A model generated the notes under the pieces. The model was not told the DNA's origin. It did not search any database and was given only the letters and a program-made list of their open reading frames with translations. DNA of 64,000 nucleotides from the NCBI GenBank assembly GCA_027053075.1, contig JALUEE010000090.1, positions 1-64,000 on the forward strand, given 5' to 3'. The DNA comes from a candidate division WOR-3 bacterium (GTDB taxonomy: Bacteria; Hydrothermota; Hydrothermia; B15-G9; WFZT01). Below, piece by piece: positions 1-64,000 of this stretch; position 1 is the stretch's first letter; each line of letters begins with the position of its first letter. A program made the translations under genes and the position numbers.

Positions 1-910
1 GCCATTCATTGTAATAAACACTGTCTGGAGTGTACGTAGTGTCGAAGGGCAGTCTGACTCCTACAGCAACAGGATTACCAAACAGAAAGAATACCGAGTC
101 CTGAAGAATCAGTTCATACTTCGTCGAGTCAAAGTTTGAGCTGAAATCGACCTTTGGCGAGAATGCCCCCGCCATGGCAATCAACATTGTTGTAAGTGGC
201 CGCTGAGGCCCGAGATACTCGGCAGGCTTGAAAGGAATCCTTCCGCCGAATGTGCTGTCCATCCACTCAAATCGAACCATAGAGAGTACACCGTCTCTTA
301 TAAACTGGTCGAAAAAGATTGGCCCGGAGTGCTCCCCAACGATTCCAAAAACATCTGGGTGTTTGATGCCAAGTTTCATTGCACCATACGCACCCATAGA
401 TATTCCAATTATTGCCCTGTGGTCTTTGTCCGGAATGGTTCTGTAGTGTGCATCAACATAATTTACAACATCATTAACTATATACGTTTCGTAGCTTCCA
501 AAAACAGATACCTCAGAGCCAAGAAAAGTGGTTCTTGAGTTTGTGTAAAAACTCCCTCCGAGCGCGTTTTTCCCGTCAGGCATGACAATTATCATTGGTT
601 TTATATCACCAGTTGAAATCAAATAGTCCGCGATATCCTTTATATCCTCATAATCCTGCCAGAAATTATGGTCTCCACCAAAGCCGTGTAATAGATAAAC
701 CACAGGGTAGTTTGTGATAGTATCGTTGTCGTATCCAGGAGGAAGATAGATATTGACCGCTTTGGTTCCGATTAACGTATCGCTTGCTGTCACGGAATCG
801 ACCACAATGGTTCCATGTCTGATCTCCGGTCCCTCGACTTCTGAGGGATTCTTACAGCCGTTAAGCACAATTAAACCCAAAATTGCGAGGATAAAAGCAA
901 ATTTCTTCAT
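1..910 (-). CDS. Lipoprotein, alpha/beta-hydrolase esterase family; runs off the window edge
   Basis: Hand-translated (absent from the ORF track): MKKFAFILAILGLIVLNGC lipobox, IYLPPGY, YPVVYLLHG and GISMG nucleophile elbow. Confidence 0.88.
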   Translation of the reverse strand, partial: MKKFAFILAILGLIVLNGCKNPSEVEGPEIRHGTIVVDSVTASDTLIGTKAVNIYLPPGYDNDTITNYPVVYLLHGFGGDHNFWQDYEDIKDIADYLISTGDIKPMIIVMPDGKNALGGSFYTNSRTTFLGSEVSVFGSYETYIVNDVVNYVDAHYRTIPDKDHRAIIGISMGAYGAMKLGIKHPDVFGIVGEHSGPIFFDQFIRDGVLSMVRFEWMDSTFGGRIPFKPAEYLGPQRPLTTMLIAMAGAFSPKVDFSSNFDSTKYELILQDSVFFLFGNPVAVGVRLPFDTTYTPDSVYYNEW

Positions 911-925
911 TTTCTTTCCTCCGTG

Positions 926-2356
926 TTAAAACTTATACTCTACACCCAAACCAAGGGCGTTAACACCAAATCCATATTCGCCGGCAAGATAGGATGATTT
1001 ATAGCTGTAATTTTCGCTCCGCTCAACTGTTTTGGATGAAGAATGGACATACTCCGCATTAAATTGAATCTGCAGAAAGCCAAAAATACTGTATTCCGCT
1101 CCCAGTGTGATTCCAACCTTGGGATTGGCATCTGGAATAAGAGGGGTGATAGTGGAATCAGGAATTGGAGTCCCATCGTAATAGGCACCTGAGCGCACGG
1201 TCAATTTATCGTTAACCCTGTATCTCATCCCAATCCCGAATTTTACAGTGCTATTCCAGTATTCTTTTAGGGTATCTTCTTTTATCTCAGAGAGGGTGAC
1301 GTCTCCCATTTTAATTTTCAAATTTGTGAACTTTGCAATTAGCTCGCTGAAGCTTGCCCAATGGGTATAGCTAACATCTGCTGTGATCAATAATTTCTTT
1401 GTCACGTTATAGGCAAGACCCGCGCCGATGTTGAATGGGAGAGTGACCTTCACCTTTGCAGTTCCATATCCTGATGCAACTCCGCCGAGGAAGAAAGGAG
1501 CAAGACTATCAGCCCTCGATGCAATTGCATCGTTGTATGGGAAATAGAGCCACAGGTTTGCATCTCCAGTAAGAGTTGCCGGTGAGTAAAATCTGCCGGA
1601 AATCCCTGCGCGGAAATTTTTAGATATCTCATAAATTGCACCAACTGATGCGGAAACCGCCCACCCTTTGACTTCTAATTTTGTGTCAATAGGGAAGAGC
1701 CTGTACTGTATGGGGAGGCTGAGGGCATGTGTGTCCACTGTTGCAGGGTCAAAGAAGTTTATCTTCCTGATGGTGAATCTTTCAAATGTGGGGCCCACTC
1801 CAATTCCAATACTAAATTTTGTAAATTTCTTTGAAAGCCCCACGAGCATACTTGCTGTCCGAACATCGCTTTGCCAGTTGTACTTCGGAAAATTCGGTGG
1901 AGTAAACGTCGCTGTGTCGGATGGATTGTAGTAACCAATGGGCAGGTGGTACAATTTCCAGCTTGTACCGAGACCAAAGGGTACAAACACCGCAAGTCCA
2001 ATCTTTGTATTTTTTAGATACTTAAAGTTTTTTACAAAGCCGCCAGAGGGTATTGTAAATGTTTGAGGCTGGGTTCTGACCTCTGTAACCGTTGAATAAG
2101 GGCCGTCATAACCGAGGATTCCGGTGTTTGGCTTGAAGTAACTCCAGGGTTTTATGATGGCATTGTGAAATCCGATAATGTCCGATCCCACATAACTCAT
2201 TCCAGCAGGATTCCAGTAAAGGGCTGTCCAGTCGTTGGCAAGGGCCCTGAATGCGTCTCCCATGGAAAGTCCACGAGTCCCCACTCCGGAGAGCTCAAAT
2301 CCCCCTCCATACACCAATCCAGCAAGTAGCAAAATCAATATGGATTTTCTCATCAT
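926..2356 (-). CDS. FadL/OmpP1/TodX-family outer-membrane transporter
   Basis: Signal peptide, GFEL..G..GLSMGDA and YWNPAGM hatch motifs, PFGLGTSW, C-terminal EYKF. Confidence 0.88.
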   Translation of the reverse strand: MMRKSILILLLAGLVYGGGFELSGVGTRGLSMGDAFRALANDWTALYWNPAGMSYVGSDIIGFHNAIIKPWSYFKPNTGILGYDGPYSTVTEVRTQPQTFTIPSGGFVKNFKYLKNTKIGLAVFVPFGLGTSWKLYHLPIGYYNPSDTATFTPPNFPKYNWQSDVRTASMLVGLSKKFTKFSIGIGVGPTFERFTIRKINFFDPATVDTHALSLPIQYRLFPIDTKLEVKGWAVSASVGAIYEISKNFRAGISGRFYSPATLTGDANLWLYFPYNDAIASRADSLAPFFLGGVASGYGTAKVKVTLPFNIGAGLAYNVTKKLLITADVSYTHWASFSELIAKFTNLKIKMGDVTLSEIKEDTLKEYWNSTVKFGIGMRYRVNDKLTVRSGAYYDGTPIPDSTITPLIPDANPKVGITLGAEYSIFGFLQIQFNAEYVHSSSKTVERSENYSYKSSYLAGEYGFGVNALGLGVEYKF

Positions 2357-2368
2357 TGCCCTCCCTTG

Positions 2369-2707
2369 CTACTGGTTCAGTACCAGTTTCTTTAAGAAGT
2401 CAACGCCCTTATCTATATTTTTGTTCCCCTTTTCCTCAATTTCCTTTGCCTTCTGGTGGGCATTTTTTATGATCTCTTCGACCTCATTCTTGAGTTTGTT
2501 CAGTGCCTCTTTCTTCCTGAATTCGATTTCCTTCTGAATTTCCACAGTCCCTCTTTTTATGAATTCCTGAGACTCTTTTACCGCCCTGTTTTTCAAATCT
2601 TCAGCCTCTTTCTTAGCCTTGTCAATTATTCTTTCGGCCTCTTCCTCATACTTATCAACGCCCTCTAAAAGCACACTCTTTTCCTCAATACTGTGAACTT
2701 CACTCAT
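2369..2707 (-). CDS. Charged coiled-coil protein resembling V/A-type ATPase subunit G/H
   Basis: EEEAERIIDKAKKEAE-type E/K/A heptads; ATGA overlap with the upstream gene. Confidence 0.45.
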   Translation of the reverse strand: MSEVHSIEEKSVLLEGVDKYEEEAERIIDKAKKEAEDLKNRAVKESQEFIKRGTVEIQKEIEFRKKEALNKLKNEVEEIIKNAHQKAKEIEEKGNKNIDKGVDFLKKLVLNQ

Positions 2708-4053
2708 TCTTTAACCTCCGTTAAATGTTTTTCCATTTTTTCTATTTCATCCATTAGATTAACGGCAATACCGGTAGTTTGACCGGTAAGGTAAATTTTC
2801 CCATCATCGTCTTTAAAGAATGAAAACCTCGCGGTCGGATAAAATACTCTTAAAAACAGGCCTATAACAAATATCAAGGTCCCGATAAGGAGATAAATAA
2901 TGCCGTTGTCGCGTTTGTAATAAATTCCCGTGCCCTGCCGATAAGAAACCATGTCAAAGGTAACATCTTCTGCCTGAAGAGGTTCTCCCATCTCGAGGAG
3001 CCCGAATTTTTTCTTTTTCTTGCCCTTGCCTTCACGGTGATATACATAGCACTGAGGTTTTAGCTCTCCATTGACCTTCCCCTCCCGGTATTTAAACCAC
3101 TTGCCTACCTTTAACATTCCAAGGTAATATTTACCCTTTTTGCCAGGAACATCAAAGGGAGTCATGGTCTCAACCTCAAGAGTCGTATCCCTGTCGGGTG
3201 TTTTCAGGTGGAGCTTAACCTTTTGGACAAAATACTCCTGGTAAAAGGTCATTCCATGATATCGGAGTGGTGAGTTGACCTGAATGACCTTCTCCTTGAT
3301 TTTCCTGTTATCCTTTGTGTAGAGGACAAGATGGGAGAAGTAATCTTTTACAAAAAATTCCCCATGGTGCTTCCAGAAAACCATCCAGAACTTTTTGGAT
3401 TCGAGATTCAGGGTATCGGCACCTTTAAATTTTAAAAGGCCCATTTTGTAGATTTTCATGTCTTTTGAAGCCGTTGGTATTGGCTTTTTCTGGCCATCAA
3501 AAAGCGATACATCACCATCGAATCTTGTTAAACTGGAAAGCACAAGGCCGAATATCATCACAACCATGCCAAAGTGATAGATAATTGACACGATCCTTGG
3601 ATAAAAGCCTCTGTTGGCGACGTATATTTCCCTGTCGCCGGAAATTTTTTTAACCTTGTATCCAATTTGTTTGAATGCGTCTATTATTTGTTCAAGGTTA
3701 AGGCTACCGTAAATCCTTTTAGCGCTGATTTTGATAGCGCTTGAACGGCCGCGCTTGAGCCTTCCCCACTCGAAAATGAGCCCGTCCAGTGTACAGAGAA
3801 ACAGATTAAGAAAGAAAAGTAGAGAGGTAATCCTGAAACCGAGAGAATGAAAGACGTCGAATAGCCCGAGACTATTGAGAATTTTGAATTTCTCCTCTCC
3901 GAAGGTCTCTTTAAACTGGGCCTGTGTGGCGTGGACCAGGTGGTACTGCGGGAAAATCGTCCCCAGCAGCATAAAGAAAATCAGGATAAAGAATAAAATG
4001 ATAGTGGTTTTTGTGGAGATAAAAATCCTGTATAGCCCTTTTAACAGTTTCAT
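2704..4053 (-). CDS. resB: Cytochrome c biogenesis protein, ResB/Ccs1 family
   Basis: GTIFPQ, LGLFDVFHS, NLFLCT, conserved TM His, IQVNSPLRYHGMTFYQ; start set at ATG 4053 after GGAGA. Confidence 0.8.
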   Translation of the reverse strand: MKLLKGLYRIFISTKTTIILFFILIFFMLLGTIFPQYHLVHATQAQFKETFGEEKFKILNSLGLFDVFHSLGFRITSLLFFLNLFLCTLDGLIFEWGRLKRGRSSAIKISAKRIYGSLNLEQIIDAFKQIGYKVKKISGDREIYVANRGFYPRIVSIIYHFGMVVMIFGLVLSSLTRFDGDVSLFDGQKKPIPTASKDMKIYKMGLLKFKGADTLNLESKKFWMVFWKHHGEFFVKDYFSHLVLYTKDNRKIKEKVIQVNSPLRYHGMTFYQEYFVQKVKLHLKTPDRDTTLEVETMTPFDVPGKKGKYYLGMLKVGKWFKYREGKVNGELKPQCYVYHREGKGKKKKKFGLLEMGEPLQAEDVTFDMVSYRQGTGIYYKRDNGIIYLLIGTLIFVIGLFLRVFYPTARFSFFKDDDGKIYLTGQTTGIAVNLMDEIEKMEKHLTEVKE

Positions 4054-4421
4054 AAGTTTCTCTCCCGTAGAAGTACTGGAAGTTATTATAAACATGATTA
4101 GCCCAGTCAAACAAGCATTTGGGAGCCAGATCATTATAAGAGATGTCAAAGACTAAAGTCTCTTGAGGTTTATCTAAATTAAATTTTTCAGGTTGGTTTA
4201 CCAGTCAGATGGATTTTTTCCTAAAGGTTTAGTGAAAACTCCACAAAGGAAGTTTTATTATTCCTTGTTGGAATATGTGATTGCAATTCCTGCTAACTCT
4301 ACGTAAACACTGGATAATTTGAGGATTTCTGGTTATTAAAGAATCAGAGGTGGAAAGTTGTAGTGGATTTGGGAGGTTGTGAGCCTCTTGCTCAACAAAA
4401 AACTGAAAAGGAGGTGGGAAA

Positions 4422-5525
4422 ATGGCCTGGATTTACGGTCCAGTGAATAGTGTCGAAGATGTAAGGCGGATCAACTGCCTGATCCGGGATGAAATGTTGG
4501 CCGTAGAAAAACCTGAAGAGCTTACCGATCTTAAAAAGCGTTCGGACTATCTCTGCACGTTGACCTACAGCCCGTTCTGGCAGAAAAAGTTTGGCCCACG
4601 GATAGAGGACCTCCGCGAGGCAGCAAGGGAGGAGAATGTAGCGACGGTTAGACTGGCAAATTATGTAGCTCGCTTTAAGGGCTGGGATAAGCATTATAGC
4701 CCCTGGCAGGCGGAAACCGCAGAAGAAATAGAGAAGAAGCTCGATGAATTGGACGATGCCCTTATTAAAGAAATCGAAGAGGCAAAGCCCATTCAGATTA
4801 TAGAAGAAATTCAAAAAGAGTTAGATGTTCTGAGGCGTGAATTCTGCCAACTGCGTAAAGCCATGCTCTTCGTAGATGAGCCAGAGGAGCTCACAGAACT
4901 CAAAAAATATGCAGATTTTCTTGTAACGCTCACTTATTCCCGCGAAATGGAACGCCGTCTCGGCGAGCATACAACTAAATTACGTGAAATTGCTCATCAG
5001 GAAAACGAACGTTCAGTGGCCCTGGCAAATATAATAGCGGCTGTTAACAATTGGAACGTTGCTTACGAAGTATGGAACGAAGACGAACTGGTGCAGGAGG
5101 AAACCGTTGAAGAGTATCTACAGCGGTTAATGGAAGAGGAAGAAAAGGCTGGAAAATATGTGCCTACGGAGGCCCGCTATCGTGCTGGAAAAGTTCTCTG
5201 GCTGGTTTATGAGAGTCCTCACGAGTACAAAGGTGGCCGGGTGTATCCTCGTCTACGGGTCAAGAGAATATACCTCCCTGGGGATGCTTTTGATATCAAA
5301 TTGGAAGGCCCGGATGAATATACTACACGATTTGGCCGTAAAGTATTCGGAGTTAAAATTACTTACAAGACGAGGATTGCGCCTACCGTCATAAGACGGA
5401 GAGGCAAGACCATTACACTGCCAGAAAGAGTGGTTACGAGGACGAAAATCGTACAGCTTGATGAGGGAGCAACCAATGTAAGACTCCTCGAAGAGAGGCC
5501 TGCTGAGGCCTATCCTGTAGCTTAA
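4422..5525 (+). CDS. Hypothetical protein with an internally duplicated ~80-aa domain and a basic C-terminal domain
   Basis: AAGGAGGT RBS, long ORF, repeated PEELT(D/E)LKK..D(Y/F)L.TLTYS, downstream hairpin. Confidence 0.85.
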   Translation: MAWIYGPVNSVEDVRRINCLIRDEMLAVEKPEELTDLKKRSDYLCTLTYSPFWQKKFGPRIEDLREAAREENVATVRLANYVARFKGWDKHYSPWQAETAEEIEKKLDELDDALIKEIEEAKPIQIIEEIQKELDVLRREFCQLRKAMLFVDEPEELTELKKYADFLVTLTYSREMERRLGEHTTKLREIAHQENERSVALANIIAAVNNWNVAYEVWNEDELVQEETVEEYLQRLMEEEEKAGKYVPTEARYRAGKVLWLVYESPHEYKGGRVYPRLRVKRIYLPGDAFDIKLEGPDEYTTRFGRKVFGVKITYKTRIAPTVIRRRGKTITLPERVVTRTKIVQLDEGATNVRLLEERPAEAYPVA

Positions 5526-5538
5526 TACGAAAATTCAG

Positions 5539-5572
5539 AGGGGGCCGGCCATGTCATCATGGCCGGCCCCCT
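5539..5572. terminator. Perfect 15-bp GC-rich hairpin, probable terminator
   Basis: AGGGGGCCGGCCATG-TCAT-CATGGCCGGCCCCCT just after the 5525 stop, between convergent genes. Confidence 0.7.
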
Positions 5573-5927
5573 AAATTTCGTCCCATTTAAAGACTCACTT
5601 TTTACCTTGTTAATTTGACACATGACGGACCTCAGCTAAGATATCCGCTAATTATTCATCTATAAACACATGTTACGTGTGCGTTCTGAACAAACATAGA
5701 GTAAGGCTCTATGTATTTATTATTATACATCTTTTCGAGTGAAGATTCTTGCAGGTTTTAACCTGCACGGATTTTGTTTCTAAAACTTTTCTCTGGAAGT
5801 GTATTATCAGAAGAACTCAAACACGCAGTCAATATCACATTAATGTTTTTTTGCTTAGAACAGCATGCAGGATTCGGAAATGTAACAATGAAAAATTCTA
5901 TATTTCCTGGAAGGTTAGTTATTTTTC

Positions 5928-7895
5928 TTAAAACTTGATCTCACAGTGCTCTCTTTTTCTCCTGCCTGGAATAGTATAAATTTCCTCTAAGATTTTTATG
6001 ACCTCCTTCACGAGTTTCCTGTTGAATTTTATCCCCGCAAGACTGCTCAAATCTTCTCTTATATCTTTAAGACTTTTTGCGCTTTTGTAAGGTCTATCCC
6101 TCATCATGGCATCGAGGGAATCTGCAATGGCAAGAATCTGCATGGGAATGGTAAAGTCTTTTCCTCTTAAACCGAATGGATAGCCGGACCCATCCAGCCT
6201 TTCATGGTGATGGACGGCAACGTTCATTATATCCTTATAGTACTTTATATGCTTTGCGAGAGGTTGCAGTATGGCTTTTGTATAAAGTGGGTGTCTTCTC
6301 ATAACTTTTGTATCCAGTTCGTCGTATGCGCCAAGTTTGTTTAGTATCTCGTCTGGTATTCCAATTTTACCGATGTCGTGTAGATATCCAGCCATCCTCA
6401 GTATATCAATGTCATAATCTTTAAGGTTATATTCTTCCTTCCCAATTTTTTCCCCGATAAAAACGGCGATTTCCGCCACGGATAGCGAATGGTCGCAGGT
6501 GTAGTTGTCCTTAAGTCCAAGGATTTTAAGAATGGTTAAGAAAATGCTCTCCTCGATTTCCCTTTTTTGCTCGCTCTTAAAACTGTATCTGGTGGCAAGC
6601 TCGATCATAAAGAGAAAGATTAGATAGAACTGGCGTTTCCTCGGCGCCTTTGCGCCTCCCGCATCTCTTAAAATTACAAGGTAGGATTCTCCATTGAGTA
6701 TTATTTCTTTAAAAGGATATTTAGAATCCGATGCTTTTAAGCCTTTTTCAATTTCATCCTGTGTTTCGTTAAGGATTTCTATTGCCTCACTTTCATTTAA
6801 TTTTTCAGAGTATTTATAGACTTCACCATTTTTGGATACCACATAAGAAATGTTAGTTTTCTCTTTAAAATCATCAAGTGTACTAAACATCAGATCCTCA
6901 GGAGATGATAATTCTACCACATTTTCAATTTTCCCTGAAGATTTCTCAAGAATGCTCCTTTCATTTTCTGCCTCGTTAACTTCATTGTCCTTCCTTCTAA
7001 TGCTTTTTTCATAAATAGAACCTGCGGCAACAAACACTAAAAGTACCGCAATTGCTGAAATACTAAAATTCATACTCATTCTACCTTTTACACGGTTGAA
7101 ATTGGCTTCCCAGCTCAAACTTTCTCCCTCAGGCTTTTTGTATGATATGTTCAGCTGATAGTTGTCCCACTTTAATCCAACACTTTTGGGATAAAACACG
7201 TTTCGCGAGGAAAGGGGCATTAATACAAGTTTCAACGATTTTTTACCAAATATTTCCTTAGACAATTGATCCATTAGACTGGAAACGTTGATTAATACAA
7301 ACAAGAGTCCCATCCTCAATCGTTTTTTCCCAAAAACCTTATAAACCGGTACGGAGACAAGGCCCCAGATGACACTGTCAACCCGCTCAGTATTAGGATT
7401 GGGCATGTAAACGTACATCAAATTTTTGCTAATCTTACCCGTACGAAAATTTAATCCATCAAAATTTACGAATTTTAATGGTTGCCTGATTGTTTTCAGT
7501 TTGGGAAAGAATAAAAAACATCTTTTGTTGAGAGTGTCAAGATAGTAGACTTTCTCAATGTAATTCCTTGAGGAGATGATTTTCCCAATGTTTTTGTACA
7601 CAAAACTGCGGACGTTAACCCCTTTGGGGAGTGTACCAACAGAGTTGTTTAAGTCATAAGTAAGAAAATTGACCTGTTCCTTGAACCTTAATTTTAAGGT
7701 TTGCAAATTAGATTTAACCGTCTCCTCGTATTGCTCCTTAAAATAACTCTTGGTCTTACTAACCGAGTCCAGATGAAGATACCACATAAAAGATATAACC
7801 GGGAATGCCAGGGAAAAAAGCACTACTGTGCCAAGTCTAATTTCTAATAATTTTCCTAACCTTATTTTCTTTTCAAGAAGGGCCATAATATTCAT
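5928..7895 (-). CDS. Membrane-bound HD-GYP domain phosphodiesterase
   Basis: Two TM segments flanking an extracytoplasmic region; HDIGKIG, HHERLDGSGYP and RPYK motifs. Confidence 0.88.
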   Translation of the reverse strand: MNIMALLEKKIRLGKLLEIRLGTVVLFSLAFPVISFMWYLHLDSVSKTKSYFKEQYEETVKSNLQTLKLRFKEQVNFLTYDLNNSVGTLPKGVNVRSFVYKNIGKIISSRNYIEKVYYLDTLNKRCFLFFPKLKTIRQPLKFVNFDGLNFRTGKISKNLMYVYMPNPNTERVDSVIWGLVSVPVYKVFGKKRLRMGLLFVLINVSSLMDQLSKEIFGKKSLKLVLMPLSSRNVFYPKSVGLKWDNYQLNISYKKPEGESLSWEANFNRVKGRMSMNFSISAIAVLLVFVAAGSIYEKSIRRKDNEVNEAENERSILEKSSGKIENVVELSSPEDLMFSTLDDFKEKTNISYVVSKNGEVYKYSEKLNESEAIEILNETQDEIEKGLKASDSKYPFKEIILNGESYLVILRDAGGAKAPRKRQFYLIFLFMIELATRYSFKSEQKREIEESIFLTILKILGLKDNYTCDHSLSVAEIAVFIGEKIGKEEYNLKDYDIDILRMAGYLHDIGKIGIPDEILNKLGAYDELDTKVMRRHPLYTKAILQPLAKHIKYYKDIMNVAVHHHERLDGSGYPFGLRGKDFTIPMQILAIADSLDAMMRDRPYKSAKSLKDIREDLSSLAGIKFNRKLVKEVIKILEEIYTIPGRRKREHCEIKF

Positions 7896-8983
7896 TTTAC
7901 AATCTTTCCGATGTTTACGAATTTATTGAAAGGTATCGTTATCTTTAGCGATTCGACCCTTTTAATATTCAGAGTGACCTCTACTCTCGAGGCATTCTCT
8001 ATGTAGATATCTTCTATTTTGCTTGTCCCTTTCAGAAATTCAATAGCTTTTTGAGCAGCCATCTCTCCCATGTATTCGAAGTCGAGTCCCACTCCACCAA
8101 ACATTCCAAGTAGGGTAAAAGAAATATTCAATGCCATATCAGGTTTATGGGCGTTTTTAACGTAATATTCTGCAAGTTCCGTCATACTAAGGGTCTTACC
8201 AGAGCTGTCAACAGTTAAAGTTAATGGATAATAAAATGGAATGTGCGGGGCTTTATTGAGGGCCTTTATCGCGTCTAATAACTCGTCAAAAGTTCGTATT
8301 TCTTCAATTCTAATCGGTATGTCTTTGAAATTTATCAATTCACGCTGAATTTGCCTTTTGACTATTTGAGAAACAGAATCCTTCCCAACGAGTATGAGAA
8401 CAGTATCGGGAACCACTACCTTTATCTCACCGCTATCATCCCTTACTTCTCTAATATCAAAGAATTTGATGGCGTAACGTATGGAGAGGGCGATATAAAT
8501 TTTTTCTATGACTCCGGTTACGTTTTTTGAAGGAATAGCTTTATTATTATCCATCCAGGATTTTATAAAATGAAATCTGCCATCAACCTTTCTAACATCT
8601 CTGTTCATTCCCGAAAATACCACAATGTAGTCAGATGTATCTCTTATCAATTTTGGAAGCATATAGTCGATTGCAATATCATCTGTCAGAAAAACTACAG
8701 ATGGATGGAATTTTTTAAACTCTTCATAAAAACTGTCAGCCACCGCTCTCCTTGCAGAGACAGTTTTATTTACTTTTCTTCCAAGCATGTAAAGTGTTTG
8801 CACGTTTAAGCTTTCACTGGGAAAATCCGTTTGGAATTTCTTGATTATCCCTTTGATCTGCTCTGCTCCGCAGGGGTCATTTTCGTTGTAGGAGGATATA
8901 ATCATTATTTTGATGGGATTGGAACTCCTGGTTACCCCCTGGCTTCCTGCGATCAAAGACAGTGCAAACAATAATATATGCAT
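7892..8983 (-). CDS. Secreted ABC-type substrate-binding-like protein (COG2984-like)
   Basis: Signal peptide; ISSY, TDD.A, VVFSG.N, NVTGVIE and G..AA...N motifs. Confidence 0.65.
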   Translation of the reverse strand: MHILLFALSLIAGSQGVTRSSNPIKIMIISSYNENDPCGAEQIKGIIKKFQTDFPSESLNVQTLYMLGRKVNKTVSARRAVADSFYEEFKKFHPSVVFLTDDIAIDYMLPKLIRDTSDYIVVFSGMNRDVRKVDGRFHFIKSWMDNNKAIPSKNVTGVIEKIYIALSIRYAIKFFDIREVRDDSGEIKVVVPDTVLILVGKDSVSQIVKRQIQRELINFKDIPIRIEEIRTFDELLDAIKALNKAPHIPFYYPLTLTVDSSGKTLSMTELAEYYVKNAHKPDMALNISFTLLGMFGGVGLDFEYMGEMAAQKAIEFLKGTSKIEDIYIENASRVEVTLNIKRVESLKITIPFNKFVNIGKIVK

Positions 8984-8991
8984 AACATTTA

Positions 8992-9020
8992 ATCATAAAA
9001 ATAGGTCCGGCTTTAGTCAA
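8992..9020 (-). promoter_or_regulatory. Sigma70-type promoter TTGACT-N17-TATGAT
   Basis: The -10 box ends 8 nt before the ATG at 8983. Confidence 0.65.
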
Positions 9021-9052
9021 GGACAATCAGTGCATATACGCAAACAGCGGTA

Positions 9053-9102
9053 TTTAGAGGGGGTGGCCTACGCACGTTCGTGCGTAGGCCACCCCCTCTA
9101 AA
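9053..9102. repeat. Perfect palindrome with 23-bp arms (GGGGTGGCC..GCAC family)
   Basis: TTTAGAGGGGGTGGCCTACGCAC-GTTC-GTGCGTAGGCCACCCCCTCTAAA. Confidence 0.9.
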
Positions 9103-9161
9103 AGTTTATCTCACCATGCAACCAATTTATTCCTACCATTCAGGCACTATAATACTTAGCC

Positions 9162-10220
9162 ATGATGTTTTTAATTCTCTTTTTCTTTACAAACTTCAAC
9201 GCCAGGCTGGATTACTCCATATTTGAAGCCCTTAATCTTGTTTATCAGGATGATTATACTTTTGCAGAGCAGATTTTCGATTCACTCATAACAAAATACC
9301 CTGGAACTCCCATTTTCTACGTACTCAAAGCAGGATTGTTGGATGCCTATATGCTTGACCATTCTACCAATGAATGGGAACCTGATTTCTACCGTACCGT
9401 CGAGAAGGGCATTGGCGTTGGCAAAAAATCTTTAAAAGAAGCCCAAACTCGTGAAGATTCCGGGTGGGCCTACTTTTCCCTCGCGTCACTTTACGGCTAC
9501 CGGGCGGTTCGAAAAGGGCGCCATAAGAGTTACATAAAAGCCCTGAGTGATGCTTACAAAGCCATTTCCTACTACAAAAAGACCCTCAAAATATACCCTG
9601 AACTTTATGACGCCTACCTTGGACTCGGAACCTTTCACTTTGCCCTTTCAGTGCTTCCCCGGTTTGTCAAATGGTTTATTGCCCCCGGGGATTATCGAGA
9701 GAAGGCATTAAAAGAGATAAAACTTGCTGCAGATAGCGCAAAATATACAAGAATTCCAGCGCGAGATGAGTATGCATGGGTTCTCGCATTTCTTAAACCC
9801 TCGAGGAAGGCAGTGAGAATCGCAAAATCAGTGGTGAATTCCTATCCAAATTCCCGGTCATTTATGTGGACACTTGCTTTTACCTATAGACGCCGCGGGC
9901 ACTGGTGGGAAGTTGAAAGAGCTTTCAAAAAACTTGTACCCATGACCCTCAAGGACCAGCGTGAGTATTATTACAGTCTGACCATTCTTTACTACAACCT
10001 TGCAAAGGCAAAGTATTTTAACGCCCACACCGATGATGCAGAATGGTACCTTGACCTTGCATATTTTTATCTTTATTTTGTCAGAGAGAAAATGCCTGAC
10101 ATGGACGATGTCAAAAAAGGTATGGAAAAACTTAGAAAATGGATTAACAGAAGGAAGCAATGGAGAGCAAATCATGGACCTATTAAAAATTTTAGACGAG
10201 TACAAAAAAGACGTCATTGA
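9162..10220 (+). CDS. Exported tetratricopeptide-repeat protein
   Basis: Hydrophobic N-terminus; TPR-like YKKTLKIYPELYDAYLGLG. Confidence 0.75.
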   Translation: MMFLILFFFTNFNARLDYSIFEALNLVYQDDYTFAEQIFDSLITKYPGTPIFYVLKAGLLDAYMLDHSTNEWEPDFYRTVEKGIGVGKKSLKEAQTREDSGWAYFSLASLYGYRAVRKGRHKSYIKALSDAYKAISYYKKTLKIYPELYDAYLGLGTFHFALSVLPRFVKWFIAPGDYREKALKEIKLAADSAKYTRIPARDEYAWVLAFLKPSRKAVRIAKSVVNSYPNSRSFMWTLAFTYRRRGHWWEVERAFKKLVPMTLKDQREYYYSLTILYYNLAKAKYFNAHTDDAEWYLDLAYFYLYFVREKMPDMDDVKKGMEKLRKWINRRKQWRANHGPIKNFRRVQKRRH

Positions 10221-10890
10221 ACTTTATGGAGAAAAGCTTGTCTCCATTTACCTCTACGGAAGTGCCGCTACTCCATCATTCATACCGGGTGTATCCGATT
10301 TAAACTTCCTTATTATCCTCGATGAGGTAAATATCAATGACCTCAAGCTTTACCACAGAATTCACGCAAAATGGGCCAAAAAGAAGGTCGCCCCTCCGAT
10401 TATCGCAACCCCTGATTACTTATTTCGTTCCACCGATGTTTTTCCGCTTGAATTCAGCGAAATAATGGAAAATCACATTCTTGTTTTTGGAAAAGACCTT
10501 GTGAACTCTATTGATATTCAGGCCGGGAACCTTAGATTGCAGGTGGAAAGTGAACTCAAAGGCAAACTCCTAAAATTCCGGCAGGGCATCATTTTTCTCT
10601 CAAATGATACTACAGAGTTCAAAAGATTTTTCATTCGAACAGTTACCTCGTTCGTACCCGTATTCAGGGGGGTTTTAAGATTATTCAACGTTAAGCCACC
10701 CTATGATTTCCTTGAACTGGCGCATAAACTTGAGGAGCAGACCGGATTTTCAAGCTCAATCCTCGAAAAGGCATGGGAGATAAAGAAGGGTGCCCCAATT
10801 TCTCACGACGACTTAAATAATGTCACGTATCAGTTCCATGAGGAGCTGGAAAAACTTATCGATCTCGTTGACCGGCTAAAGGTGAAATGA
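10174..10890 (+). CDS. Pol-beta-superfamily nucleotidyltransferase-domain protein
   Basis: LYGSAA....GVSDLNFLII motif and DVFPLEF; start set at ATG 10174 after GGAGA. Confidence 0.75.
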   Translation: MDLLKILDEYKKDVIELYGEKLVSIYLYGSAATPSFIPGVSDLNFLIILDEVNINDLKLYHRIHAKWAKKKVAPPIIATPDYLFRSTDVFPLEFSEIMENHILVFGKDLVNSIDIQAGNLRLQVESELKGKLLKFRQGIIFLSNDTTEFKRFFIRTVTSFVPVFRGVLRLFNVKPPYDFLELAHKLEEQTGFSSSILEKAWEIKKGAPISHDDLNNVTYQFHEELEKLIDLVDRLKVK

Positions 10891-11591
10891 AACTGCTTTT
10901 ATTTATTGCAATATTGATGAAATTCCCTGCTCCGAGAGGGTATGTCAATGATTTTGCCCATATCCTATCGCCAGCGGAAGAGGCGAGAATAGAGCATCTC
11001 TGCCGAATTGCAAAGCAAAAACTCGGTGTCGAAATAGCAGTTGTAACCATTGAAACCTACGAGCCATATTCATCCATCGAAGAGTATGCCTTCAGATTGT
11101 TTGAATCATGGGGAATTGGCTCAAAATCAAAGGATAATGGCCTTCTATTTCTTGTCTCGTTGAGAGAGCGGAGGGTGAGAATAGAAGTTGGTTACGGCCT
11201 TGAGGGAATTATAACCGATGGCCGTGCGGGAGACATAATCAGAAATTACATCGTACCATACTTTAAAAAAGGGGAATTTGGCAAAGGGCTTGAGAATGGC
11301 ATCCGAAGGGCCATGGAACTGATCGCCGTAGAATACAGTGTAAATCTGGATGAAACCGAAAAAGCACAGCCTGTGAGCCAGAATCAAAACGACTGGCGTA
11401 GTGCTATTATCTGGTTGATCTTTGTTATCCTCTTCATTCTCCCATTTTTCTTGAGAAAAAAAAGAAGAGGCGGAACAATTTTCTGGGGAGGTGGATTTGG
11501 AGGATGGGGTGGAGGAGATGGCGGCGGTGGAGGATTTGGAGGCTTTGGAGGAGGCGCCTCTGGAGGAGGTGGCGCGAGTGGTGGCTGGTAA
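10887..11591 (+). CDS. TPM-domain (YgcG-like) membrane protein
   Basis: VNDFAHIL, WGIG, RIEVGYGLEG, one TM, Gly-rich tail ending GGGGASGGW. Confidence 0.92.
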   Translation: MKLLLFIAILMKFPAPRGYVNDFAHILSPAEEARIEHLCRIAKQKLGVEIAVVTIETYEPYSSIEEYAFRLFESWGIGSKSKDNGLLFLVSLRERRVRIEVGYGLEGIITDGRAGDIIRNYIVPYFKKGEFGKGLENGIRRAMELIAVEYSVNLDETEKAQPVSQNQNDWRSAIIWLIFVILFILPFFLRKKRRGGTIFWGGGFGGWGGGDGGGGGFGGFGGGASGGGGASGGW

Positions 11592-11623
11592 TTCCCATAA
11601 CTTCAACAGTTTTCAACTGGGGG

Positions 11624-11652
11624 TTGATTTTACCCAACGGCGTTGTTATAAT
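11624..11652 (+). promoter_or_regulatory. Promoter TTGATT-N17-TATAAT with extended -10 (TGn)
   Basis: Direct consensus match. Confidence 0.6.
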
Positions 11653-11718
11653 TATTCACGCTTAAAGATGATGCTCTTTAAATAACGATAAAAATCCCCA
11701 TCCAACCACCCCCTCCTG

Positions 11719-11757
11719 CCCCAGGGAGTCCGTCCCCGCTCCCTGGGGATTTTTTTT
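11719..11757 (+). terminator. Intrinsic terminator
   Basis: CCCCAGGGAG/CTCCCTGGGG 10-bp stem followed by A and T8. Confidence 0.8.
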
Positions 11758-11773
11758 CTTTATAATATTTTCC

Positions 11774-12643
11774 ATGCAGGCTTATCTCCTTGTCCTTATT
11801 TGCGTCTCTCTCTGGGCCCTTATCCCGGTAGTTTCAAAATTAGGACAGACAAACCTCGACCATCACCAGTTTCTATTCTGGTCAAGTCTCCTCTCTTTCC
11901 TTGCATACTTCATTCCGCTCGTCCTAAAAAGGAATTCAGGCTGGAGTCTCTCGAGAAAAGAATCTTTTGAGGCTACAGGGCTTGGATTCCTTGGAACCTA
12001 TCTTTACTACATTTTGCTGTACTATGGCTACTCTCATGCAAAGCCCCTCGAAGTGCTGATAATTCAATACAGCTGGCCCATTTTTATCGTGATTTTATCT
12101 ATGATCATATTGAATGAGCGTCTCACTGCTCTGCGGGGAGTTTCAGCACTATTTGGATTTATGGCAGTTTTACTTGTGATAACCAGGGGAAATTTACATA
12201 GTATCCGGTTTTCAAATCTCAGCGTTGACCTGATAGTTCTTTTTGCCGCTTTTGTTTTTGCACTGTTTTCTGTACTGAGTAAAGACATAAAAATCCAGCC
12301 TTTACCTCTTCTTACTGTGTATTTTGGAACAGCCCTAATTTTTTCGCTCGCGGGGATGTTTATCTTCTCGAGCTTCAGAGTGCCTCACGGCAAAAGTATT
12401 CTGCCGGTGCTAATAAATGGAATCTTAGTGAATGGGTACTCCTACCTATTCTGGATACTTGCATTGAGGAAGGCGGAAGCGTCATATGTTGCGCTGTTTG
12501 TGTACCTAACGCCGATAATTTCGACTATGTATGTTGTGTTAATTTTTGGGGCGAGGCTCAGCCCGATTTTCGGGCTGAGCCTCGCCCTCATAGTTATAGC
12601 CGGCATTCTAAATCAGAAATCACAGATGGGAAGCTCGGGTTAA
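11774..12643 (+). CDS. DMT/EamA family transporter
   Basis: About 10 TMs in two EamA repeats; YSWPIF..LNERL and YLTPI motifs. Confidence 0.88.
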   Translation: MQAYLLVLICVSLWALIPVVSKLGQTNLDHHQFLFWSSLLSFLAYFIPLVLKRNSGWSLSRKESFEATGLGFLGTYLYYILLYYGYSHAKPLEVLIIQYSWPIFIVILSMIILNERLTALRGVSALFGFMAVLLVITRGNLHSIRFSNLSVDLIVLFAAFVFALFSVLSKDIKIQPLPLLTVYFGTALIFSLAGMFIFSSFRVPHGKSILPVLINGILVNGYSYLFWILALRKAEASYVALFVYLTPIISTMYVVLIFGARLSPIFGLSLALIVIAGILNQKSQMGSSG

Positions 12644-12734
12644 ACCCAGCCGGTTACCCGGTAATATTTTTATTCGGTTCATTTATGGGGAAACTAAACA
12701 AGAAAAAAGATGGAGGACTTATTTATGGTGAAAA

Positions 12735-12771
12735 AGGGTGTGGGCGGCGCCTTCGGCGCCGCCCACACCCT
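12735..12771. terminator. Perfect 17-bp hairpin, probable terminator of mdh
   Basis: AGGGTGTGGGCGGCGCC-TTC-GGCGCCGCCCACACCCT with a T-tract on the minus strand, between convergent genes. Confidence 0.8.
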
Positions 12772-12779
12772 CAAATTTC

Positions 12780-13730
<951 letters not shown>

Positions 13731-13803
13731 TTACCTCCATTTAAATTTTCAATTAAATTTTATGCCATAAATCGAATATGTTCAATGAATTGCCCGGTGG
13801 AAA

Positions 13804-14661
13804 CTAATACCTTTCGACTGGATAGCGCCAGTCTTTGTCGAGACACATCTTTGAAAGCCTCGTGATTGTGGGAGGTTTTCTTTTGTGCTCTGAGCGTATG
13901 ATTCTGCGATAAATGTCCTCAACTGAGTCCATGCTGATATTGAGCAACTCCGAAGTTTCCCGGACTGAGAGCTCAAGCTCCACGAGAGCGTATAGAACCC
14001 GGTCTATTTCGTAATATGTGTGTCCAAGTTCTTCTTCGTCAGTTTGTCCCTTCCAGAGCCCAGCAGATGGTTTCTTGCGTATGATTTCCGTTGGGATACC
14101 GATATATTCGGCAAGTTGCCAGACCTGAGTTTTATAAAGGTCACCTATAGGATAGATATCTGCTGCCATATCGCCAAATTTTGTTCCATATCCGAGGAGA
14201 AGCTCTGTTTTGTTGGACGTACCAAGGACAATCTTGCCCTCGTAGTTGGCATACATGTAGTTTACGATCATCCTTATCCGGGGCTTTACATTGGCAATGG
14301 TGAGTCGAGTCTGAGGATCATTTAGGTCCTGATTGGGGAGCATCTCTGTAAACCATTTCACAGCATCGTTGATTTTAATATACTTGTATTTGATCCCCCG
14401 GGATTTAACAAGATTCAGGGCATCCCGAATGTCATTTTCAGGAGAAATTCCCTCTTCTGGCATTATGATGGCAAGCAGTTTGTCCCCAAGAACCTCGTGG
14501 GCAAGAGTGGCCACAAGGGATGAATCAATTCCACCGGAAAGCGCCACCACTCCGCCTTTTGCACGTATTTTCTCAATCCTCGTTAGGATAGATTTTTGGA
14601 TGATCCTTTTAAAGATTTCGAGCTCTTCTTCAGTGAGTTTTATGTCTATTGTCTGGTTCAT
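13804..14661 (-). CDS. nadE: NAD+ synthetase, synthetase domain only
   Basis: SGGIDS, N.KPRIRM, GTSNKTE..GY.TKFGD, PSAGLW.GQTDE. Confidence 0.93.
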   Translation of the reverse strand: MNQTIDIKLTEEELEIFKRIIQKSILTRIEKIRAKGGVVALSGGIDSSLVATLAHEVLGDKLLAIIMPEEGISPENDIRDALNLVKSRGIKYKYIKINDAVKWFTEMLPNQDLNDPQTRLTIANVKPRIRMIVNYMYANYEGKIVLGTSNKTELLLGYGTKFGDMAADIYPIGDLYKTQVWQLAEYIGIPTEIIRKKPSAGLWKGQTDEEELGHTYYEIDRVLYALVELELSVRETSELLNISMDSVEDIYRRIIRSEHKRKPPTITRLSKMCLDKDWRYPVERY

Positions 14662-15491
14662 AGATTCATATCCTCATAGGCATCAAGGAGTTCTTCGAGA
14701 ATCTCCCTTCTTACCTCACGCACCCTGATGTCGCGTCTTCGAAGTCTCTTTGATTCGTCCAGGTCGATTTCCACTGTATCAAAGGTTTCTTCAAGCAGTG
14801 GAAGCTCTTTTATCAGCTTACCAGATGCACTGAACGCCATGCTACCTCCCCAATAGGTAACGCCGTCCTGTATCCCTGACTGGTTCACGAAAACAGCGGG
14901 AAGTATATTGTCTCTCACGCGCTCCCTCAGAAAATCTTTCCACAGTAGGTTTTTGCCTCTATCGTAGGGAGATGCAGAGAGAACAATCAGTATTTCAGCG
15001 CCGCGGAATGTTAGTCCCCTTGATGGCTCAGGAAACCATACATCCTCGCAGATCAGGACACCAAGGTTTGCATATTTTGTTTTAAAAACTGGCAGATGTG
15101 AGCCGGGTTTAAAGTATCTTTTCTCATCAAAAAGCCTGTAGTTTACAAGTTGCACCTTATGATACTTACCGATAATCTCACCGTCTTCGATGATAGCAGC
15201 TGCATTGTAGAAAAATCCCCTTTCATCCTGGTCAACAAATCCGACTACTCCAATTATTCCGGCCTCTCCGGCTACCTGCTTTATCTCCTCGAGGGCTTCG
15301 AGATTTTCGTTGACCTTATCGAGATAGATGTCGCCAGAGCCAAATCCCAGGGTCGAAAGCTCTGGAGTTATGAGGATTTTCGCCCCACTCTCCCGTGCTT
15401 TATAGATGGCATCAATTATTTTCTCCTTGTTGCCCTGAACATCTCCAAGTTTCGTTTCAATCTGGGCCATTGCAATCTTTAGTTTCTTCAT
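14658..15491 (-). CDS. Nitrilase/carbon-nitrogen hydrolase, probable NadE glutaminase subunit
   Basis: E-K-C triad (PELS, HKVQL, ICEDVW); NY.LFDEKRYF and SASPY; coupled to nadE. Confidence 0.85.
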   Translation of the reverse strand: MKKLKIAMAQIETKLGDVQGNKEKIIDAIYKARESGAKILITPELSTLGFGSGDIYLDKVNENLEALEEIKQVAGEAGIIGVVGFVDQDERGFFYNAAAIIEDGEIIGKYHKVQLVNYRLFDEKRYFKPGSHLPVFKTKYANLGVLICEDVWFPEPSRGLTFRGAEILIVLSASPYDRGKNLLWKDFLRERVRDNILPAVFVNQSGIQDGVTYWGGSMAFSASGKLIKELPLLEETFDTVEIDLDESKRLRRRDIRVREVRREILEELLDAYEDMNL

Positions 15492-15492
15492 G

Positions 15493-15804
15493 TCAATCCG
15501 CCAGGGTTAATACAACCTTTCGCCCCACCTTGACTATTTTCCCGGGTAATGGGTACTGCTCGACAACAGTCTGCGGTGGAGCGGGGTAGGTTTTGTACCC
15601 CTTTATTACGGGAACGAGCCCGTGTTTTACGAGAGTTACATTAGCCTTTGAAACACTCATACCTCTCACGTCTGGCACCTTTACCTCCTGCCCGTGACGA
15701 GTGTACATGGGCATGATTACCTGGTCAACCACAACGAGGGTGACCAGGGAAAGCACTCCAAACGTAATAAGTGCTATGATAACAATTTTTAAATACCGCT
15801 TCAC
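15493..15804 (-). CDS. Single-PASTA-domain membrane protein
   Basis: N-terminal TM; VPDVRGMS..A and V.EQYP.PG..V motifs. Confidence 0.85.
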   Translation of the reverse strand: MKRYLKIVIIALITFGVLSLVTLVVVDQVIMPMYTRHGQEVKVPDVRGMSVSKANVTLVKHGLVPVIKGYKTYPAPPQTVVEQYPLPGKIVKVGRKVVLTLAD

Positions 15805-15822
15805 GGCTCTATTTTTTAGCTC

Positions 15823-16737
15823 TTACAGTATTTTGTCAATAATAAACGAGACCGCAAGGAGCAATCCGATATTCAGGTGAAGCTTTATCGTGGCGGCATT
15901 TGCAGGTGTAAGCTCACGGAACCTGTTGTAATTGTTTTTCACAATTTTCTGGGTTTTGATAGCCACAGGGAGAGTGACAAAGACGATTAATGAGCAGACA
16001 GGGAGTGCTTTTGCAAGGATACCAATAATTACACTCAGGTAGGATAGATAGAGCAAGATGATGTAAATCTGTGCCGCCCTGTTTAATCCAAGTCTTGCTA
16101 CAAGATGAACTTTGCCCGCTTTTTTATCCGCTTCACTGTCCTGAAATTGGTTGATCCAGAGAACAAGTGTTATGAGAAGGGAGACTGGAATGGATGCAAT
16201 AACCGGTGTCCATGAGAGAAAATCTGTTTGAACAAAAAATGCCCCCAATGTGATCAAAATACCGAAGTTCAAGCCAATGAGAATTTCACCCACACCCTTT
16301 CCGGCAAGGAAAAGAGGGGTTGCAGTATAAAAATAACCTGAAAGAAGTCCGATGAATCCGAGTATCAGAACAATGTATCCATGACGAATGAAAAGGATGA
16401 TACCCATTGCAAGGGCAATGAGGTATGCGACCATAAAGATCCCCTTCATCTCTTCTGGAGAAATTAAACCATTTGGAATCATTCTTGAGCCCCCGGTAAA
16501 GGGGAAAGCGAATGTTTTATTGTACCTGTCTGTTCCGTTTTTCCAGTCATAGTAGTCGTTTGAGGCGTTTGCACCTGCGTGAAGTGCGATCACTCCCACG
16601 AGCGTTAAAAGGAAATCCACCAGCGAAAATTTACCATACCACGCCCAGGCCATGGCCGTACCGAGCAATACAGGCACAATACTTGCAGTGAAGAATGGCG
16701 GTCGAGTTGCCATAATGTAAAGCTTCAGTCGTTTCAT
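15823..16737 (-). CDS. menA: 1,4-dihydroxy-2-naphthoate prenyltransferase (UbiA family)
   Basis: RP.F..AS, NDYYDW..GTD, GGSR, NQFQD..D...GK. Confidence 0.85.
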   Translation of the reverse strand: MKRLKLYIMATRPPFFTASIVPVLLGTAMAWAWYGKFSLVDFLLTLVGVIALHAGANASNDYYDWKNGTDRYNKTFAFPFTGGSRMIPNGLISPEEMKGIFMVAYLIALAMGIILFIRHGYIVLILGFIGLLSGYFYTATPLFLAGKGVGEILIGLNFGILITLGAFFVQTDFLSWTPVIASIPVSLLITLVLWINQFQDSEADKKAGKVHLVARLGLNRAAQIYIILLYLSYLSVIIGILAKALPVCSLIVFVTLPVAIKTQKIVKNNYNRFRELTPANAATIKLHLNIGLLLAVSFIIDKIL

Positions 16738-17402
16738 CAGTCCTCACCTCCGTTTTCTTCAAGGATTTTTAAAATCATGCGAAAATCACTTTTGATTTCA
16801 TGCATACGGCCTGGATTTCTCAAAATTGCCGCGGGGTGATATGTAACGAGCAACCTGGGGCCGAAAACCGATTCGTGGAGTTTACCCCTGAGTTTTGAAA
16901 GCGGAACCTTATCTCTTCCGGATAGGAAATACGCAGCAAATCTGCCAAGTGCCACAAGAAGCTTGGGTTTTATTATTTTTATCTGCTTTACAAGATATGG
17001 GCTGCATGCCCTGATTTCTGCTGGAAGAGGGTCTCTATTGCCGGGAGGTCTGCATTTTAAAACATTGGCAATGTAAACATCTTTTTCCCTGTCAAGCCCA
17101 ATCTCCTTTAGAAGTTGAGTCAAGAGTTTACCAGCCCTGCCAACGAATGGCAGACCTTCACGGTCTTCATCTGCACCCGGTGCCTCTCCCACAAACATAA
17201 CCTTTGCGTATGGATTCCCTGAGCCGAAAACGTAGTTTGTTTTTTGCAGGTGAAGGGGACACTTCTTACACCTGTAAACCTCTTCTTTTAGCTCTTCGAG
17301 TTCTTTTTCGACAGTTCTCACCTCTTCCTTCTCCACCAAAATTTCATTTATTCCGAGGAATTCTTTTAAAAACAGGAGTACTTCTAAGTTATCCTTTCTC
17401 AA
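16737..17402 (-). CDS. Family 4 uracil-DNA glycosylase
   Basis: CKKC, GEAPG, PFVG.AG, KCRPP.NR, HPAA. Confidence 0.93.
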
Positions 17403-18567
17403 TTTTCTCGGCTATTTTGTCATAAAGCAAAATTGCAAGCTCGGACTTGGTTATGGTCTCGAGGGGTATTCTCTCTCCATCCTTCGTTAGAATGTAGCCA
17501 CTGATGTAATCGCTTCCCATGGCAGTAGCGTAATTTGCTACAATCATGTCCACTCCCTTCTCTTCCATCTTTTTTCTGGCGTTTTCAAGTAGATTTTTAG
17601 ATTCAAGAGCAAATCCCACGAAAACCTGGTCGGGTCTCTTATGTTCACTCAGACTTTTCAAAATGTCTTCAGTAGGCTCAAATTCTACCACCAGTTTTCC
17701 ACCCCTTTTAACCTTGCCTTCCATTCTCCCAACAGGCTTAAAATCCGATACAGCGGCGGCCATTATCAGGACATCCGCTTTAGGCACAATTTCATGAAGG
17801 GTCGCCGAAAGCTGGTCAACACTGCGTGCGTAATAAATTTCATCGTAGTAAAGGGGATGAACCTCTACTCTTCCCACCACCGCGATAACGTGAGCTCCGA
17901 GTTCTTTTGCCCTTCTTGAGAGCGAAATACCCATTTTGCCGCTGGATTTATTGGTAATTACACGCACTTCGTCAATATCTTCTTCAGTGCCACCATAGGT
18001 AATGACAATTTTTTTACCGCGTAATTTTCTCTCGGTATTTCCAATCTCGATGACCCTCTCAATGATGTCTTCGGGCTCAGCCATACGACCAATGCCACGA
18101 TCTCCAGAGGAAAGCTCACCTTCGTAAGGACCTATGAATTCATAGCCAAAAATTTTCAGCCTTTTAACATTGTCCTGAAGCACGCGACTGTTCCACATCT
18201 CGGTGTGCATGGCTGGAGCAAGTAAAACAGGTCTGTCAATAGCTCCGATGGTGGATGTCAGAAGGTCATCTGCAAGTCCGTGGGCGAGCTTACCTAAAAA
18301 GTGCATGGTGGCCGGTGCCACTACTACAACATCTGGCCACCTCGCGAGCTCGATGTGAAGAGGGACTTTCTGACCAGGAATCCAGAAGTCGTCCTCTGTA
18401 AAAACATCGTTAACCGTAAGGTTTGATATAGAGAGTGATGAGATAAAATTCTCACCCCCTCTTGAAAGTATAGTTTTTACTTCATGTCCGGCTTTTACTA
18501 AAAGCCTTGCAACTAAAACACTTTTGTATGCCGCTATACTACCGGTTACGCCCAGAAGGACCTTCAC
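17389..18567 (-). CDS. coaBC: Phosphopantothenoylcysteine decarboxylase/ligase
   Basis: GSIAAYK, APAT, PAMH..MW, N.SSGKMG, AAVSDF, VGFALE. Confidence 0.95.
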   Translation of the reverse strand: MKVLLGVTGSIAAYKSVLVARLLVKAGHEVKTILSRGGENFISSLSISNLTVNDVFTEDDFWIPGQKVPLHIELARWPDVVVVAPATMHFLGKLAHGLADDLLTSTIGAIDRPVLLAPAMHTEMWNSRVLQDNVKRLKIFGYEFIGPYEGELSSGDRGIGRMAEPEDIIERVIEIGNTERKLRGKKIVITYGGTEEDIDEVRVITNKSSGKMGISLSRRAKELGAHVIAVVGRVEVHPLYYDEIYYARSVDQLSATLHEIVPKADVLIMAAAVSDFKPVGRMEGKVKRGGKLVVEFEPTEDILKSLSEHKRPDQVFVGFALESKNLLENARKKMEEKGVDMIVANYATAMGSDYISGYILTKDGERIPLETITKSELAILLYDKIAEKIEKG

Positions 18568-18787
18568 TTATCACCACCTTTCTGACTTTTGTCTTTTTAA
18601 CAATCCTCCACTTAATTTCACCTCTGATCAGTTTCTCAAGTGCCAGTATGGTGGGCTTTATAGGTAACTTCTCTCCCTTTTCTCTTGCCTCTCTTGCGAT
18701 TCTCCTTGCTTCTTTAGATGCAATCACAATTGCTTTGTATTTATTGGGCATAACCTTCCACAGATCATCAACTGTGAATCTTTCCAT
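18539..18787 (-). CDS. rpoZ: RNA polymerase omega subunit
   Basis: NKY.A..IASKEARRI and KP...AL; directly upstream of coaBC. Confidence 0.85.
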   Translation of the reverse strand: MERFTVDDLWKVMPNKYKAIVIASKEARRIAREAREKGEKLPIKPTILALEKLIRGEIKWRIVKKTKVRKVVISEGPSGRNR

Positions 18788-18852
18788 TTTTCAATCACCT
18801 CCAGGGCGTTGATTATAAAGCATTCAACCCGTATTTGGAATGTTTTTATGTG

Positions 18853-18903
18853 CTTTTTTAGGGGTGGCCCGCGCACTCTGTGCGCGGGCCACCCCTAAAA
18901 AAG
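18853..18903. repeat. Perfect palindrome with 24-bp arms (GGGGTGGCC..GCAC family)
   Basis: CTTTTTTAGGGGTGGCCCGCGCAC-TCT-GTGCGCGGGCCACCCCTAAAAAAG. Confidence 0.9.
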
Positions 18904-18985
18904 AGAGACAACTTTTCAATCAGCCCAACATGAGCTATTTGGCGAACTTCACGTTATTTGGGTTTCCAAAAGGAATCCCCCCATC

Positions 18986-19040
18986 TATCTCCTCCCCCCG
19001 CATAAATTTGTTCGCGGGGGGAGGATGAAAGGAGAGGGGC
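18986..19040. repeat. BoxC/REP-like hairpin
   Basis: TCCTCCCCCCGC-loop-GCGGGGGGAGGA followed by a purine tail. Confidence 0.65.
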
Positions 19041-19253
19041 CACATATTAAAGTTTTTTGGATAAAATGAGAGAAAATCTAACAAATTTTCCCTCACATCC
19101 AGTGTATGAGGGTATTTGTCTTAGATTATTAATTTTTCAAGAGAGATCCCTGCGTCTATACTTGCTTTGACAAGCAGTAGAAATCATTAAATACACTCTA
19201 TTTGCAAATGCAGATTATGGAGAATCAAATTTTCCAAATCCTTTTGTTTAACC

Positions 19254-19283
19254 TTGACATTGAACGATGAAAGTGATTACACT
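19254..19283 (+). promoter_or_regulatory. Promoter TTGACA-N18-TACACT
   Basis: Lies upstream of the GGAGGT RBS and ATG 19315. Confidence 0.5.
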
Positions 19284-19314
19284 AATAAAAATTTCCCAGG
19301 GAGGTAGAAAGAAG

Positions 19315-20595
19315 ATGAAGAAGCTCATCATCGCTATAGCTGTATTCGGAGCACTCTATATGACATCTTGTGCACCACCGGCTTCTCAGCAGGGTGCGAA
19401 TGTTACTGTTAAAAAAACAAAGAGAACCTATTCGCCGGACTCTGCCAAGATCTGGTTCTCCGTCGGCAAAGATTACCTGAATAAAAAGCGTTATGACGAC
19501 GCCATCAGGAACTTTAAGGTCTCAATTGAGTACGATTCAACATTCATTCCTGCATACCTGAACCTCGCATGGGCTTATCTACAGAAGGCACAGACGCTCA
19601 CAATGGATACCACATGGAAGGTTTATTACGATTCTGCGGCAACGGTTTACAGAAAGATCGCTCAGATAGATCCAAAAGACTCCAGAGGCTGGCAGGGGCT
19701 CGGATTCATGTATGGAATTTATAAAAATGACATAGACTCAGGAATTTATTTTTACAGAAAAGCCCTTGAGGTGGACCCCAACAACAATGATGCCCGCTAC
19801 GGATTGGCAAAGTTGCTGGATAGGGCGGGCAGGAAAGATGAGGCCGAAAAACTATACAAAGAGGCCCTTGCAAAAGACCCGAACAATCCGGGTTTGAATA
19901 AATCCTACGGGAGATTCCTTGCAGAACAGAAGAGATATGCGGAGGCAGTTCCATATCTTGAAAAAGTCATTTCAAAGACTCCTAACGATTACGAGTTGAT
20001 TGGATACCTTGCCAAGGGATACGAACAACTTGCACAGAAGGAGCAGGACCCCCAGAAGAAGGCCGAATATATTGATAAAGCCCTTTATTACTACGACAAA
20101 CTGATTGAGCACAATCCCAAGGATTACACCCTCTACATGAAGAAGGGGGACCTCTTGCTGATGAAGGGCGACGTGGACGGTGCAATTGCCCAGTATGACA
20201 AGGCGATAGAGCTTGCCCCAAATAGCCCCTATCCATACCTGAAGAAGGTTGCAGTGATAATTGACAAGAAACACGATCAGATTGCAGCCCGTAAGATACT
20301 TTTGAAGGCCATCTCCCTTGAGATTCCAGACCCTGTTCTCAAAGCCGCTGCTTATGCTCTGCTGGCTGATACCTATATCTACACGGGTCGCCAGTATTAC
20401 AAAAAGGCGAAGAAGGAAAAGATCAGAGACTACTACAAGGATGCTATGGACAATTACGACGAAGCAATCAAGTATCTTAAAAAAGTCCTTGAAATTCAGG
20501 GCGCGGGTAAATGGAAGGATTATGCGCAAAAGCAGCTTTTGAGGGTTCAGAAGCTGCGGAAATTTGCGTATCGTAAGTATGTTGGCATTGGGTAA
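19315..20595 (+). CDS. TPR-repeat lipoprotein
   Basis: MKKLIIAIAVFGALYMTSC lipobox, GGAGGT RBS, many TPR units. Confidence 0.88.
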   Translation: MKKLIIAIAVFGALYMTSCAPPASQQGANVTVKKTKRTYSPDSAKIWFSVGKDYLNKKRYDDAIRNFKVSIEYDSTFIPAYLNLAWAYLQKAQTLTMDTTWKVYYDSAATVYRKIAQIDPKDSRGWQGLGFMYGIYKNDIDSGIYFYRKALEVDPNNNDARYGLAKLLDRAGRKDEAEKLYKEALAKDPNNPGLNKSYGRFLAEQKRYAEAVPYLEKVISKTPNDYELIGYLAKGYEQLAQKEQDPQKKAEYIDKALYYYDKLIEHNPKDYTLYMKKGDLLLMKGDVDGAIAQYDKAIELAPNSPYPYLKKVAVIIDKKHDQIAARKILLKAISLEIPDPVLKAAAYALLADTYIYTGRQYYKKAKKEKIRDYYKDAMDNYDEAIKYLKKVLEIQGAGKWKDYAQKQLLRVQKLRKFAYRKYVGIG

Positions 20596-21104
20596 TGTCC
20601 GTTAAAGGAAGGGTACTTGTTTTAAATGGAAACTACGAACCTTTAAATGTAAGCACGGTAAAGAGGGCCGTTACCCTTGTTTATCTGGGGAAGGCCGAGA
20701 TAGTTCACAGGTATGATGGCGGGGTATTGCGAGCCGAAAGGCTCGCAATACCCCGCCCAAGTGTTATTAAACTCCGCTACTACATCAAAGTCAAAAGAAG
20801 AGAAATACCCCTCACCAAGAAAAATATTCTCAAAAGGGATAACTACACATGCCAGTACTGTGGCACGACTGAGGGGCCAATGACTGTTGACCATGTTATA
20901 CCCAAAAAATACGGCGGAAAAGATACCTGGGAGAATCTTGTTTGTGCCTGTTTTAAATGCAACAACAAGAAAGGGGATAGAACCCCTGAACAGGCTGGGA
21001 TGAAACTACTCAGAAAACCAAGGAAGCCACACTACTTCCTCTTTATCTTAAACGGTGAGAAAATCCCCGACGAAAAATGGAAACCCTATCTTTTCATGGT
21101 TTGA
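20595..21104 (+). CDS. HNH endonuclease
   Basis: VLVLN..YEPL, RD.YTCQYCG, TVDHV.P...GG..W.N.V.AC..CN. Confidence 0.92.
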   Translation: MSVKGRVLVLNGNYEPLNVSTVKRAVTLVYLGKAEIVHRYDGGVLRAERLAIPRPSVIKLRYYIKVKRREIPLTKKNILKRDNYTCQYCGTTEGPMTVDHVIPKKYGGKDTWENLVCACFKCNNKKGDRTPEQAGMKLLRKPRKPHYFLFILNGEKIPDEKWKPYLFMV

Positions 21105-21143
21105 GAATTTGCAAAGCCTTCCCCTCCATTATTTCGGAACGGG

Positions 21144-22019
21144 TTAGAGGGGTTCTACTGCTGGTTCCTCACCTTCAGCAAAATAGTTGATGACTATGCC
21201 AGCAAGGATAAAGAGGGAGCCTACTACCTGAAGTGTTTTAACACCTTCACCAAGGATGAAGTAGGCAAGAATTGCAGAGCCAATGGGCTCACCAAGAATC
21301 AAAACTGTTACGAAGGTCGCAGACGTATGCTTCAGGGCCCAGTTGAAAGACGTGTGACCAATAATCTGTGGAATAAGCGCAAGAAGCACAAAATATTTGA
21401 AAACGTCAACCGGATAACTTTTTATTGGTGTTCCGGTAAGGACGCAAAAAATATAGAGAAACACCGAGGCTGAAAGGTAAACGGGGAACACATACTCAAT
21501 CAATCCCGCGTGTTTCCTCGTTCTCCTGCCAATCAAAAAATAGATGGAAATCATTATAGAGCCAAGAATAGAAAGGACATCCCCCTTCAAATTGGCAAGT
21601 CCTACAAGCCTGTCGGAATAGCCCACAATCAGTCCACCTAAAAGTGAAACAAAAATACCAGTCCAGGCAAGCAAAGACGGTTTCTCTTTTAGGAAAATCC
21701 AGGATAGAATACCCACGAAAACCGGGTTCATGGTTACAAGAACTACCGAACTCAGGACGGATGTGTATTTTAGAGAGCTTATCCAGAATGCAAAGTGTAA
21801 TGCCATAAAGAGCCCCGCAAGCACCTCGTAGCGAAAATCTTCTCCAAGCCTTCCACCCTTCAGGGCATAGACCGGGGAAATGAAGAGGGTTGCAAGAAAA
21901 AGTCTGTAAAATGCGATAACAAGGGCTGGAACCTGTGGAACCAGTTTGATAAAAATACTTGCAAACGAAACAGATATAACCCCTATTAAAACTACGGTAA
22001 AAACTTTGAATCTGGACAT
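21144..22019 (-). CDS. DMT/EamA family transporter
   Basis: AFYRL, ALHF.FW..SL..TSV, GHTSFNWAL, GEP. Confidence 0.9.
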   Translation of the reverse strand: MSRFKVFTVVLIGVISVSFASIFIKLVPQVPALVIAFYRLFLATLFISPVYALKGGRLGEDFRYEVLAGLFMALHFAFWISSLKYTSVLSSVVLVTMNPVFVGILSWIFLKEKPSLLAWTGIFVSLLGGLIVGYSDRLVGLANLKGDVLSILGSIMISIYFLIGRRTRKHAGLIEYVFPVYLSASVFLYIFCVLTGTPIKSYPVDVFKYFVLLALIPQIIGHTSFNWALKHTSATFVTVLILGEPIGSAILAYFILGEGVKTLQVVGSLFILAGIVINYFAEGEEPAVEPL

Positions 22020-22027
22020 TCAGGAGT

Positions 22028-22423
22028 TTAAATGTCTATGTGCTTTTTCTCATTCCGCTTCAGGTCAAGTGATGAGGTGAGGAAAAATATCTCCAGGGTA
22101 TTCCAGACCTCTGCCTCCAGGAGATGACCGCCTTTAACTTCTCCACTTTTCAGGCCAACTACGGCGTGGATATGATATGGAGGCTCCGCATTCTTCATAA
22201 GAGAGCCACTCAGTGCGAGTACCTCAACCGGCTCTGGAATAAGATGTTCGATGTATTTCCCCTTCTCGAAGTATCCAAGCTTTACGCCGCGAAACATACC
22301 GAGACCAGATAGAATGATCTTCAATGGCTCACCTGTTTCGATCAAATCTTTTAAGCCAGCGATAAAATTCTCTCCGTCATCAAACCTTGCAACCAATACT
22401 CCATCTTTTTCCACAAACTTCAT
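22028..22423 (-). CDS. PPC/DUF296 domain protein
   Basis: E..ALSG, HIH and GGHL motifs. Confidence 0.85.
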   Translation of the reverse strand: MKFVEKDGVLVARFDDGENFIAGLKDLIETGEPLKIILSGLGMFRGVKLGYFEKGKYIEHLIPEPVEVLALSGSLMKNAEPPYHIHAVVGLKSGEVKGGHLLEAEVWNTLEIFFLTSSLDLKRNEKKHIDI

Positions 22424-23334
22424 TGCATTTCCTCCTCTTTAACACTTTCAAGTGCAGCCTTTACCATTGCCCTTAAATTTATAAGGTAAGCCTCAATAGG
22501 CTGATACACCTGCTCCTTTTCGTAGTCCTCCATCGTTATGATTTTTACCACTTTTTCTGTGTCACCAAATCTTCTGTAAAGGCTAATTATTCGGTTGCGA
22601 TAATCCATGGTTGTTCTAAGGTGCTTTTCAATATGCTCTCTCACCTGGTCTTTCCCCTTTACCACACCTGAGTGGGGGAGACACAGTAGCTCTATATCAA
22701 GTTTTTTTAGAAGTTCAATGGATTTCGCATATTCGTCGTAGTTCGAAAGAAACTCAGCCATGATGCTACCTGAGCCCGTGTAAACTCCAAGTCCATCGCT
22801 GCCAAATACCGCTTTATCGGGTGTCAGGTAGTAGGTCACTGAGTCTTTAGTGTGCCCCGGTGTATAAAAAACTTTCATTTCCACTCCATCGCCAAGATCA
22901 AAAACTTCACCATCTTCAGCTACATGGTCAACTTCAATTGTGTCAATCTCGGCTGCTTTCTTCCAGTCTTCATCAATGTTCGGATCAAATCTAAGGGATT
23001 GTCTGTTAAGCTCCCGGATGATTTCCATGGCCCGGGGATTTGAGAAAACCTTTGCTGCATAGGGGTGGGCAACCACCTTTATTCGTGGATTGATCCTTTT
23101 TATGTAGGAAACAAGCCCCACATGGTCATAGTGAGAATGGGTAAGAAAAAGGTAATCCAGTTTGTCAAATCCACCAATGGTCTTTTCCACATCGTGGGTT
23201 AGCCCCTTAACGTTCACTGTCATCCCTGCATCCACAAGTGCCTTTGATGGGGCATCAATAATGTAGAACGACATCATGGCGTCCCCGACAAAATGGACAT
23301 GTTCGGATACTCTTGAGGGCTCCAATATCCTCAT
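22420..23334 (-). CDS. Metallo-beta-lactamase-fold hydrolase
   Basis: THSHYDHVG, TPGHT, D and H metal ligands. Confidence 0.88.
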   Translation of the reverse strand: MRILEPSRVSEHVHFVGDAMMSFYIIDAPSKALVDAGMTVNVKGLTHDVEKTIGGFDKLDYLFLTHSHYDHVGLVSYIKRINPRIKVVAHPYAAKVFSNPRAMEIIRELNRQSLRFDPNIDEDWKKAAEIDTIEVDHVAEDGEVFDLGDGVEMKVFYTPGHTKDSVTYYLTPDKAVFGSDGLGVYTGSGSIMAEFLSNYDEYAKSIELLKKLDIELLCLPHSGVVKGKDQVREHIEKHLRTTMDYRNRIISLYRRFGDTEKVVKIITMEDYEKEQVYQPIEAYLINLRAMVKAALESVKEEEMQ

Positions 23335-23837
23335 TTCTGTTTAGTGGTTGAGAGTTTTGTTATGGTCTCATAAATCTTCGCAAGGTCTCTTTTCTCTTCT
23401 TCGATGACCTTTTCAATCATCAGGCGGGCTTCCATGTCATGGATATAGTTGGCAAGTTCCTGATAGAGAAGAATTGCATTTTTCTTATGCTCCTTCGCAA
23501 GCTTCAGAGCGTCAAGCGGGTCTTTTATCCCCTTTAAAACTTCGTCCTTGTTTTTTCTGTTTACAAAGATGTTTTCGTCGATGATGAACTTGAAAAATTC
23601 TTCCATGCCCGGAGGTCCACATAGCTCATCCTCAATGGCTTTATCCTCACAGACCCGTGCCTTGAGACTCGAGAAAATATCGCGATGTTCCTTCTCCCTC
23701 TCGAGAATTTCCTTGAAAAGACCCTTGAGCTCCGGGTCTTTTACTGTTTCCACCACGTAGTTGTAGCAGAAAATGGTTTCATCAAAAATGGAGAGGATAA
23801 GGTCAATAACGTCCAGGACTTTAATCTTTTCCTTCAT
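23331..23837 (-). CDS. Ferritin-like/rubrerythrin-family protein with degenerate diiron ligands
   Basis: Two helix-pair repeats; EKEH in the first, EKRD in the second. Confidence 0.75.
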   Translation of the reverse strand: MKEKIKVLDVIDLILSIFDETIFCYNYVVETVKDPELKGLFKEILEREKEHRDIFSSLKARVCEDKAIEDELCGPPGMEEFFKFIIDENIFVNRKNKDEVLKGIKDPLDALKLAKEHKKNAILLYQELANYIHDMEARLMIEKVIEEEKRDLAKIYETITKLSTTKQK

Positions 23838-24627
23838 TATTCCCTCCTTTTAAAACACGTGCTTTTATCTCTTTTAACCTTTGCTGAGTGGCATCAAGAA
23901 TCTCAAACTCAATGTTACCTATGGTGAACTTTTCACCAACTTTTGGCACACGGTCGAGCTTCTCCAGGATGTAGCCACTCAATGTATTGACCTCCTCGGA
24001 TTCGAGGTCTACGCCAAGCACCTTCGATGCCTCGTCGAGGTCAATCCTCGCCTTGAAGATAACGCTACCGTCATCCAGTTTTCTGTATAAAATTTCTTCC
24101 CTGTCAAATTCCTCCCAGATTTCACCCACGATTTCCTCGATCAAGTCTTCGAGTGTCACAAGCCCTGTAACACTTCCAAATTCGTCCACAACCATGGCAA
24201 TAGAAATATGCTTTGCCTGGAAGAATCTCAAGCTATCCAGTACTTTTTTATTCTCTGGAATGAAGACGGGCCTCATCATCAGGTCGCTAACGGTAAATTT
24301 ATCAATCTTATCCAGATGCTTGAGTACCTCCTTCATATACAGGATGCCGACCACATTATCAGAGCGTTCCCTTATCACTGGCATCTTTGAGAAACCGTTC
24401 TTCTTGTAAACTTCGATGGCCTCTCTTAGTGGCATGGATGCTTTGACAGTAACCATGTCAACTCTGGGTTTCATCACCTCTTCAACCTGCTTGTCCGAAA
24501 TATCCATGAGCCTTTCCACTATCATCTTCAGGTGTTGGGGGATAATTTCTTTTTCAGCTGCCTTCTCAAATATTTCCTTTAGTTCTTCAATGTTGTTTAC
24601 GTTGCAAAATAGGTTAATCCATCGCAT
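23821..24627 (-). CDS. CBS-pair + CorC/HlyC domain protein
   Basis: VMKPR, FSKMPV, VVDEFG...GLVTLEDLIEEIVGEI; no DUF21 TM part. Confidence 0.88.
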   Translation of the reverse strand: MRWINLFCNVNNIEELKEIFEKAAEKEIIPQHLKMIVERLMDISDKQVEEVMKPRVDMVTVKASMPLREAIEVYKKNGFSKMPVIRERSDNVVGILYMKEVLKHLDKIDKFTVSDLMMRPVFIPENKKVLDSLRFFQAKHISIAMVVDEFGSVTGLVTLEDLIEEIVGEIWEEFDREEILYRKLDDGSVIFKARIDLDEASKVLGVDLESEEVNTLSGYILEKLDRVPKVGEKFTIGNIEFEILDATQQRLKEIKARVLKGGNNEGKD

Positions 24628-25282
24628 TTTCTATTATCTCGCTCCCCTCAGGCGGAACTACGAGTCCGCCCGAAACAACCATTTTTATAGCATCTTCAAT
24701 ACTGATGTTAAGGTACTTCACCTTCGATTCTTCCACTATTATATACCAACCCGAAGTCGGATTTGGAGTTGTGGGAATAAAAACATTTAGCAAATTTCCC
24801 CTACCGGTACGCCATTTCTCGCTATTGGTTATAAATCCTATGGCGAAACTCCCTTCATAAGGAAACTCAACAAGTACCGCATGGGCAAAGGAGCGGTTTT
24901 GCGTTGAAAACGCATTTATCAATTGCTTTGTGCCAACATAAATACTTCTCACAAAAGGGATTTTCTCAATTATTGACTCACCGTACCCAAGAATCTCGCG
25001 GCCAATAAAGCTCGAAGAGAAAATCCCCACTATGTAGATGATGAAAACAAGAAGCACAAGGGCAACAAGGGTCAGGAAAAACTGGGGAATCCAGCTCAGC
25101 AGAGGAAAGTGTGAGAGAATGGAGGCGAGTTTGCCTCCTATAGCTGCAACTATCACCCAGATGACATAAAGTGTGATTAGAACGGGTGCTAATGTTATAA
25201 GGCCGGTTACGAAGTTCCTTCGAAAGGGTGGAGGCTCAACCTCTCGTGCCTTTTTTATGAGTTCTTCAAATTTTGCCTTCAT
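24614..25282 (-). CDS. DUF502 membrane protein
   Basis: IPFVRSIY..KQ, VEFP, FIPTTPNPTSG. Confidence 0.92.
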   Translation of the reverse strand: MKAKFEELIKKAREVEPPPFRRNFVTGLITLAPVLITLYVIWVIVAAIGGKLASILSHFPLLSWIPQFFLTLVALVLLVFIIYIVGIFSSSFIGREILGYGESIIEKIPFVRSIYVGTKQLINAFSTQNRSFAHAVLVEFPYEGSFAIGFITNSEKWRTGRGNLLNVFIPTTPNPTSGWYIIVEESKVKYLNISIEDAIKMVVSGGLVVPPEGSEIIENAMD

Positions 25283-26663
25283 CTTTTATCCCCATCCTCT
25301 TTTTAATTTCTCCTGCAGCAACAAGCCCGGAAATTGCCGAGTGCAGAAGACCTCTTGTAATCCCTGCACCGTCACCAATAGTGAAAAGTCCCTGTACAGA
25401 AGTTTCAAGGGACTTACTGACCTCAATCCTATTGGAGTAGAACTTAACTTCAACCCCATACAGCAAAGTATAGGGTGAAGCCACACCAGGTGCAATTTTA
25501 TCGAGAGCCTCGAGCATTTCGATCAGGTTCACAAGGTACCTGTATGGAAGAATAAAAGATATGTCACCGGGGACAGCACTTTCAAGTGTTGGTTTTACTG
25601 GGTTTTTGGAAATTCTCCTCTCTGTAGACCTACGCCCTCTCATGAGATCACCTAACCTCTGAAGAAGCACACCGCCGGAGATCAGGTTTGCAAGTCTTAC
25701 TATGGATTTCCCAAATGTTATTGGATCATTAAAGGGCTCAGTGAAACTTGTTGAAACCAGCAGGGCAAAGTTGGTATTTTCTGAAATAGGCTCCGTATTG
25801 GAAAATCCGTTGACCGTGATGACATCTTCTGCGAATTCCTGAACCACCACACCATTGGGATTAACGCAGAAAGTTCTAATTCTATCGTCAAACTTCTGAG
25901 AGTAGTAAATTAGCTTGGGCTCGTATACCACTTTTGTCAGGTGGTCCATAATGGATGCAGGAAGCTCCACTCTTACACCGATATCCACTGGATTGGGGTG
26001 CGTTTTTAAACCTAATTTTTTTGCCTGCTTGGCCATCCAGGTCGCCCCTGCTCGCCCCGGCGCCACAATGACAAAGTCTGCATGATACTCATTTCTCTTA
26101 CTTCTTACTCCATAAACCTTGCCATCTTTAGCAAGAATTTCCTCGACCTTTTCGTTGAAATGAATATCAATCCCGAGCCTATCCACATAATTTCTCATGC
26201 TCTCGAGAACCTTAAAGCCACCGTCTGTGCCAAGATGCCTGATAGGGGTTGGAACGAAAACGAGTCCATGCTTCTGGGCCTCATACTTAATTTTCCTTAT
26301 GGCGTCGTCGTCAGTTCCAAATAGCCTGTCTGGAGCACCAAATTCAAGCAGTCTGCTGTCCACATATTTCATTAATCTCAGGAAACTGTGGTTTTCGATG
26401 TATTTTTCGAGGTTGCCGCCCACCTGTGGTGAAAGCGTAATTTTCCCATCTGAAAATGCGCCCGCACCGCCAAATCCTGAAATCAGAGGACACACGGGGC
26501 ATCTGAGGCATATTTTCTTATAGTCTATGGCGGGACAACGGCGTTTTTTTAAATCAGGCCCTTTTTCGATGATTATAACATTAAGTCCAGCCTCTGCGAG
26601 TTCAATGGCAGAAAACAAACCTGCAGGACCCGCACCAACGATTATAACGTCGTACTTTTCCAT
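25266..26663 (-). CDS. FAD-dependent oxidoreductase (COG2509-like)
   Basis: GAGPAG, Cys cluster, GGAGAFSDGK, RTFC.NP.G, GDGAG.TRGL. Confidence 0.88.
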   Translation of the reverse strand: MEKYDVIIVGAGPAGLFSAIELAEAGLNVIIIEKGPDLKKRRCPAIDYKKICLRCPVCPLISGFGGAGAFSDGKITLSPQVGGNLEKYIENHSFLRLMKYVDSRLLEFGAPDRLFGTDDDAIRKIKYEAQKHGLVFVPTPIRHLGTDGGFKVLESMRNYVDRLGIDIHFNEKVEEILAKDGKVYGVRSKRNEYHADFVIVAPGRAGATWMAKQAKKLGLKTHPNPVDIGVRVELPASIMDHLTKVVYEPKLIYYSQKFDDRIRTFCVNPNGVVVQEFAEDVITVNGFSNTEPISENTNFALLVSTSFTEPFNDPITFGKSIVRLANLISGGVLLQRLGDLMRGRRSTERRISKNPVKPTLESAVPGDISFILPYRYLVNLIEMLEALDKIAPGVASPYTLLYGVEVKFYSNRIEVSKSLETSVQGLFTIGDGAGITRGLLHSAISGLVAAGEIKKRMGIKDEGKI

Positions 26664-28082
26664 TTATTCAACAATGGAAACTTTCATCAGGTTTGTGCGT
26701 CCCTTCACCCAGAGTGGGTAGCCAGCTACTGTCACGTAGAGGTCGCCTTTTTCAAGAACTTTCCGTTCGAGCCCGATGTCTTCTGCAAGCTCAAAGATGC
26801 TCTCTACCTGCTCAACCTTGCGGTTTATCACATGGTAATCAACGCCAAAGAGAATGAGCATCTTGCGCGCTACATCCATAGATGGAGTGATGGCCAAAAC
26901 TGGCATTCGTGGACGCAGTTTGGAGATAAATTTCGCCGTAAATCCACTCTTTGTGAAAACAATAATGGCCTTTGCGCCAAGCTCCACTGCACTTTCCACA
27001 GCAGCACGCGCCACGGACCTTGCAATAGGCGAGCGTTTGAATGATATACTCTCGAATGGAGGCAAAGCCTCTTCCACAGTGGAGGCAACATTTTCAAGTG
27101 TTTCAATGACTTTGACTGGATATTTGCCGATACTCGTTTCTTCGGTCACAAGAAGGGCATCCGAGCCATCAAAAATGGCATTGGCAATGTCTGAAACCTC
27201 TGCTCTTGTGGGAGTCTCGTGGGTAACCATGGACTCGAGAATCTGTGTGGCCGTTATAACGGGTTTTGAATACTCTTTGGCGAGTTTGATTATCCTCTTC
27301 TGCGCGAGGGGGACAAGGGGCAGGGAAATTTCCACACCCAGATCACCACGGGCCACAATTACGCCATCAGAGACCTGCATTATTTCCGGCAGGTTGTCGA
27401 GCGCTGCCTTGCACTCGATTTTAGAAATTATCCAGGGATGTTCTTTTTTGTTGCCGAGTTTGCTTTGAATCAATTCCTTTACATATTTAACATCACCAGC
27501 GGTTCTCACAAATGAAAGTGCCACAAAATCCACACCAAGTTCAAGCGAGATATCAAGGTCAGCCCTGTCCTTATCAGTCAAAATGGGCAGATTTTTCAAT
27601 GCCCCGGGTACATTGACCCCTTTACCGACCTTTATTTCACCGCCGACAAGACATATTGCCTCAAGGTATCTTCTTGATTTTTTGACCACCTGAAAACGAA
27701 CTTTACCATCGTTCACAAGTATCATATCGCCTTCATTTACGTCATCTACGAAGTCTCGAAAGTCCACAACGATAACATTTTCTTCCTCGACATCTTCAAA
27801 TCCCGTGAACCGCACGACATCTCCCTTTTTGACATTCATTGGGGATGCAGCAAGTTTCTTAATCCTCACTTTGGGACCGTGGAGATCGGCCATGATACCG
27901 ATGGGGCGATTAAGCTCCTTCTCAAGCTCTCTTAGGAGCCCGTGATACTCCCGGAAAGTTTCGTGGTTTGTGAAGGAGAAGTTGAATCTGAAAACATCTG
28001 TTCCCGCGAGGACCATGTTTTTAATGGTCTCCCGGTCAAAGGTGCTTGGCCCAAGGGTTGCAAGAATCTTAGTCTTTGACAT
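26664..28082 (-). CDS. pyk: Pyruvate kinase with several divergent motifs
   Basis: TKI.ATLGP, GPK.R, KIE, VARGDLG, ATQ.LESM, PTRAEVSD.ANA. Confidence 0.92.
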   Translation of the reverse strand: MSKTKILATLGPSTFDRETIKNMVLAGTDVFRFNFSFTNHETFREYHGLLRELEKELNRPIGIMADLHGPKVRIKKLAASPMNVKKGDVVRFTGFEDVEEENVIVVDFRDFVDDVNEGDMILVNDGKVRFQVVKKSRRYLEAICLVGGEIKVGKGVNVPGALKNLPILTDKDRADLDISLELGVDFVALSFVRTAGDVKYVKELIQSKLGNKKEHPWIISKIECKAALDNLPEIMQVSDGVIVARGDLGVEISLPLVPLAQKRIIKLAKEYSKPVITATQILESMVTHETPTRAEVSDIANAIFDGSDALLVTEETSIGKYPVKVIETLENVASTVEEALPPFESISFKRSPIARSVARAAVESAVELGAKAIIVFTKSGFTAKFISKLRPRMPVLAITPSMDVARKMLILFGVDYHVINRKVEQVESIFELAEDIGLERKVLEKGDLYVTVAGYPLWVKGRTNLMKVSIVE

Positions 28083-28812
28083 TTTTCAATTCCTCCAGAA
28101 TCTCAGGCAATATTTCTCCTGCCTTGCCCATAAAAGAAAAGTCGGCAATTGCCGTAACAGGTGTTTTTTCAATGTTAACTTCGATTATAAGAGCTCCCAT
28201 TTCTTTTGCCTCGAATGGGAGCTGTGCTGCAGGATAGACGACTGCCGACGTGCCTATTACAAAGAAAAATTCGGAATTTCTCGCGATTTCAAAACTCTTT
28301 CTGAGTGCATCGGGTGGTAGCATTTCACCAAACCATACCACGTCAGGCCTGAGAAGTGCACCGCACTCAGGACACCTGGGAAGCTCACCTTCCCGTATCT
28401 CAAAATCAGTGTAAATTTTGCCGCAGCCGGTACATCTGGCACGGAGGAGATTCCCGTGGAGCTCTATAACGTTCTTCGAGCCCGCCTTTTGATGGAGATT
28501 GTCAACATTCTGAGTGATGGTGTGGAATTCCTCAAAAATGGATTCAAATTCCTTTAAGGTGTAGTGAGCGGGATTTGGTTCAGTGCTTTTGACGAGTTTG
28601 ATACGCCAATTGTACCATTCCCATACCAGTTTGGGGTTTCTCATGAAGGCCTCGGGAGTTGCCAGGTCCTCCGGCCGGTATTTATTCCACAAACCATCTT
28701 TCCCGCGGAAAGTTGGGACGCCGCTCTCACTGGAGACTCCGGCTCCAGTGAGAGCGGCGCCTCTTTTCATTTTACTCAAAATCCTGGCAAGCTCCCTGAT
28801 TTTTGGGTTCAT
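28069..28812 (-). CDS. cobB: Sirtuin NAD-dependent deacylase, class III
   Basis: GAGVS.ESG.PTFRG, YxxR, TQNVD.LH, ELHG, Zn Cys pairs. Confidence 0.93.
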   Translation of the reverse strand: MNPKIRELARILSKMKRGAALTGAGVSSESGVPTFRGKDGLWNKYRPEDLATPEAFMRNPKLVWEWYNWRIKLVKSTEPNPAHYTLKEFESIFEEFHTITQNVDNLHQKAGSKNVIELHGNLLRARCTGCGKIYTDFEIREGELPRCPECGALLRPDVVWFGEMLPPDALRKSFEIARNSEFFFVIGTSAVVYPAAQLPFEAKEMGALIIEVNIEKTPVTAIADFSFMGKAGEILPEILEELKNVKD

Positions 28813-29309
28813 TCCCTGCTCCAGTAGACCCTCAAAAGTTTTTGGCTATCAGAAAATGAAAATTCAAGCTCGCCCTGATGGGCCTTATGAACCGCCTTGC
28901 CAAGCTTTTTGGCAAGGGTTTCAGTAGTGGTCTCGATAACGAGACCATCATCGGTTTCCTTGATACTCATAATTCTTGCAAGGGGATTGCGTTTCATTTC
29001 ATATTCGGCCTCATTTTTAATGAGATTCAAAATCTCTTGCTTGTTCTCTTTAACGTAATCACCAACAAGCTCCACAATCCCCAGAGGGTAATGATCCTCG
29101 ATTTTTCTGCATGCCGGGCATTTCTTAAAGTTGACTTTACTTTTGTCTTTCATGAGCTCTTTGTAATAATCCTCATCCCAGAACCACCTTTTATTGTGGT
29201 AAATAAGTTTGCAGGAAGGACAGATTGTCGGGTCTTTGTACTGGGACTTGTCCATGTATGGATCGTGCAACTTCATGTCGTAGAGTTTATCAATTCTTTT
29301 CATCGTCAT
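28809..29309 (-). CDS. BCAM0308-like (NMD3-related) Zn-ribbon protein
   Basis: HDPY, CPSC..Y...RW, CPACRKI.D.YP.G, PLARIM. Confidence 0.75.
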   Translation of the reverse strand: MTMKRIDKLYDMKLHDPYMDKSQYKDPTICPSCKLIYHNKRWFWDEDYYKELMKDKSKVNFKKCPACRKIEDHYPLGIVELVGDYVKENKQEILNLIKNEAEYEMKRNPLARIMSIKETDDGLVIETTTETLAKKLGKAVHKAHQGELEFSFSDSQKLLRVYWSRE

Positions 29310-29539
29310 TCCTCCATTTTTCTATTCTCGTTTTTAGTTTAATAACCACTCATACCACTGTCAAGGATAGGGGGGGCGTTTCTATTCTGCACAAGCGGTG
29401 TTTATTGTGGGTATTTCTTCATCCTTCGCTTACCTGGTGAGGGCACAGGATTGGTTATTACTCCTGGAAATCAAAGATATGGTAATCATTTAAACGGGGA
29501 TTAACGGGTTCTTCACTCGAAAAGATTCCATTATGTAAC

Positions 29540-29800
29540 CCTTTCTCGCTCCTTTCCCGTAAGAATTTACACGGGGAGAGGAAGTCTTATCTAATACCAA
29601 ATCAAATTGTTGGGCCTACAACTTTTGCTATAGACTGAGTGAATTGCCACATATCAATTCCTGCAAGCACAACCTATGTGCATGGAGCACCGAAGGCACT
29701 TTCTTCATAAGTGAACCCTCTACCCGAAATTGGTAAGAATACTTATCTCCCCCGCGCTTTGCGCGGGGGAAGGCGACGGGTGGGGACATTCCGCTTAAAA
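29540..29800. repeat. Pair of BoxC/REP-like hairpin modules
   Basis: AGAATTTACACGGGGAGAGGAAGT (identical near 38696) and CCCCGCGCTTTGCGCGGGG...ATTCCGCTT (as near 60961). Confidence 0.8.
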
Positions 29801-29841
29801 ACTATGTAAACAATGTTCCCCGGTCTCAAGCTCCAATAAAT

Positions 29842-30849
29842 TTATTTAAGCTTCTCTATTGCCCACTCGATGTGAGGACTCCAGAGATCATTGCCCTTCT
29901 CCCAGAGCTTCTTGAGTTTCTCGATATATTCGGGGTTTCCAGAATTGCCGGCAGCAATTATTACGTTTCTCATAAATCCCTCATACTTCGAACGCCTGAC
30001 CGGTGTCCCCTGAAATCTTTCTTCAAATTCTTCCTCACTAAGAGATAAAAGTTCTCCAATTAGCGGAGCAAAAGTTCCCTCTCTTGGTTTGAAATCCTCA
30101 ATTCTCGTGGCTGGAATTTTCTGGTTATAAGGGCATACCTCCTGGCAGATGTCGCATCCGAAGACCCAGTTCCCCATTTTCTCGCGCAATTCCTCCGGGA
30201 TGACCCCCTTGTACTCAACGGTTAAGTATCCTATGCAGAGATTTGCGTTAATGAGGCGGGGCTCCACGATGGCACCTGTAGGGCAGGCATCAATGCATCG
30301 TGTACAGTTGTAGCAGAGATCAGGCTGAATCTGCTCTTCGTCAGTTTCCAGTTTTTCCTTAAGAATGACCTCTGAGAGGAATAGGTACGAGCCAAAATTC
30401 TTATTTATGAGCATGGCATTTTTGCCGATCCAGCCAAAACCGGCCCTGTAGGCGAGTTCCCTTTCAAGTATGGGACCTGTATCAACGTAAATTTTTCCGT
30501 GAAGGTCAAGCTCTCGCAAAACGCGTTTAAGCTTCTTTTTCAGCACCTTGTGATAATCTCTACCCCATGCATATTTTGAAATCAGGGCACGCTCTGGGTT
30601 ATTCATAAATTTCTTTAGCGAGAATGTGAAATAGCTCGCTGCAAGAACAATTATGGTGCCGTGCCCATCAAATATTTTTTCAATATTTTGAATGGCATCG
30701 AGGTGCCGTGCCATGTATTCCATTTCACCGTGAAAGTTGGACTCGAGCCACTTCTTGAAAAATTCTGCCGTCATATAATCTCTGGGTCTTAAAAATGAGA
30801 TTAGGTCAAAACCCTCTTTCCTGGCGAGCTCTTTAAATTTTTCCTCCAT
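29842..30849 (-). CDS. queG: Epoxyqueuosine reductase
   Basis: YAWGRDYH, VDTGP..ERE, GWIGKN, CxxCxxCxxxCP, GCDICQ.VCP. Confidence 0.93.
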   Translation of the reverse strand: MEEKFKELARKEGFDLISFLRPRDYMTAEFFKKWLESNFHGEMEYMARHLDAIQNIEKIFDGHGTIIVLAASYFTFSLKKFMNNPERALISKYAWGRDYHKVLKKKLKRVLRELDLHGKIYVDTGPILERELAYRAGFGWIGKNAMLINKNFGSYLFLSEVILKEKLETDEEQIQPDLCYNCTRCIDACPTGAIVEPRLINANLCIGYLTVEYKGVIPEELREKMGNWVFGCDICQEVCPYNQKIPATRIEDFKPREGTFAPLIGELLSLSEEEFEERFQGTPVRRSKYEGFMRNVIIAAGNSGNPEYIEKLKKLWEKGNDLWSPHIEWAIEKLK

Positions 30850-30928
30850 CGGTTAAATGATAAACCAATCCATCCGAACACATTCTGGTTGAACATTGAC
30901 AGATTCTTAAAAGATACAAGAAAATTGA

Positions 30929-31606
30929 GTGATGGCAGGAAAACTGTTTGTGGTGGCCACACCTATCGGGAATATTAAAGATATAACACTGCGGGCACTT
31001 GAAACCCTTAAGGAGGTTGACCTTATCCTCTGTGAGGACACGAGAAGAACGAGACCTCTTCTCTCGCATTACGGTATTTCAAATGAGCTTTTATCTTACA
31101 ACGAGCACAACGAGCGCGAAAGAATACCATACGTCTTGGAGATGCTCGAACAGGGCCATGATGTAGCACTGGTCTCAGATGCTGGTACTCCCGGAATTTC
31201 TGATCCCGGATACCGCCTCGTAAGAGAGGCAAGATTGAGAGACTTTGAAGTCGTCTCGATTCCTGGTCCCTCTGCAATTATTGCGGCCCTTTCTATTTCC
31301 GGTTTACCCACAGACAGATTCGTTTTTGAAGGCTTCCTGCCACGTAAGAAATCAAGGCGTTTAAAACGCCTGGAATTTTTGAAAAAGGAGGATCGAACGA
31401 TTATAATTTATGAGTCGGTTCACCGCATAGAGCGAACCCTCCATGAGATTTTAGAGATTATGGGTGATAGAGAGGTGGCTCTGTGCAGGGAATTGACGAA
31501 AGTACATGAAGAAGTTAAATTTGGAATGCTAAGCGAAATAATCAAGAAAGGTTTCACGAAAAAAGGTGAGTTTGTGATAGTTTTAAGAGGCTATGATGAG
31601 TCTTGA
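30929..31606 (+). CDS. rsmI: 16S rRNA C1402 2'-O-methyltransferase
   Basis: ATPIGN, EDTR, SDAGTPGISDPG, RELTK.HEE. Confidence 0.95.
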   Translation: MMAGKLFVVATPIGNIKDITLRALETLKEVDLILCEDTRRTRPLLSHYGISNELLSYNEHNERERIPYVLEMLEQGHDVALVSDAGTPGISDPGYRLVREARLRDFEVVSIPGPSAIIAALSISGLPTDRFVFEGFLPRKKSRRLKRLEFLKKEDRTIIIYESVHRIERTLHEILEIMGDREVALCRELTKVHEEVKFGMLSEIIKKGFTKKGEFVIVLRGYDES

Positions 31607-32177
31607 CGCTCTGAAGAAGAAAGGGAAATCTTCTTTAAGGCCCTTTGTTAATCTCATGATTGCTCTCAAGGTGTCCCCGGACACTTTGAGTGTGACGGGA
31701 TTCCTTATAACTCTAATCATCGGTTATTTCTATGCTCGTGGAGAGCTTGTACTGGGTGGAATTTTTATACTCGTGTCCGGATTGTTTGATGCCATTGATG
31801 GAGAGGTGGCAAGGGCAACAGGGAAAAGTTCAAGAAAAGGGGCACTTCTGGACTCAAGCATAGATAGAGTATCTGAATTCTTTATCTTTGGCGGCCTTTT
31901 GTACTATTTTAGGGCTAACACCTATGCGTTTGTCATCCTCTACCTTTCACTTGTTTTTTCTATACTCGTGAGTTACATGAGAGCTCGTGGCGAAGGACTT
32001 GGGTATTCTGCCCGTTCGGGCTTGATGGATCGGTCTGGAAGGATGATATATTTATTCTTTGCGTCACTTCTTGGGGAGAGGACGTTTATCTCCCTCATGA
32101 CTGTATTTATGGTTCTGACATTTGCCACTGTGGTGGAAAGGTGGTTGATTTTGAGAAAAATTCTTTCTGAAAAATAA
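31593..32177 (+). CDS. CDP-alcohol phosphotransferase, phosphatidylinositol-phosphate synthase type
   Basis: D..DG..AR.....G...D...D signature plus SY.RAR.E; adjacent to ino1. Confidence 0.85.
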
Positions 32178-32188
32178 GGAGGTTAGAA

Positions 32189-33286
32189 ATGGGAGAAATC
32201 AGAGTTGCGATTGTTGGTGTTGGTAATTGCGCATCAAGTCTGGTGCAGGGCGTTTACTATTATAGAAATGCCCAGCCCGGTGATTTTATTCCGGGAATTA
32301 TGCATGTGATTTTCGGTGGGTATCACATCAATGACATTAAATTCTGTTGCGCGTTCGACATCAACAAGACAAAGGTAGGAAAGGACCTCTCAGAGGCTAT
32401 TTTTGCTTACCCCAACAACACATACAAGTTTACAGATGTTCCCAAAATGGGAGTGAAAGTTTACCGCGGAATGACCCATGACGGAATAGGCAAATATCTT
32501 GCTGACATTATCGAGAAGGCACCTGGTCCTACAGACGATGTGGCAAAAATCCTCAAAGAAGAAGGTGCTGACGTCGTAGTGAACTTCCTGCCTGTGGGCT
32601 CAGAAGAAGCCACAAAATGGTATGTTGAGCAGGCAATCCAGGCTGGAGCAGCGTTTGTTAATGGAATTCCGGTGTTTATCGCAAGCTCCGAATACTGGAG
32701 CAAGAGGTTTGAGGAAGCCGGACTTCCTGTGCTCGGAGACGATATTAAGTCTCAGGTCGGTGCGACCATTGTCCACAGGACACTGGTACAGCTTTTCCTC
32801 GACAGAGGAGTAAAGCTTGAGAGAACCTCTCAGCTCAATGTAGGTGGAAACACTGACTTCCTCAACATGCTCGAGAGGGAAAGACTTCACTCAAAGAAGA
32901 TTTCCAAGACTCAGGCTGTAACATCACTCCTACCCTACGACATTGGTGAGGAGAATGTGTACATTGGCCCATCAGACTATGTGGCATGGCTCAAGGACAG
33001 AAAGTGGGCATACATGAGACTTGAAGGTAGGACTTTCGGAGACGTGCCTCTGAATATCGAGCTCAAGCTTGAGGTCTGGGATTCGCCCAACTCTGCAGGT
33101 GTAATGATAGATGCCATCAGAGCTGCAAAGATTGCAAAGGATAATGGACTTAAGGGTGCAATAATCGAGCCTTCAAGCTACTTCTTCAAGTCGCCACCGA
33201 AGCAGTTCCCTGACTACAAGGCACGTGCACTGCTTGAGGACTGGATAAAGAAGCACACGGAGAAGAAGGAAGAAAAGAAGAAGTAA
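32189..33286 (+). CDS. ino1: myo-inositol-3-phosphate synthase
   Basis: [43 protein letters not shown]. Confidence 0.95.
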
Positions 33287-33307
33287 TAATTTGGGAGATC
33301 TTTGAAC

Positions 33308-33351
33308 TTAAGTGGGGCGGCACGCTTCGCGTGCCGCCCCACTTAATTTTT
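33308..33351 (+). terminator. 18-bp hairpin terminator after ino1
   Basis: TTAAGTGGGGCGGCACGC-TTC-GCGTGCCGCCCCACTTAA followed by a T-run. Confidence 0.8.
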
Positions 33352-33354
33352 CTC

Positions 33355-33403
33355 AAAAAAATTTTAGCCCCTCTCTCACCGGTAGGTGAGGAGAGGGGGC
33401 TAA
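33355..33403 (-). terminator. Second hairpin with a T-tract on the minus strand
   Basis: TTAGCCCC..CTCACC/GGTGAG..GGGGCTAA with an A-run on its left side. Confidence 0.6.
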
Positions 33404-33778
33404 GTCAAACCACCTCCTGCGTCCTTATTCCCCCTCCATGCAATTTTACAAATGGCAATTTTTCTGCCACAAGATAAAATTTGGGATGGAGAAATGTATA
33501 TGCTCCTTCTAATTAAGAGAAGTGTCCTTTCTAAACCCGGGCTGCAGGGCAGATAGGAGCAGAAAGATTTATCATAAATTCTTAAAAAGTTCTATTTGAT
33601 GAACGGGCGGCGTGCTTTTGTCTGAAGTCCCATTTTGAGACTTAACCAGGAGGAAAAGTTCATAAAATGCCCAAAATTCCTGCTAATATATCGAGTCCCA
33701 AAATGGGACACAAAAACGGAACACTCTAACTCATTTTATTTTCTGCGGAAAAACACTCTAAACCACAGGGTGAAAGCT

Positions 33779-34492
33779 CTACAAAATATTTTTGATCTCG
33801 CTGAGTCGGGTAATCACCCAATCTGCTTCCGTATCCCCTTCCCATTCCGGGTTGAAGAGAATGGCCTTCATGCCCACAGATTTTGCTCCCTTAACATCAT
33901 ACTCTTCGAGGTCGCCCACCATAATCGTTTCCTCGGGATAAGACTCGAGCCTTTCGAGTGCCCTTCTAAAAATCTCAGGATGGGGTTTCCTTATCCCTTC
34001 ACCGGCGGACGAAAGGATTTTGTTAAAAAATTTGTTTAATCCATGCTTTTCCATCAATCTTAAGACAAACCTGTGGCAGGTAGAATTTGATATCAGGCCC
34101 AGTCTGTGCCCCTTATTCTTCAGGTATGAAAGCACATCCAGCGTGTCTGGAAAGAGTACATATTTCTCAATTTCCGGGGTAAAGAAAGCGTCAACTGCAC
34201 GTTTCTTTATGGATTCAGGCACATTTTCAATCTGAAGAATGGATAAAGTTTTATCGAGAACTTCGTCGGCTGTAACCTCCTTTAGGGTCTCGTCAGCCTT
34301 CTTGAACGCTTTTAACCTTTCTTTTGTCCATACCCTGAGAAGATCGTCAAATTCGATGTAAATACCCTCGAGAGAAAAGACCCTATGCATGAGCTCAACG
34401 CCCTTTCGATTTACCTCTTCCACATCACCTGTGAATTTTACAAGGGTATTCCCCAGATCAAAGATTAAGGTCAAAAAGCCCTCCCTCTTCAA
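33779..34492 (-). CDS. HAD-superfamily hydrolase
   Basis: FDLGNTL, ISN, KP.P.IF, VGD...DV. Confidence 0.9.
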   Translation of the reverse strand: MKREGFLTLIFDLGNTLVKFTGDVEEVNRKGVELMHRVFSLEGIYIEFDDLLRVWTKERLKAFKKADETLKEVTADEVLDKTLSILQIENVPESIKKRAVDAFFTPEIEKYVLFPDTLDVLSYLKNKGHRLGLISNSTCHRFVLRLMEKHGLNKFFNKILSSAGEGIRKPHPEIFRRALERLESYPEETIMVGDLEEYDVKGAKSVGMKAILFNPEWEGDTEADWVITRLSEIKNIL

Positions 34493-35489
34493 TGATCGCC
34501 GTTATAAGTGAAATTGTGGCCTCAACATCGGACTTTCTCACAATGGAATTTGCACTGTGAATGTATCTTACCGGGACAGAAATGGCGGTGGCGTGGACTC
34601 CCTCACGAGAGGTCTGGATGGCTGCTGCATCTGTGGCTCCAACTCGTTTAACGATGAGCTGATAGGGTATTCCTCTTTTCTCTGCGAGGCTGGAAATGAA
34701 ATTTACCCAGGCGCGCGAGGCAACAAAGGCCCTATCAGAAAGCCTGATTTCAGGTCCTTTCCCAACTTCGGCAAGCTTCCTGTGAAATGGCACGCCAGGG
34801 GTGTCAAGGGCAACTGTTCCCTCAAGGGCAACTGCAAGGTCAGGTTCGATTCCAAATGCCGCTGTTCGAGCTCCCCTTAATCCTGCCTCTTCTTCCGCTG
34901 CAGCGAGAAGATAAAGGTCCACAGACCTCTTCGAAGCCCTCCTTGCTGCCTCGATCATCACGAATACCCCGACTCTGTCATCAAAGGCCTTACCAAGGAT
35001 CGCCTCTTTCTGCTCAACCGCCTTTGTATCAAAGGTTACAGAATCACCTATCTTGATGAGCTTCTTAACCGTTTCAGGTTCAAGTCCGGTGTCAACAAAC
35101 ATCTCGTCGAGGTCCGGTAATTTTTTGTCCTCTCCTTTTCTGACGTGAGGTGGAACTGATCCAAAAACACCGTAAACTGGCTCCTTACCCCAAATCACAA
35201 CTCTCTCTCCATAAGCATGCTCAGGGGGTATGCCGCCGACAGGGACAACCCGAATAAATCCGTCCTCGTCAATTTTTGATACCATAAAACCCACTTCGTC
35301 CATGTGGGCGTCAAGTAGAAGCTTCGGACCCTCACCTTTTATGTGTATAATGAGATTACCGAGGGGATCTGTTTTTACTTCATCCGCCAGGTCTTTGAGT
35401 TCGCGGAGCACAATTTCCCTTATCTTACCCTCGTCACCGGGAATACCCGGGGTATCCGATAATTCAATTAAAAGTTTCCAGTTAGTCAT
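34458..35489 (-). CDS. M42 metallopeptidase
   Basis: AHMDEVG, KAFDDR, EEAGLRGA, RYIHS. Confidence 0.92.
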   Translation of the reverse strand: MTNWKLLIELSDTPGIPGDEGKIREIVLRELKDLADEVKTDPLGNLIIHIKGEGPKLLLDAHMDEVGFMVSKIDEDGFIRVVPVGGIPPEHAYGERVVIWGKEPVYGVFGSVPPHVRKGEDKKLPDLDEMFVDTGLEPETVKKLIKIGDSVTFDTKAVEQKEAILGKAFDDRVGVFVMIEAARRASKRSVDLYLLAAAEEEAGLRGARTAAFGIEPDLAVALEGTVALDTPGVPFHRKLAEVGKGPEIRLSDRAFVASRAWVNFISSLAEKRGIPYQLIVKRVGATDAAAIQTSREGVHATAISVPVRYIHSANSIVRKSDVEATISLITAIIEEGGLFDLNL

Positions 35490-36273
35490 CTATTTCTTGC
35501 CTCCTTTCAGCGATTTCCTTAAGAAAATTTTTAAGCTCTTCGGGATTCCTGAGGAGGATTTTTAGTTCCATTAAGACGTTTGAGAAATCCTGTAGAGCGT
35601 CCTCAACATTTTTTCGGTTGGTTAAAAGTATATCAAATGCCATGTCAGGATTCTGGGCAGCAAGCCGGGTGGTGGATTTGATGCCTGGACCCCAAAAATC
35701 TGCATATTTTGACGAGAGTCTTGTGAGAGCCAGGGCTATCACATAAGGCATATGACTTGTGTAAGCCATCACAGTGTCGTGTATCTCTGGTTCGATCCAG
35801 ATGGGAATTGCACCAACATCCCGAACGATGGTTTCAACAACTTTTTTGTCTTTTCGCCGAAGATTCCCGGAAAGGAAAAATTTCTGATTTTCAAAGAGGT
35901 CTGCATTCCAGCTCTCAGGACCCTTTTTCTCTGTTCCACACAGTGGATGACCTCCCACAAACTTGAGTTTTTTCCGCTTTGCAATTTCCATTATCCTCAG
36001 CTTCGTACTTCCAGTGTCCATTATGATCCCGGCAAAACTTTCTATTGAGTCGAGGATTTTCTCGTTTGCGAGAATAGGAGCCGAAAGTATCAGAAAATCA
36101 ACACTACCTTTTAGCTCGTCGAGTGTGTCAAACTGGCCGTCAATCTTTTCCTCAATTGCCTTTTTTATGGCCTTGTCTTTATCGAGGCCAAATACCTGGT
36201 ACTTCCCGGTTTTTGCAAGAGCAAGAGCCAGTGATCCACCTATTTGACCGAGACCCACGATTCCAATTTTCAT
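35482..36273 (-). CDS. tyrA: Prephenate dehydrogenase
   Basis: GLGQIGGS, D.GSTK, GGHP..G.E, HD...A..SH.P. Confidence 0.9.
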   Translation of the reverse strand: MKIGIVGLGQIGGSLALALAKTGKYQVFGLDKDKAIKKAIEEKIDGQFDTLDELKGSVDFLILSAPILANEKILDSIESFAGIIMDTGSTKLRIMEIAKRKKLKFVGGHPLCGTEKKGPESWNADLFENQKFFLSGNLRRKDKKVVETIVRDVGAIPIWIEPEIHDTVMAYTSHMPYVIALALTRLSSKYADFWGPGIKSTTRLAAQNPDMAFDILLTNRKNVEDALQDFSNVLMELKILLRNPEELKNFLKEIAERRQEIDD

Positions 36274-37091
36274 CTTTTTTCACCAGGATATGAACCTATT
36301 ACCTTCACAAAGGTTGCTAACTTCAGGAGTTCTATGAGTGCATCTTCGACGTTTTTGTCGGTTACGTGCCCCTCAAAATCGAGGTAAAATACATACTGCC
36401 AGGGGGATTTTTTGTCCGGGCGAGACTCGATTTTTGTGAGATTTATGCCTCTTTTTGCGAAAGCTTCCAGACACTCCAGCAAAGCTCCAGGCTTGTGCCT
36501 TGTAGAAAAGACGATGGATGTTTTGTTGTAATCAGATTTCCCGGGTTCCTCACGCGATAGAATGAAAAATCTCGTGAAATTCCAGGGGAAATCTTCGATG
36601 GATTCGTCAAGTATCTTTAGGCCGTAAATCCCAGCAGCCCTCTTTGAGGCGATACATGCATACTCAGGATTGTTCATCTCTTTTATTTTCCTTGCACTTC
36701 CTGCAGTGTCAAACTCTGGAATTGCCTGAAGATTTTTTCTGCGAATGTAGTTCTGGCACTGAGCTAAGGCCTGTGGGTGAGAGATGACGTATTTAACAGT
36801 GGAAAGAGAAGCTGAGTCCACACCAAGAAGAGCATGGGATACCCTTAGTGTGACCTCTCCGTAAACGTGCAGAGGCGTCATAAACAGCAGGTCATAAACC
36901 TGAGTGACGGAGCCGGCAACAGAGTTTTCAATGGGTAGAATACCAAAATCTGCTTCTCCGCTTTGAACAAGCTCCACAACCTCTTCGAATGAATAGCAGG
37001 GGATCGTTTCAATGTCTTCGCTTTTGAAAAACTTCAGTGCCGCTTCTTCTGAAAAAGCGCCTTTCTCGCCCTGAAAAGCTACTTTTTTCAT
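36270..37091 (-). CDS. pheA: Prephenate dehydratase
   Basis: GAFSE, PIENS, SHPQAL.QC, TRF, ESRP ACT domain. Confidence 0.93.
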   Translation of the reverse strand: MKKVAFQGEKGAFSEEAALKFFKSEDIETIPCYSFEEVVELVQSGEADFGILPIENSVAGSVTQVYDLLFMTPLHVYGEVTLRVSHALLGVDSASLSTVKYVISHPQALAQCQNYIRRKNLQAIPEFDTAGSARKIKEMNNPEYACIASKRAAGIYGLKILDESIEDFPWNFTRFFILSREEPGKSDYNKTSIVFSTRHKPGALLECLEAFAKRGINLTKIESRPDKKSPWQYVFYLDFEGHVTDKNVEDALIELLKLATFVKVIGSYPGEKR

Positions 37092-37444
37092 GATAAATCA
37101 CTCCTCAAGGAGGCAGCGCCCCTCAAATAGACATGCTTAATCTCATCCTGTGATTTGTCGGTTTCAAAAAGGAGGAGAATGCGAATAACCCGTTTCATTG
37201 CTCCTTCTACCTCCATCTCCTGGGTGTCAAGCAGTGGAACACGTGTAAGGCCCATCTCTCTTGCCGCCTCTGCCGGAAACGCCTTGTTCAGATCACTTGT
37301 TGCCGAAAAAATGATAGCAGAGATATTTTCTCCAGAAATTTGATTCCGCTCCAGAATCTCTGTCAAAAGCTCTTTTGTGCGGGAGAGAATCTCCTCGCGT
37401 TCATTTTTATTGCAGGTTATAGCTCCTCTGACTCCTCTTACCAT
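37088..37444 (-). CDS. aroH: AroH-type chorismate mutase
   Basis: RGVRGA, FPA.AAR, HVYL.GA..LR. Confidence 0.92.
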   Translation of the reverse strand: MVRGVRGAITCNKNEREEILSRTKELLTEILERNQISGENISAIIFSATSDLNKAFPAEAAREMGLTRVPLLDTQEMEVEGAMKRVIRILLLFETDKSQDEIKHVYLRGAASLRSDLS

Positions 37445-38364
37445 GCCCTGCCGTTTGAACCGAAAAGGCGAATTTTCCTCTTTACCGTTTCTTTCACCAT
37501 TTCTCTGCCCTCGCCGAGGTATTTCCTCGGGTCGAAGACGTCAGGGTTTTCTGAGAGGAATTTTCGAACACCTGCAAGAAAAGATAGTCTTAAGTCGGTA
37601 TCTATGTTGATCTTGCAAATACCTGCCTCAATCGCGGCTTTAATCTGATCATCCGGTACTCCCTTTGCTCCTTTGAGCTCAGCACCATATTTTTCTGCAA
37701 GTGCAACAATGTCAGGAAGTACACCAGATGCACCGTGTAGAACGAGGGGAATTTTAACAAGTTCACGTATCTTTTTGATCCTTTCAATGTCTAATTTTGG
37801 CTCACCTTTGAACTTGTATGCACCATGGGATGTTCCCACTGCCACTGCAAGAGCATCAACTCCTGTGGCGTCTACGAACTCTTTTGCCTCCACGGGGTCC
37901 GTAAGAACTGCTTCTCTTTCACTGACCTTGACGATATCTTCAATCCCTTTAAGTCTCCCAATTTCAGCCTCGACTGTTACCCCCACTGCGTGGGCAAGGT
38001 CCACAACTTTGGAAGTAATTCTTACATTATCCTCAAAAGGTTTATCCGAAGCATCAATCATTACAGATGTGAATCCATTTCGAATGGCCGAGACAATCAC
38101 TTCCCAGTGCTTTCCGTGGTCCACGTGGAGTGCAATGGGGACAGATGACTTTGATGCGGCGAGTTTGACCATCTCTGCTAAAAATTCGATTCCAGCGTAT
38201 TTCATTGCACCTTCACTAACTGCGATAATAACCGGTGAATTTTCTTCCTCTGCTGCCTCTACGATAGCCTGCATAAATTCAAGATTGTTGATATTGAAGG
38301 CGCCTACACCATAACCCTTTTCGTAGGCGTCAGTGAGAATTTCTTTCATTGTAACAAGTGCCAT
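37438..38364 (-). CDS. fba: Class II fructose-1,6-bisphosphate aldolase
   Basis: GAFN, LHVDHG, SVMIDAS, GTSHGAYK, LVLHGAS, KINIDTD. Confidence 0.95.
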   Translation of the reverse strand: MALVTMKEILTDAYEKGYGVGAFNINNLEFMQAIVEAAEEENSPVIIAVSEGAMKYAGIEFLAEMVKLAASKSSVPIALHVDHGKHWEVIVSAIRNGFTSVMIDASDKPFEDNVRITSKVVDLAHAVGVTVEAEIGRLKGIEDIVKVSEREAVLTDPVEAKEFVDATGVDALAVAVGTSHGAYKFKGEPKLDIERIKKIRELVKIPLVLHGASGVLPDIVALAEKYGAELKGAKGVPDDQIKAAIEAGICKINIDTDLRLSFLAGVRKFLSENPDVFDPRKYLGEGREMVKETVKRKIRLFGSNGRAW

Positions 38365-38507
38365 GATTACCTCCTTGTAAATAGTTTAATCTTCGAGAGA
38401 AGGCGTTGCAATAGAGGGTGAATTTATGCGGGAAGGAAAATTTTGTAAGCAGGCATAAGCAATGAGTACTCGAGAGGCTCATCCTGTAAAATAAAAAAAG
38501 AAAATAC

Positions 38508-38720
38508 GCCCCTCTCCCACAAACTTAGTTTGTGGAAGAGGGTGCAGGGAGAAGGTATTCCGCTTGAAAACTTAAAAATCCAAGATGTAAACCCTCACCC
38601 CACCCCTCTCCCGCGAAGCAGGAGAGGGAGATTTTCAGATTTTTGATTGAAATTTTGTCAGATGTGACCACTAACCTCATTCATATCCCAGCAGAGAATT
38701 TACACGGGGAGAGGAAGTTT
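38508..38720. repeat. Cluster of BoxC/REP-like hairpin modules
   Basis: Hairpin + GTATTCCGCTTGAAA, CCCTCACCCCACCCCTCTCCC hairpin, AGAATTTACACGGGGAGAGGAAG. Confidence 0.8.
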
Positions 38721-38785
38721 ATTTTGATGGGGTGTCTAAACTTTTTCTCTGGTAGAAAACCATTAAATTAGAGTGGATTGGGGAT

Positions 38786-39748
38786 TTATTTCACCCCTCT
38801 TTTTATCTCCGGTACAAGATAAAAGTTGATGCCTCTGTAATTGATTCGTTTGAGGTCCCCTCTTTTAACAAGCTGGTCAAGGAAGTTGTCCGGTATGTCC
38901 TCGAATCTTTTCTTCAGGGTTTCGATAATCTCATCTTCCCTCATTGGATGCCTGCGACAAATAGATTTTATGGCCTCAACTGGATTTTCAAATCCTTCAA
39001 GGTCAAATTCACCCTGCTCCGGGTGTGTAATTGGAACTACATTCCCTAATATTGCATGCGCTCTTACAATGGCCTCTTCATCAGGTGGAACAGCCCAGGG
39101 CTCTGCCGGTGGTCTGATGGGAACATTAATATAAACCCTATCCGGCCTGATCTTTTTAAGGGCTTGGGCAAGCTCGGTCAGCTCCTTCTCGCTGTCGTTC
39201 AACCCTTTAACGAGCATTATTTCAAGCCATATCTGACCTTTATAGATTTCCCGGAACCTGATTTGACCATCAATAACTTTATCAATTGTTATACTTTTGT
39301 GCGGCCTGTTTAAACGTTTGAAAGTTTCCTCAAAAACGGTGTCAAGTGAGGGAAGTACTACATCAGCTTTCGAAAGGTCTTCTCTTACTCCCTTGTCATA
39401 TAAAAGTGCCCCGTTGGTGATAACCGCCACAGGTAAACCTGTTTTTGATTTTGCCATCTCGATGAGCCAGCCCAGGTTAATGTTTAAAGTTGGCTCCCCC
39501 TCTCCCACAAATGTGATAAAATCTATTTTATTTTTATTGAGTGAAACTGCTTCGATTATTTCATCAAGGATGTCTTCTTTAGAGAAAAACTCCTGACGCT
39601 CATTGATAAGATGAAGTGTCCTCCCGAGTTGACAGTATACGCATGAGTAATTACAGGTTTTTAAGGGTATCGGATTAACACCGAGGGAACGACCGAGCCT
39701 CCTTGATGGGACTGGTCCATATACATACTTAAATTTTTTCGAGTTCAC
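38786..39748 (-). CDS. Radical SAM protein (COG0731-like)
   Basis: YGPVPSRRLGRSLG, CNYSCVYC, GEPTL. Confidence 0.9.
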   Translation of the reverse strand: MNSKKFKYVYGPVPSRRLGRSLGVNPIPLKTCNYSCVYCQLGRTLHLINERQEFFSKEDILDEIIEAVSLNKNKIDFITFVGEGEPTLNINLGWLIEMAKSKTGLPVAVITNGALLYDKGVREDLSKADVVLPSLDTVFEETFKRLNRPHKSITIDKVIDGQIRFREIYKGQIWLEIMLVKGLNDSEKELTELAQALKKIRPDRVYINVPIRPPAEPWAVPPDEEAIVRAHAILGNVVPITHPEQGEFDLEGFENPVEAIKSICRRHPMREDEIIETLKKRFEDIPDNFLDQLVKRGDLKRINYRGINFYLVPEIKRGVK

Positions 39749-40082
39749 TTTTCACCATCTCCAGTGCCTTTTCAATGGGTACATTTTTCTTCATTAATGG
39801 GAACATTTTTATACCCTTCTTTTCAAGTAGTTTCCTGTTTTGTAGACCCATTGAGTGGCCAATAAAAACCTGACAGTCCGAGAGCAAATGTTTTATGAGC
39901 TTTGCCTTCTCGGGATTGTTGTGCTCATCAATACCTAATTTTTCATCGGTGTAATCATTTATTCGCTTTTCAACGAAATGGAACTCACCATCTTTGTAAT
40001 CGTAAATGTAATACATTTCAGCGTCACCAAAATGGCCAAACCTCACAGTTTTACCGTCATCTGTGGCAACTGCTATTCTCAT
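39729..40082 (-). CDS. NifB/NifX-family protein
   Basis: RIAVAT.DG, HFG.A, R.N motifs. Confidence 0.85.
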   Translation of the reverse strand: MRIAVATDDGKTVRFGHFGDAEMYYIYDYKDGEFHFVEKRINDYTDEKLGIDEHNNPEKAKLIKHLLSDCQVFIGHSMGLQNRKLLEKKGIKMFPLMKKNVPIEKALEMVKSELEKI

Positions 40083-40588
40083 GTTTCTCTCCTCCTTTTT
40101 GCAGCTATGAAAATTTCCATGAAAGTTTCACGAATTTCTACGATCTCAAAGCCGTACTTTTTAAGCATGGATTCAAATTCTTCCCTGCTGTAGTATCTTT
40201 CGGGGATTCCTGTATTCGCCCCTTTCTTCCAGTCTATGATGATAAAAATTCCGTCTGGCTTTAATACGAGTGGTAATTTGCTTAAGAATTTGTCAGGATG
40301 TGAGATATGATGGAAAGAATGTATGGTGTATACAAGATCAAACGTGCCTTCAAGTTTATCAACGTCTTCTGCTTTTAGCGGAACAAGCTCAATGTTTTTA
40401 TCTTTGTAATGGGTGGTATATGGGTCTATCCCAACGCCTCTAACTCCAAATTTTTCTACGAGCTTGAAAAGGAACCTCCCGCTTCCAGTACCCACGTCAA
40501 GAATAGTATGTCCCTTTTCTGTTCGTGCAGTGACTGCCTTTAGTTTCAGGTTTTCTATGTATTTTGCGATAAAATCAAGGTGCTGCAT
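40079..40588 (-). CDS. Class I SAM-dependent methyltransferase
   Basis: ILDVGTGSG, FDLV, FHH, LKPDG. Confidence 0.88.
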   Translation of the reverse strand: MQHLDFIAKYIENLKLKAVTARTEKGHTILDVGTGSGRFLFKLVEKFGVRGVGIDPYTTHYKDKNIELVPLKAEDVDKLEGTFDLVYTIHSFHHISHPDKFLSKLPLVLKPDGIFIIIDWKKGANTGIPERYYSREEFESMLKKYGFEIVEIRETFMEIFIAAKRRRET

Positions 40589-40749
40589 CAGTCTCCGAAT
40601 TCTTCGTAAAGTTTCTGATAATCTTCTGTATCAACGACGAATTGATTCAGCTTCTGGTCATCCCGATCGAAGATATTTTGTCTGTAACGTTGAAAATTTC
40701 TACCATTTCTTTTGAGTCTTCTCAGGTTTATGGTATTTTTGAGATTCAT
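40588..40749 (-). CDS. 53-aa small ORF or gene remnant
   Basis: Hand-translated MNLKNTINL...YEEFGD; its stop overlaps the methyltransferase start (TGATG). Confidence 0.4.
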   Translation of the reverse strand: MNLKNTINLRRLKRNGRNFQRYRQNIFDRDDQKLNQFVVDTEDYQKLYEEFGD

Positions 40750-40791
40750 TCTCAATTATCGCCGGATTTTATTGATTAATCAAGATTTCGA

Positions 40792-41097
40792 GAACGTGTT
40801 CGGAAACATCACCTCTGTTTATCCCTTTGTGGGTGTAAGTGGAGTGAGTAGAAAGATGATGTTAAAAATTAAGTAATTCAAGACTTTCCAGTTTGGACGA
40901 AACGAAACTCCCTCCCTTCCACTGGAAGGGAGGGCTGGGGTGGAATGGGGGAACAAAATTTCGAAATAATTCATTTTCCCACTCTCCCCTGGCCTCTCCT
41001 TCCTCGAGAAAAGGAGGGAAATTTACGCTGCAATTATCATTGATGGGATTCCGTTAGAAAATGTGGCAATCAAAATTCAGATTTTTCGAACAAGCTT
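40792..41097. mobile_element. MITE-like element, copy 1
   Basis: Colinear similarity to 46772-47124; imperfect terminal IRs (TGTTCGGAAA / TTTTCGAACA); two internal hairpins. Confidence 0.6.
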
Positions 41098-41194
41098 GAA
41101 CCGATGTTTATACATGTATGGTGAGTCAGGAAGTTTAGATGAGTCTAAAAAGCCAGGCAGTGCATTATAAGGGTGCATTATAATTTCGATTCTT

Positions 41195-42433
41195 ATGCAC
41201 AGGGAGACGCGGAAAATCTTTGAGAATTTCTCCTGGATGTTACTCGGTCAGGTGGCCGGTCGGGTATTTGGCTTCTTTGCCATCATCTTTCTTGCCAGGA
41301 GACTCGGTAAGAGTGCCTATGGTATGTGGGCTTTTGCATTCGCACTGCTTTCCTACGGCATGCTCCTAACGGATTTCGGACTCAGCACCTACGGGTTGAT
41401 CGAGGTTTCAAAAGACAGAAAAGCACTGAAAACACTCCTCGGAGATATCCTTTCCATCAGGCTTGTAATAGCATTTTTTCTACTCATCATCATTGTTCCT
41501 TTCTCGCGGATTGTCCCAAAGCTCAGCTCAATGTCAGGCCTCTTATTCTTAACCTTCCTTAATCTCATCCCCTTTGCCCTCTCCTTAGATTGGGCGTTCA
41601 GAGCGCTGGAAGATATGAAGTTCGCTGCACTCTGGACGTTTATTTTTAATCTTTTATTCTTTTTGCTGATAATTTTTGTGGTTAGAAGTCCGTCAGATAT
41701 TCTAAAAGTCCCATCCTCAAGATTCTTTTCACTTCTTATTGCTTCTGGTCTTCTTATTTACTTTCTCTGGAAAAGATACCCTGAGCTCTTTGCCTTCAAT
41801 GTAAATTTCAGCAGATGGCCTGCCATTATGAAGGTTTCAGTTGTCCTTACGGCTTCCTTTGTCATGATTAAAATTTACTACAACATTGATGTACTGATGC
41901 TTGGATTTTACAGGACAATGAAGGAGGTGGGAGTTTACAGCGCAATTTACAACTTTGTCCTCGCCCTGTCAGTGGTGAGATTTTCGCTTCTCTATGCTGT
42001 GCAGCCTACACTTTCCCGGATTGAGCAGATACCCTGGAAGGATTATTCGAAAAAATTGTGGAAATTCGAGACAGTCTCCATAGCCATTGGGGTTCTTTTG
42101 TATCTTTTTGTTTTCGTTCTGGCAGGACCTATCATAAAGATTTTTTACGGTGGTAAATACACAAGTCCCGAAACAATAAAACTTTTAAGAATTCTCATCA
42201 ACGCCAACCTTATAATGTTCATAAACCTTGTTTTCCCCTCTCTTTTGATCATTGTGAAGAGGGAAATGCTCTACTTCTGGGTTACAACCGCTGGAGCGAC
42301 CACAAACTTTTTATTAAATCTGTATCTGATACCGAGGTTTGGGTACTTTGGGGCTGCATACACGACTGTGCTCTCAGAATTTGTTGTATTTTTGCTGTCT
42401 TTTGTTTTATACTACCGCCTGATTAGACCATGA
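41195..42433 (+). CDS. Wzx-like polysaccharide flippase
   Basis: ARRLG..YG, DFGL, D..MLG...VG.YSA, LN..LIP.FG..GAA..T..SE. Confidence 0.9.
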   Translation: MHRETRKIFENFSWMLLGQVAGRVFGFFAIIFLARRLGKSAYGMWAFAFALLSYGMLLTDFGLSTYGLIEVSKDRKALKTLLGDILSIRLVIAFFLLIIIVPFSRIVPKLSSMSGLLFLTFLNLIPFALSLDWAFRALEDMKFAALWTFIFNLLFFLLIIFVVRSPSDILKVPSSRFFSLLIASGLLIYFLWKRYPELFAFNVNFSRWPAIMKVSVVLTASFVMIKIYYNIDVLMLGFYRTMKEVGVYSAIYNFVLALSVVRFSLLYAVQPTLSRIEQIPWKDYSKKLWKFETVSIAIGVLLYLFVFVLAGPIIKIFYGGKYTSPETIKLLRILINANLIMFINLVFPSLLIIVKREMLYFWVTTAGATTNFLLNLYLIPRFGYFGAAYTTVLSEFVVFLLSFVLYYRLIRP

Positions 42434-43149
42434 AAGCATTTATTCTTGCAGCGGGAAAGGGTACACGACTTATGCCATTGACAGCCGAGATTCCGAAGGC
42501 CCTGCTTGAGTTGAAAGAAGGCCTCACTCCACTGGATTTTCAGCTGAATCTACTCACCAAGTATGGGTTTTCCCCGGCGGATATTTTCATTATCGGTGGT
42601 TATCGTTTTGAAAAACTCAAGAGATACGGTGAAATTGGAGTCAATCTTGTTTTTAATGAGAAATACGACAGTTTGAACAATATCTACACTTTTCTGCTTG
42701 CTTCAAATTTCACAAACGGTGAAGATTTTTTAATTTTGAATGTTGACACAATTTTTGATGAATCATTGCTCGATGAGCTTATAAAAACACCAGGAAGTGC
42801 AATGGTGGTGGATAACGTCAAGATTCTTGGTGATGAGGAAATGAAGGTCAAGATCGCTGATGGAAGAATTGTGGAGGTCAGTAAATTCATACCACCTGAG
42901 AATGCCCATGGTGAATACATCGGGATTTCAAAATACTCGCACTCAGAGGCCACAGTGATATTCGACAAAATCAGGGATATGCTTGAAAATGGCGAGGGGC
43001 ACAGATGGTATGAGGACGCAATAAATCTTGTTCTCGACAGGGTTGAGATATCACCTGTTTTCACAGAAGGTAAAAAGTGGATTGAAATTGATACGCCGCA
43101 GGATTTAGAAATAGCGCGGGGGCTTGTTCATGATTTACAGAACGATTAA
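42430..43149 (+). CDS. LicC/IPCT-like cytidylyltransferase family protein
   Basis: ILAAGKGTRL.P, PKALL, GY, NNIY, EEMKV, GEYIG, WIEIDT..D. Confidence 0.88.
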   Translation: MKAFILAAGKGTRLMPLTAEIPKALLELKEGLTPLDFQLNLLTKYGFSPADIFIIGGYRFEKLKRYGEIGVNLVFNEKYDSLNNIYTFLLASNFTNGEDFLILNVDTIFDESLLDELIKTPGSAMVVDNVKILGDEEMKVKIADGRIVEVSKFIPPENAHGEYIGISKYSHSEATVIFDKIRDMLENGEGHRWYEDAINLVLDRVEISPVFTEGKKWIEIDTPQDLEIARGLVHDLQND

Positions 43150-44167
43150 CATTCCGGTTTTTCTGGAAATCGGTGAGGGTATCCTTGAAGACTTTAATGG
43201 AATTTTAAAAAAACATAATCTCTCCTTTTCTCGTCCATTGATTCTCACAGGTGAGAAAAGCTCAAAAGTTCTTGCAGGATTTGATTTTTTTAATAGATTT
43301 GAAAAGCTATTCATCCGGGAAAACGACCTTGAAACTTTGCTCGTGATAAAAAGTGACATTTACGGTAAAGGTTACGATCTGTTACTCGCGTGCGGAGGTG
43401 GAAGGGTAATTGATAGTGGAAAGTTTCTCTCCCTCGAGACTTCCCTGCCACTTGTTGCTATTCCAACAATCTTATCGAGCGACAGCGTGTCATCGCCAAT
43501 AAGTATTCTTAAAGATAACCATGGAACGAGGAGCATGGGGACAGTTATGCCAATGGGGGTTTTAATTGATGTACAGATAATCAGGACTTCGCCCGAGATT
43601 TACCTAAAAGCGGGATTGGGTGACCTTATGTCCAATCTGTCATCTGCTTATGACTGGGAGCTTGCTTACAAACGAGGTTTTGAAAGAATCGATAACTTCT
43701 CGAGGATGCTCGCCCTTTTGCCCGCTCAGCGGATTCTTCTCAAAACCGATGGGTACAAGGGGTTAAAAGACGAGGAGCTACTTGCTGATCTTGCCGAAGG
43801 ACTGGTGCTCAGCGGAATTTCAATGGCTATAGCCGGGAGTTCAAGGCCTGCCAGTGGAAGTGAGCACAATATCAGCCATAGCCTTGACAGGATACTCGGG
43901 CAGCAAAAGAAACTTCACGGGCTGCAGGTAGGACTTGCTACCGTTCTTACCCTAATTCTTCAGGGGAATAGAGAGCAGGCCGATGTGCTTTCGCAATTGT
44001 ATAAGAAGACTGGCTTCCCTTTGAATTTAAAGGAGCTTGATATCTCCTGTGAAGATTTCGAGAAGGCCCTTGAAATAGCACCAGGCCTGAGAGACAGATA
44101 TACTGTCCTTAATGAAATCCCTATTGAGGAGCTGAAAGAAGTCGCAAGAGCCAGACTCTGCAAGTAA
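43130..44167 (+). CDS. Glycerol-1-phosphate dehydrogenase family (EgsA/AraM/Gtp1-like)
   Basis: GGGRVID, PT..S.D, GD..SN, SRPASGSEH..SH, HG.QV. Confidence 0.88.
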   Translation: MIYRTINIPVFLEIGEGILEDFNGILKKHNLSFSRPLILTGEKSSKVLAGFDFFNRFEKLFIRENDLETLLVIKSDIYGKGYDLLLACGGGRVIDSGKFLSLETSLPLVAIPTILSSDSVSSPISILKDNHGTRSMGTVMPMGVLIDVQIIRTSPEIYLKAGLGDLMSNLSSAYDWELAYKRGFERIDNFSRMLALLPAQRILLKTDGYKGLKDEELLADLAEGLVLSGISMAIAGSSRPASGSEHNISHSLDRILGQQKKLHGLQVGLATVLTLILQGNREQADVLSQLYKKTGFPLNLKELDISCEDFEKALEIAPGLRDRYTVLNEIPIEELKEVARARLCK

Positions 44168-44171
44168 CCAC

Positions 44172-45089
44172 ATGTTTGATCCCATTTATCTTGAAGCCTA
44201 CGAGACGGGCAGGCTAAAGGAAAAAGTGGAAGAGGCCCTTGAGTCTCTGAGTTCATGCGTAGCCTGTCCGATTGGATGTCGGGTGAATAGGCTCGAAGAT
44301 GAGATTGGTGATTGCGGGGTTGGGAGATTTGCAATTCTTTCTTCCTATGGACCTCATTTCGGGGAAGAATCTGTGCTTGTCGGTTACCACGGCTCGGGTA
44401 CGGTGTTCTTTGGAGGATGCAACCTCAGATGTGTTTACTGCCAGAACTATGATATAAGTCAGCTCAGATGGGGTAGAGCAGTGGACGCTAAAACCCTTGC
44501 AGGTGTGTTCCTCGAAATTCAGGATATGGGTTGTCATAACCTCAATCTCGTGAGTCCCACCCACGTGGTTCCCCAGATCCTCGAAGCACTTTTGATCGCT
44601 GTGGAGAAAGGTTTCAGGCTACCTCTTGTTTATAATACAGGTGGATATGACCACATAAGGACGTTGAAATTGCTCGACGGAATTGTTGATATTTACATGC
44701 CCGATACGAAATATGGCGATTCTAAAAAGGGTTTAAAGTACTCAGGGGTTAAAAACTACTTTGAGATCAATAAGAGAAACCTGAGAGAAATGCATCGGCA
44801 GGTAGGAGATTTGAGGATTGAAGAAGGTCTTGCCGTCAGAGGACTCCTAATTCGGCATCTTGTTTTACCGAACAATATTTCTGACTCTGAGAAGGTCATC
44901 GATTTTATAGCCGATGAACTCTCAAAAGATAGCTGGCTGAATCTCATGGATCAGTATTATCCTGCCTACAGAGCGATGGAGTACCCTGAACTGTCCCGAA
45001 GGATTACACGGAGAGAATACTTCAGGCTTGTGGATTATGCATTAAACAAGGGAATTCACAGAGGAATTCCGTTTGATCATGCCCGATAA
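44172..45089 (+). CDS. Radical SAM protein, PflX-like
   Basis: CxxCP..C.VNR, HFGEE, CNLRCVYCQN, DIYMPD.KY, RHLVLP. Confidence 0.9.
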   Translation: MFDPIYLEAYETGRLKEKVEEALESLSSCVACPIGCRVNRLEDEIGDCGVGRFAILSSYGPHFGEESVLVGYHGSGTVFFGGCNLRCVYCQNYDISQLRWGRAVDAKTLAGVFLEIQDMGCHNLNLVSPTHVVPQILEALLIAVEKGFRLPLVYNTGGYDHIRTLKLLDGIVDIYMPDTKYGDSKKGLKYSGVKNYFEINKRNLREMHRQVGDLRIEEGLAVRGLLIRHLVLPNNISDSEKVIDFIADELSKDSWLNLMDQYYPAYRAMEYPELSRRITRREYFRLVDYALNKGIHRGIPFDHAR

Positions 45090-45090
45090 A

Positions 45091-46554
<1,464 letters not shown>

Positions 46555-46562
46555 TTAAAAAG

Positions 46563-46634
46563 CTGGGGGGCAGGGATTCGAACCCCGACTACCTGATCCA
46601 GAGTCAGGCGTCCTGCCGGTTAGACGACCCCCCA
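46563..46634 (-). tRNA. tRNA-Gln(CTG), CCA not encoded
   Basis: Acceptor TGGGGGG/CCCCCCA, anticodon arm CCTGA-CTCTGGA-TCAGG, GGTTCGAATCC. Confidence 0.93.
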
Positions 46635-46641
46635 AAATTTT

Positions 46642-46719
46642 TGGCAGCGCCACCGGGATTTGAACCCGGGTCTCCTGGCTGAGAACCAGGTATCCTAGGC
46701 CGGACTAGACGATGGCGCC
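46642..46719 (-). tRNA. tRNA-Glu(CTC), CCA encoded
   Basis: Acceptor GGCGCCA/TGGCGCT, anticodon arm CCTGG-TTCTCAG-CCAGG, GGTTCAAATCC. Confidence 0.93.
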
Positions 46720-46735
46720 GCGTGAAAGTGCTATA

Positions 46736-46764
46736 TTTATAAACCACCACCCCATACCTGTCAA
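46736..46764 (-). promoter_or_regulatory. Promoter TTGACA-N17-TATAAA for tRNA-Glu/tRNA-Gln/guaB
   Basis: Near-consensus boxes just upstream of tRNA-Glu. Confidence 0.75.
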
Positions 46765-46771
46765 TAGGAGG

Positions 46772-47124
46772 GGGTGTGTTTGAAAATGTTCCCCTGGTTA
46801 TTTTGTAGCTATAGGTTAATAGATTGATCAGAAAAGTGAGGTTAAACAAGTTTCCTTAAGCATGTTAAGTAGCAAACTCCCTCCCTTCCGCTGGAAGGGA
46901 GGGTTGGGGTGGAATGGATAAATTTAATGATATCACTGTATGTTCTGAAATATCACTCCATTAGATATTCTAAATCTAAAGATTGTTAATCTTACCCCCA
47001 TTCTCCCCTAACCCCTCCTTCCCCGGGGAAGGAGGGGAAATTTACCGACTGGTTTGCGATAATTAATGGAATTTTAAGAATCTTAAAAAGTGGAACTTAA
47101 ATCGAGGATTTTTCGAACAGGCTC
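46772..47124. mobile_element. MITE-like element, copy 2
   Basis: Imperfect TIRs GGGTGTGTTTGAAAA / TTTTCGAACAGGCTC; shares AAACTCCCTCCCTTCC.CTGGAAGGGAGGG.TGGGGTGGAATGG with copy 1. Confidence 0.62.
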
Positions 47125-47237
47125 GTAGGAGGGGAGTGTGTTTGAATAATTCCAACCCTAAAGATTGGTACCTGTAAGAAAGGTACATGTGACTACTTTC
47201 TTTGTTTTGCCTGACTCTTAGGGTTGTGCAACCAGAT

Positions 47238-47278
47238 ATTCTTCTTCCGCAAAAAATTTATGCGAAGAGAGGAATTTC
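47238..47278. repeat. Degenerate BoxC/REP-like hairpin
   Basis: TTCTTCTTCCGC-AAAAAATTTAT-GCGAAGAGAGGAA. Confidence 0.55.
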
Positions 47279-47418
47279 TTCGTGTAATTAGCAATGTATT
47301 TTTGAACTTGACGCAGGAGACTGGATTCAAAAATATTAAAAATTTTTAAATACCCGGCTTCTCTGTCACCTTTCACCCTCATTGAGGGGACAATTGGGTT
47401 GACTTATAATTGAAGTCC

Positions 47419-48168
47419 ATGAGTGGTGATAAAGAATTAACCGTATGGGAACATCTTGAAGAGCTTCGTACACGTCTCATCAGAATAACCATAGCGGTAC
47501 TCGTCACGGGTATAGTTGGCTATATCTTTTCTGACTGGATTATTCACGTTGTGTCAAAGCCAGTTGGCACACTCTATTTCTTCTCACCTCCAGAGGCATT
47601 CATTATTCGACTGAAAATCCTCCTTTTCTCTGGCCTTTTTTTCTCAGCTCCCTACATGCTTTACGAACTCTGGAAGTTTGTGGAGCCCGGACTCCTGCCC
47701 CATGAGAAAAAGTATGCCCTACCACTTATCCTGAGTGGCACAATTCTCTTTTACGTTGGCATTGCCTTTGGGCTTTTTATAGCTCTTCCCCTTGGAGTCA
47801 AAGTCCTCGTTGAATTTGGTGGAAAATACATGCAGGGGCTTTTCAACGCAAAAAGCTATTTTAATTTTGCCCTGCTTCTGCTTTTTAGCTTTGGAATTCT
47901 ATTCGAGTTTCCAGTGGTGATCGTATTCCTTGCCCAGATTGGTGTGATAGACCCTTACAAACTGGCAAAGCAGAGAAAGTATGTCATCGTCGGAATATTC
48001 GTGGTTGCAGCCATCATCACACCCTCTGTTGATATGGTCACACAGCTTGTGCTTGCGATTCCTCTGATTTTTCTCTTCGAGATTTCCATATTTTTCTCAA
48101 AGATGGTCCGAAAGAAACCCGCAGAAACCAGGGTAGAGAAGGAGAATGAGGTTACAGAGAACAAATGA
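47419..48168 (+). CDS. tatC: Twin-arginine translocase TatC
   Basis: HLEELR.RL, W.F..PGL..HE, FG..FE.P, AA.ITP..D. Confidence 0.95.
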   Translation: MSGDKELTVWEHLEELRTRLIRITIAVLVTGIVGYIFSDWIIHVVSKPVGTLYFFSPPEAFIIRLKILLFSGLFFSAPYMLYELWKFVEPGLLPHEKKYALPLILSGTILFYVGIAFGLFIALPLGVKVLVEFGGKYMQGLFNAKSYFNFALLLLFSFGILFEFPVVIVFLAQIGVIDPYKLAKQRKYVIVGIFVVAAIITPSVDMVTQLVLAIPLIFLFEISIFFSKMVRKKPAETRVEKENEVTENK

Positions 48169-49646
48169 TACTTGTTGCCCTTTCACTGGTTCTCTATATC
48201 CTCTCTTTTCCACCATTTAGTGTTCCATTCCTGATATTCATCGCGTTTGTTCCGGCATTTTTAGCCATTGGCAAAATCTCTTACAAGAAGGCCTTCTGGT
48301 GGTTCTTTGCAGGAGGAGCAATCTTTTCTCTCATTCATGTTCACTGGATTTTAAATCTTCAGGTTCCTCCGGGCATAGAAAAGCTCCTTGTACTTGGCCT
48401 CATTTTGATGATTGCATATCTCGGCGCTTTTTATGGAATTATAGGTGTTGCTTTCAAATATGGGGCCAAAAGCACAGCAGGATTTTTACTTTTCATCCCT
48501 TCCGCATGGGTTTTGATTGAATTTTTCCGTTCCTATGGTGACCTTGGATTCCCCTGGAATCCGCTCTGGGAAGCACTGCTTCACAACTTGAGTATTTATC
48601 AAATTGCAAGGTTCTGGGGACCCTTTGGTGTATCCTTCCTCATTATTCTCGTGAATGCTCTAATGGCTTATGGTTTACTTAAAAGAAGAAGGCTATTTGC
48701 CGCCGCAGGTTTCCTGATCATCGTGATGCTTCAATTTTGGGGAATCTATCTCAGGTCACAAACTTTTAAATCTACCAAATCTTTGAAAGTGGCTATCTTC
48801 CAGCCCAATGTATTACCTCGCTACGAGGACAACCCTGAAGAATGGAAAGAAACCTTTGCCGCCTATGATAGCCTGAACCGTCTTTTAAAAGATTCGCCGG
48901 ATTTAATAGTTTTTTCCGAGTCATCATTACCCGGATATTACAGGCTTTCAAGGAACTCAAAGGAAGTTGTCAGGAATGTTCTGGAAAGGCATAAAAGTTA
49001 CATTTTGCTTGGCACCGCCGATTACAAATTTGAGACTCGAGACAAATACAATCTTTATAACGCAGCATTTCTGATTTCACCCACCGGAGCGGTGATAGAT
49101 AAATTTTACAAAACCCATCTTGTTCCATTTGGTGAGTGGTTGCCCTTTCAGGACAAATTCCCGTGGCTTGCTAATATCCACCTTGGCCAGGGTAACTACC
49201 TACCCGGGAAAAGATTCAGACCTCTGCAAGTGAAATGTGCAAGGCTTGGAGTTTTGATTTGCTTTGAATCCATTTTCCCGGAAATTGCAAGGAAAGAGGT
49301 AAACCTTGGGGCAAACCTGCTTGTCAACATAACAAACGACGGCTGGTTCGGGCGTTCTCTTGGCCCGCGAGAGCATTTTTATCTTGCTATCTTCAGGTCG
49401 ATTGAGACCCAGAGGTATCTTGTAAGAGCTGCTAAAACAGGTATCTCAGCTATAGTGAGTCCAGAGGGGAAAATAGAGGAAAAACTCGACCAGTTTAAAT
49501 TGGGGATTATTGAGAGGGAAGTTCCTCTCCTGAGGAATGAAACTTTTTATGTAAGGCATGGCAACTGGATGGTGTATTTATCGTTATTGATGGCAATCAT
49601 ATTTCTGGCTTATAATTCAGTCAAAAGGCTAATCCACGGAGGTTAA
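48165..49646 (+). CDS. lnt: Apolipoprotein N-acyltransferase
   Basis: GFPW, QPN, SES, K.HLVPFGE, ICFES.FP, TNDGWFG. Confidence 0.93.
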   Translation: MILVALSLVLYILSFPPFSVPFLIFIAFVPAFLAIGKISYKKAFWWFFAGGAIFSLIHVHWILNLQVPPGIEKLLVLGLILMIAYLGAFYGIIGVAFKYGAKSTAGFLLFIPSAWVLIEFFRSYGDLGFPWNPLWEALLHNLSIYQIARFWGPFGVSFLIILVNALMAYGLLKRRRLFAAAGFLIIVMLQFWGIYLRSQTFKSTKSLKVAIFQPNVLPRYEDNPEEWKETFAAYDSLNRLLKDSPDLIVFSESSLPGYYRLSRNSKEVVRNVLERHKSYILLGTADYKFETRDKYNLYNAAFLISPTGAVIDKFYKTHLVPFGEWLPFQDKFPWLANIHLGQGNYLPGKRFRPLQVKCARLGVLICFESIFPEIARKEVNLGANLLVNITNDGWFGRSLGPREHFYLAIFRSIETQRYLVRAAKTGISAIVSPEGKIEEKLDQFKLGIIEREVPLLRNETFYVRHGNWMVYLSLLMAIIFLAYNSVKRLIHGG

Positions 49647-49649
49647 GAG

Positions 49650-52400
49650 ATGCAATCAATGTTATTGGCATTTTTATTGTTTTCGCAGCAGCAGGTGACG
49701 ATACAGCAGATTCAAGGTAACGGTCCAACGTCCCCCTATGTTGGTCAAAGAGTGATAACCACTGGAGTAGTAACTGGTGTCTACCAGCATGGATTTTTTA
49801 TAGAGGACACCAGTGCAGGTCCCTGGAGTGGAATATGGGTCCATTCATACGCAAGTGTTGCAAGGGGTGACTTTATCAGGCTTTCTGGGGTTGTGGTGGA
49901 ATACTACGATTTAACCGAGCTTGATAGCACGGAGAATGTTTCAGTGCTGGCTCATGGATATGTCATCCCCCCGGAGACCCTTTCAACCCATGATGTTGCC
50001 AATGAGATGTGGGAAAGTGTACTGGTGACGGTTCTTGGGGCCGTATGTGATTCTCTTCCCAACCAGTACGGTGAATGGTGGGTGAATGATGGAAGTGGCC
50101 CAATAATGGTTGACGATATGGGATACGCCGCATCTCCAACCCTCGGTCACTGTTACAATATAACCGGGCCGGTTTACTATTCCTATAGAAATTATAAAAT
50201 TGAGCCGAGGGACGCCAACGATGTTCAGGAAGTTGTCTGTCCCATTAGATTCACAAATGTTTACTTTAACCCAACTTTGCCAGATCCAGACGAGGATGTT
50301 TCTGTGGTTGCAGTGGTGAGTTCTCATACCCAGATTTATCAGGACTCGTTGTTTTATGCAGTAAACGGGACTTCTTCCTGGAATTCTGTGCCTCACGACA
50401 GTGTTGTCGGCTCAAACTACTATTACACTATTCCTCATCAGCCACTCGGTAGTATAGTCCATTTCTATATCACGCTCTGGAGGCAGGACTTAAGCTTTGA
50501 AACATCCGATACTCTCATGTATCTCGTGCCTGATTTCTCGAAAACCATTCCGCTTGGTTTTGTCCATGTCCTCGATAGAAACGGAGTTTCTATTCTTGAA
50601 GGAAGAACCATTAAATTTACCGGGAAATTAACCACGGGAGGCGAACTTGGCCTCACATACTTCTTGCAGGATACCTCAGGTGGAATAGCCATCTATAATC
50701 CGGGAGTCTCTCTGAATAGAGGCGACAGTGTTGTGGGAATGGGCACTGTGGAGTCTTATTACGGTCTTGCGGAATTGAAAAATGTTTCCTTCAGCTTGAT
50801 TGAGCATGGAAACGAAATACCTCCACAGGTGGTTACCTGCAGGGAGCTTTCGGAGAATGGAGAGAAGTATGAAGGTAAACTTTTGAGAATAAAGGGTGTA
50901 ACCTCGACTGCTACCTTCTTCCCGGTGGATGGAACCATCACTGTGACTGATTCAACAGGTACTTTTACCCTTTTCATCGACAGAGATACTGACCTTGGCT
51001 CGCTTCCTGTGCCTGAGGGAGAGTTTGATGTTATTGGTGTTCTTTCCCAGCACGATGCAACACCTCCTTATACTGAAGGCTATCAGCTCGTCCCAAGGTC
51101 CCACGAGGATGTGATATTCCAGGGTAATGGAAGTGGTGAGGTCAATATTATCCCGCCCATCGCTTTTCCCGGTGACACGACGTCACTGCATTTTGAAGGT
51201 AGCAATTTACCTGGAAATGTCAGGGTAGTTATCCCAACAGGGCTCGAATGGAGCTTTGATACTACTGATGTCCAGGTATCAGGTGTTGACTCATTTAGTA
51301 TTGATACGACCTCGCGTTTTGTTACTTTTTACAGCACGGACACACTGATTTCTTTTGACCTTGAAAATGTATATGTGCCCGATACAACAAGAGATTACAT
51401 CTTCATGGTGAAGACCTCTTCTGGCACCAGTTTCAGGAGAATAATGAAATATCCGGTGCTCTACACAGTGACTCCGCTTAAGGATGTTCAGGGTGACGAT
51501 TACACCTCTCCCATGCTTGGAGATACCGTTCGGATCGGAGGCTGGGTCATTGGCCCATCAGACGTGTTCAGCCCATCAGGTAAGACAACATTCTGGCTCT
51601 ATGATGGGACAGACGGTGTGGAAGCCTTTTCTTACAGCACAACACCACCTGAAAGGGTGGGAGATTTTATCGTGCTCACAGGAGTCGTCAATGAGTACAA
51701 TGGACTTACGCAGGTAACATTTTCATCTGATGGATTTACAAAGGTTTTAAGTGTATCTCCTGATTCCCCATTCCTGCCTACGCCTGATACTCTTGGAGAA
51801 TCTGAGGGACTCAACGAATCCCTTGAAGGTCATCTTGTCGTGGTTCGTGGAAATGTTGCCACTGATCCGTCTCGTGGTGGCAGTGGTTTTAATCTGACAA
51901 TAATGAACGGCCTTACACCTGTTGATCTGCGAATTTTAGATGCAACCGGAATTGATGTCACACAGTTTCACAAAGGACAGGTCCTGGAAGTTAGAGGAAT
52001 TGTTTCCCAGTACGACCAGACCCCTCCATTTACTTCTGGTTACCAGCTTATGCCTGTGAAACCCGGCGATATAAGGATTTTTCAGGGTCAGACGACAACA
52101 GCGGTTTCCATGCAGCTCAACAGGTCGGTGGGAATTATAGATGATGGTAAGACTTTCACAATAACCGTGAAATCACCTTCAACTGCTGAGAATACTATTA
52201 CAATCTACGACCTCGAAGGCCGGAAGATCAGGACACTGATTGAGCGACACGTGGGGCCTGTGGTGGTAAACTGGAATCTACTTGACGATTACGGCCAGAC
52301 GGTTAAATTAGGAATGTATATCATTCAGCTAAAGTCAATTGTAGGTGGAAAGACAAAAGTTTTAAATAAACTTGTGCTTGTGACGAGGAGGTTTAAGTAA
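49650..52400 (+). CDS. Secreted protein with repeated OB-type modules, Ig-like spacers and a FlgD-Ig-like C-terminal domain
   Basis: Three repeats of I..(I/V)QG..SP..G..V..G / G.V.EY.GLT / YQL.P; C-terminal IYDLEGRKIRTL..W..G.Y. Confidence 0.75.
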   Translation: MQSMLLAFLLFSQQQVTIQQIQGNGPTSPYVGQRVITTGVVTGVYQHGFFIEDTSAGPWSGIWVHSYASVARGDFIRLSGVVVEYYDLTELDSTENVSVLAHGYVIPPETLSTHDVANEMWESVLVTVLGAVCDSLPNQYGEWWVNDGSGPIMVDDMGYAASPTLGHCYNITGPVYYSYRNYKIEPRDANDVQEVVCPIRFTNVYFNPTLPDPDEDVSVVAVVSSHTQIYQDSLFYAVNGTSSWNSVPHDSVVGSNYYYTIPHQPLGSIVHFYITLWRQDLSFETSDTLMYLVPDFSKTIPLGFVHVLDRNGVSILEGRTIKFTGKLTTGGELGLTYFLQDTSGGIAIYNPGVSLNRGDSVVGMGTVESYYGLAELKNVSFSLIEHGNEIPPQVVTCRELSENGEKYEGKLLRIKGVTSTATFFPVDGTITVTDSTGTFTLFIDRDTDLGSLPVPEGEFDVIGVLSQHDATPPYTEGYQLVPRSHEDVIFQGNGSGEVNIIPPIAFPGDTTSLHFEGSNLPGNVRVVIPTGLEWSFDTTDVQVSGVDSFSIDTTSRFVTFYSTDTLISFDLENVYVPDTTRDYIFMVKTSSGTSFRRIMKYPVLYTVTPLKDVQGDDYTSPMLGDTVRIGGWVIGPSDVFSPSGKTTFWLYDGTDGVEAFSYSTTPPERVGDFIVLTGVVNEYNGLTQVTFSSDGFTKVLSVSPDSPFLPTPDTLGESEGLNESLEGHLVVVRGNVATDPSRGGSGFNLTIMNGLTPVDLRILDATGIDVTQFHKGQVLEVRGIVSQYDQTPPFTSGYQLMPVKPGDIRIFQGQTTTAVSMQLNRSVGIIDDGKTFTITVKSPSTAENTITIYDLEGRKIRTLIERHVGPVVVNWNLLDDYGQTVKLGMYIIQLKSIVGGKTKVLNKLVLVTRRFK

Positions 52401-52402
52401 CA

Positions 52403-53788
52403 TTGGCAGACCCGAGAGTTTTAACAGATAAAAAGCCACCGCACTCTATAGAAGCAGAGATGAGTGTACTGGGCTCTATGATGCTCGATGAGAGTGCGGT
52501 GCATAAGGCTATTGAAATTCTCCGTGAAGAGGATTTTTACCTGAAATCCCACAGAATTATTTTCAAAACCCTGGTGGAACTTTATGAGGAGCGCTCCACG
52601 ACGGACATCCTCTCAGTAAAGGACAAGCTTGAGAAGGAAAACAAACTGCAGGAGATCGGTGGGCCAGAGTATCTCAGTGCACTTGTTGAGGCTGTGATTA
52701 CTCCGGACCTTGTTACTGAACATGCAAAGATTGTGCTCGAGAAGTCCATTTACAGACGTGTCATTCAGGTGGCAAACTCCATACTTATGCAGGCTTATCA
52801 GGAAGGTGAGCCGGCAGACTACCTTCTTGATTTTGCAGAGCACAAAATCCTTGAGATCGGTCAGAGAAGGGTTTCAGGCGGATGGGTGAAAAGTAGTAAA
52901 GTGATTGTGGATGTATTTGAAGAAATTGAAGCCATGATCAAAAGGGGTGAGGGCATCGTAAGTGGACTCCCCAGTGGATTCAAAGACCTGGATAAGCTTA
53001 CAACCGGTTTCCAGCCCGGTGACCTTGTAATTCTTGCATCAAGACCGTCAGTGGGAAAAACAACCCTCGCCTTGAATATAATGCGACACCTGTCCATTGA
53101 GGAAAACATTCCGACTGCTATCTTCAGTCTGGAGATGACAAAGGAGCAGCTCGCATTTCGCCTCTTGTGCATGGAAGCTCGAGTTGACGCCCAGAAAATA
53201 AGAAAAGGTTATGTGGACAAGTCTGAAATCAAGAAGTTAACTGATGCCGCAAGTGTACTCTCAAAGGCTCCGATCTTTATTGATGACACACCTGCAATTT
53301 CAATTCTTGAGCTCAAAGCCAAAGCAAGAAGGATAGTGAAAGATGAGGGTGTAAAGCTGATAGCAGTTGACTACCTCCAGCTTGTTCAGGGGCCAAGGGA
53401 TGTAGACAACAGGCAGCAGGAAATTTCTGCCATTTCCCGTTCTCTTAAGGCACTCGCAAAGGAGCTGAATATCACAGTCCTTGCACTTTCTCAGCTCTCA
53501 CGTGCAGTTGAGCAGAGGCATGACAAGCGGCCGCAGCTGTCTGACCTCAGGGAATCGGGTGCTATTGAGCAGGATGCGGATACTGTCCTCTTCATCTACA
53601 GGCCTGAAATGGGCAGAAGAGAAGAGGAAGTTCCCGAAGAAGAAAGAAACGTTGCAGAAATCATTATCGGAAAACAAAGAAACGGTCCTGTCGGGACCAT
53701 TAAATTAGTATTCTTGAAGAACCAGCTGAGGTTTGAGAACTTTACACAACAGGAGGAAGAAATTCCTGAAATAGACATCATTGGATAA
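52403..53788 (+). CDS. dnaB: Replicative DNA helicase
   Basis: PPHS.EAE, RPSVGKT, FSLEM, DYLQL, LSQLSR, DLRESGAIEQDAD, KQRNGP; TTG start. Confidence 0.97.
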   Translation: MADPRVLTDKKPPHSIEAEMSVLGSMMLDESAVHKAIEILREEDFYLKSHRIIFKTLVELYEERSTTDILSVKDKLEKENKLQEIGGPEYLSALVEAVITPDLVTEHAKIVLEKSIYRRVIQVANSILMQAYQEGEPADYLLDFAEHKILEIGQRRVSGGWVKSSKVIVDVFEEIEAMIKRGEGIVSGLPSGFKDLDKLTTGFQPGDLVILASRPSVGKTTLALNIMRHLSIEENIPTAIFSLEMTKEQLAFRLLCMEARVDAQKIRKGYVDKSEIKKLTDAASVLSKAPIFIDDTPAISILELKAKARRIVKDEGVKLIAVDYLQLVQGPRDVDNRQQEISAISRSLKALAKELNITVLALSQLSRAVEQRHDKRPQLSDLRESGAIEQDADTVLFIYRPEMGRREEEVPEEERNVAEIIIGKQRNGPVGTIKLVFLKNQLRFENFTQQEEEIPEIDIIG

Positions 53789-53794
53789 GGAGGT

Positions 53795-54184
53795 TTGAAG
53801 ATGAAAGTTCAGCTGATTTTGTCGCTGATTTACTTTATAGTCGCGGCACTGTTTTTGGGAGTAAACTCGGAGTATGCAAGAGGGACATTCCACATCAACC
53901 TGATTTTCGGGAAAGCAGATGTTGCCATTTTCCCTTTGATTATTGGCATCTCTTTCATCTGGATGCTCATCATTATTCTCATTGACTACATGAGCATAAA
54001 CTCGCTAAAGAAGCAGATTTACAAGCTAAAAGCACAGGTCCACGACACTGAAAAATCCGAGATGCTAAAACTCCTTAAAGAAATCAATGAAAAATTTGAT
54101 GGGCACGCAACAACTGTTTATCAGCAGTTGCATGAAATTGAGGAGATAATCAAGGGAAAGCAAAATCAGCAGAAAACGGAGTAG
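53795..54184 (+). CDS. Small two-TM + coiled-coil protein, LapA-like architecture
   Basis: Two hydrophobic segments, charged tail, AAGGAGGT RBS. Confidence 0.6.
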   Translation: MKMKVQLILSLIYFIVAALFLGVNSEYARGTFHINLIFGKADVAIFPLIIGISFIWMLIIILIDYMSINSLKKQIYKLKAQVHDTEKSEMLKLLKEINEKFDGHATTVYQQLHEIEEIIKGKQNQQKTE

Positions 54185-54188
54185 GGGA

Positions 54189-55556
54189 ATGAAAATTTAC
54201 AACACGTTAACAAAGAAGCTGGACGATTTTGTGCCAATACGAGATAACAAAGTCGGTTTTTACATGTGCGGAATGACCGTTCAGGACAGACCGCACCTGG
54301 GGCATTTGAGGACCTTTACCACCGGTGATATCGTGCGGCGGTATCTCATTTACAAAGGTTACGAAGTCACATACGTGACAAACTTTACGGATATTGACGA
54401 CAAAATTATTCAGAAATCACATGACCTTGGGATTGACTGGCGAAAGATCGGAGAAACCTACATCGAGGAATTTTTCAAAGTAACCGATGAAATAAACATC
54501 ATGCGAGCTGATTATTATCCGCGAGCGACCCAATTCATTCAGGAAATAATCGAGGCGGTGGAAATTCTGGTGGACAAAGGGTTTGCCTATGTCACCGGCG
54601 GCGATGTCTGGTTTGATGTCAGGAAGAAAAAGGACTATGGAAAGCTCTCTGGCAAAAAACTTGAGGACCTGATGGAGGGCGCGAGGGTTGAGCCTTCCCC
54701 AAATAAGAAATTCCCCATGGATTTCTCCGTCTGGAAGGCCTGGAAAGAGGGTGAACCTTATTGGTGGTCTCCATGGGGGAAGGGCAGACCCGGATGGCAC
54801 ATTGAGTGTTCGGTGATGTCCACACATTACCTTGGACAGCCCTTTGACATTCATGGTGGGGCGCAGGATTTGATTTTCCCGCACCATGAGAATGAAATTG
54901 CCCAGTCCGAGGCAATAAGGGGCACAGAATACGTTAGATACTGGCTCCACGGTGGCTTTGTAAATATAAAAGGCGAAAAGATGTCCAAAAGCAAGGGACT
55001 CTTTTTTGCTGCCCAGGAAGTTTTGAAAGAATACGGTGCCAATCCTGTGAGACTATATTTCCTTCAAACTCATTATAGAAGTCCCATAGATTTTTCGGCC
55101 GAAAGGCTGACTGAGTCTCAAAAGGCTTGGGAAAGGATTTCGAATTTCCTCGAAAAAGTACCGGAGGGTAACGGAAAGGAGACGGACTTTTCTTTTGCTG
55201 GTGAATACCTGAAGAGATTTGAAGAAGCTATGGACGAGGATTTCAACACACCCCGTGCAGTTGCGGTAATTTTTGATATGGTAAAGCAGGGAAATGCACT
55301 TCTTGATAAGGAGCCTGAGAAGGCGGCAGAAATCGGCAGAGTACTTAGAACAATCTTAAATATTCTTGGATTCAAGCCTGAGAAAAAAGAGAGAGCAGGA
55401 ATCGAAGATGATCTTGTTTCTATCATCGTAGAAGTCCGCCAGAAGATGCGCCAGGAAAAGAAATTTGAAATTGCGGACTGGATCAGAGACCAGCTCAAAA
55501 ATCTTGGAGTAATCCTCGAGGACACCCCTCAGGGGACAAAGTGGAAGATAAAATAA
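54189..55556 (+). CDS. cysS: Cysteine-tRNA ligase
   Basis: CG.TV...HLGH, GRPGWHIECS, FPHHENE, KMSKS. Confidence 0.97.
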   Translation: MKIYNTLTKKLDDFVPIRDNKVGFYMCGMTVQDRPHLGHLRTFTTGDIVRRYLIYKGYEVTYVTNFTDIDDKIIQKSHDLGIDWRKIGETYIEEFFKVTDEINIMRADYYPRATQFIQEIIEAVEILVDKGFAYVTGGDVWFDVRKKKDYGKLSGKKLEDLMEGARVEPSPNKKFPMDFSVWKAWKEGEPYWWSPWGKGRPGWHIECSVMSTHYLGQPFDIHGGAQDLIFPHHENEIAQSEAIRGTEYVRYWLHGGFVNIKGEKMSKSKGLFFAAQEVLKEYGANPVRLYFLQTHYRSPIDFSAERLTESQKAWERISNFLEKVPEGNGKETDFSFAGEYLKRFEEAMDEDFNTPRAVAVIFDMVKQGNALLDKEPEKAAEIGRVLRTILNILGFKPEKKERAGIEDDLVSIIVEVRQKMRQEKKFEIADWIRDQLKNLGVILEDTPQGTKWKIK

Positions 55557-55788
55557 AATCTGGTTTTTAGGGATGTAGAGTTGTTTTAATTTTTGTGGGG
55601 CCGCGCACTATTTTTCAAACTTCAAGCCTTTCGGTCAATATTTATACACTCGCTCAGGAATATCTCATTTTTCCTGAACCTGCAAATACCCATTTGCCCA
55701 TGGAGCCAGGATAGGAAGAGAATTTGTCTTACATTCTTTGACACAACCTTTATAATTTCTATGACAAAAACTTCATGGAGGTGTTTTT

Positions 55789-57459
55789 ATGGATCGTCCG
55801 TGGCTGAAATTCTACGATGAAGATGTACCACGGAGTATTGATTATCCCAGAATGCCCATCTATGGCATTCTCGATGGTTCAGCAGAAAAGTTCCCCTCCA
55901 AAACGGCTTCCATATTCTACGGTAAAAAGCTCACTTACAAAGAGCTAAAAGAATTATCCGATAGATTTGCAAATTCCCTCAAAAAACTTGTCATTGGAAA
56001 AGGAGACAAAGTAGCACTTCTCCTGCCAAACTTCCCGGGTTACGTTATTGCCTACTTTGGTGCTTTAAAATCCGGCGCTGTCGTTGTCCCACTGAATCCC
56101 CTTTACACAGAGAGTGAGCTTGAGTTTCACTTTAACGATTCCAGTGCGGAGACCGTTGTTACAATCCCTATGTTTGTTGAAAAGGCAGCCGCACTAACGA
56201 AAAAGACACCACTCAAGCGTGTCATCGTTTCCTACATTGCTGACTTTTTACCATTTCCCCTCAGTTTTGTTCAGAAACTCAGAGAAAATCCATATGTGAA
56301 GCGGGCAAAGAAGACCATTTCAGGTGAGCTTCTCAATATGAAAGACATGATTTCGAGCCCTGCCACTGGTTTTAAACCTGCACAGGTGAATCCCGATGAG
56401 CTTGGAATTCTCATTTATTCGGGAGGTACAACAGGTGTGGCAAAGGGGATAATGCTCTCTCACTACGCAGTTGTGGCAAATGCCCACATGATCAAAGCCT
56501 GGGGTCACCTTGATGAAAACGAGAGGATGCTGGCAGTGCTGCCGTTTTTTCACGGCTACGGCATGAATGTAACCATGAACGCAGCACTACTCTCGGGCAT
56601 GTCCATTGTAATGCTGCCCAGATTCAGCGCGCGCGAGATGGCAAAGACCATTGATAAATACAAACCCACGCAGACCGCAGTTGTTCCCACCATCCTCGTT
56701 GCACTTTCCGCTGTCAAAAACGTGGAAAAGTATGATTTTTCAAGCCTCAAGGCCATTTGGGTTGGAGCTGCCCCGCTGACTGCTGCCATCAAAGAGAATT
56801 TTGAGAAGAAAACCGGTGGACGTGCCATAGAGGGTTATGGCCTCACCGAGGCAGTCACTGCAATAATGGCCAATCCCATGAAGGGAAAACACAAGGTAGG
56901 AAGTATCGGACTCCCATTCCCTGATGTTGATGCGAAAATCGTTTCACTTGATGGAACAAAAGACCTTCCATCCGGTGAGGTGGGAGAGATTGCACTAAAA
57001 ACCCCGACCGTGATGCTCGGTTACTACAATAGACCCGAGGAAACTGCAAAAACCATTAAAGACGGCTGGCTTCTCACTGGGGATATTGGTTTTATGGACG
57101 AAGAGGGTTATTTTTATATAACCGACAGGAAAAAGGACCTCATCATTGTTGGTGGATTTAACGTTTTCCCGAGGGAAATTGACGAGTTGATTTATAAGCA
57201 TCCGAAGGTGAAAGAGGGAATAACTGTTGGCGTGCCTGATGAATTTAAGGGTGAGAAAATAAAAGTCTTTATCGTGCTCAAAGAGGGTGTTACAGCCACG
57301 GCAGAAGAGTTTATTGAATATTTCAAAAAGCACCTTGCCCCCTACAAAGTGCCAAGTGAGGTAGAATTCAGGAAAGAGCTTCCAAAGAGTGCAATTGGAA
57401 AGATTCTTCGAAGGGTACTAAGAGAGGAGGAAATCAAAAAGCGTGGTAAAAATACCTAA
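55789..57459 (+). CDS. Long-chain-fatty-acid--CoA ligase (FadD-like)
   Basis: YSGGTTG..KG, LPFFH.YG, EGYGLTE, TGDIG, PKSAIGKILRR. Confidence 0.9.
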   Translation: MDRPWLKFYDEDVPRSIDYPRMPIYGILDGSAEKFPSKTASIFYGKKLTYKELKELSDRFANSLKKLVIGKGDKVALLLPNFPGYVIAYFGALKSGAVVVPLNPLYTESELEFHFNDSSAETVVTIPMFVEKAAALTKKTPLKRVIVSYIADFLPFPLSFVQKLRENPYVKRAKKTISGELLNMKDMISSPATGFKPAQVNPDELGILIYSGGTTGVAKGIMLSHYAVVANAHMIKAWGHLDENERMLAVLPFFHGYGMNVTMNAALLSGMSIVMLPRFSAREMAKTIDKYKPTQTAVVPTILVALSAVKNVEKYDFSSLKAIWVGAAPLTAAIKENFEKKTGGRAIEGYGLTEAVTAIMANPMKGKHKVGSIGLPFPDVDAKIVSLDGTKDLPSGEVGEIALKTPTVMLGYYNRPEETAKTIKDGWLLTGDIGFMDEEGYFYITDRKKDLIIVGGFNVFPREIDELIYKHPKVKEGITVGVPDEFKGEKIKVFIVLKEGVTATAEEFIEYFKKHLAPYKVPSEVEFRKELPKSAIGKILRRVLREEEIKKRGKNT

Positions 57460-58564
57460 GAGGCACGAGGTTTGCAGGAAATTTAAGGAGCAGGGGGGAA
57501 AGGTTGCGGCAGTATTGCCCATCCATTATCCGAGAGCACTTTTGAGGGCTTTTGATATACTACCTGTGGAAGTGTGGGGACCTCCTCAAGTGGACGTAAG
57601 TTATGGAGGTGCACACCTGCAGCCCTATGTTTGCTCGATAGTTCACAATGCCCTTTCGTTTCTCAAAACCGGTGGGCTGGATGAAACCGACATTATCATT
57701 GTTCCGCACACGTGTGACTCGCTTCAGGGATTTGGAAGCATTCTGCTTGATTTTGTTAAGCCCAGACAGCCGGTTTTTCCAATTTATTTGCCACGCGGAA
57801 AAAGGTCGGAGGATGTTGAATTTCTGGTGAATGAGTTTAAATCTCTATACAGGGGGCTCGAAAAAATTACCGGCAAAAGCCCGATGGATGATGAGATGCT
57901 TAAGAGAATCGAAATTGAAGAGGAGGCCGATGCAAAGCTAAAAGAGCTTTATGAGATCAGGGGTGAATTTTCCTTTGAGTCAGGAAAGACCAAAAGCAGG
58001 TCAAGCAAGGGAGAAGCCCTTTCAACCTACGATTTTTACAGGGTTGTGCGGGCAAGAGAATTTTTACCAGCCGAGAAATTTATTGAGATTGCTGACGAGG
58101 TGATTTCGGAATATTCATTTGTAAGAGATGGTGTGCCTGTGATACTTTCGGGGATAGTTCCAGAGCCCATGGAGGTTTTGAATGCCATTGAAGAAGCCGG
58201 GGGATTTGTCGTTGTAGATGACCTTGCCTGCTGTGGCAGACGTCTTTATGGACGTGGAAAATCGAGTGAGCCATTGAAAAGGATGGCCGAAAGGATTATT
58301 TTCGGGCCACCTGATGTGACACGAGGGAATTTGATTGAGGAGAGGTTTGAACATTTGAAGTATCTTGCTGAGGTCACAGGGGCACGCGGTATCATTTTCT
58401 ATACTGTAAAGTTCTGCGAGCCCGAGTTATTTGATTTACCTGACCTGAAGAATATGCTGAAGAGTGCGGGGGTACCTTCGGTGCAGGTTGAGATCGATAT
58501 CGGTGACCCATTACCTCATCAGACTATCACGAGATTGACTGCGTTTTTAGAGGTGCTGGCATGA
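57443..58564 (+). CDS. 2-hydroxyacyl-CoA dehydratase beta-type subunit (HadC/HgdB/BcrC family)
   Basis: VCS, HTCD and KFCEP Cys ligands; TRL.AF.E C-terminus. Confidence 0.85.
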
Positions 58565-59883
58565 GTTTGAAAGACCATCTCAAATATTACTGGAATGTGA
58601 AGCTTGTTGGGAGTGCCTATCTCAGGTGGCAGAGGTGGCAGGCAGAGCGGAAGCCTCGAATTCCGCGAAATTGGAGAACGAATATAATCGCACCACCGCT
58701 GAAGATCAGTGCCCGCACAAAAGAGCTGATCTCAAGGCATTATCTTGAGGGAAGGTATGCGAATGGGCATAAGCCTGTTGCGTGGGTTACATCTGGTGGG
58801 CCGGTCGAAATCCTTCAGGCTCTTGGCTTTTATGTTTTGTATCCTGAAAATCACGGCGCGCTCTGTGGAGCGCGCCGTTACGCTCTTGAACTCTCAGAAG
58901 AGGCCGAAAACTACGGTTTCTCCCAGGATATTTGCTCATACGCGAGGACGGATATAGGGAGCATGCTCTCGGGGAAGACACCGATTGGAAGACTTCCAAA
59001 GCCTGATCTTCTGCTTGCATGCACAAATATTTGTCAGACAGTGCTTTTCTGGTATCGAGTGCTTGCAAAGCATTTTAACGTTCCGATTATCCTGATTGAC
59101 ACACCATTCGTTTACAAAGATGCACCGGAGCACGCTATTGAATACGTGAAAAAGCAGCTCGAGGCTTCGATTCCGGTGGCCCAGAGGGTTGCAAAGAAAA
59201 AGCTTAGCTTTAAAAAATTAAAGGAAGTTGTGAGGCTCAGCCGTGAGGCTTCTGAGCTGTGGCTCGAGATTATGTATAGGGGAAAGGCAAAGCCTGCCCC
59301 GATCTCGGTTTTTGACCAGTTCATACACATGGCTCCAATTGTGGAGATGCGGGGTAAACCCGAAACGGTGGATTTTTACGCAGCAATGCTCAAAGAGGTT
59401 GATGAAAGAATCAAAAAGGGTATCGGAGCAGTGAAGAATGAGAGGAAAAGGCTGCTCTGGGATAATTTGCCCATCTGGTATAAACTGAGATTCCTTGCGG
59501 AGTATCTTGGTGAGCATGGGATTTCGGTGGTTGCTTCTACTTATACCATGGCATGGGGTGAGCTTGCCCCATTGATTGACCCGGAAAGACCCATTGAATC
59601 AATGGCAAAGACTTATATTTACCCAATTTTGAATCGTGGAACAGGCTACAAGTTGCAAAAGATGAGGGACATGGTTGAGGAATTTGACCTTGATGGTGCA
59701 ATTTTGCATTCTGACCGCTCGTGTAAGCCTTATTCTATCGGACAGGTGGATCAGAGGAACAGATTGATCAGTGAATACGGGATACCTGCTCTTATTTTAG
59801 AGGCTGATCATAATGATCCCCGGGCATTTGCAGATGAGCAGGTAAAAGCAAGACTTGATTCATTTATAGAGATGCTGGAATGA
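58561..59883 (+). CDS. 2-hydroxyacyl-CoA dehydratase alpha-type subunit (HadB/HgdA/BcrB family)
   Basis: YPENH, DICSYAR, NIC, RSCKP, D..DPR. Confidence 0.88.
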
Positions 59884-60656
59884 TTAAAGCAATAGGAATT
59901 GATGTAGGTTCAACAACGGCAAAGATTGTAGGAGTTAACGAGGGTGGGGACTTTGTGTGGAGCTATATTGAACCTGCCGACCCAAGGGTAGAGGACCAGG
60001 TGGAGAGGTTTCTCGAGAAGGTCAGGGAAGTGGCAGGTTCCATTGAAGGAATTCCCATAGTGGCAACAGGTTATGGAAGAAACCTTGTCCATCAGGCAAC
60101 GAAGAAGGTGACAGAAATCACCTGCCATGCGCGCGGGGTTTTCAAGCAGCTTGGCCATGGTGGAACGCTTGTGGATATTGGTGGACAGGACAGTAAGGTG
60201 ATTGTAATAGGGCCGCATGGAGAGGTGGTGGATTTCACCATGAACGACAAGTGCGCCGCAGGGACAGGAAGATTTCTTGAAAATACTGCCGGAAGGCTCA
60301 GGGTGAAGCTCGAAGAGATGGGGAGTGTGGCCCTCTCTGCTCCTGAAGAGGTGAAAATTTCCAGTACGTGTACGGTTTTTGCTGAATCTGAGATTATTTC
60401 AATGATTGCTCATGGTGTGAGGGTTGAGCCCATTTTAAAGGGGCTTCACAGGTCCCTTGTGAAGCGAATTGTTGCCATGATTAGAAGTGTGGGGCTGGTG
60501 CCTCCATTGATGCTGTCCGGGGGAGTAGTAAAAAACCCGGCAATAAGGAAGATGATTGAGGAAGAAACGGGAGAGAAGGTAATTTTACCCGAGCACCCGC
60601 AGTTCATGGGCGCCTACGGCGCCGCCTTGATAGGATTGAAGTTGGGGAAAGGGTAG
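59880..60656 (+). CDS. Dehydratase activator ATPase (HadI/HgdC, ASKHA fold)
   Basis: [49 protein letters not shown]. Confidence 0.93.
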
Positions 60657-60751
60657 GCAAATTAGGAGAATTATTAAATTCAAAGAATTTTGTTTACTTT
60701 CCTGAGAGTTATTTGGTTATAGCAATCCCCATTGGAAATTATAAAATATAG

Positions 60752-61150
60752 CCCCTCACCTTGCCTCTCCCCGCAAAGAATTTATGCGGGGAGAGGAAGT
60801 TTTTGGGTGTAGGAGTAATTGATTGAACATGCAAACGGAGCGCATAGGCTAAATGAATTTCCACCTGTACATCCCTGCAATCACAATATAAATTACCAGA
60901 AAACCAAGTAGAACCTTTCTAACAAGCGAAACTTGTTTCCCCCAACAACACAAAATATTTCCCTCCCCTGCGCTTTGCGCTGGGGAGGGTGAGGGAGGGG
61001 TATTCCGCTTGAAATCTTGAAATTACATATCTAAACCATCACCCTTACCCCCTTCTGCTAAGCTGAAGAGGTAGATAGATTTTTCCTCAAAACTTTTGAA
61101 ATGTAGCCTCTTTCCTCAACCCTCTTAAACAAATTTTTGTGGGAAAAGTT
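60752..61150. repeat. Cluster of BoxC/REP-like hairpin modules
   Basis: CCCCTCACCTTGCCTCTCCCCGC-AAAGAATTTAT-GCGGGGAGAGG, and a GCGCTTTGCGC hairpin + GTATTCCGCTTGAAA. Confidence 0.8.
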
Positions 61151-61297
61151 TTTTATAAAATCGTCAACCTGTTTGAGCCCCCTCGTTTAGACGCTTCCTC
61201 GTAATTATGCGCCCCAATTTACACTGTAGCAAATTCAACAATGTGCACCAATAGAAACCCGGTTGTTTGTGCCATCGGTGGAAATTATCATATCAAT

Positions 61298-63064
61298 ATG
61301 AAGAAAGAGTTGAGGCCTGAGGAACTCAAAGATAGCCTGATTTCAGGTGCGGCCAATGTTATTAAAAATCGGGAAAAGCTCAACAAGATCAACGTCTTCC
61401 CGGTGCCGGATGGGGATACCGGTTCAAACCTTGCGGAGACCTTCAAAAGTATTCTCCAAACCCTAAAAAGTCGCGATTTTGACAGTGCCCACGCTCTTCT
61501 CAGTGCTGTATCACGAAACATGCTTAGAAATGCCAGAGGAAATTCAGGGGTCATATTTTCCCAATTTTTCTACAGTTTCAGCAAGTCTTTGAAGGGCAAG
61601 AAAAACGTTTCAATTCATGATTTTGCGGAAAGTATGAAGCAATCTATCAAAAAGACCTATGAAGCACTTGAAAAGCCTGTCGAAGGCACTGTTCTCACGG
61701 TCATCAGAGAGGTATCCGAAGAGGCTGAGAAAATTTCCTTGAAGGTAAATGATTTTCGTGAATTTATAGAGCATCTTCAGGAAACCGCTAAAAAATCGGT
61801 TGAAAAAACGCGGGAGACATTGCCACAGTTGAAAAAGGCACGGGTGGTGGATGCCGGTGGACTCGGATTCCTTTATTTTTTACAGGGAATTTCTGCTTAT
61901 TTTAAAGGAGATAGGATTAAATTTGATGAGGATTTTTCGGCATCCCGCGTTGACGAATACAAGGCTGAATTTAGCGAGAAGTATAGATATTGTACAGAAG
62001 TTTTACTTGAGGATAGCAGATTAAATTCTGTTGAAATAAAAAGGAAGCTCTCTTCTCTTGGAGATTCCCTTATTGTTGTGGGTGACCCGGCTCTATTTCA
62101 CATACATATTCACACAGACGAGCCTGAAAAAGTTTTTAAAACACTTTCCGAAGTTGGAAAAATCAGGATGAAAAAGGCCGACGACATGCATGCGCAGGTG
62201 CGCATCAGGCAGGATTATGCAATTCTTGTGGATTCAGGAATGGACCTCCCTCCTTCGTATTATCAAAAATATGGGTTCAAGGTAATTCCCTTTCAGGTTT
62301 TCGTCGGGAATAAATCGTATAAAGAAGGAGTGGATATATCTCGTGAAGAGATTATAAAAATCCTCACTTCAAACAGATGGAAAGAATTGAAAACCTCGCA
62401 GCCTGCCTTCTCCGATTATTTAGAAGCTTATAAAGAGCTCTTAAACCGGGCTCGTCACGTATATGCCATTCATCTATCTTCAAATTTCAGTGGCACATAT
62501 TCGAGTTCGGTTACAGCCGCGGAAAGGATTGACCCTGAGCGTATCACGGTTTTTGACACAAAACTGTTCAGTATTGCTGCTGGTCTGCTGGCTTTAAGGA
62601 TCAGAGATATGATTGAGAAAAAGATGCCGCGAGAGGAAATTCTAAAGAAAATTGAAGAAATTCGGCTCCAATCCTTTGCTGTAATAGTTCTCGATACCAT
62701 GAAAAATTTGGTTCATGGAGGTAGGGCTGGGAAGCTTAAAGGAGGGTTTGTAGATTTCCTTGGTATCAAATTGATTATCACCATTGATGAGGATGGATAC
62801 CTCAAAAAACTCACCCAGGCCTTTGGAAGAAAAGCCGCCCTCAAGAAAGTTTTATCTCTTTTGCGAGAGAAACTGGACCCGGGACGCACTTATGACTTTG
62901 GAATAGCTCACGTAAATACACCTCAAAAAGTGGAGTTTATCAGGGAATTCATCAGGTCAAATTTTAAGTACAGGGACATTATCGTGAACTACACCACCCC
63001 TGCAATTGCTGTCTATGGTGGTCCTGGAGCTTATGGGGTATTTGCGGTACCTGTAGAAGAATAG
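61298..63064 (+). CDS. DAK2 (FakA-like) + DegV (FakB-like) fusion, fatty-acid kinase
   Basis: NVFPVPDGDTG.N, ARGNSG, VDAGG, YCTE, HIHT, then DegV KTSQP, SS..SGTY, GGR; start set at ATG 61298. Confidence 0.9.
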   Translation: MKKELRPEELKDSLISGAANVIKNREKLNKINVFPVPDGDTGSNLAETFKSILQTLKSRDFDSAHALLSAVSRNMLRNARGNSGVIFSQFFYSFSKSLKGKKNVSIHDFAESMKQSIKKTYEALEKPVEGTVLTVIREVSEEAEKISLKVNDFREFIEHLQETAKKSVEKTRETLPQLKKARVVDAGGLGFLYFLQGISAYFKGDRIKFDEDFSASRVDEYKAEFSEKYRYCTEVLLEDSRLNSVEIKRKLSSLGDSLIVVGDPALFHIHIHTDEPEKVFKTLSEVGKIRMKKADDMHAQVRIRQDYAILVDSGMDLPPSYYQKYGFKVIPFQVFVGNKSYKEGVDISREEIIKILTSNRWKELKTSQPAFSDYLEAYKELLNRARHVYAIHLSSNFSGTYSSSVTAAERIDPERITVFDTKLFSIAAGLLALRIRDMIEKKMPREEILKKIEEIRLQSFAVIVLDTMKNLVHGGRAGKLKGGFVDFLGIKLIITIDEDGYLKKLTQAFGRKAALKKVLSLLREKLDPGRTYDFGIAHVNTPQKVEFIREFIRSNFKYRDIIVNYTTPAIAVYGGPGAYGVFAVPVEE

Positions 63065-63113
63065 ACCAATCCCTTTGGCTAAATAGAGAGGCAGCTAAGA
63101 ATCAGTTCTGTAA

Positions 63114-63722
63114 TTAGCCCTTTCTCGGGGCAATAACAAGAACAACATTATCCCCACGCCCAACCTGATAGACCCTGATCTTTCTATCCCTTTTGAGAAT
63201 ATCCCTGATGAGTTTTCTCTCTTCGGGGGAAAGGTCATCGTCAATGCGCATTTCCATGCCAGTTTCTTTTACCCTCTTTGCAACGGCTTTTGCCTTGTTG
63301 ATAATGAACTCTCTACGACGTCTCCTGTATCCAGAGACATCTATGTCCACATGGATGTCATTCTTTTTACGTTTGATGAGCAAGGAGAGAAGATAAGCAA
63401 GGGCATCCAGATTCTTTCCCTTTTTACCAATGAAAACAGAGTCATACCCCCTGGTATGTATGTTTACATTGTATCTTTTCCTCCTTCTCGGCTCTATATC
63501 AATTTCGACTTTGACACCGAGGGTATCAAAAAATTCTTTTATTACCCCTTCTATGATGTCAAAGTCCTCTTCGTCCAGATAGAGCCGAATTTTTGCAGGC
63601 TCGCTATTAAACCCTTCATTTATAATTTCAAAGCGAGCCTCACTCCTCTCTATGCCTGCCTTCCTTAGCGCCTTTTCCAATGCCTCTTCTACCGTTTTTC
63701 CTTCCTCTTCGATGTACCGCAT
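63114..63722 (-). CDS. jag: Jag/KhpB (EloR) RNA-binding protein
   Basis: GKTVEEA, KH motif IGKKG.NL.AL, R3H-like ERK.I; downstream of yidC. Confidence 0.88.
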   Translation of the reverse strand: MRYIEEEGKTVEEALEKALRKAGIERSEARFEIINEGFNSEPAKIRLYLDEEDFDIIEGVIKEFFDTLGVKVEIDIEPRRRKRYNVNIHTRGYDSVFIGKKGKNLDALAYLLSLLIKRKKNDIHVDIDVSGYRRRRREFIINKAKAVAKRVKETGMEMRIDDDLSPEERKLIRDILKRDRKIRVYQVGRGDNVVLVIAPRKG

Positions 63723-63725
63723 TCT

Positions 63726-64000
63726 CTACCCTCCGCTGTACTCTTTTTTGATCACGTACTGTTCAATTATGCTTAACAAATTATAAACAAACCAATAAAG
63801 TACTATCCCTGAAGGGAATTTGAGGAATAGTACTGTAATAAAAATGGGCATAAACAAAGCCATCATCCTGGCATTTTTATCCTGCGCTGGCTGAGTTAAC
63901 GCCTGACCAAGACTTGCCAGACCCATCAAAATTGGTAAAATGAAATAAGGGTCTGCACTTGAAAGGTCTTTTATCCATAGAATCCAGTGTGCCCCCCTCA
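63726..64000 (-). CDS. yidC: Membrane insertase YidC, 3' end only
   Basis: LWIKDLSSADPY, PSG..LYW..N. Confidence 0.9.
   Translation of the reverse strand, partial: RGAHWILWIKDLSSADPYFILPILMGLASLGQALTQPAQDKNARMMALFMPIFITVLFLKFPSGIVLYWFVYNLLSIIEQYVIKKEYSGG

Follow-up and report, generated by a model that had tools for sequence, protein, structure and literature searches.

What reaction, and on which substrate, is catalyzed by an operon that couples an acyl-CoA ligase to a two-subunit radical enzyme and its activator? We addressed this question at a locus of a candidate division WOR-3 bacterium, within a window of 64,000 nucleotides (contig JALUEE010000090.1). The ORF list gives four + strand genes in the order ligase, beta, alpha and single activator (Table 1), overlapping by 17 nt (ligase/beta), 4 nt (beta/alpha) and 4 nt (alpha/activator), and a Shine-Dalgarno-like purine-rich stretch lies upstream of each of the four starts. 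Pfam found AMP-binding and AMP-binding_C in the ligase, HGD-D in both beta and alpha, and BcrAD_BadFG in the activator; together with NCBIfam, these matches confirm the four overlapping genes (ligase, beta, alpha and one activator) described in an earlier, sequence-only reading of the DNA. The operon thus has the two HGD-D-fold subunits and the ASKHA-type ATP-dependent activator that characterise the BCR/HAD family, and alpha and beta are the only HGD-D matches in the host genome. A promoter scan of the region returned 10 sigma-70-like matches where 7.8 were expected by chance, so the best of them, upstream of the ligase, is listed as a candidate only. Among 80 related loci, beta neighbours alpha in 77 and the activator does so in 58, many loci being cut by contig ends; this conserved arrangement is far beyond chance.

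Table 1. Features of the operon and its downstream neighbour (positions in the window)
Feature	Position	Strand	Remarks
Candidate sigma-70-like promoter, upstream of ligase	55728..55756	+	10/12 match
AMP-forming acyl-CoA ligase, 'A-type' clade, 556 aa	55789..57459	+	Pfam, NCBIfam, clade tree
Beta (electron-relay) subunit, HadC/BcrC/BzdN family, 373 aa, GTG start	57443..58564	+	
Alpha (catalytic) subunit, HadB/BcrB/BzdO family, 440 aa	58561..59883	+	
Alpha N-terminal extension, clade-specific, ~45 aa, predicted helix 3-30	58561..58695	+	
ATP-dependent activator, HgdC/HadI type, ASKHA ATPase, 258 aa	59880..60656	+	
DAK2-DegV (FakA-FakB) fusion	61241-63064		584 nt downstream of operon; Pfam, NCBIfam

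By HMM, sequence and fold, alpha is closest to HadB. The HadBC/HadI/HadA system (PDB 3O3M/3O3N/3O3O; also Hgd, Fld and Lcd) gave the best PDB match for both subunits (alpha E 1e-68, beta E 2e-29), and the predicted alpha model (pLDDT 93) superposes on HadB at 1.8 A, with 32% identity, and on BzdO/MbdO at 2.6-3.2 A. The operon shares with the Had system the Ser/Glu pair, three cluster cysteines per subunit and a single activator gene. However, both subunits score far under the cut-offs of their best NCBIfam models, HadB for alpha (287 bits versus 750) and HadC for beta (122 bits versus 700), and in the tree alpha falls into a separate clade with good support, apart from the HadB, BcrB-like and BzdO groups. 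In this tree the HadB group is the one that holds P0206 (778 bits to HadB), and no sequence is confirmed as FldB, HgdA or LcdA; the BzdO anchor passes the BzdO cut-off and the BcrB-like anchors reach 266-320 bits only. The HadB-anchored group is monophyletic (100/100) without our alpha, whilst a sister relationship between the two was not rejected (p-AU 0.22). The comparison with characterised clades proposed in the sequence-only reading revealed no nesting within a characterised clade, and alpha represents a so far unstudied lineage of a family of radical enzymes that is itself known.

Dehydration was weighed against reduction using the class I benzoyl-CoA reductases BzdNOPQ (PDB 8S02) and MbdONPQ (PDB 9G87), which have the same fold (TM 0.82-0.83), the catalytic Glu/Ser, the cluster site, ATP-driven electron input and a ligase-fed pathway, as aromatic pathways generally are. 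Active-site and cluster residues were mapped by alignment onto the BzdO residues of PMC11971306. Alpha Cys125, Cys158 and Cys388 (cluster), Glu96 and Ser78 are conserved in 77-78 of 78 sequences, and Ser78, Glu96, Tyr127 and Tyr328 correspond to BzdO Ser44, Glu65, Tyr97 and Tyr298, a match that a reductase would also explain. In contrast, alpha has Val161, Leu303 and Gly/Ala80 at the positions of BzdO His131, Gln274 and Trp46, and the scores against the reductase models are far under their cut-offs of 421-487 bits (172/87 bits against BcrB/BcrC; 148/87 bits against BzdO/BzdN).

In the beta subunit, Cys64, Cys91 and Cys325 are invariant, but Pro26 and Asp291 (Asp in 72 of 74 sequences) stand where BzdN has the double-cubane ligands Cys36 and Cys293 (ligand list from PMC11971306), so that 2 of the 6 double-cubane cysteines are missing and a single cluster site is left, as in the HAD type. 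Cys263/Cys264, mostly kept across the clade and a difference from the Had system, may form a variant metal site. Nevertheless, the extra cysteines are likewise missing from MbdN in the beta alignment, although this subunit belongs to a genuine reductase; a double cubane is therefore not required for reduction, and the cysteine test is compatible with either chemistry. The activator passes TIGR00241 (CoA_E_activ; 249 bits versus a cut-off of 125), has Cys125 and Cys164 invariant in 57/57 sequences and is the only activator-like protein in the host genome. A single activator gene with two cluster cysteines is again the HAD-type arrangement, whereas the class I reductases have two different ATPase subunits (BcrA/BcrD or BzdP/BzdQ). 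From what is known of the family, the activator is expected to be a homodimer bridged by one [4Fe-4S] cluster. DCCP/DCCP-R (PDB 6ENO, 7YYL) is a distant homologue of both operon subunits (77-99 bits against the DCCP model, cut-off 350), and its activator is likewise of a single-gene type. According to PMC11971306, DCCP consists of two identical subunits that each hold a double cubane, whereas the operon enzyme is a heterodimer.

Genomic context also bears on reduction. The benzoyl-CoA ring hydrolase (TIGR03200, Oah) was not found in any of five carrier genomes, three of them at least 95% complete, and no dch/had/oah gene occurred among 227 flanking ORFs (of 233 selected) scanned at the 80 related loci. 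Two genomes of the host phylum (L245 and L246) do carry a lone alpha-like gene and one activator inside benzoyl-CoA clusters, which favours a reductase, but these alphas lie on a different branch (37-39%); L247 and L248 have two activator genes, unlike the operon and its genome. A reductase is accordingly an unlikely alternative. The homodimer-type activator, the three-cysteine beta and the lack of ring hydrolase in the five hosts favour a HAD-type dehydratase, and dehydration is the probable reaction.

As to the substrate, the sequence-only reading had proposed that a ligase takes the place of the usual substrate-loading CoA-transferase, and this is borne out: no CoA-transferase family was found among the 227 flanking ORFs, whereas the Had system uses the CoA-transferase HadA. 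The best NCBIfam models of the ligase are long-chain-fatty-acid--CoA ligases, all under their cut-offs. Its best HMM and PDB matches (NF005220/PRK06710; Archaeoglobus FadD-1, PDB 3G7S) point to the FadD-like branch, yet in the tree it belongs to a separate, long-stemmed A-type clade of 42 sequences (support 100). Gly256, Val325 and Val356-Thr357-Ala-Ile359 in the pocket are invariant in 42/42 and differ in most of 39 generic FadD-like relatives. By motif alignment, the fixed changes presumably fall on code positions 235, 301 and 330 of the adenylation domain; according to PMC11355689, the residue at 235 touches the alpha-substituent. Generic FadD has Ser/Thr where the A-type clade has the bulkier Val325 and Ile359, which could make the pocket narrower. 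The host also keeps a generic FadD, 46% identical to the operon ligase, in a beta-oxidation operon.

Within the host phylum (272 genomes), the ligase and the alpha orthologue occur in the same 8 genomes and in no others. Across GTDB the ligase adjoins the trio in 29 of the 80 loci and is encoded away from it in 13 more genomes, but it was not found in 37 of 50 further trio-bearing genomes nor in any of 40 genomes with deeper clade members, from one other phylum (many of both sets incomplete). The ligase is a dedicated paralogue and the co-inherited partner of the radical enzyme in a large part of the alpha clade; the linkage suggested earlier thus holds there without being universal. Members of the alpha clade come from uncultured anaerobes of seven or more named phyla, and the operon is patchy (8/272 genomes of the host phylum; 9/37 of the phylum containing Desulfurellales), a distribution that suits an optional catabolic module. 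Named carriers include Hippea/Desulfurellales, and growth of Hippea maritima on palmitate and stearate (PMC3156395) speaks for a fatty substrate.

Several features suggest a long chain. At the alpha pocket floor stand Gly79 and Gly/Ala80. The equivalent residues are Val/Phe in HadB and Ala45/Trp46 in BzdO, whose Trp46 occupies the floor (PMC11971306); the small residues of the clade would leave room for a longer chain. The N-terminal extension, a further difference from Had, carries a mean net charge of +5.7 and a mean of 5.2 aromatic residues (74/78 sequences); it may be a membrane-surface anchor or interface, although its predicted helix is only moderately amphipathic (hydrophobic moment at most 0.50). 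A related group of operons has alpha active-site motifs near letter-for-letter the same as the clade's and a sister ligase clade (support 99), so that ligase feeding is not unique to the alpha clade; the beta of the related group retains the six double-cubane cysteines, a point for the reductase above. In G325, a related operon with the same gene order stands downstream of FadL and a GDSL-lipase autotransporter, and is arranged back to back with genes for a long-chain ligase, FadB, thiolase, FadE and a further acyl-CoA dehydrogenase. In G566, a related operon neighbours genes for a LarA-family 2-hydroxy-acid racemase and two further ligases. Small floor residues, basic/aromatic helix and the FadL/lipase/fadBAE setting together suggest a long-chain substrate, though indirectly. 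However, this lipid context belongs to a related group that is 41-48% (alpha) and 24-31% (beta) identical to the clade; sisterhood of the two alphas was neither shown nor rejected (p-AU 0.23).

The same comparisons bear on a short or amino-acid-derived 2-hydroxy acid (lactate, 2-hydroxybutyrate, 2-hydroxyisocaproate or aryllactate), for which the ligase would simply replace the CoA-transferase and dehydration would proceed as in Had/Fld/Lcd. PMC8473912 and PMC5897657 describe such acids as the substrates of all characterised HADs, and the bulkier Val325/Val356/Ile359 would suit them. Several of 20 sampled related-group loci have amino-acid genes as neighbours (aldehyde:ferredoxin oxidoreductase, alanine dehydrogenase, amino-acid permease, ADP-forming ligase parts). 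Aldehyde:ferredoxin oxidoreductase is also a neighbour at 3 related Chloroflexota loci, a FAD oxidase of GlcD type, from a family acting on short 2-hydroxy acids, occurs near 4 of the 80, and all five hosts have ETF, with several acyl-CoA dehydrogenases available. Against this, alpha lies outside the HadB-anchored group with different pocket motifs, the ligase is closest to FadD-like proteins, and the FadL/lipase setting points to lipids. The flanks show no conserved 2-hydroxyacid dehydrogenase, 2-oxoacid reductase or acyl-CoA dehydrogenase/ETF, a further difference from Had; one of the five carriers, 96% complete, had no D-2-hydroxyacid dehydrogenase match at E 1e-15, and LarA occurs in only 1/5. 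We consider a short substrate less likely, though it is the main alternative; given dehydration, a fatty chain is somewhat favoured.

Against a fatty chain, no transporter, lipase or beta-oxidation gene is conserved beside the operon (227 ORFs, 80 loci), where a single acyl-CoA dehydrogenase was seen; in its favour, two related loci in the phylum of genome G303 have the trio beside a FadH-like flavoprotein and a long-chain-type acyl-CoA dehydrogenase. The FakA-FakB neighbour had been read as fitting a lipid role, but the link is incidental: of the 28 of 272 phylum genomes with the fusion, 22 lack the operon, and a DegV-like gene lies near 1 of the 80 related loci only, on the opposite strand. 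A dispersed palindromic repeat separates the fusion from the operon, and the fusion was not found in the two operon-bearing genomes of the other family.

This matters for a biosynthetic or membrane-remodelling role, in which a helix-anchored enzyme would make unsaturated, vinyl-ether or alkyl-ether lipid precursors from acyl-CoA. PlsA/PlsR and Ger act on lipids with activator and HGD-D-like domains of these same folds, and the clade-unique helix, the FadD-like ligase and the fusion adjoining the operon in the host and one close relative would fit. However, PlsA/PlsR and Ger are large fused proteins that act on glycerolipid esters and have no CoA ligase, whereas the operon has four separate genes (258-556 aa, single-domain ORFs). 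No acyltransferase, ACP or lipid-synthesis gene is conserved among the 227 flanking ORFs, FabF and FabZ families are already present in 5/5 hosts, and the patchy spread suits a catabolic module. A PlsA/Ger-like role finds no support, and lipid building is the least probable of the alternatives. Barely less improbable is that a lipid-derived acid bearing a different or extra substituent undergoes ketyl-radical elimination, by 2-alkoxy or 2-amino loss or, most boldly, dehydration of 3-O-alkylglyceryl-CoA as one step of oxygen-free ether-lipid cleavage. On chemical grounds, the mechanism needs a C2 leaving group and tolerates any tail; the open pocket floor, the ligase pocket altered near C2/C3 and the related operon with lipase and FadL would also fit. 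Nothing is specific to ethers, however, and no alkylglycerol-oxidising or other pathway gene is conserved in the flanks of the 80 loci.

Our leading, if tentative, reading is that the operon dehydrates a fatty (medium- or long-chain) 2-hydroxy acid. The earlier proposal of a ligase-activated radical enzyme on long-chain 2-hydroxy fatty acids is retained in this form, on indirect evidence. The ligase would convert the free acid to its CoA ester; from family knowledge, the activator dimer would spend ATP to drive a single electron through the beta cluster into the alpha [4Fe-4S] site. The 2-OH would then be expelled by a ketyl radical, Glu96 serving as acid/base, and the electron would be recycled over many turnovers. 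The 2-enoyl-CoA would enter the host's own beta-oxidation; acyl-CoA dehydrogenases, crotonases, 3-hydroxyacyl-CoA dehydrogenases and ETF occur in 5/5 hosts. Since the operon is not accompanied by a partner acyl-CoA dehydrogenase/ETF or 2-oxoacid reductase, scavenging of an imported acid for oxidation fits better than a Stickland electron sink.

Both the family and its mechanism were known before; the distinct alpha clade and dedicated ligase are the addition. Characterised 2-hydroxyacyl-CoA dehydratases serve clostridial amino-acid and lactate fermentation and are loaded by CoA-transferases, whereas this clade brings its own ATP-dependent ligase. Sources of 2-hydroxy fatty acids include sphingolipids, lipid A, ornithine lipids and suberin. 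If such acids are the substrate, the operon would explain how anaerobes pass the block that they pose to beta-oxidation, and would provide a radical biocatalyst for long chains; a helix-anchored enzyme with its ligase would be an oxygen-independent route for lipid-derived 2-hydroxy acids, which no characterised radical dehydratase is known to accept. Were the improbable 3-O-alkylglyceryl-CoA dehydration true, the resulting enol ether would open glycerol ether lipids to cleavage by anaerobic scavengers. The substrate question is cheap to address because the ligase can be screened in air. Finally, while the active site stays nearly constant, the beta subunits of the clade and its relatives lose the double-cubane ligands step by step, which provides a natural test for the sub-cluster-loss model (PMC11971306).

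The four genes of the operon, described in the sequence-only reading as an overlapping set of ligase, beta, alpha and a single activator, were confirmed as such: all lie on the + strand, with successive overlaps of 17, 4 and 4 nt, and a Shine-Dalgarno-like stretch stands upstream of each start. Of the four proteins, the activase alone clears a curated NCBIfam cut-off. The operon is flanked by cysS and a DAK2-DegV fusion gene, and its GC content is similar to that of its housekeeping neighbours. No other HGD-D gene and no second activator was found in the host genome, and promoter and terminator scans of the operon region gave matches at chance level only. Two further window proteins are recorded here: a secreted-looking protein of 916 aa (49650-52400, +, between lnt and dnaB), which combines repeated OB-fold-like units with a FlgD Ig-like domain at its C-terminus and in which a Pfam scan called no nuclease domain, and a 129-aa protein (53795-54184, +, between dnaB and cysS) that has two hydrophobic segments and matches no Pfam family.

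Features of the operon region (window coordinates)
Feature	Position	Strand	Basis or remark
AMP-forming ligase	55789-57459	+	Pfam/NCBIfam
Beta, HGD-D subunit	57443-58564	+	Pfam/NCBIfam
Alpha, HGD-D subunit	58561-59883	+	Pfam/NCBIfam
Activator, acyl-CoA dehydratase activase	59880-60656	+	Pfam/NCBIfam
Dispersed palindromic intergenic repeat	60735-61130		Two strong hairpins, about -30 kcal/mol each
DAK2-FakA-middle-DegV fusion (FakA-FakB in one chain)	61241-63064	+	Pfam; start may be second ATG, 61298

The AlphaFold model of the catalytic alpha subunit (pLDDT 93) matched HadB of the 2-hydroxyacyl-CoA dehydratases (HADs) best (rmsd 1.8 Å), followed by MbdO and BzdO of the class I benzoyl-CoA reductases (2.6-3.2 Å). 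The active site was mapped using the BzdNO residue list in the accessible part of PMC11971306, together with alignments of alpha and beta to structures. By that list alpha retains Ser78, Glu96, Tyr127, Tyr328 and three cluster cysteines, but has Val161 in place of BzdO His131 and Leu303 in place of Gln274. Gly79 and Gly/Ala80 stand at the site of Val-Phe in HadB and of Trp46 in BzdO, a residue that occupies the space of the lost sub-cluster (PMC11971306, same part). In beta, the electron-relay subunit, three cysteines are invariant; of three further BzdN ligands, two correspond to Pro26 and Asp291 and one persists in a Cys-Cys pair. This set reads as the HAD pattern but is not diagnostic, because the reductase subunit MbdN likewise lacks the extra cysteines in our alignment. 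We consider it improbable that the operon enzyme is a reductase; benzoyl-CoA ring hydrolase was found in none of five carriers tested. The activator keeps both cysteines in 57/57 sequences. The extra N-terminal helix of alpha is basic and aromatic-rich clade-wide, with moderate amphipathicity only, and a role at the membrane surface would be a guess.

In the ligase, the invariant residues Gly256, Val325, Val356, Thr357 and Ile359 differ from generic FadD-like relatives. The variant positions presumably include adenylation-code positions 235, 301 and 330, assigned by motif correspondence. In NRPS domains, position 235 contacts the alpha-amino group (PMC11355689, portion available). The pocket changes would be compatible with a C2-substituted substrate, and leave its length undefined.

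Among the matches listed, at least 120 close relatives of alpha were present at 67-98% identity; at the level of 50%-identity representatives, the few full-length proteins with its N-terminal extension were set apart from the bulk (<=44%). Our GTDB sample, the best 80 of 372 loci, spans Chloroflexota, Desulfurellales, Thermodesulfobacteriota, Calditrichota, Ignavibacteriota, Deferribacterota, Aquificota, Acidobacteriota and other bacteria. The Aquificales-labelled genome G323 (locus L084) has a complete operon and a beta-oxidation gene set, which is unexpected in a mostly autotrophic order. The alpha clade received a support of 99 with FastTree (129 rows) and of 100/99 with IQ-TREE under LG+G4 (47 hand-picked rows). 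It fell outside the BcrB-like group, outside the group of a BzdO passing its own cut-off (L247) and outside a 100/100 group anchored by P0206, a protein passing the HadB cut-off; these trees have a weakly supported backbone and a HAD side anchored by P0206, with no row confirmed as FldB, HgdA or LcdA. AU tests rejected neither the HADs nor the related group discussed below as sister. Nesting within a characterised clade, named in the sequence-only reading as a refutation, was not seen for alpha, and the operon enzyme is a BCR/HAD family member outside every characterised subgroup. It most likely works like a HAD. As a separate observation, about 50/272 genomes of the host phylum carry a single ~425-aa HGD-D gene with an activator (L014-L032; 21-25% identity), the product of which is probably DCCP-like.

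Neither the clade nor any long-chain HAD fed by a ligase was found described in the open-access literature, subscription papers being mostly outside the search. The available sections of PMC12890257, PMC3582634, PMC9686372 and PMC12283262 held nothing on the alpha clade, and expression data for the operon were not found in the accessible portion of PMC11861179 and two of its supplement files.

The dedicated FadD-like ligase (A-type, >=53% identity) was adjacent, upstream or downstream, at 29/80 loci. Six related Chloroflexota loci had another FadD-like ligase (39-44%) and one further locus a ligase at 30%; the remaining 44 had none, 22 of them with at least 2 kb on each flank. When 50 of the 51 genomes lacking an adjacent A-type ligase were searched, 13 encoded one elsewhere and none was found in the other 37. 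The detached ligase adjoins the activator at 7 of 12 such places inspected, the seven being close kin, so it remained beside the activator as the operon broke up. Alpha orthologues (>=79%) and A-type ligases (>=72%) occur in the identical 8/272 genomes of the host phylum, from two genera. The A-type ligases form a single clade (n=42, support 100), and their pairwise identities track those of alpha with r 0.94 over 35 pairs, a value inflated by kinship (none of 1000 shuffles exceeded 0.27). Both proteins deviate from host taxonomy in like manner, which suggests transfer as a unit. A metagenome scan with the ligase returned 57 loci; beta adjoins in 6/6 of those inspected, which match at >=71% identity, are close kin of the host and add little. 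The predicted alpha-ligase complex scored 0.00 and is uninformative in either direction. At 20 loci of deeper clade members, in the phylum of genome G303, the beta-alpha-activator trio stands alone, and 0/40 such genomes had an A-type ligase (best match 45%). The conserved core is therefore the trio, and the linkage proposed from the sequence stands as a dedicated, co-inherited ligase in a large sub-branch and not as a universal trait.

A Pfam scan covering 227 of the 233 flanking ORFs selected (six near-duplicates omitted) turned up neither a CoA-transferase nor any pathway gene that recurs. The sole pathway hints were a GlcD-type oxidase near four loci, a single acyl-CoA dehydrogenase and, in related genomes, three aldehyde:ferredoxin oxidoreductases. 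Extra conserved partner genes were rejected, since the clusters of ORFs from the 80 loci consisted of antisense shadow ORFs and neighbours specific to a lineage.

The neighbouring FakA-FakB fusion had been taken as a sign of a lipid role, and this did not survive. The fusion is present in 28/272 host-phylum genomes, every one in the host's class and 22 without the operon; it was not found in the two operon carriers of a second family, and in four congeners it lies on a different contig from the operon. In the window the two are separated by a REP- or MITE-like repeat with about 200 BLAST pieces genome-wide, some >300 nt. The fusion was accordingly rejected as a pathway member. That the operon serves lipid biosynthesis, a role this neighbour might have suited, strikes us as remote.

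The carriers have the means to process an acyl-CoA product: all five tested encode crotonases, acyl-CoA and 3-hydroxyacyl-CoA dehydrogenases, and the FabF and FabZ families. In a second set of five, ETF was present in all, LarA in one and D-2-hydroxyacid dehydrogenases in four. Host contig C54 holds a complete beta-oxidation operon including its own generic FadD, which makes the operon ligase a second, specialised enzyme. We propose that the ligase would make a 2-hydroxyacyl-CoA, the activator would inject one electron with ATP spent, water would be eliminated at the alpha site via a ketyl radical, and the enoyl-CoA product would feed beta-oxidation. The ketyl-radical mechanism is that of the HADs in the accessible parts of PMC5897657 and PMC8473912, where characterised members are CoA-transferase-loaded and act on short or aromatic acids. 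Dehydration is the probable reaction, deduced, like the substrate, from gene content, phylogeny and conserved residues.

Dehydration of a short or amino-acid-derived 2-hydroxy acid, as in those enzymes, seems rather unlikely, although amino-acid contexts do occur in the wider family. Of 20 loci of the related group described below, sampled in the phylum of genome G306 (114 ORFs scanned), two have the sister ligase and several adjoin alanine dehydrogenase, an amino-acid permease, aldehyde:ferredoxin oxidoreductase or parts of an ADP-forming ligase. More distant ligase-bearing branches (L242-L246) lie in aromatic or amino-acid clusters, so ligase feeding arose in several family branches. In L242-L244 (G352, G350, G354), a HAD-like pair stands with a ligase, thiolase and OB-fold partner, crotonase, 3-hydroxyacyl-CoA dehydrogenase, a phenylacetate-CoA-ligase-like gene and 2-oxoacid: and aldehyde:ferredoxin oxidoreductases, probably for aromatic amino acid oxidation. 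L245:4522-11262 (G045) and L246:246-9998 (G020) have an alpha-like gene (37-39%), one activator, and ligases near crotonases and an Oah or Oah-like hydrolase; next to the L245 gene no beta gene can be seen, and L246 begins at a contig edge. The two genomes carry further sets, a complete bzdNOPQ in G020 (L247) and a bcr-like one with two ATPases in G045 (L248), which indicate that aromatics are degraded anaerobically in the host phylum.

A large and closer related group, with alphas 41-48% identical to the query, matches its active-site motifs near-exactly, unlike HAD, BCR or BZD. Where the operon of this group includes a ligase, that ligase is sister to the A-type clade with support 99, and Gly256 and the Val-Thr motifs recur in it. 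Related-group betas are 24-31% identical to the query beta and keep all six double-cubane cysteines (L240, L293, L295, L302), and a deep query-clade beta (L342:9995-11074) retains the Cys293 equivalent without Cys263. At the sequence level, double-cubane ligands are lost stepwise around a near-constant alpha site across the query clade and related group.

In the genus of G325, the related operon is present in 4/6 genomes, with identical gene order in the three loci extending far enough. In G325 (L240:7319-16571 and L310:2698-11175), FadL, a GDSL-lipase autotransporter, a V4R protein and a small membrane protein precede ligase-beta-alpha-activator, which faces a long-chain ligase, fadB, thiolase (fadA), fadE and a second acyl-CoA dehydrogenase. 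The related operon of G566 has two further ligases, a LarA-family racemase and an IclR regulator as its neighbours. The case for a fatty 2-hydroxy acid, the dehydration of which we put forward tentatively as the leading reading, leans mainly on these contexts, which are indirect given the divergent related-group betas; elimination on an ether-lipid-derived acid would be another lipid reaction, and a very unlikely one. This lipid-use supercluster of G325 is the best place to identify the substrate of the related group.
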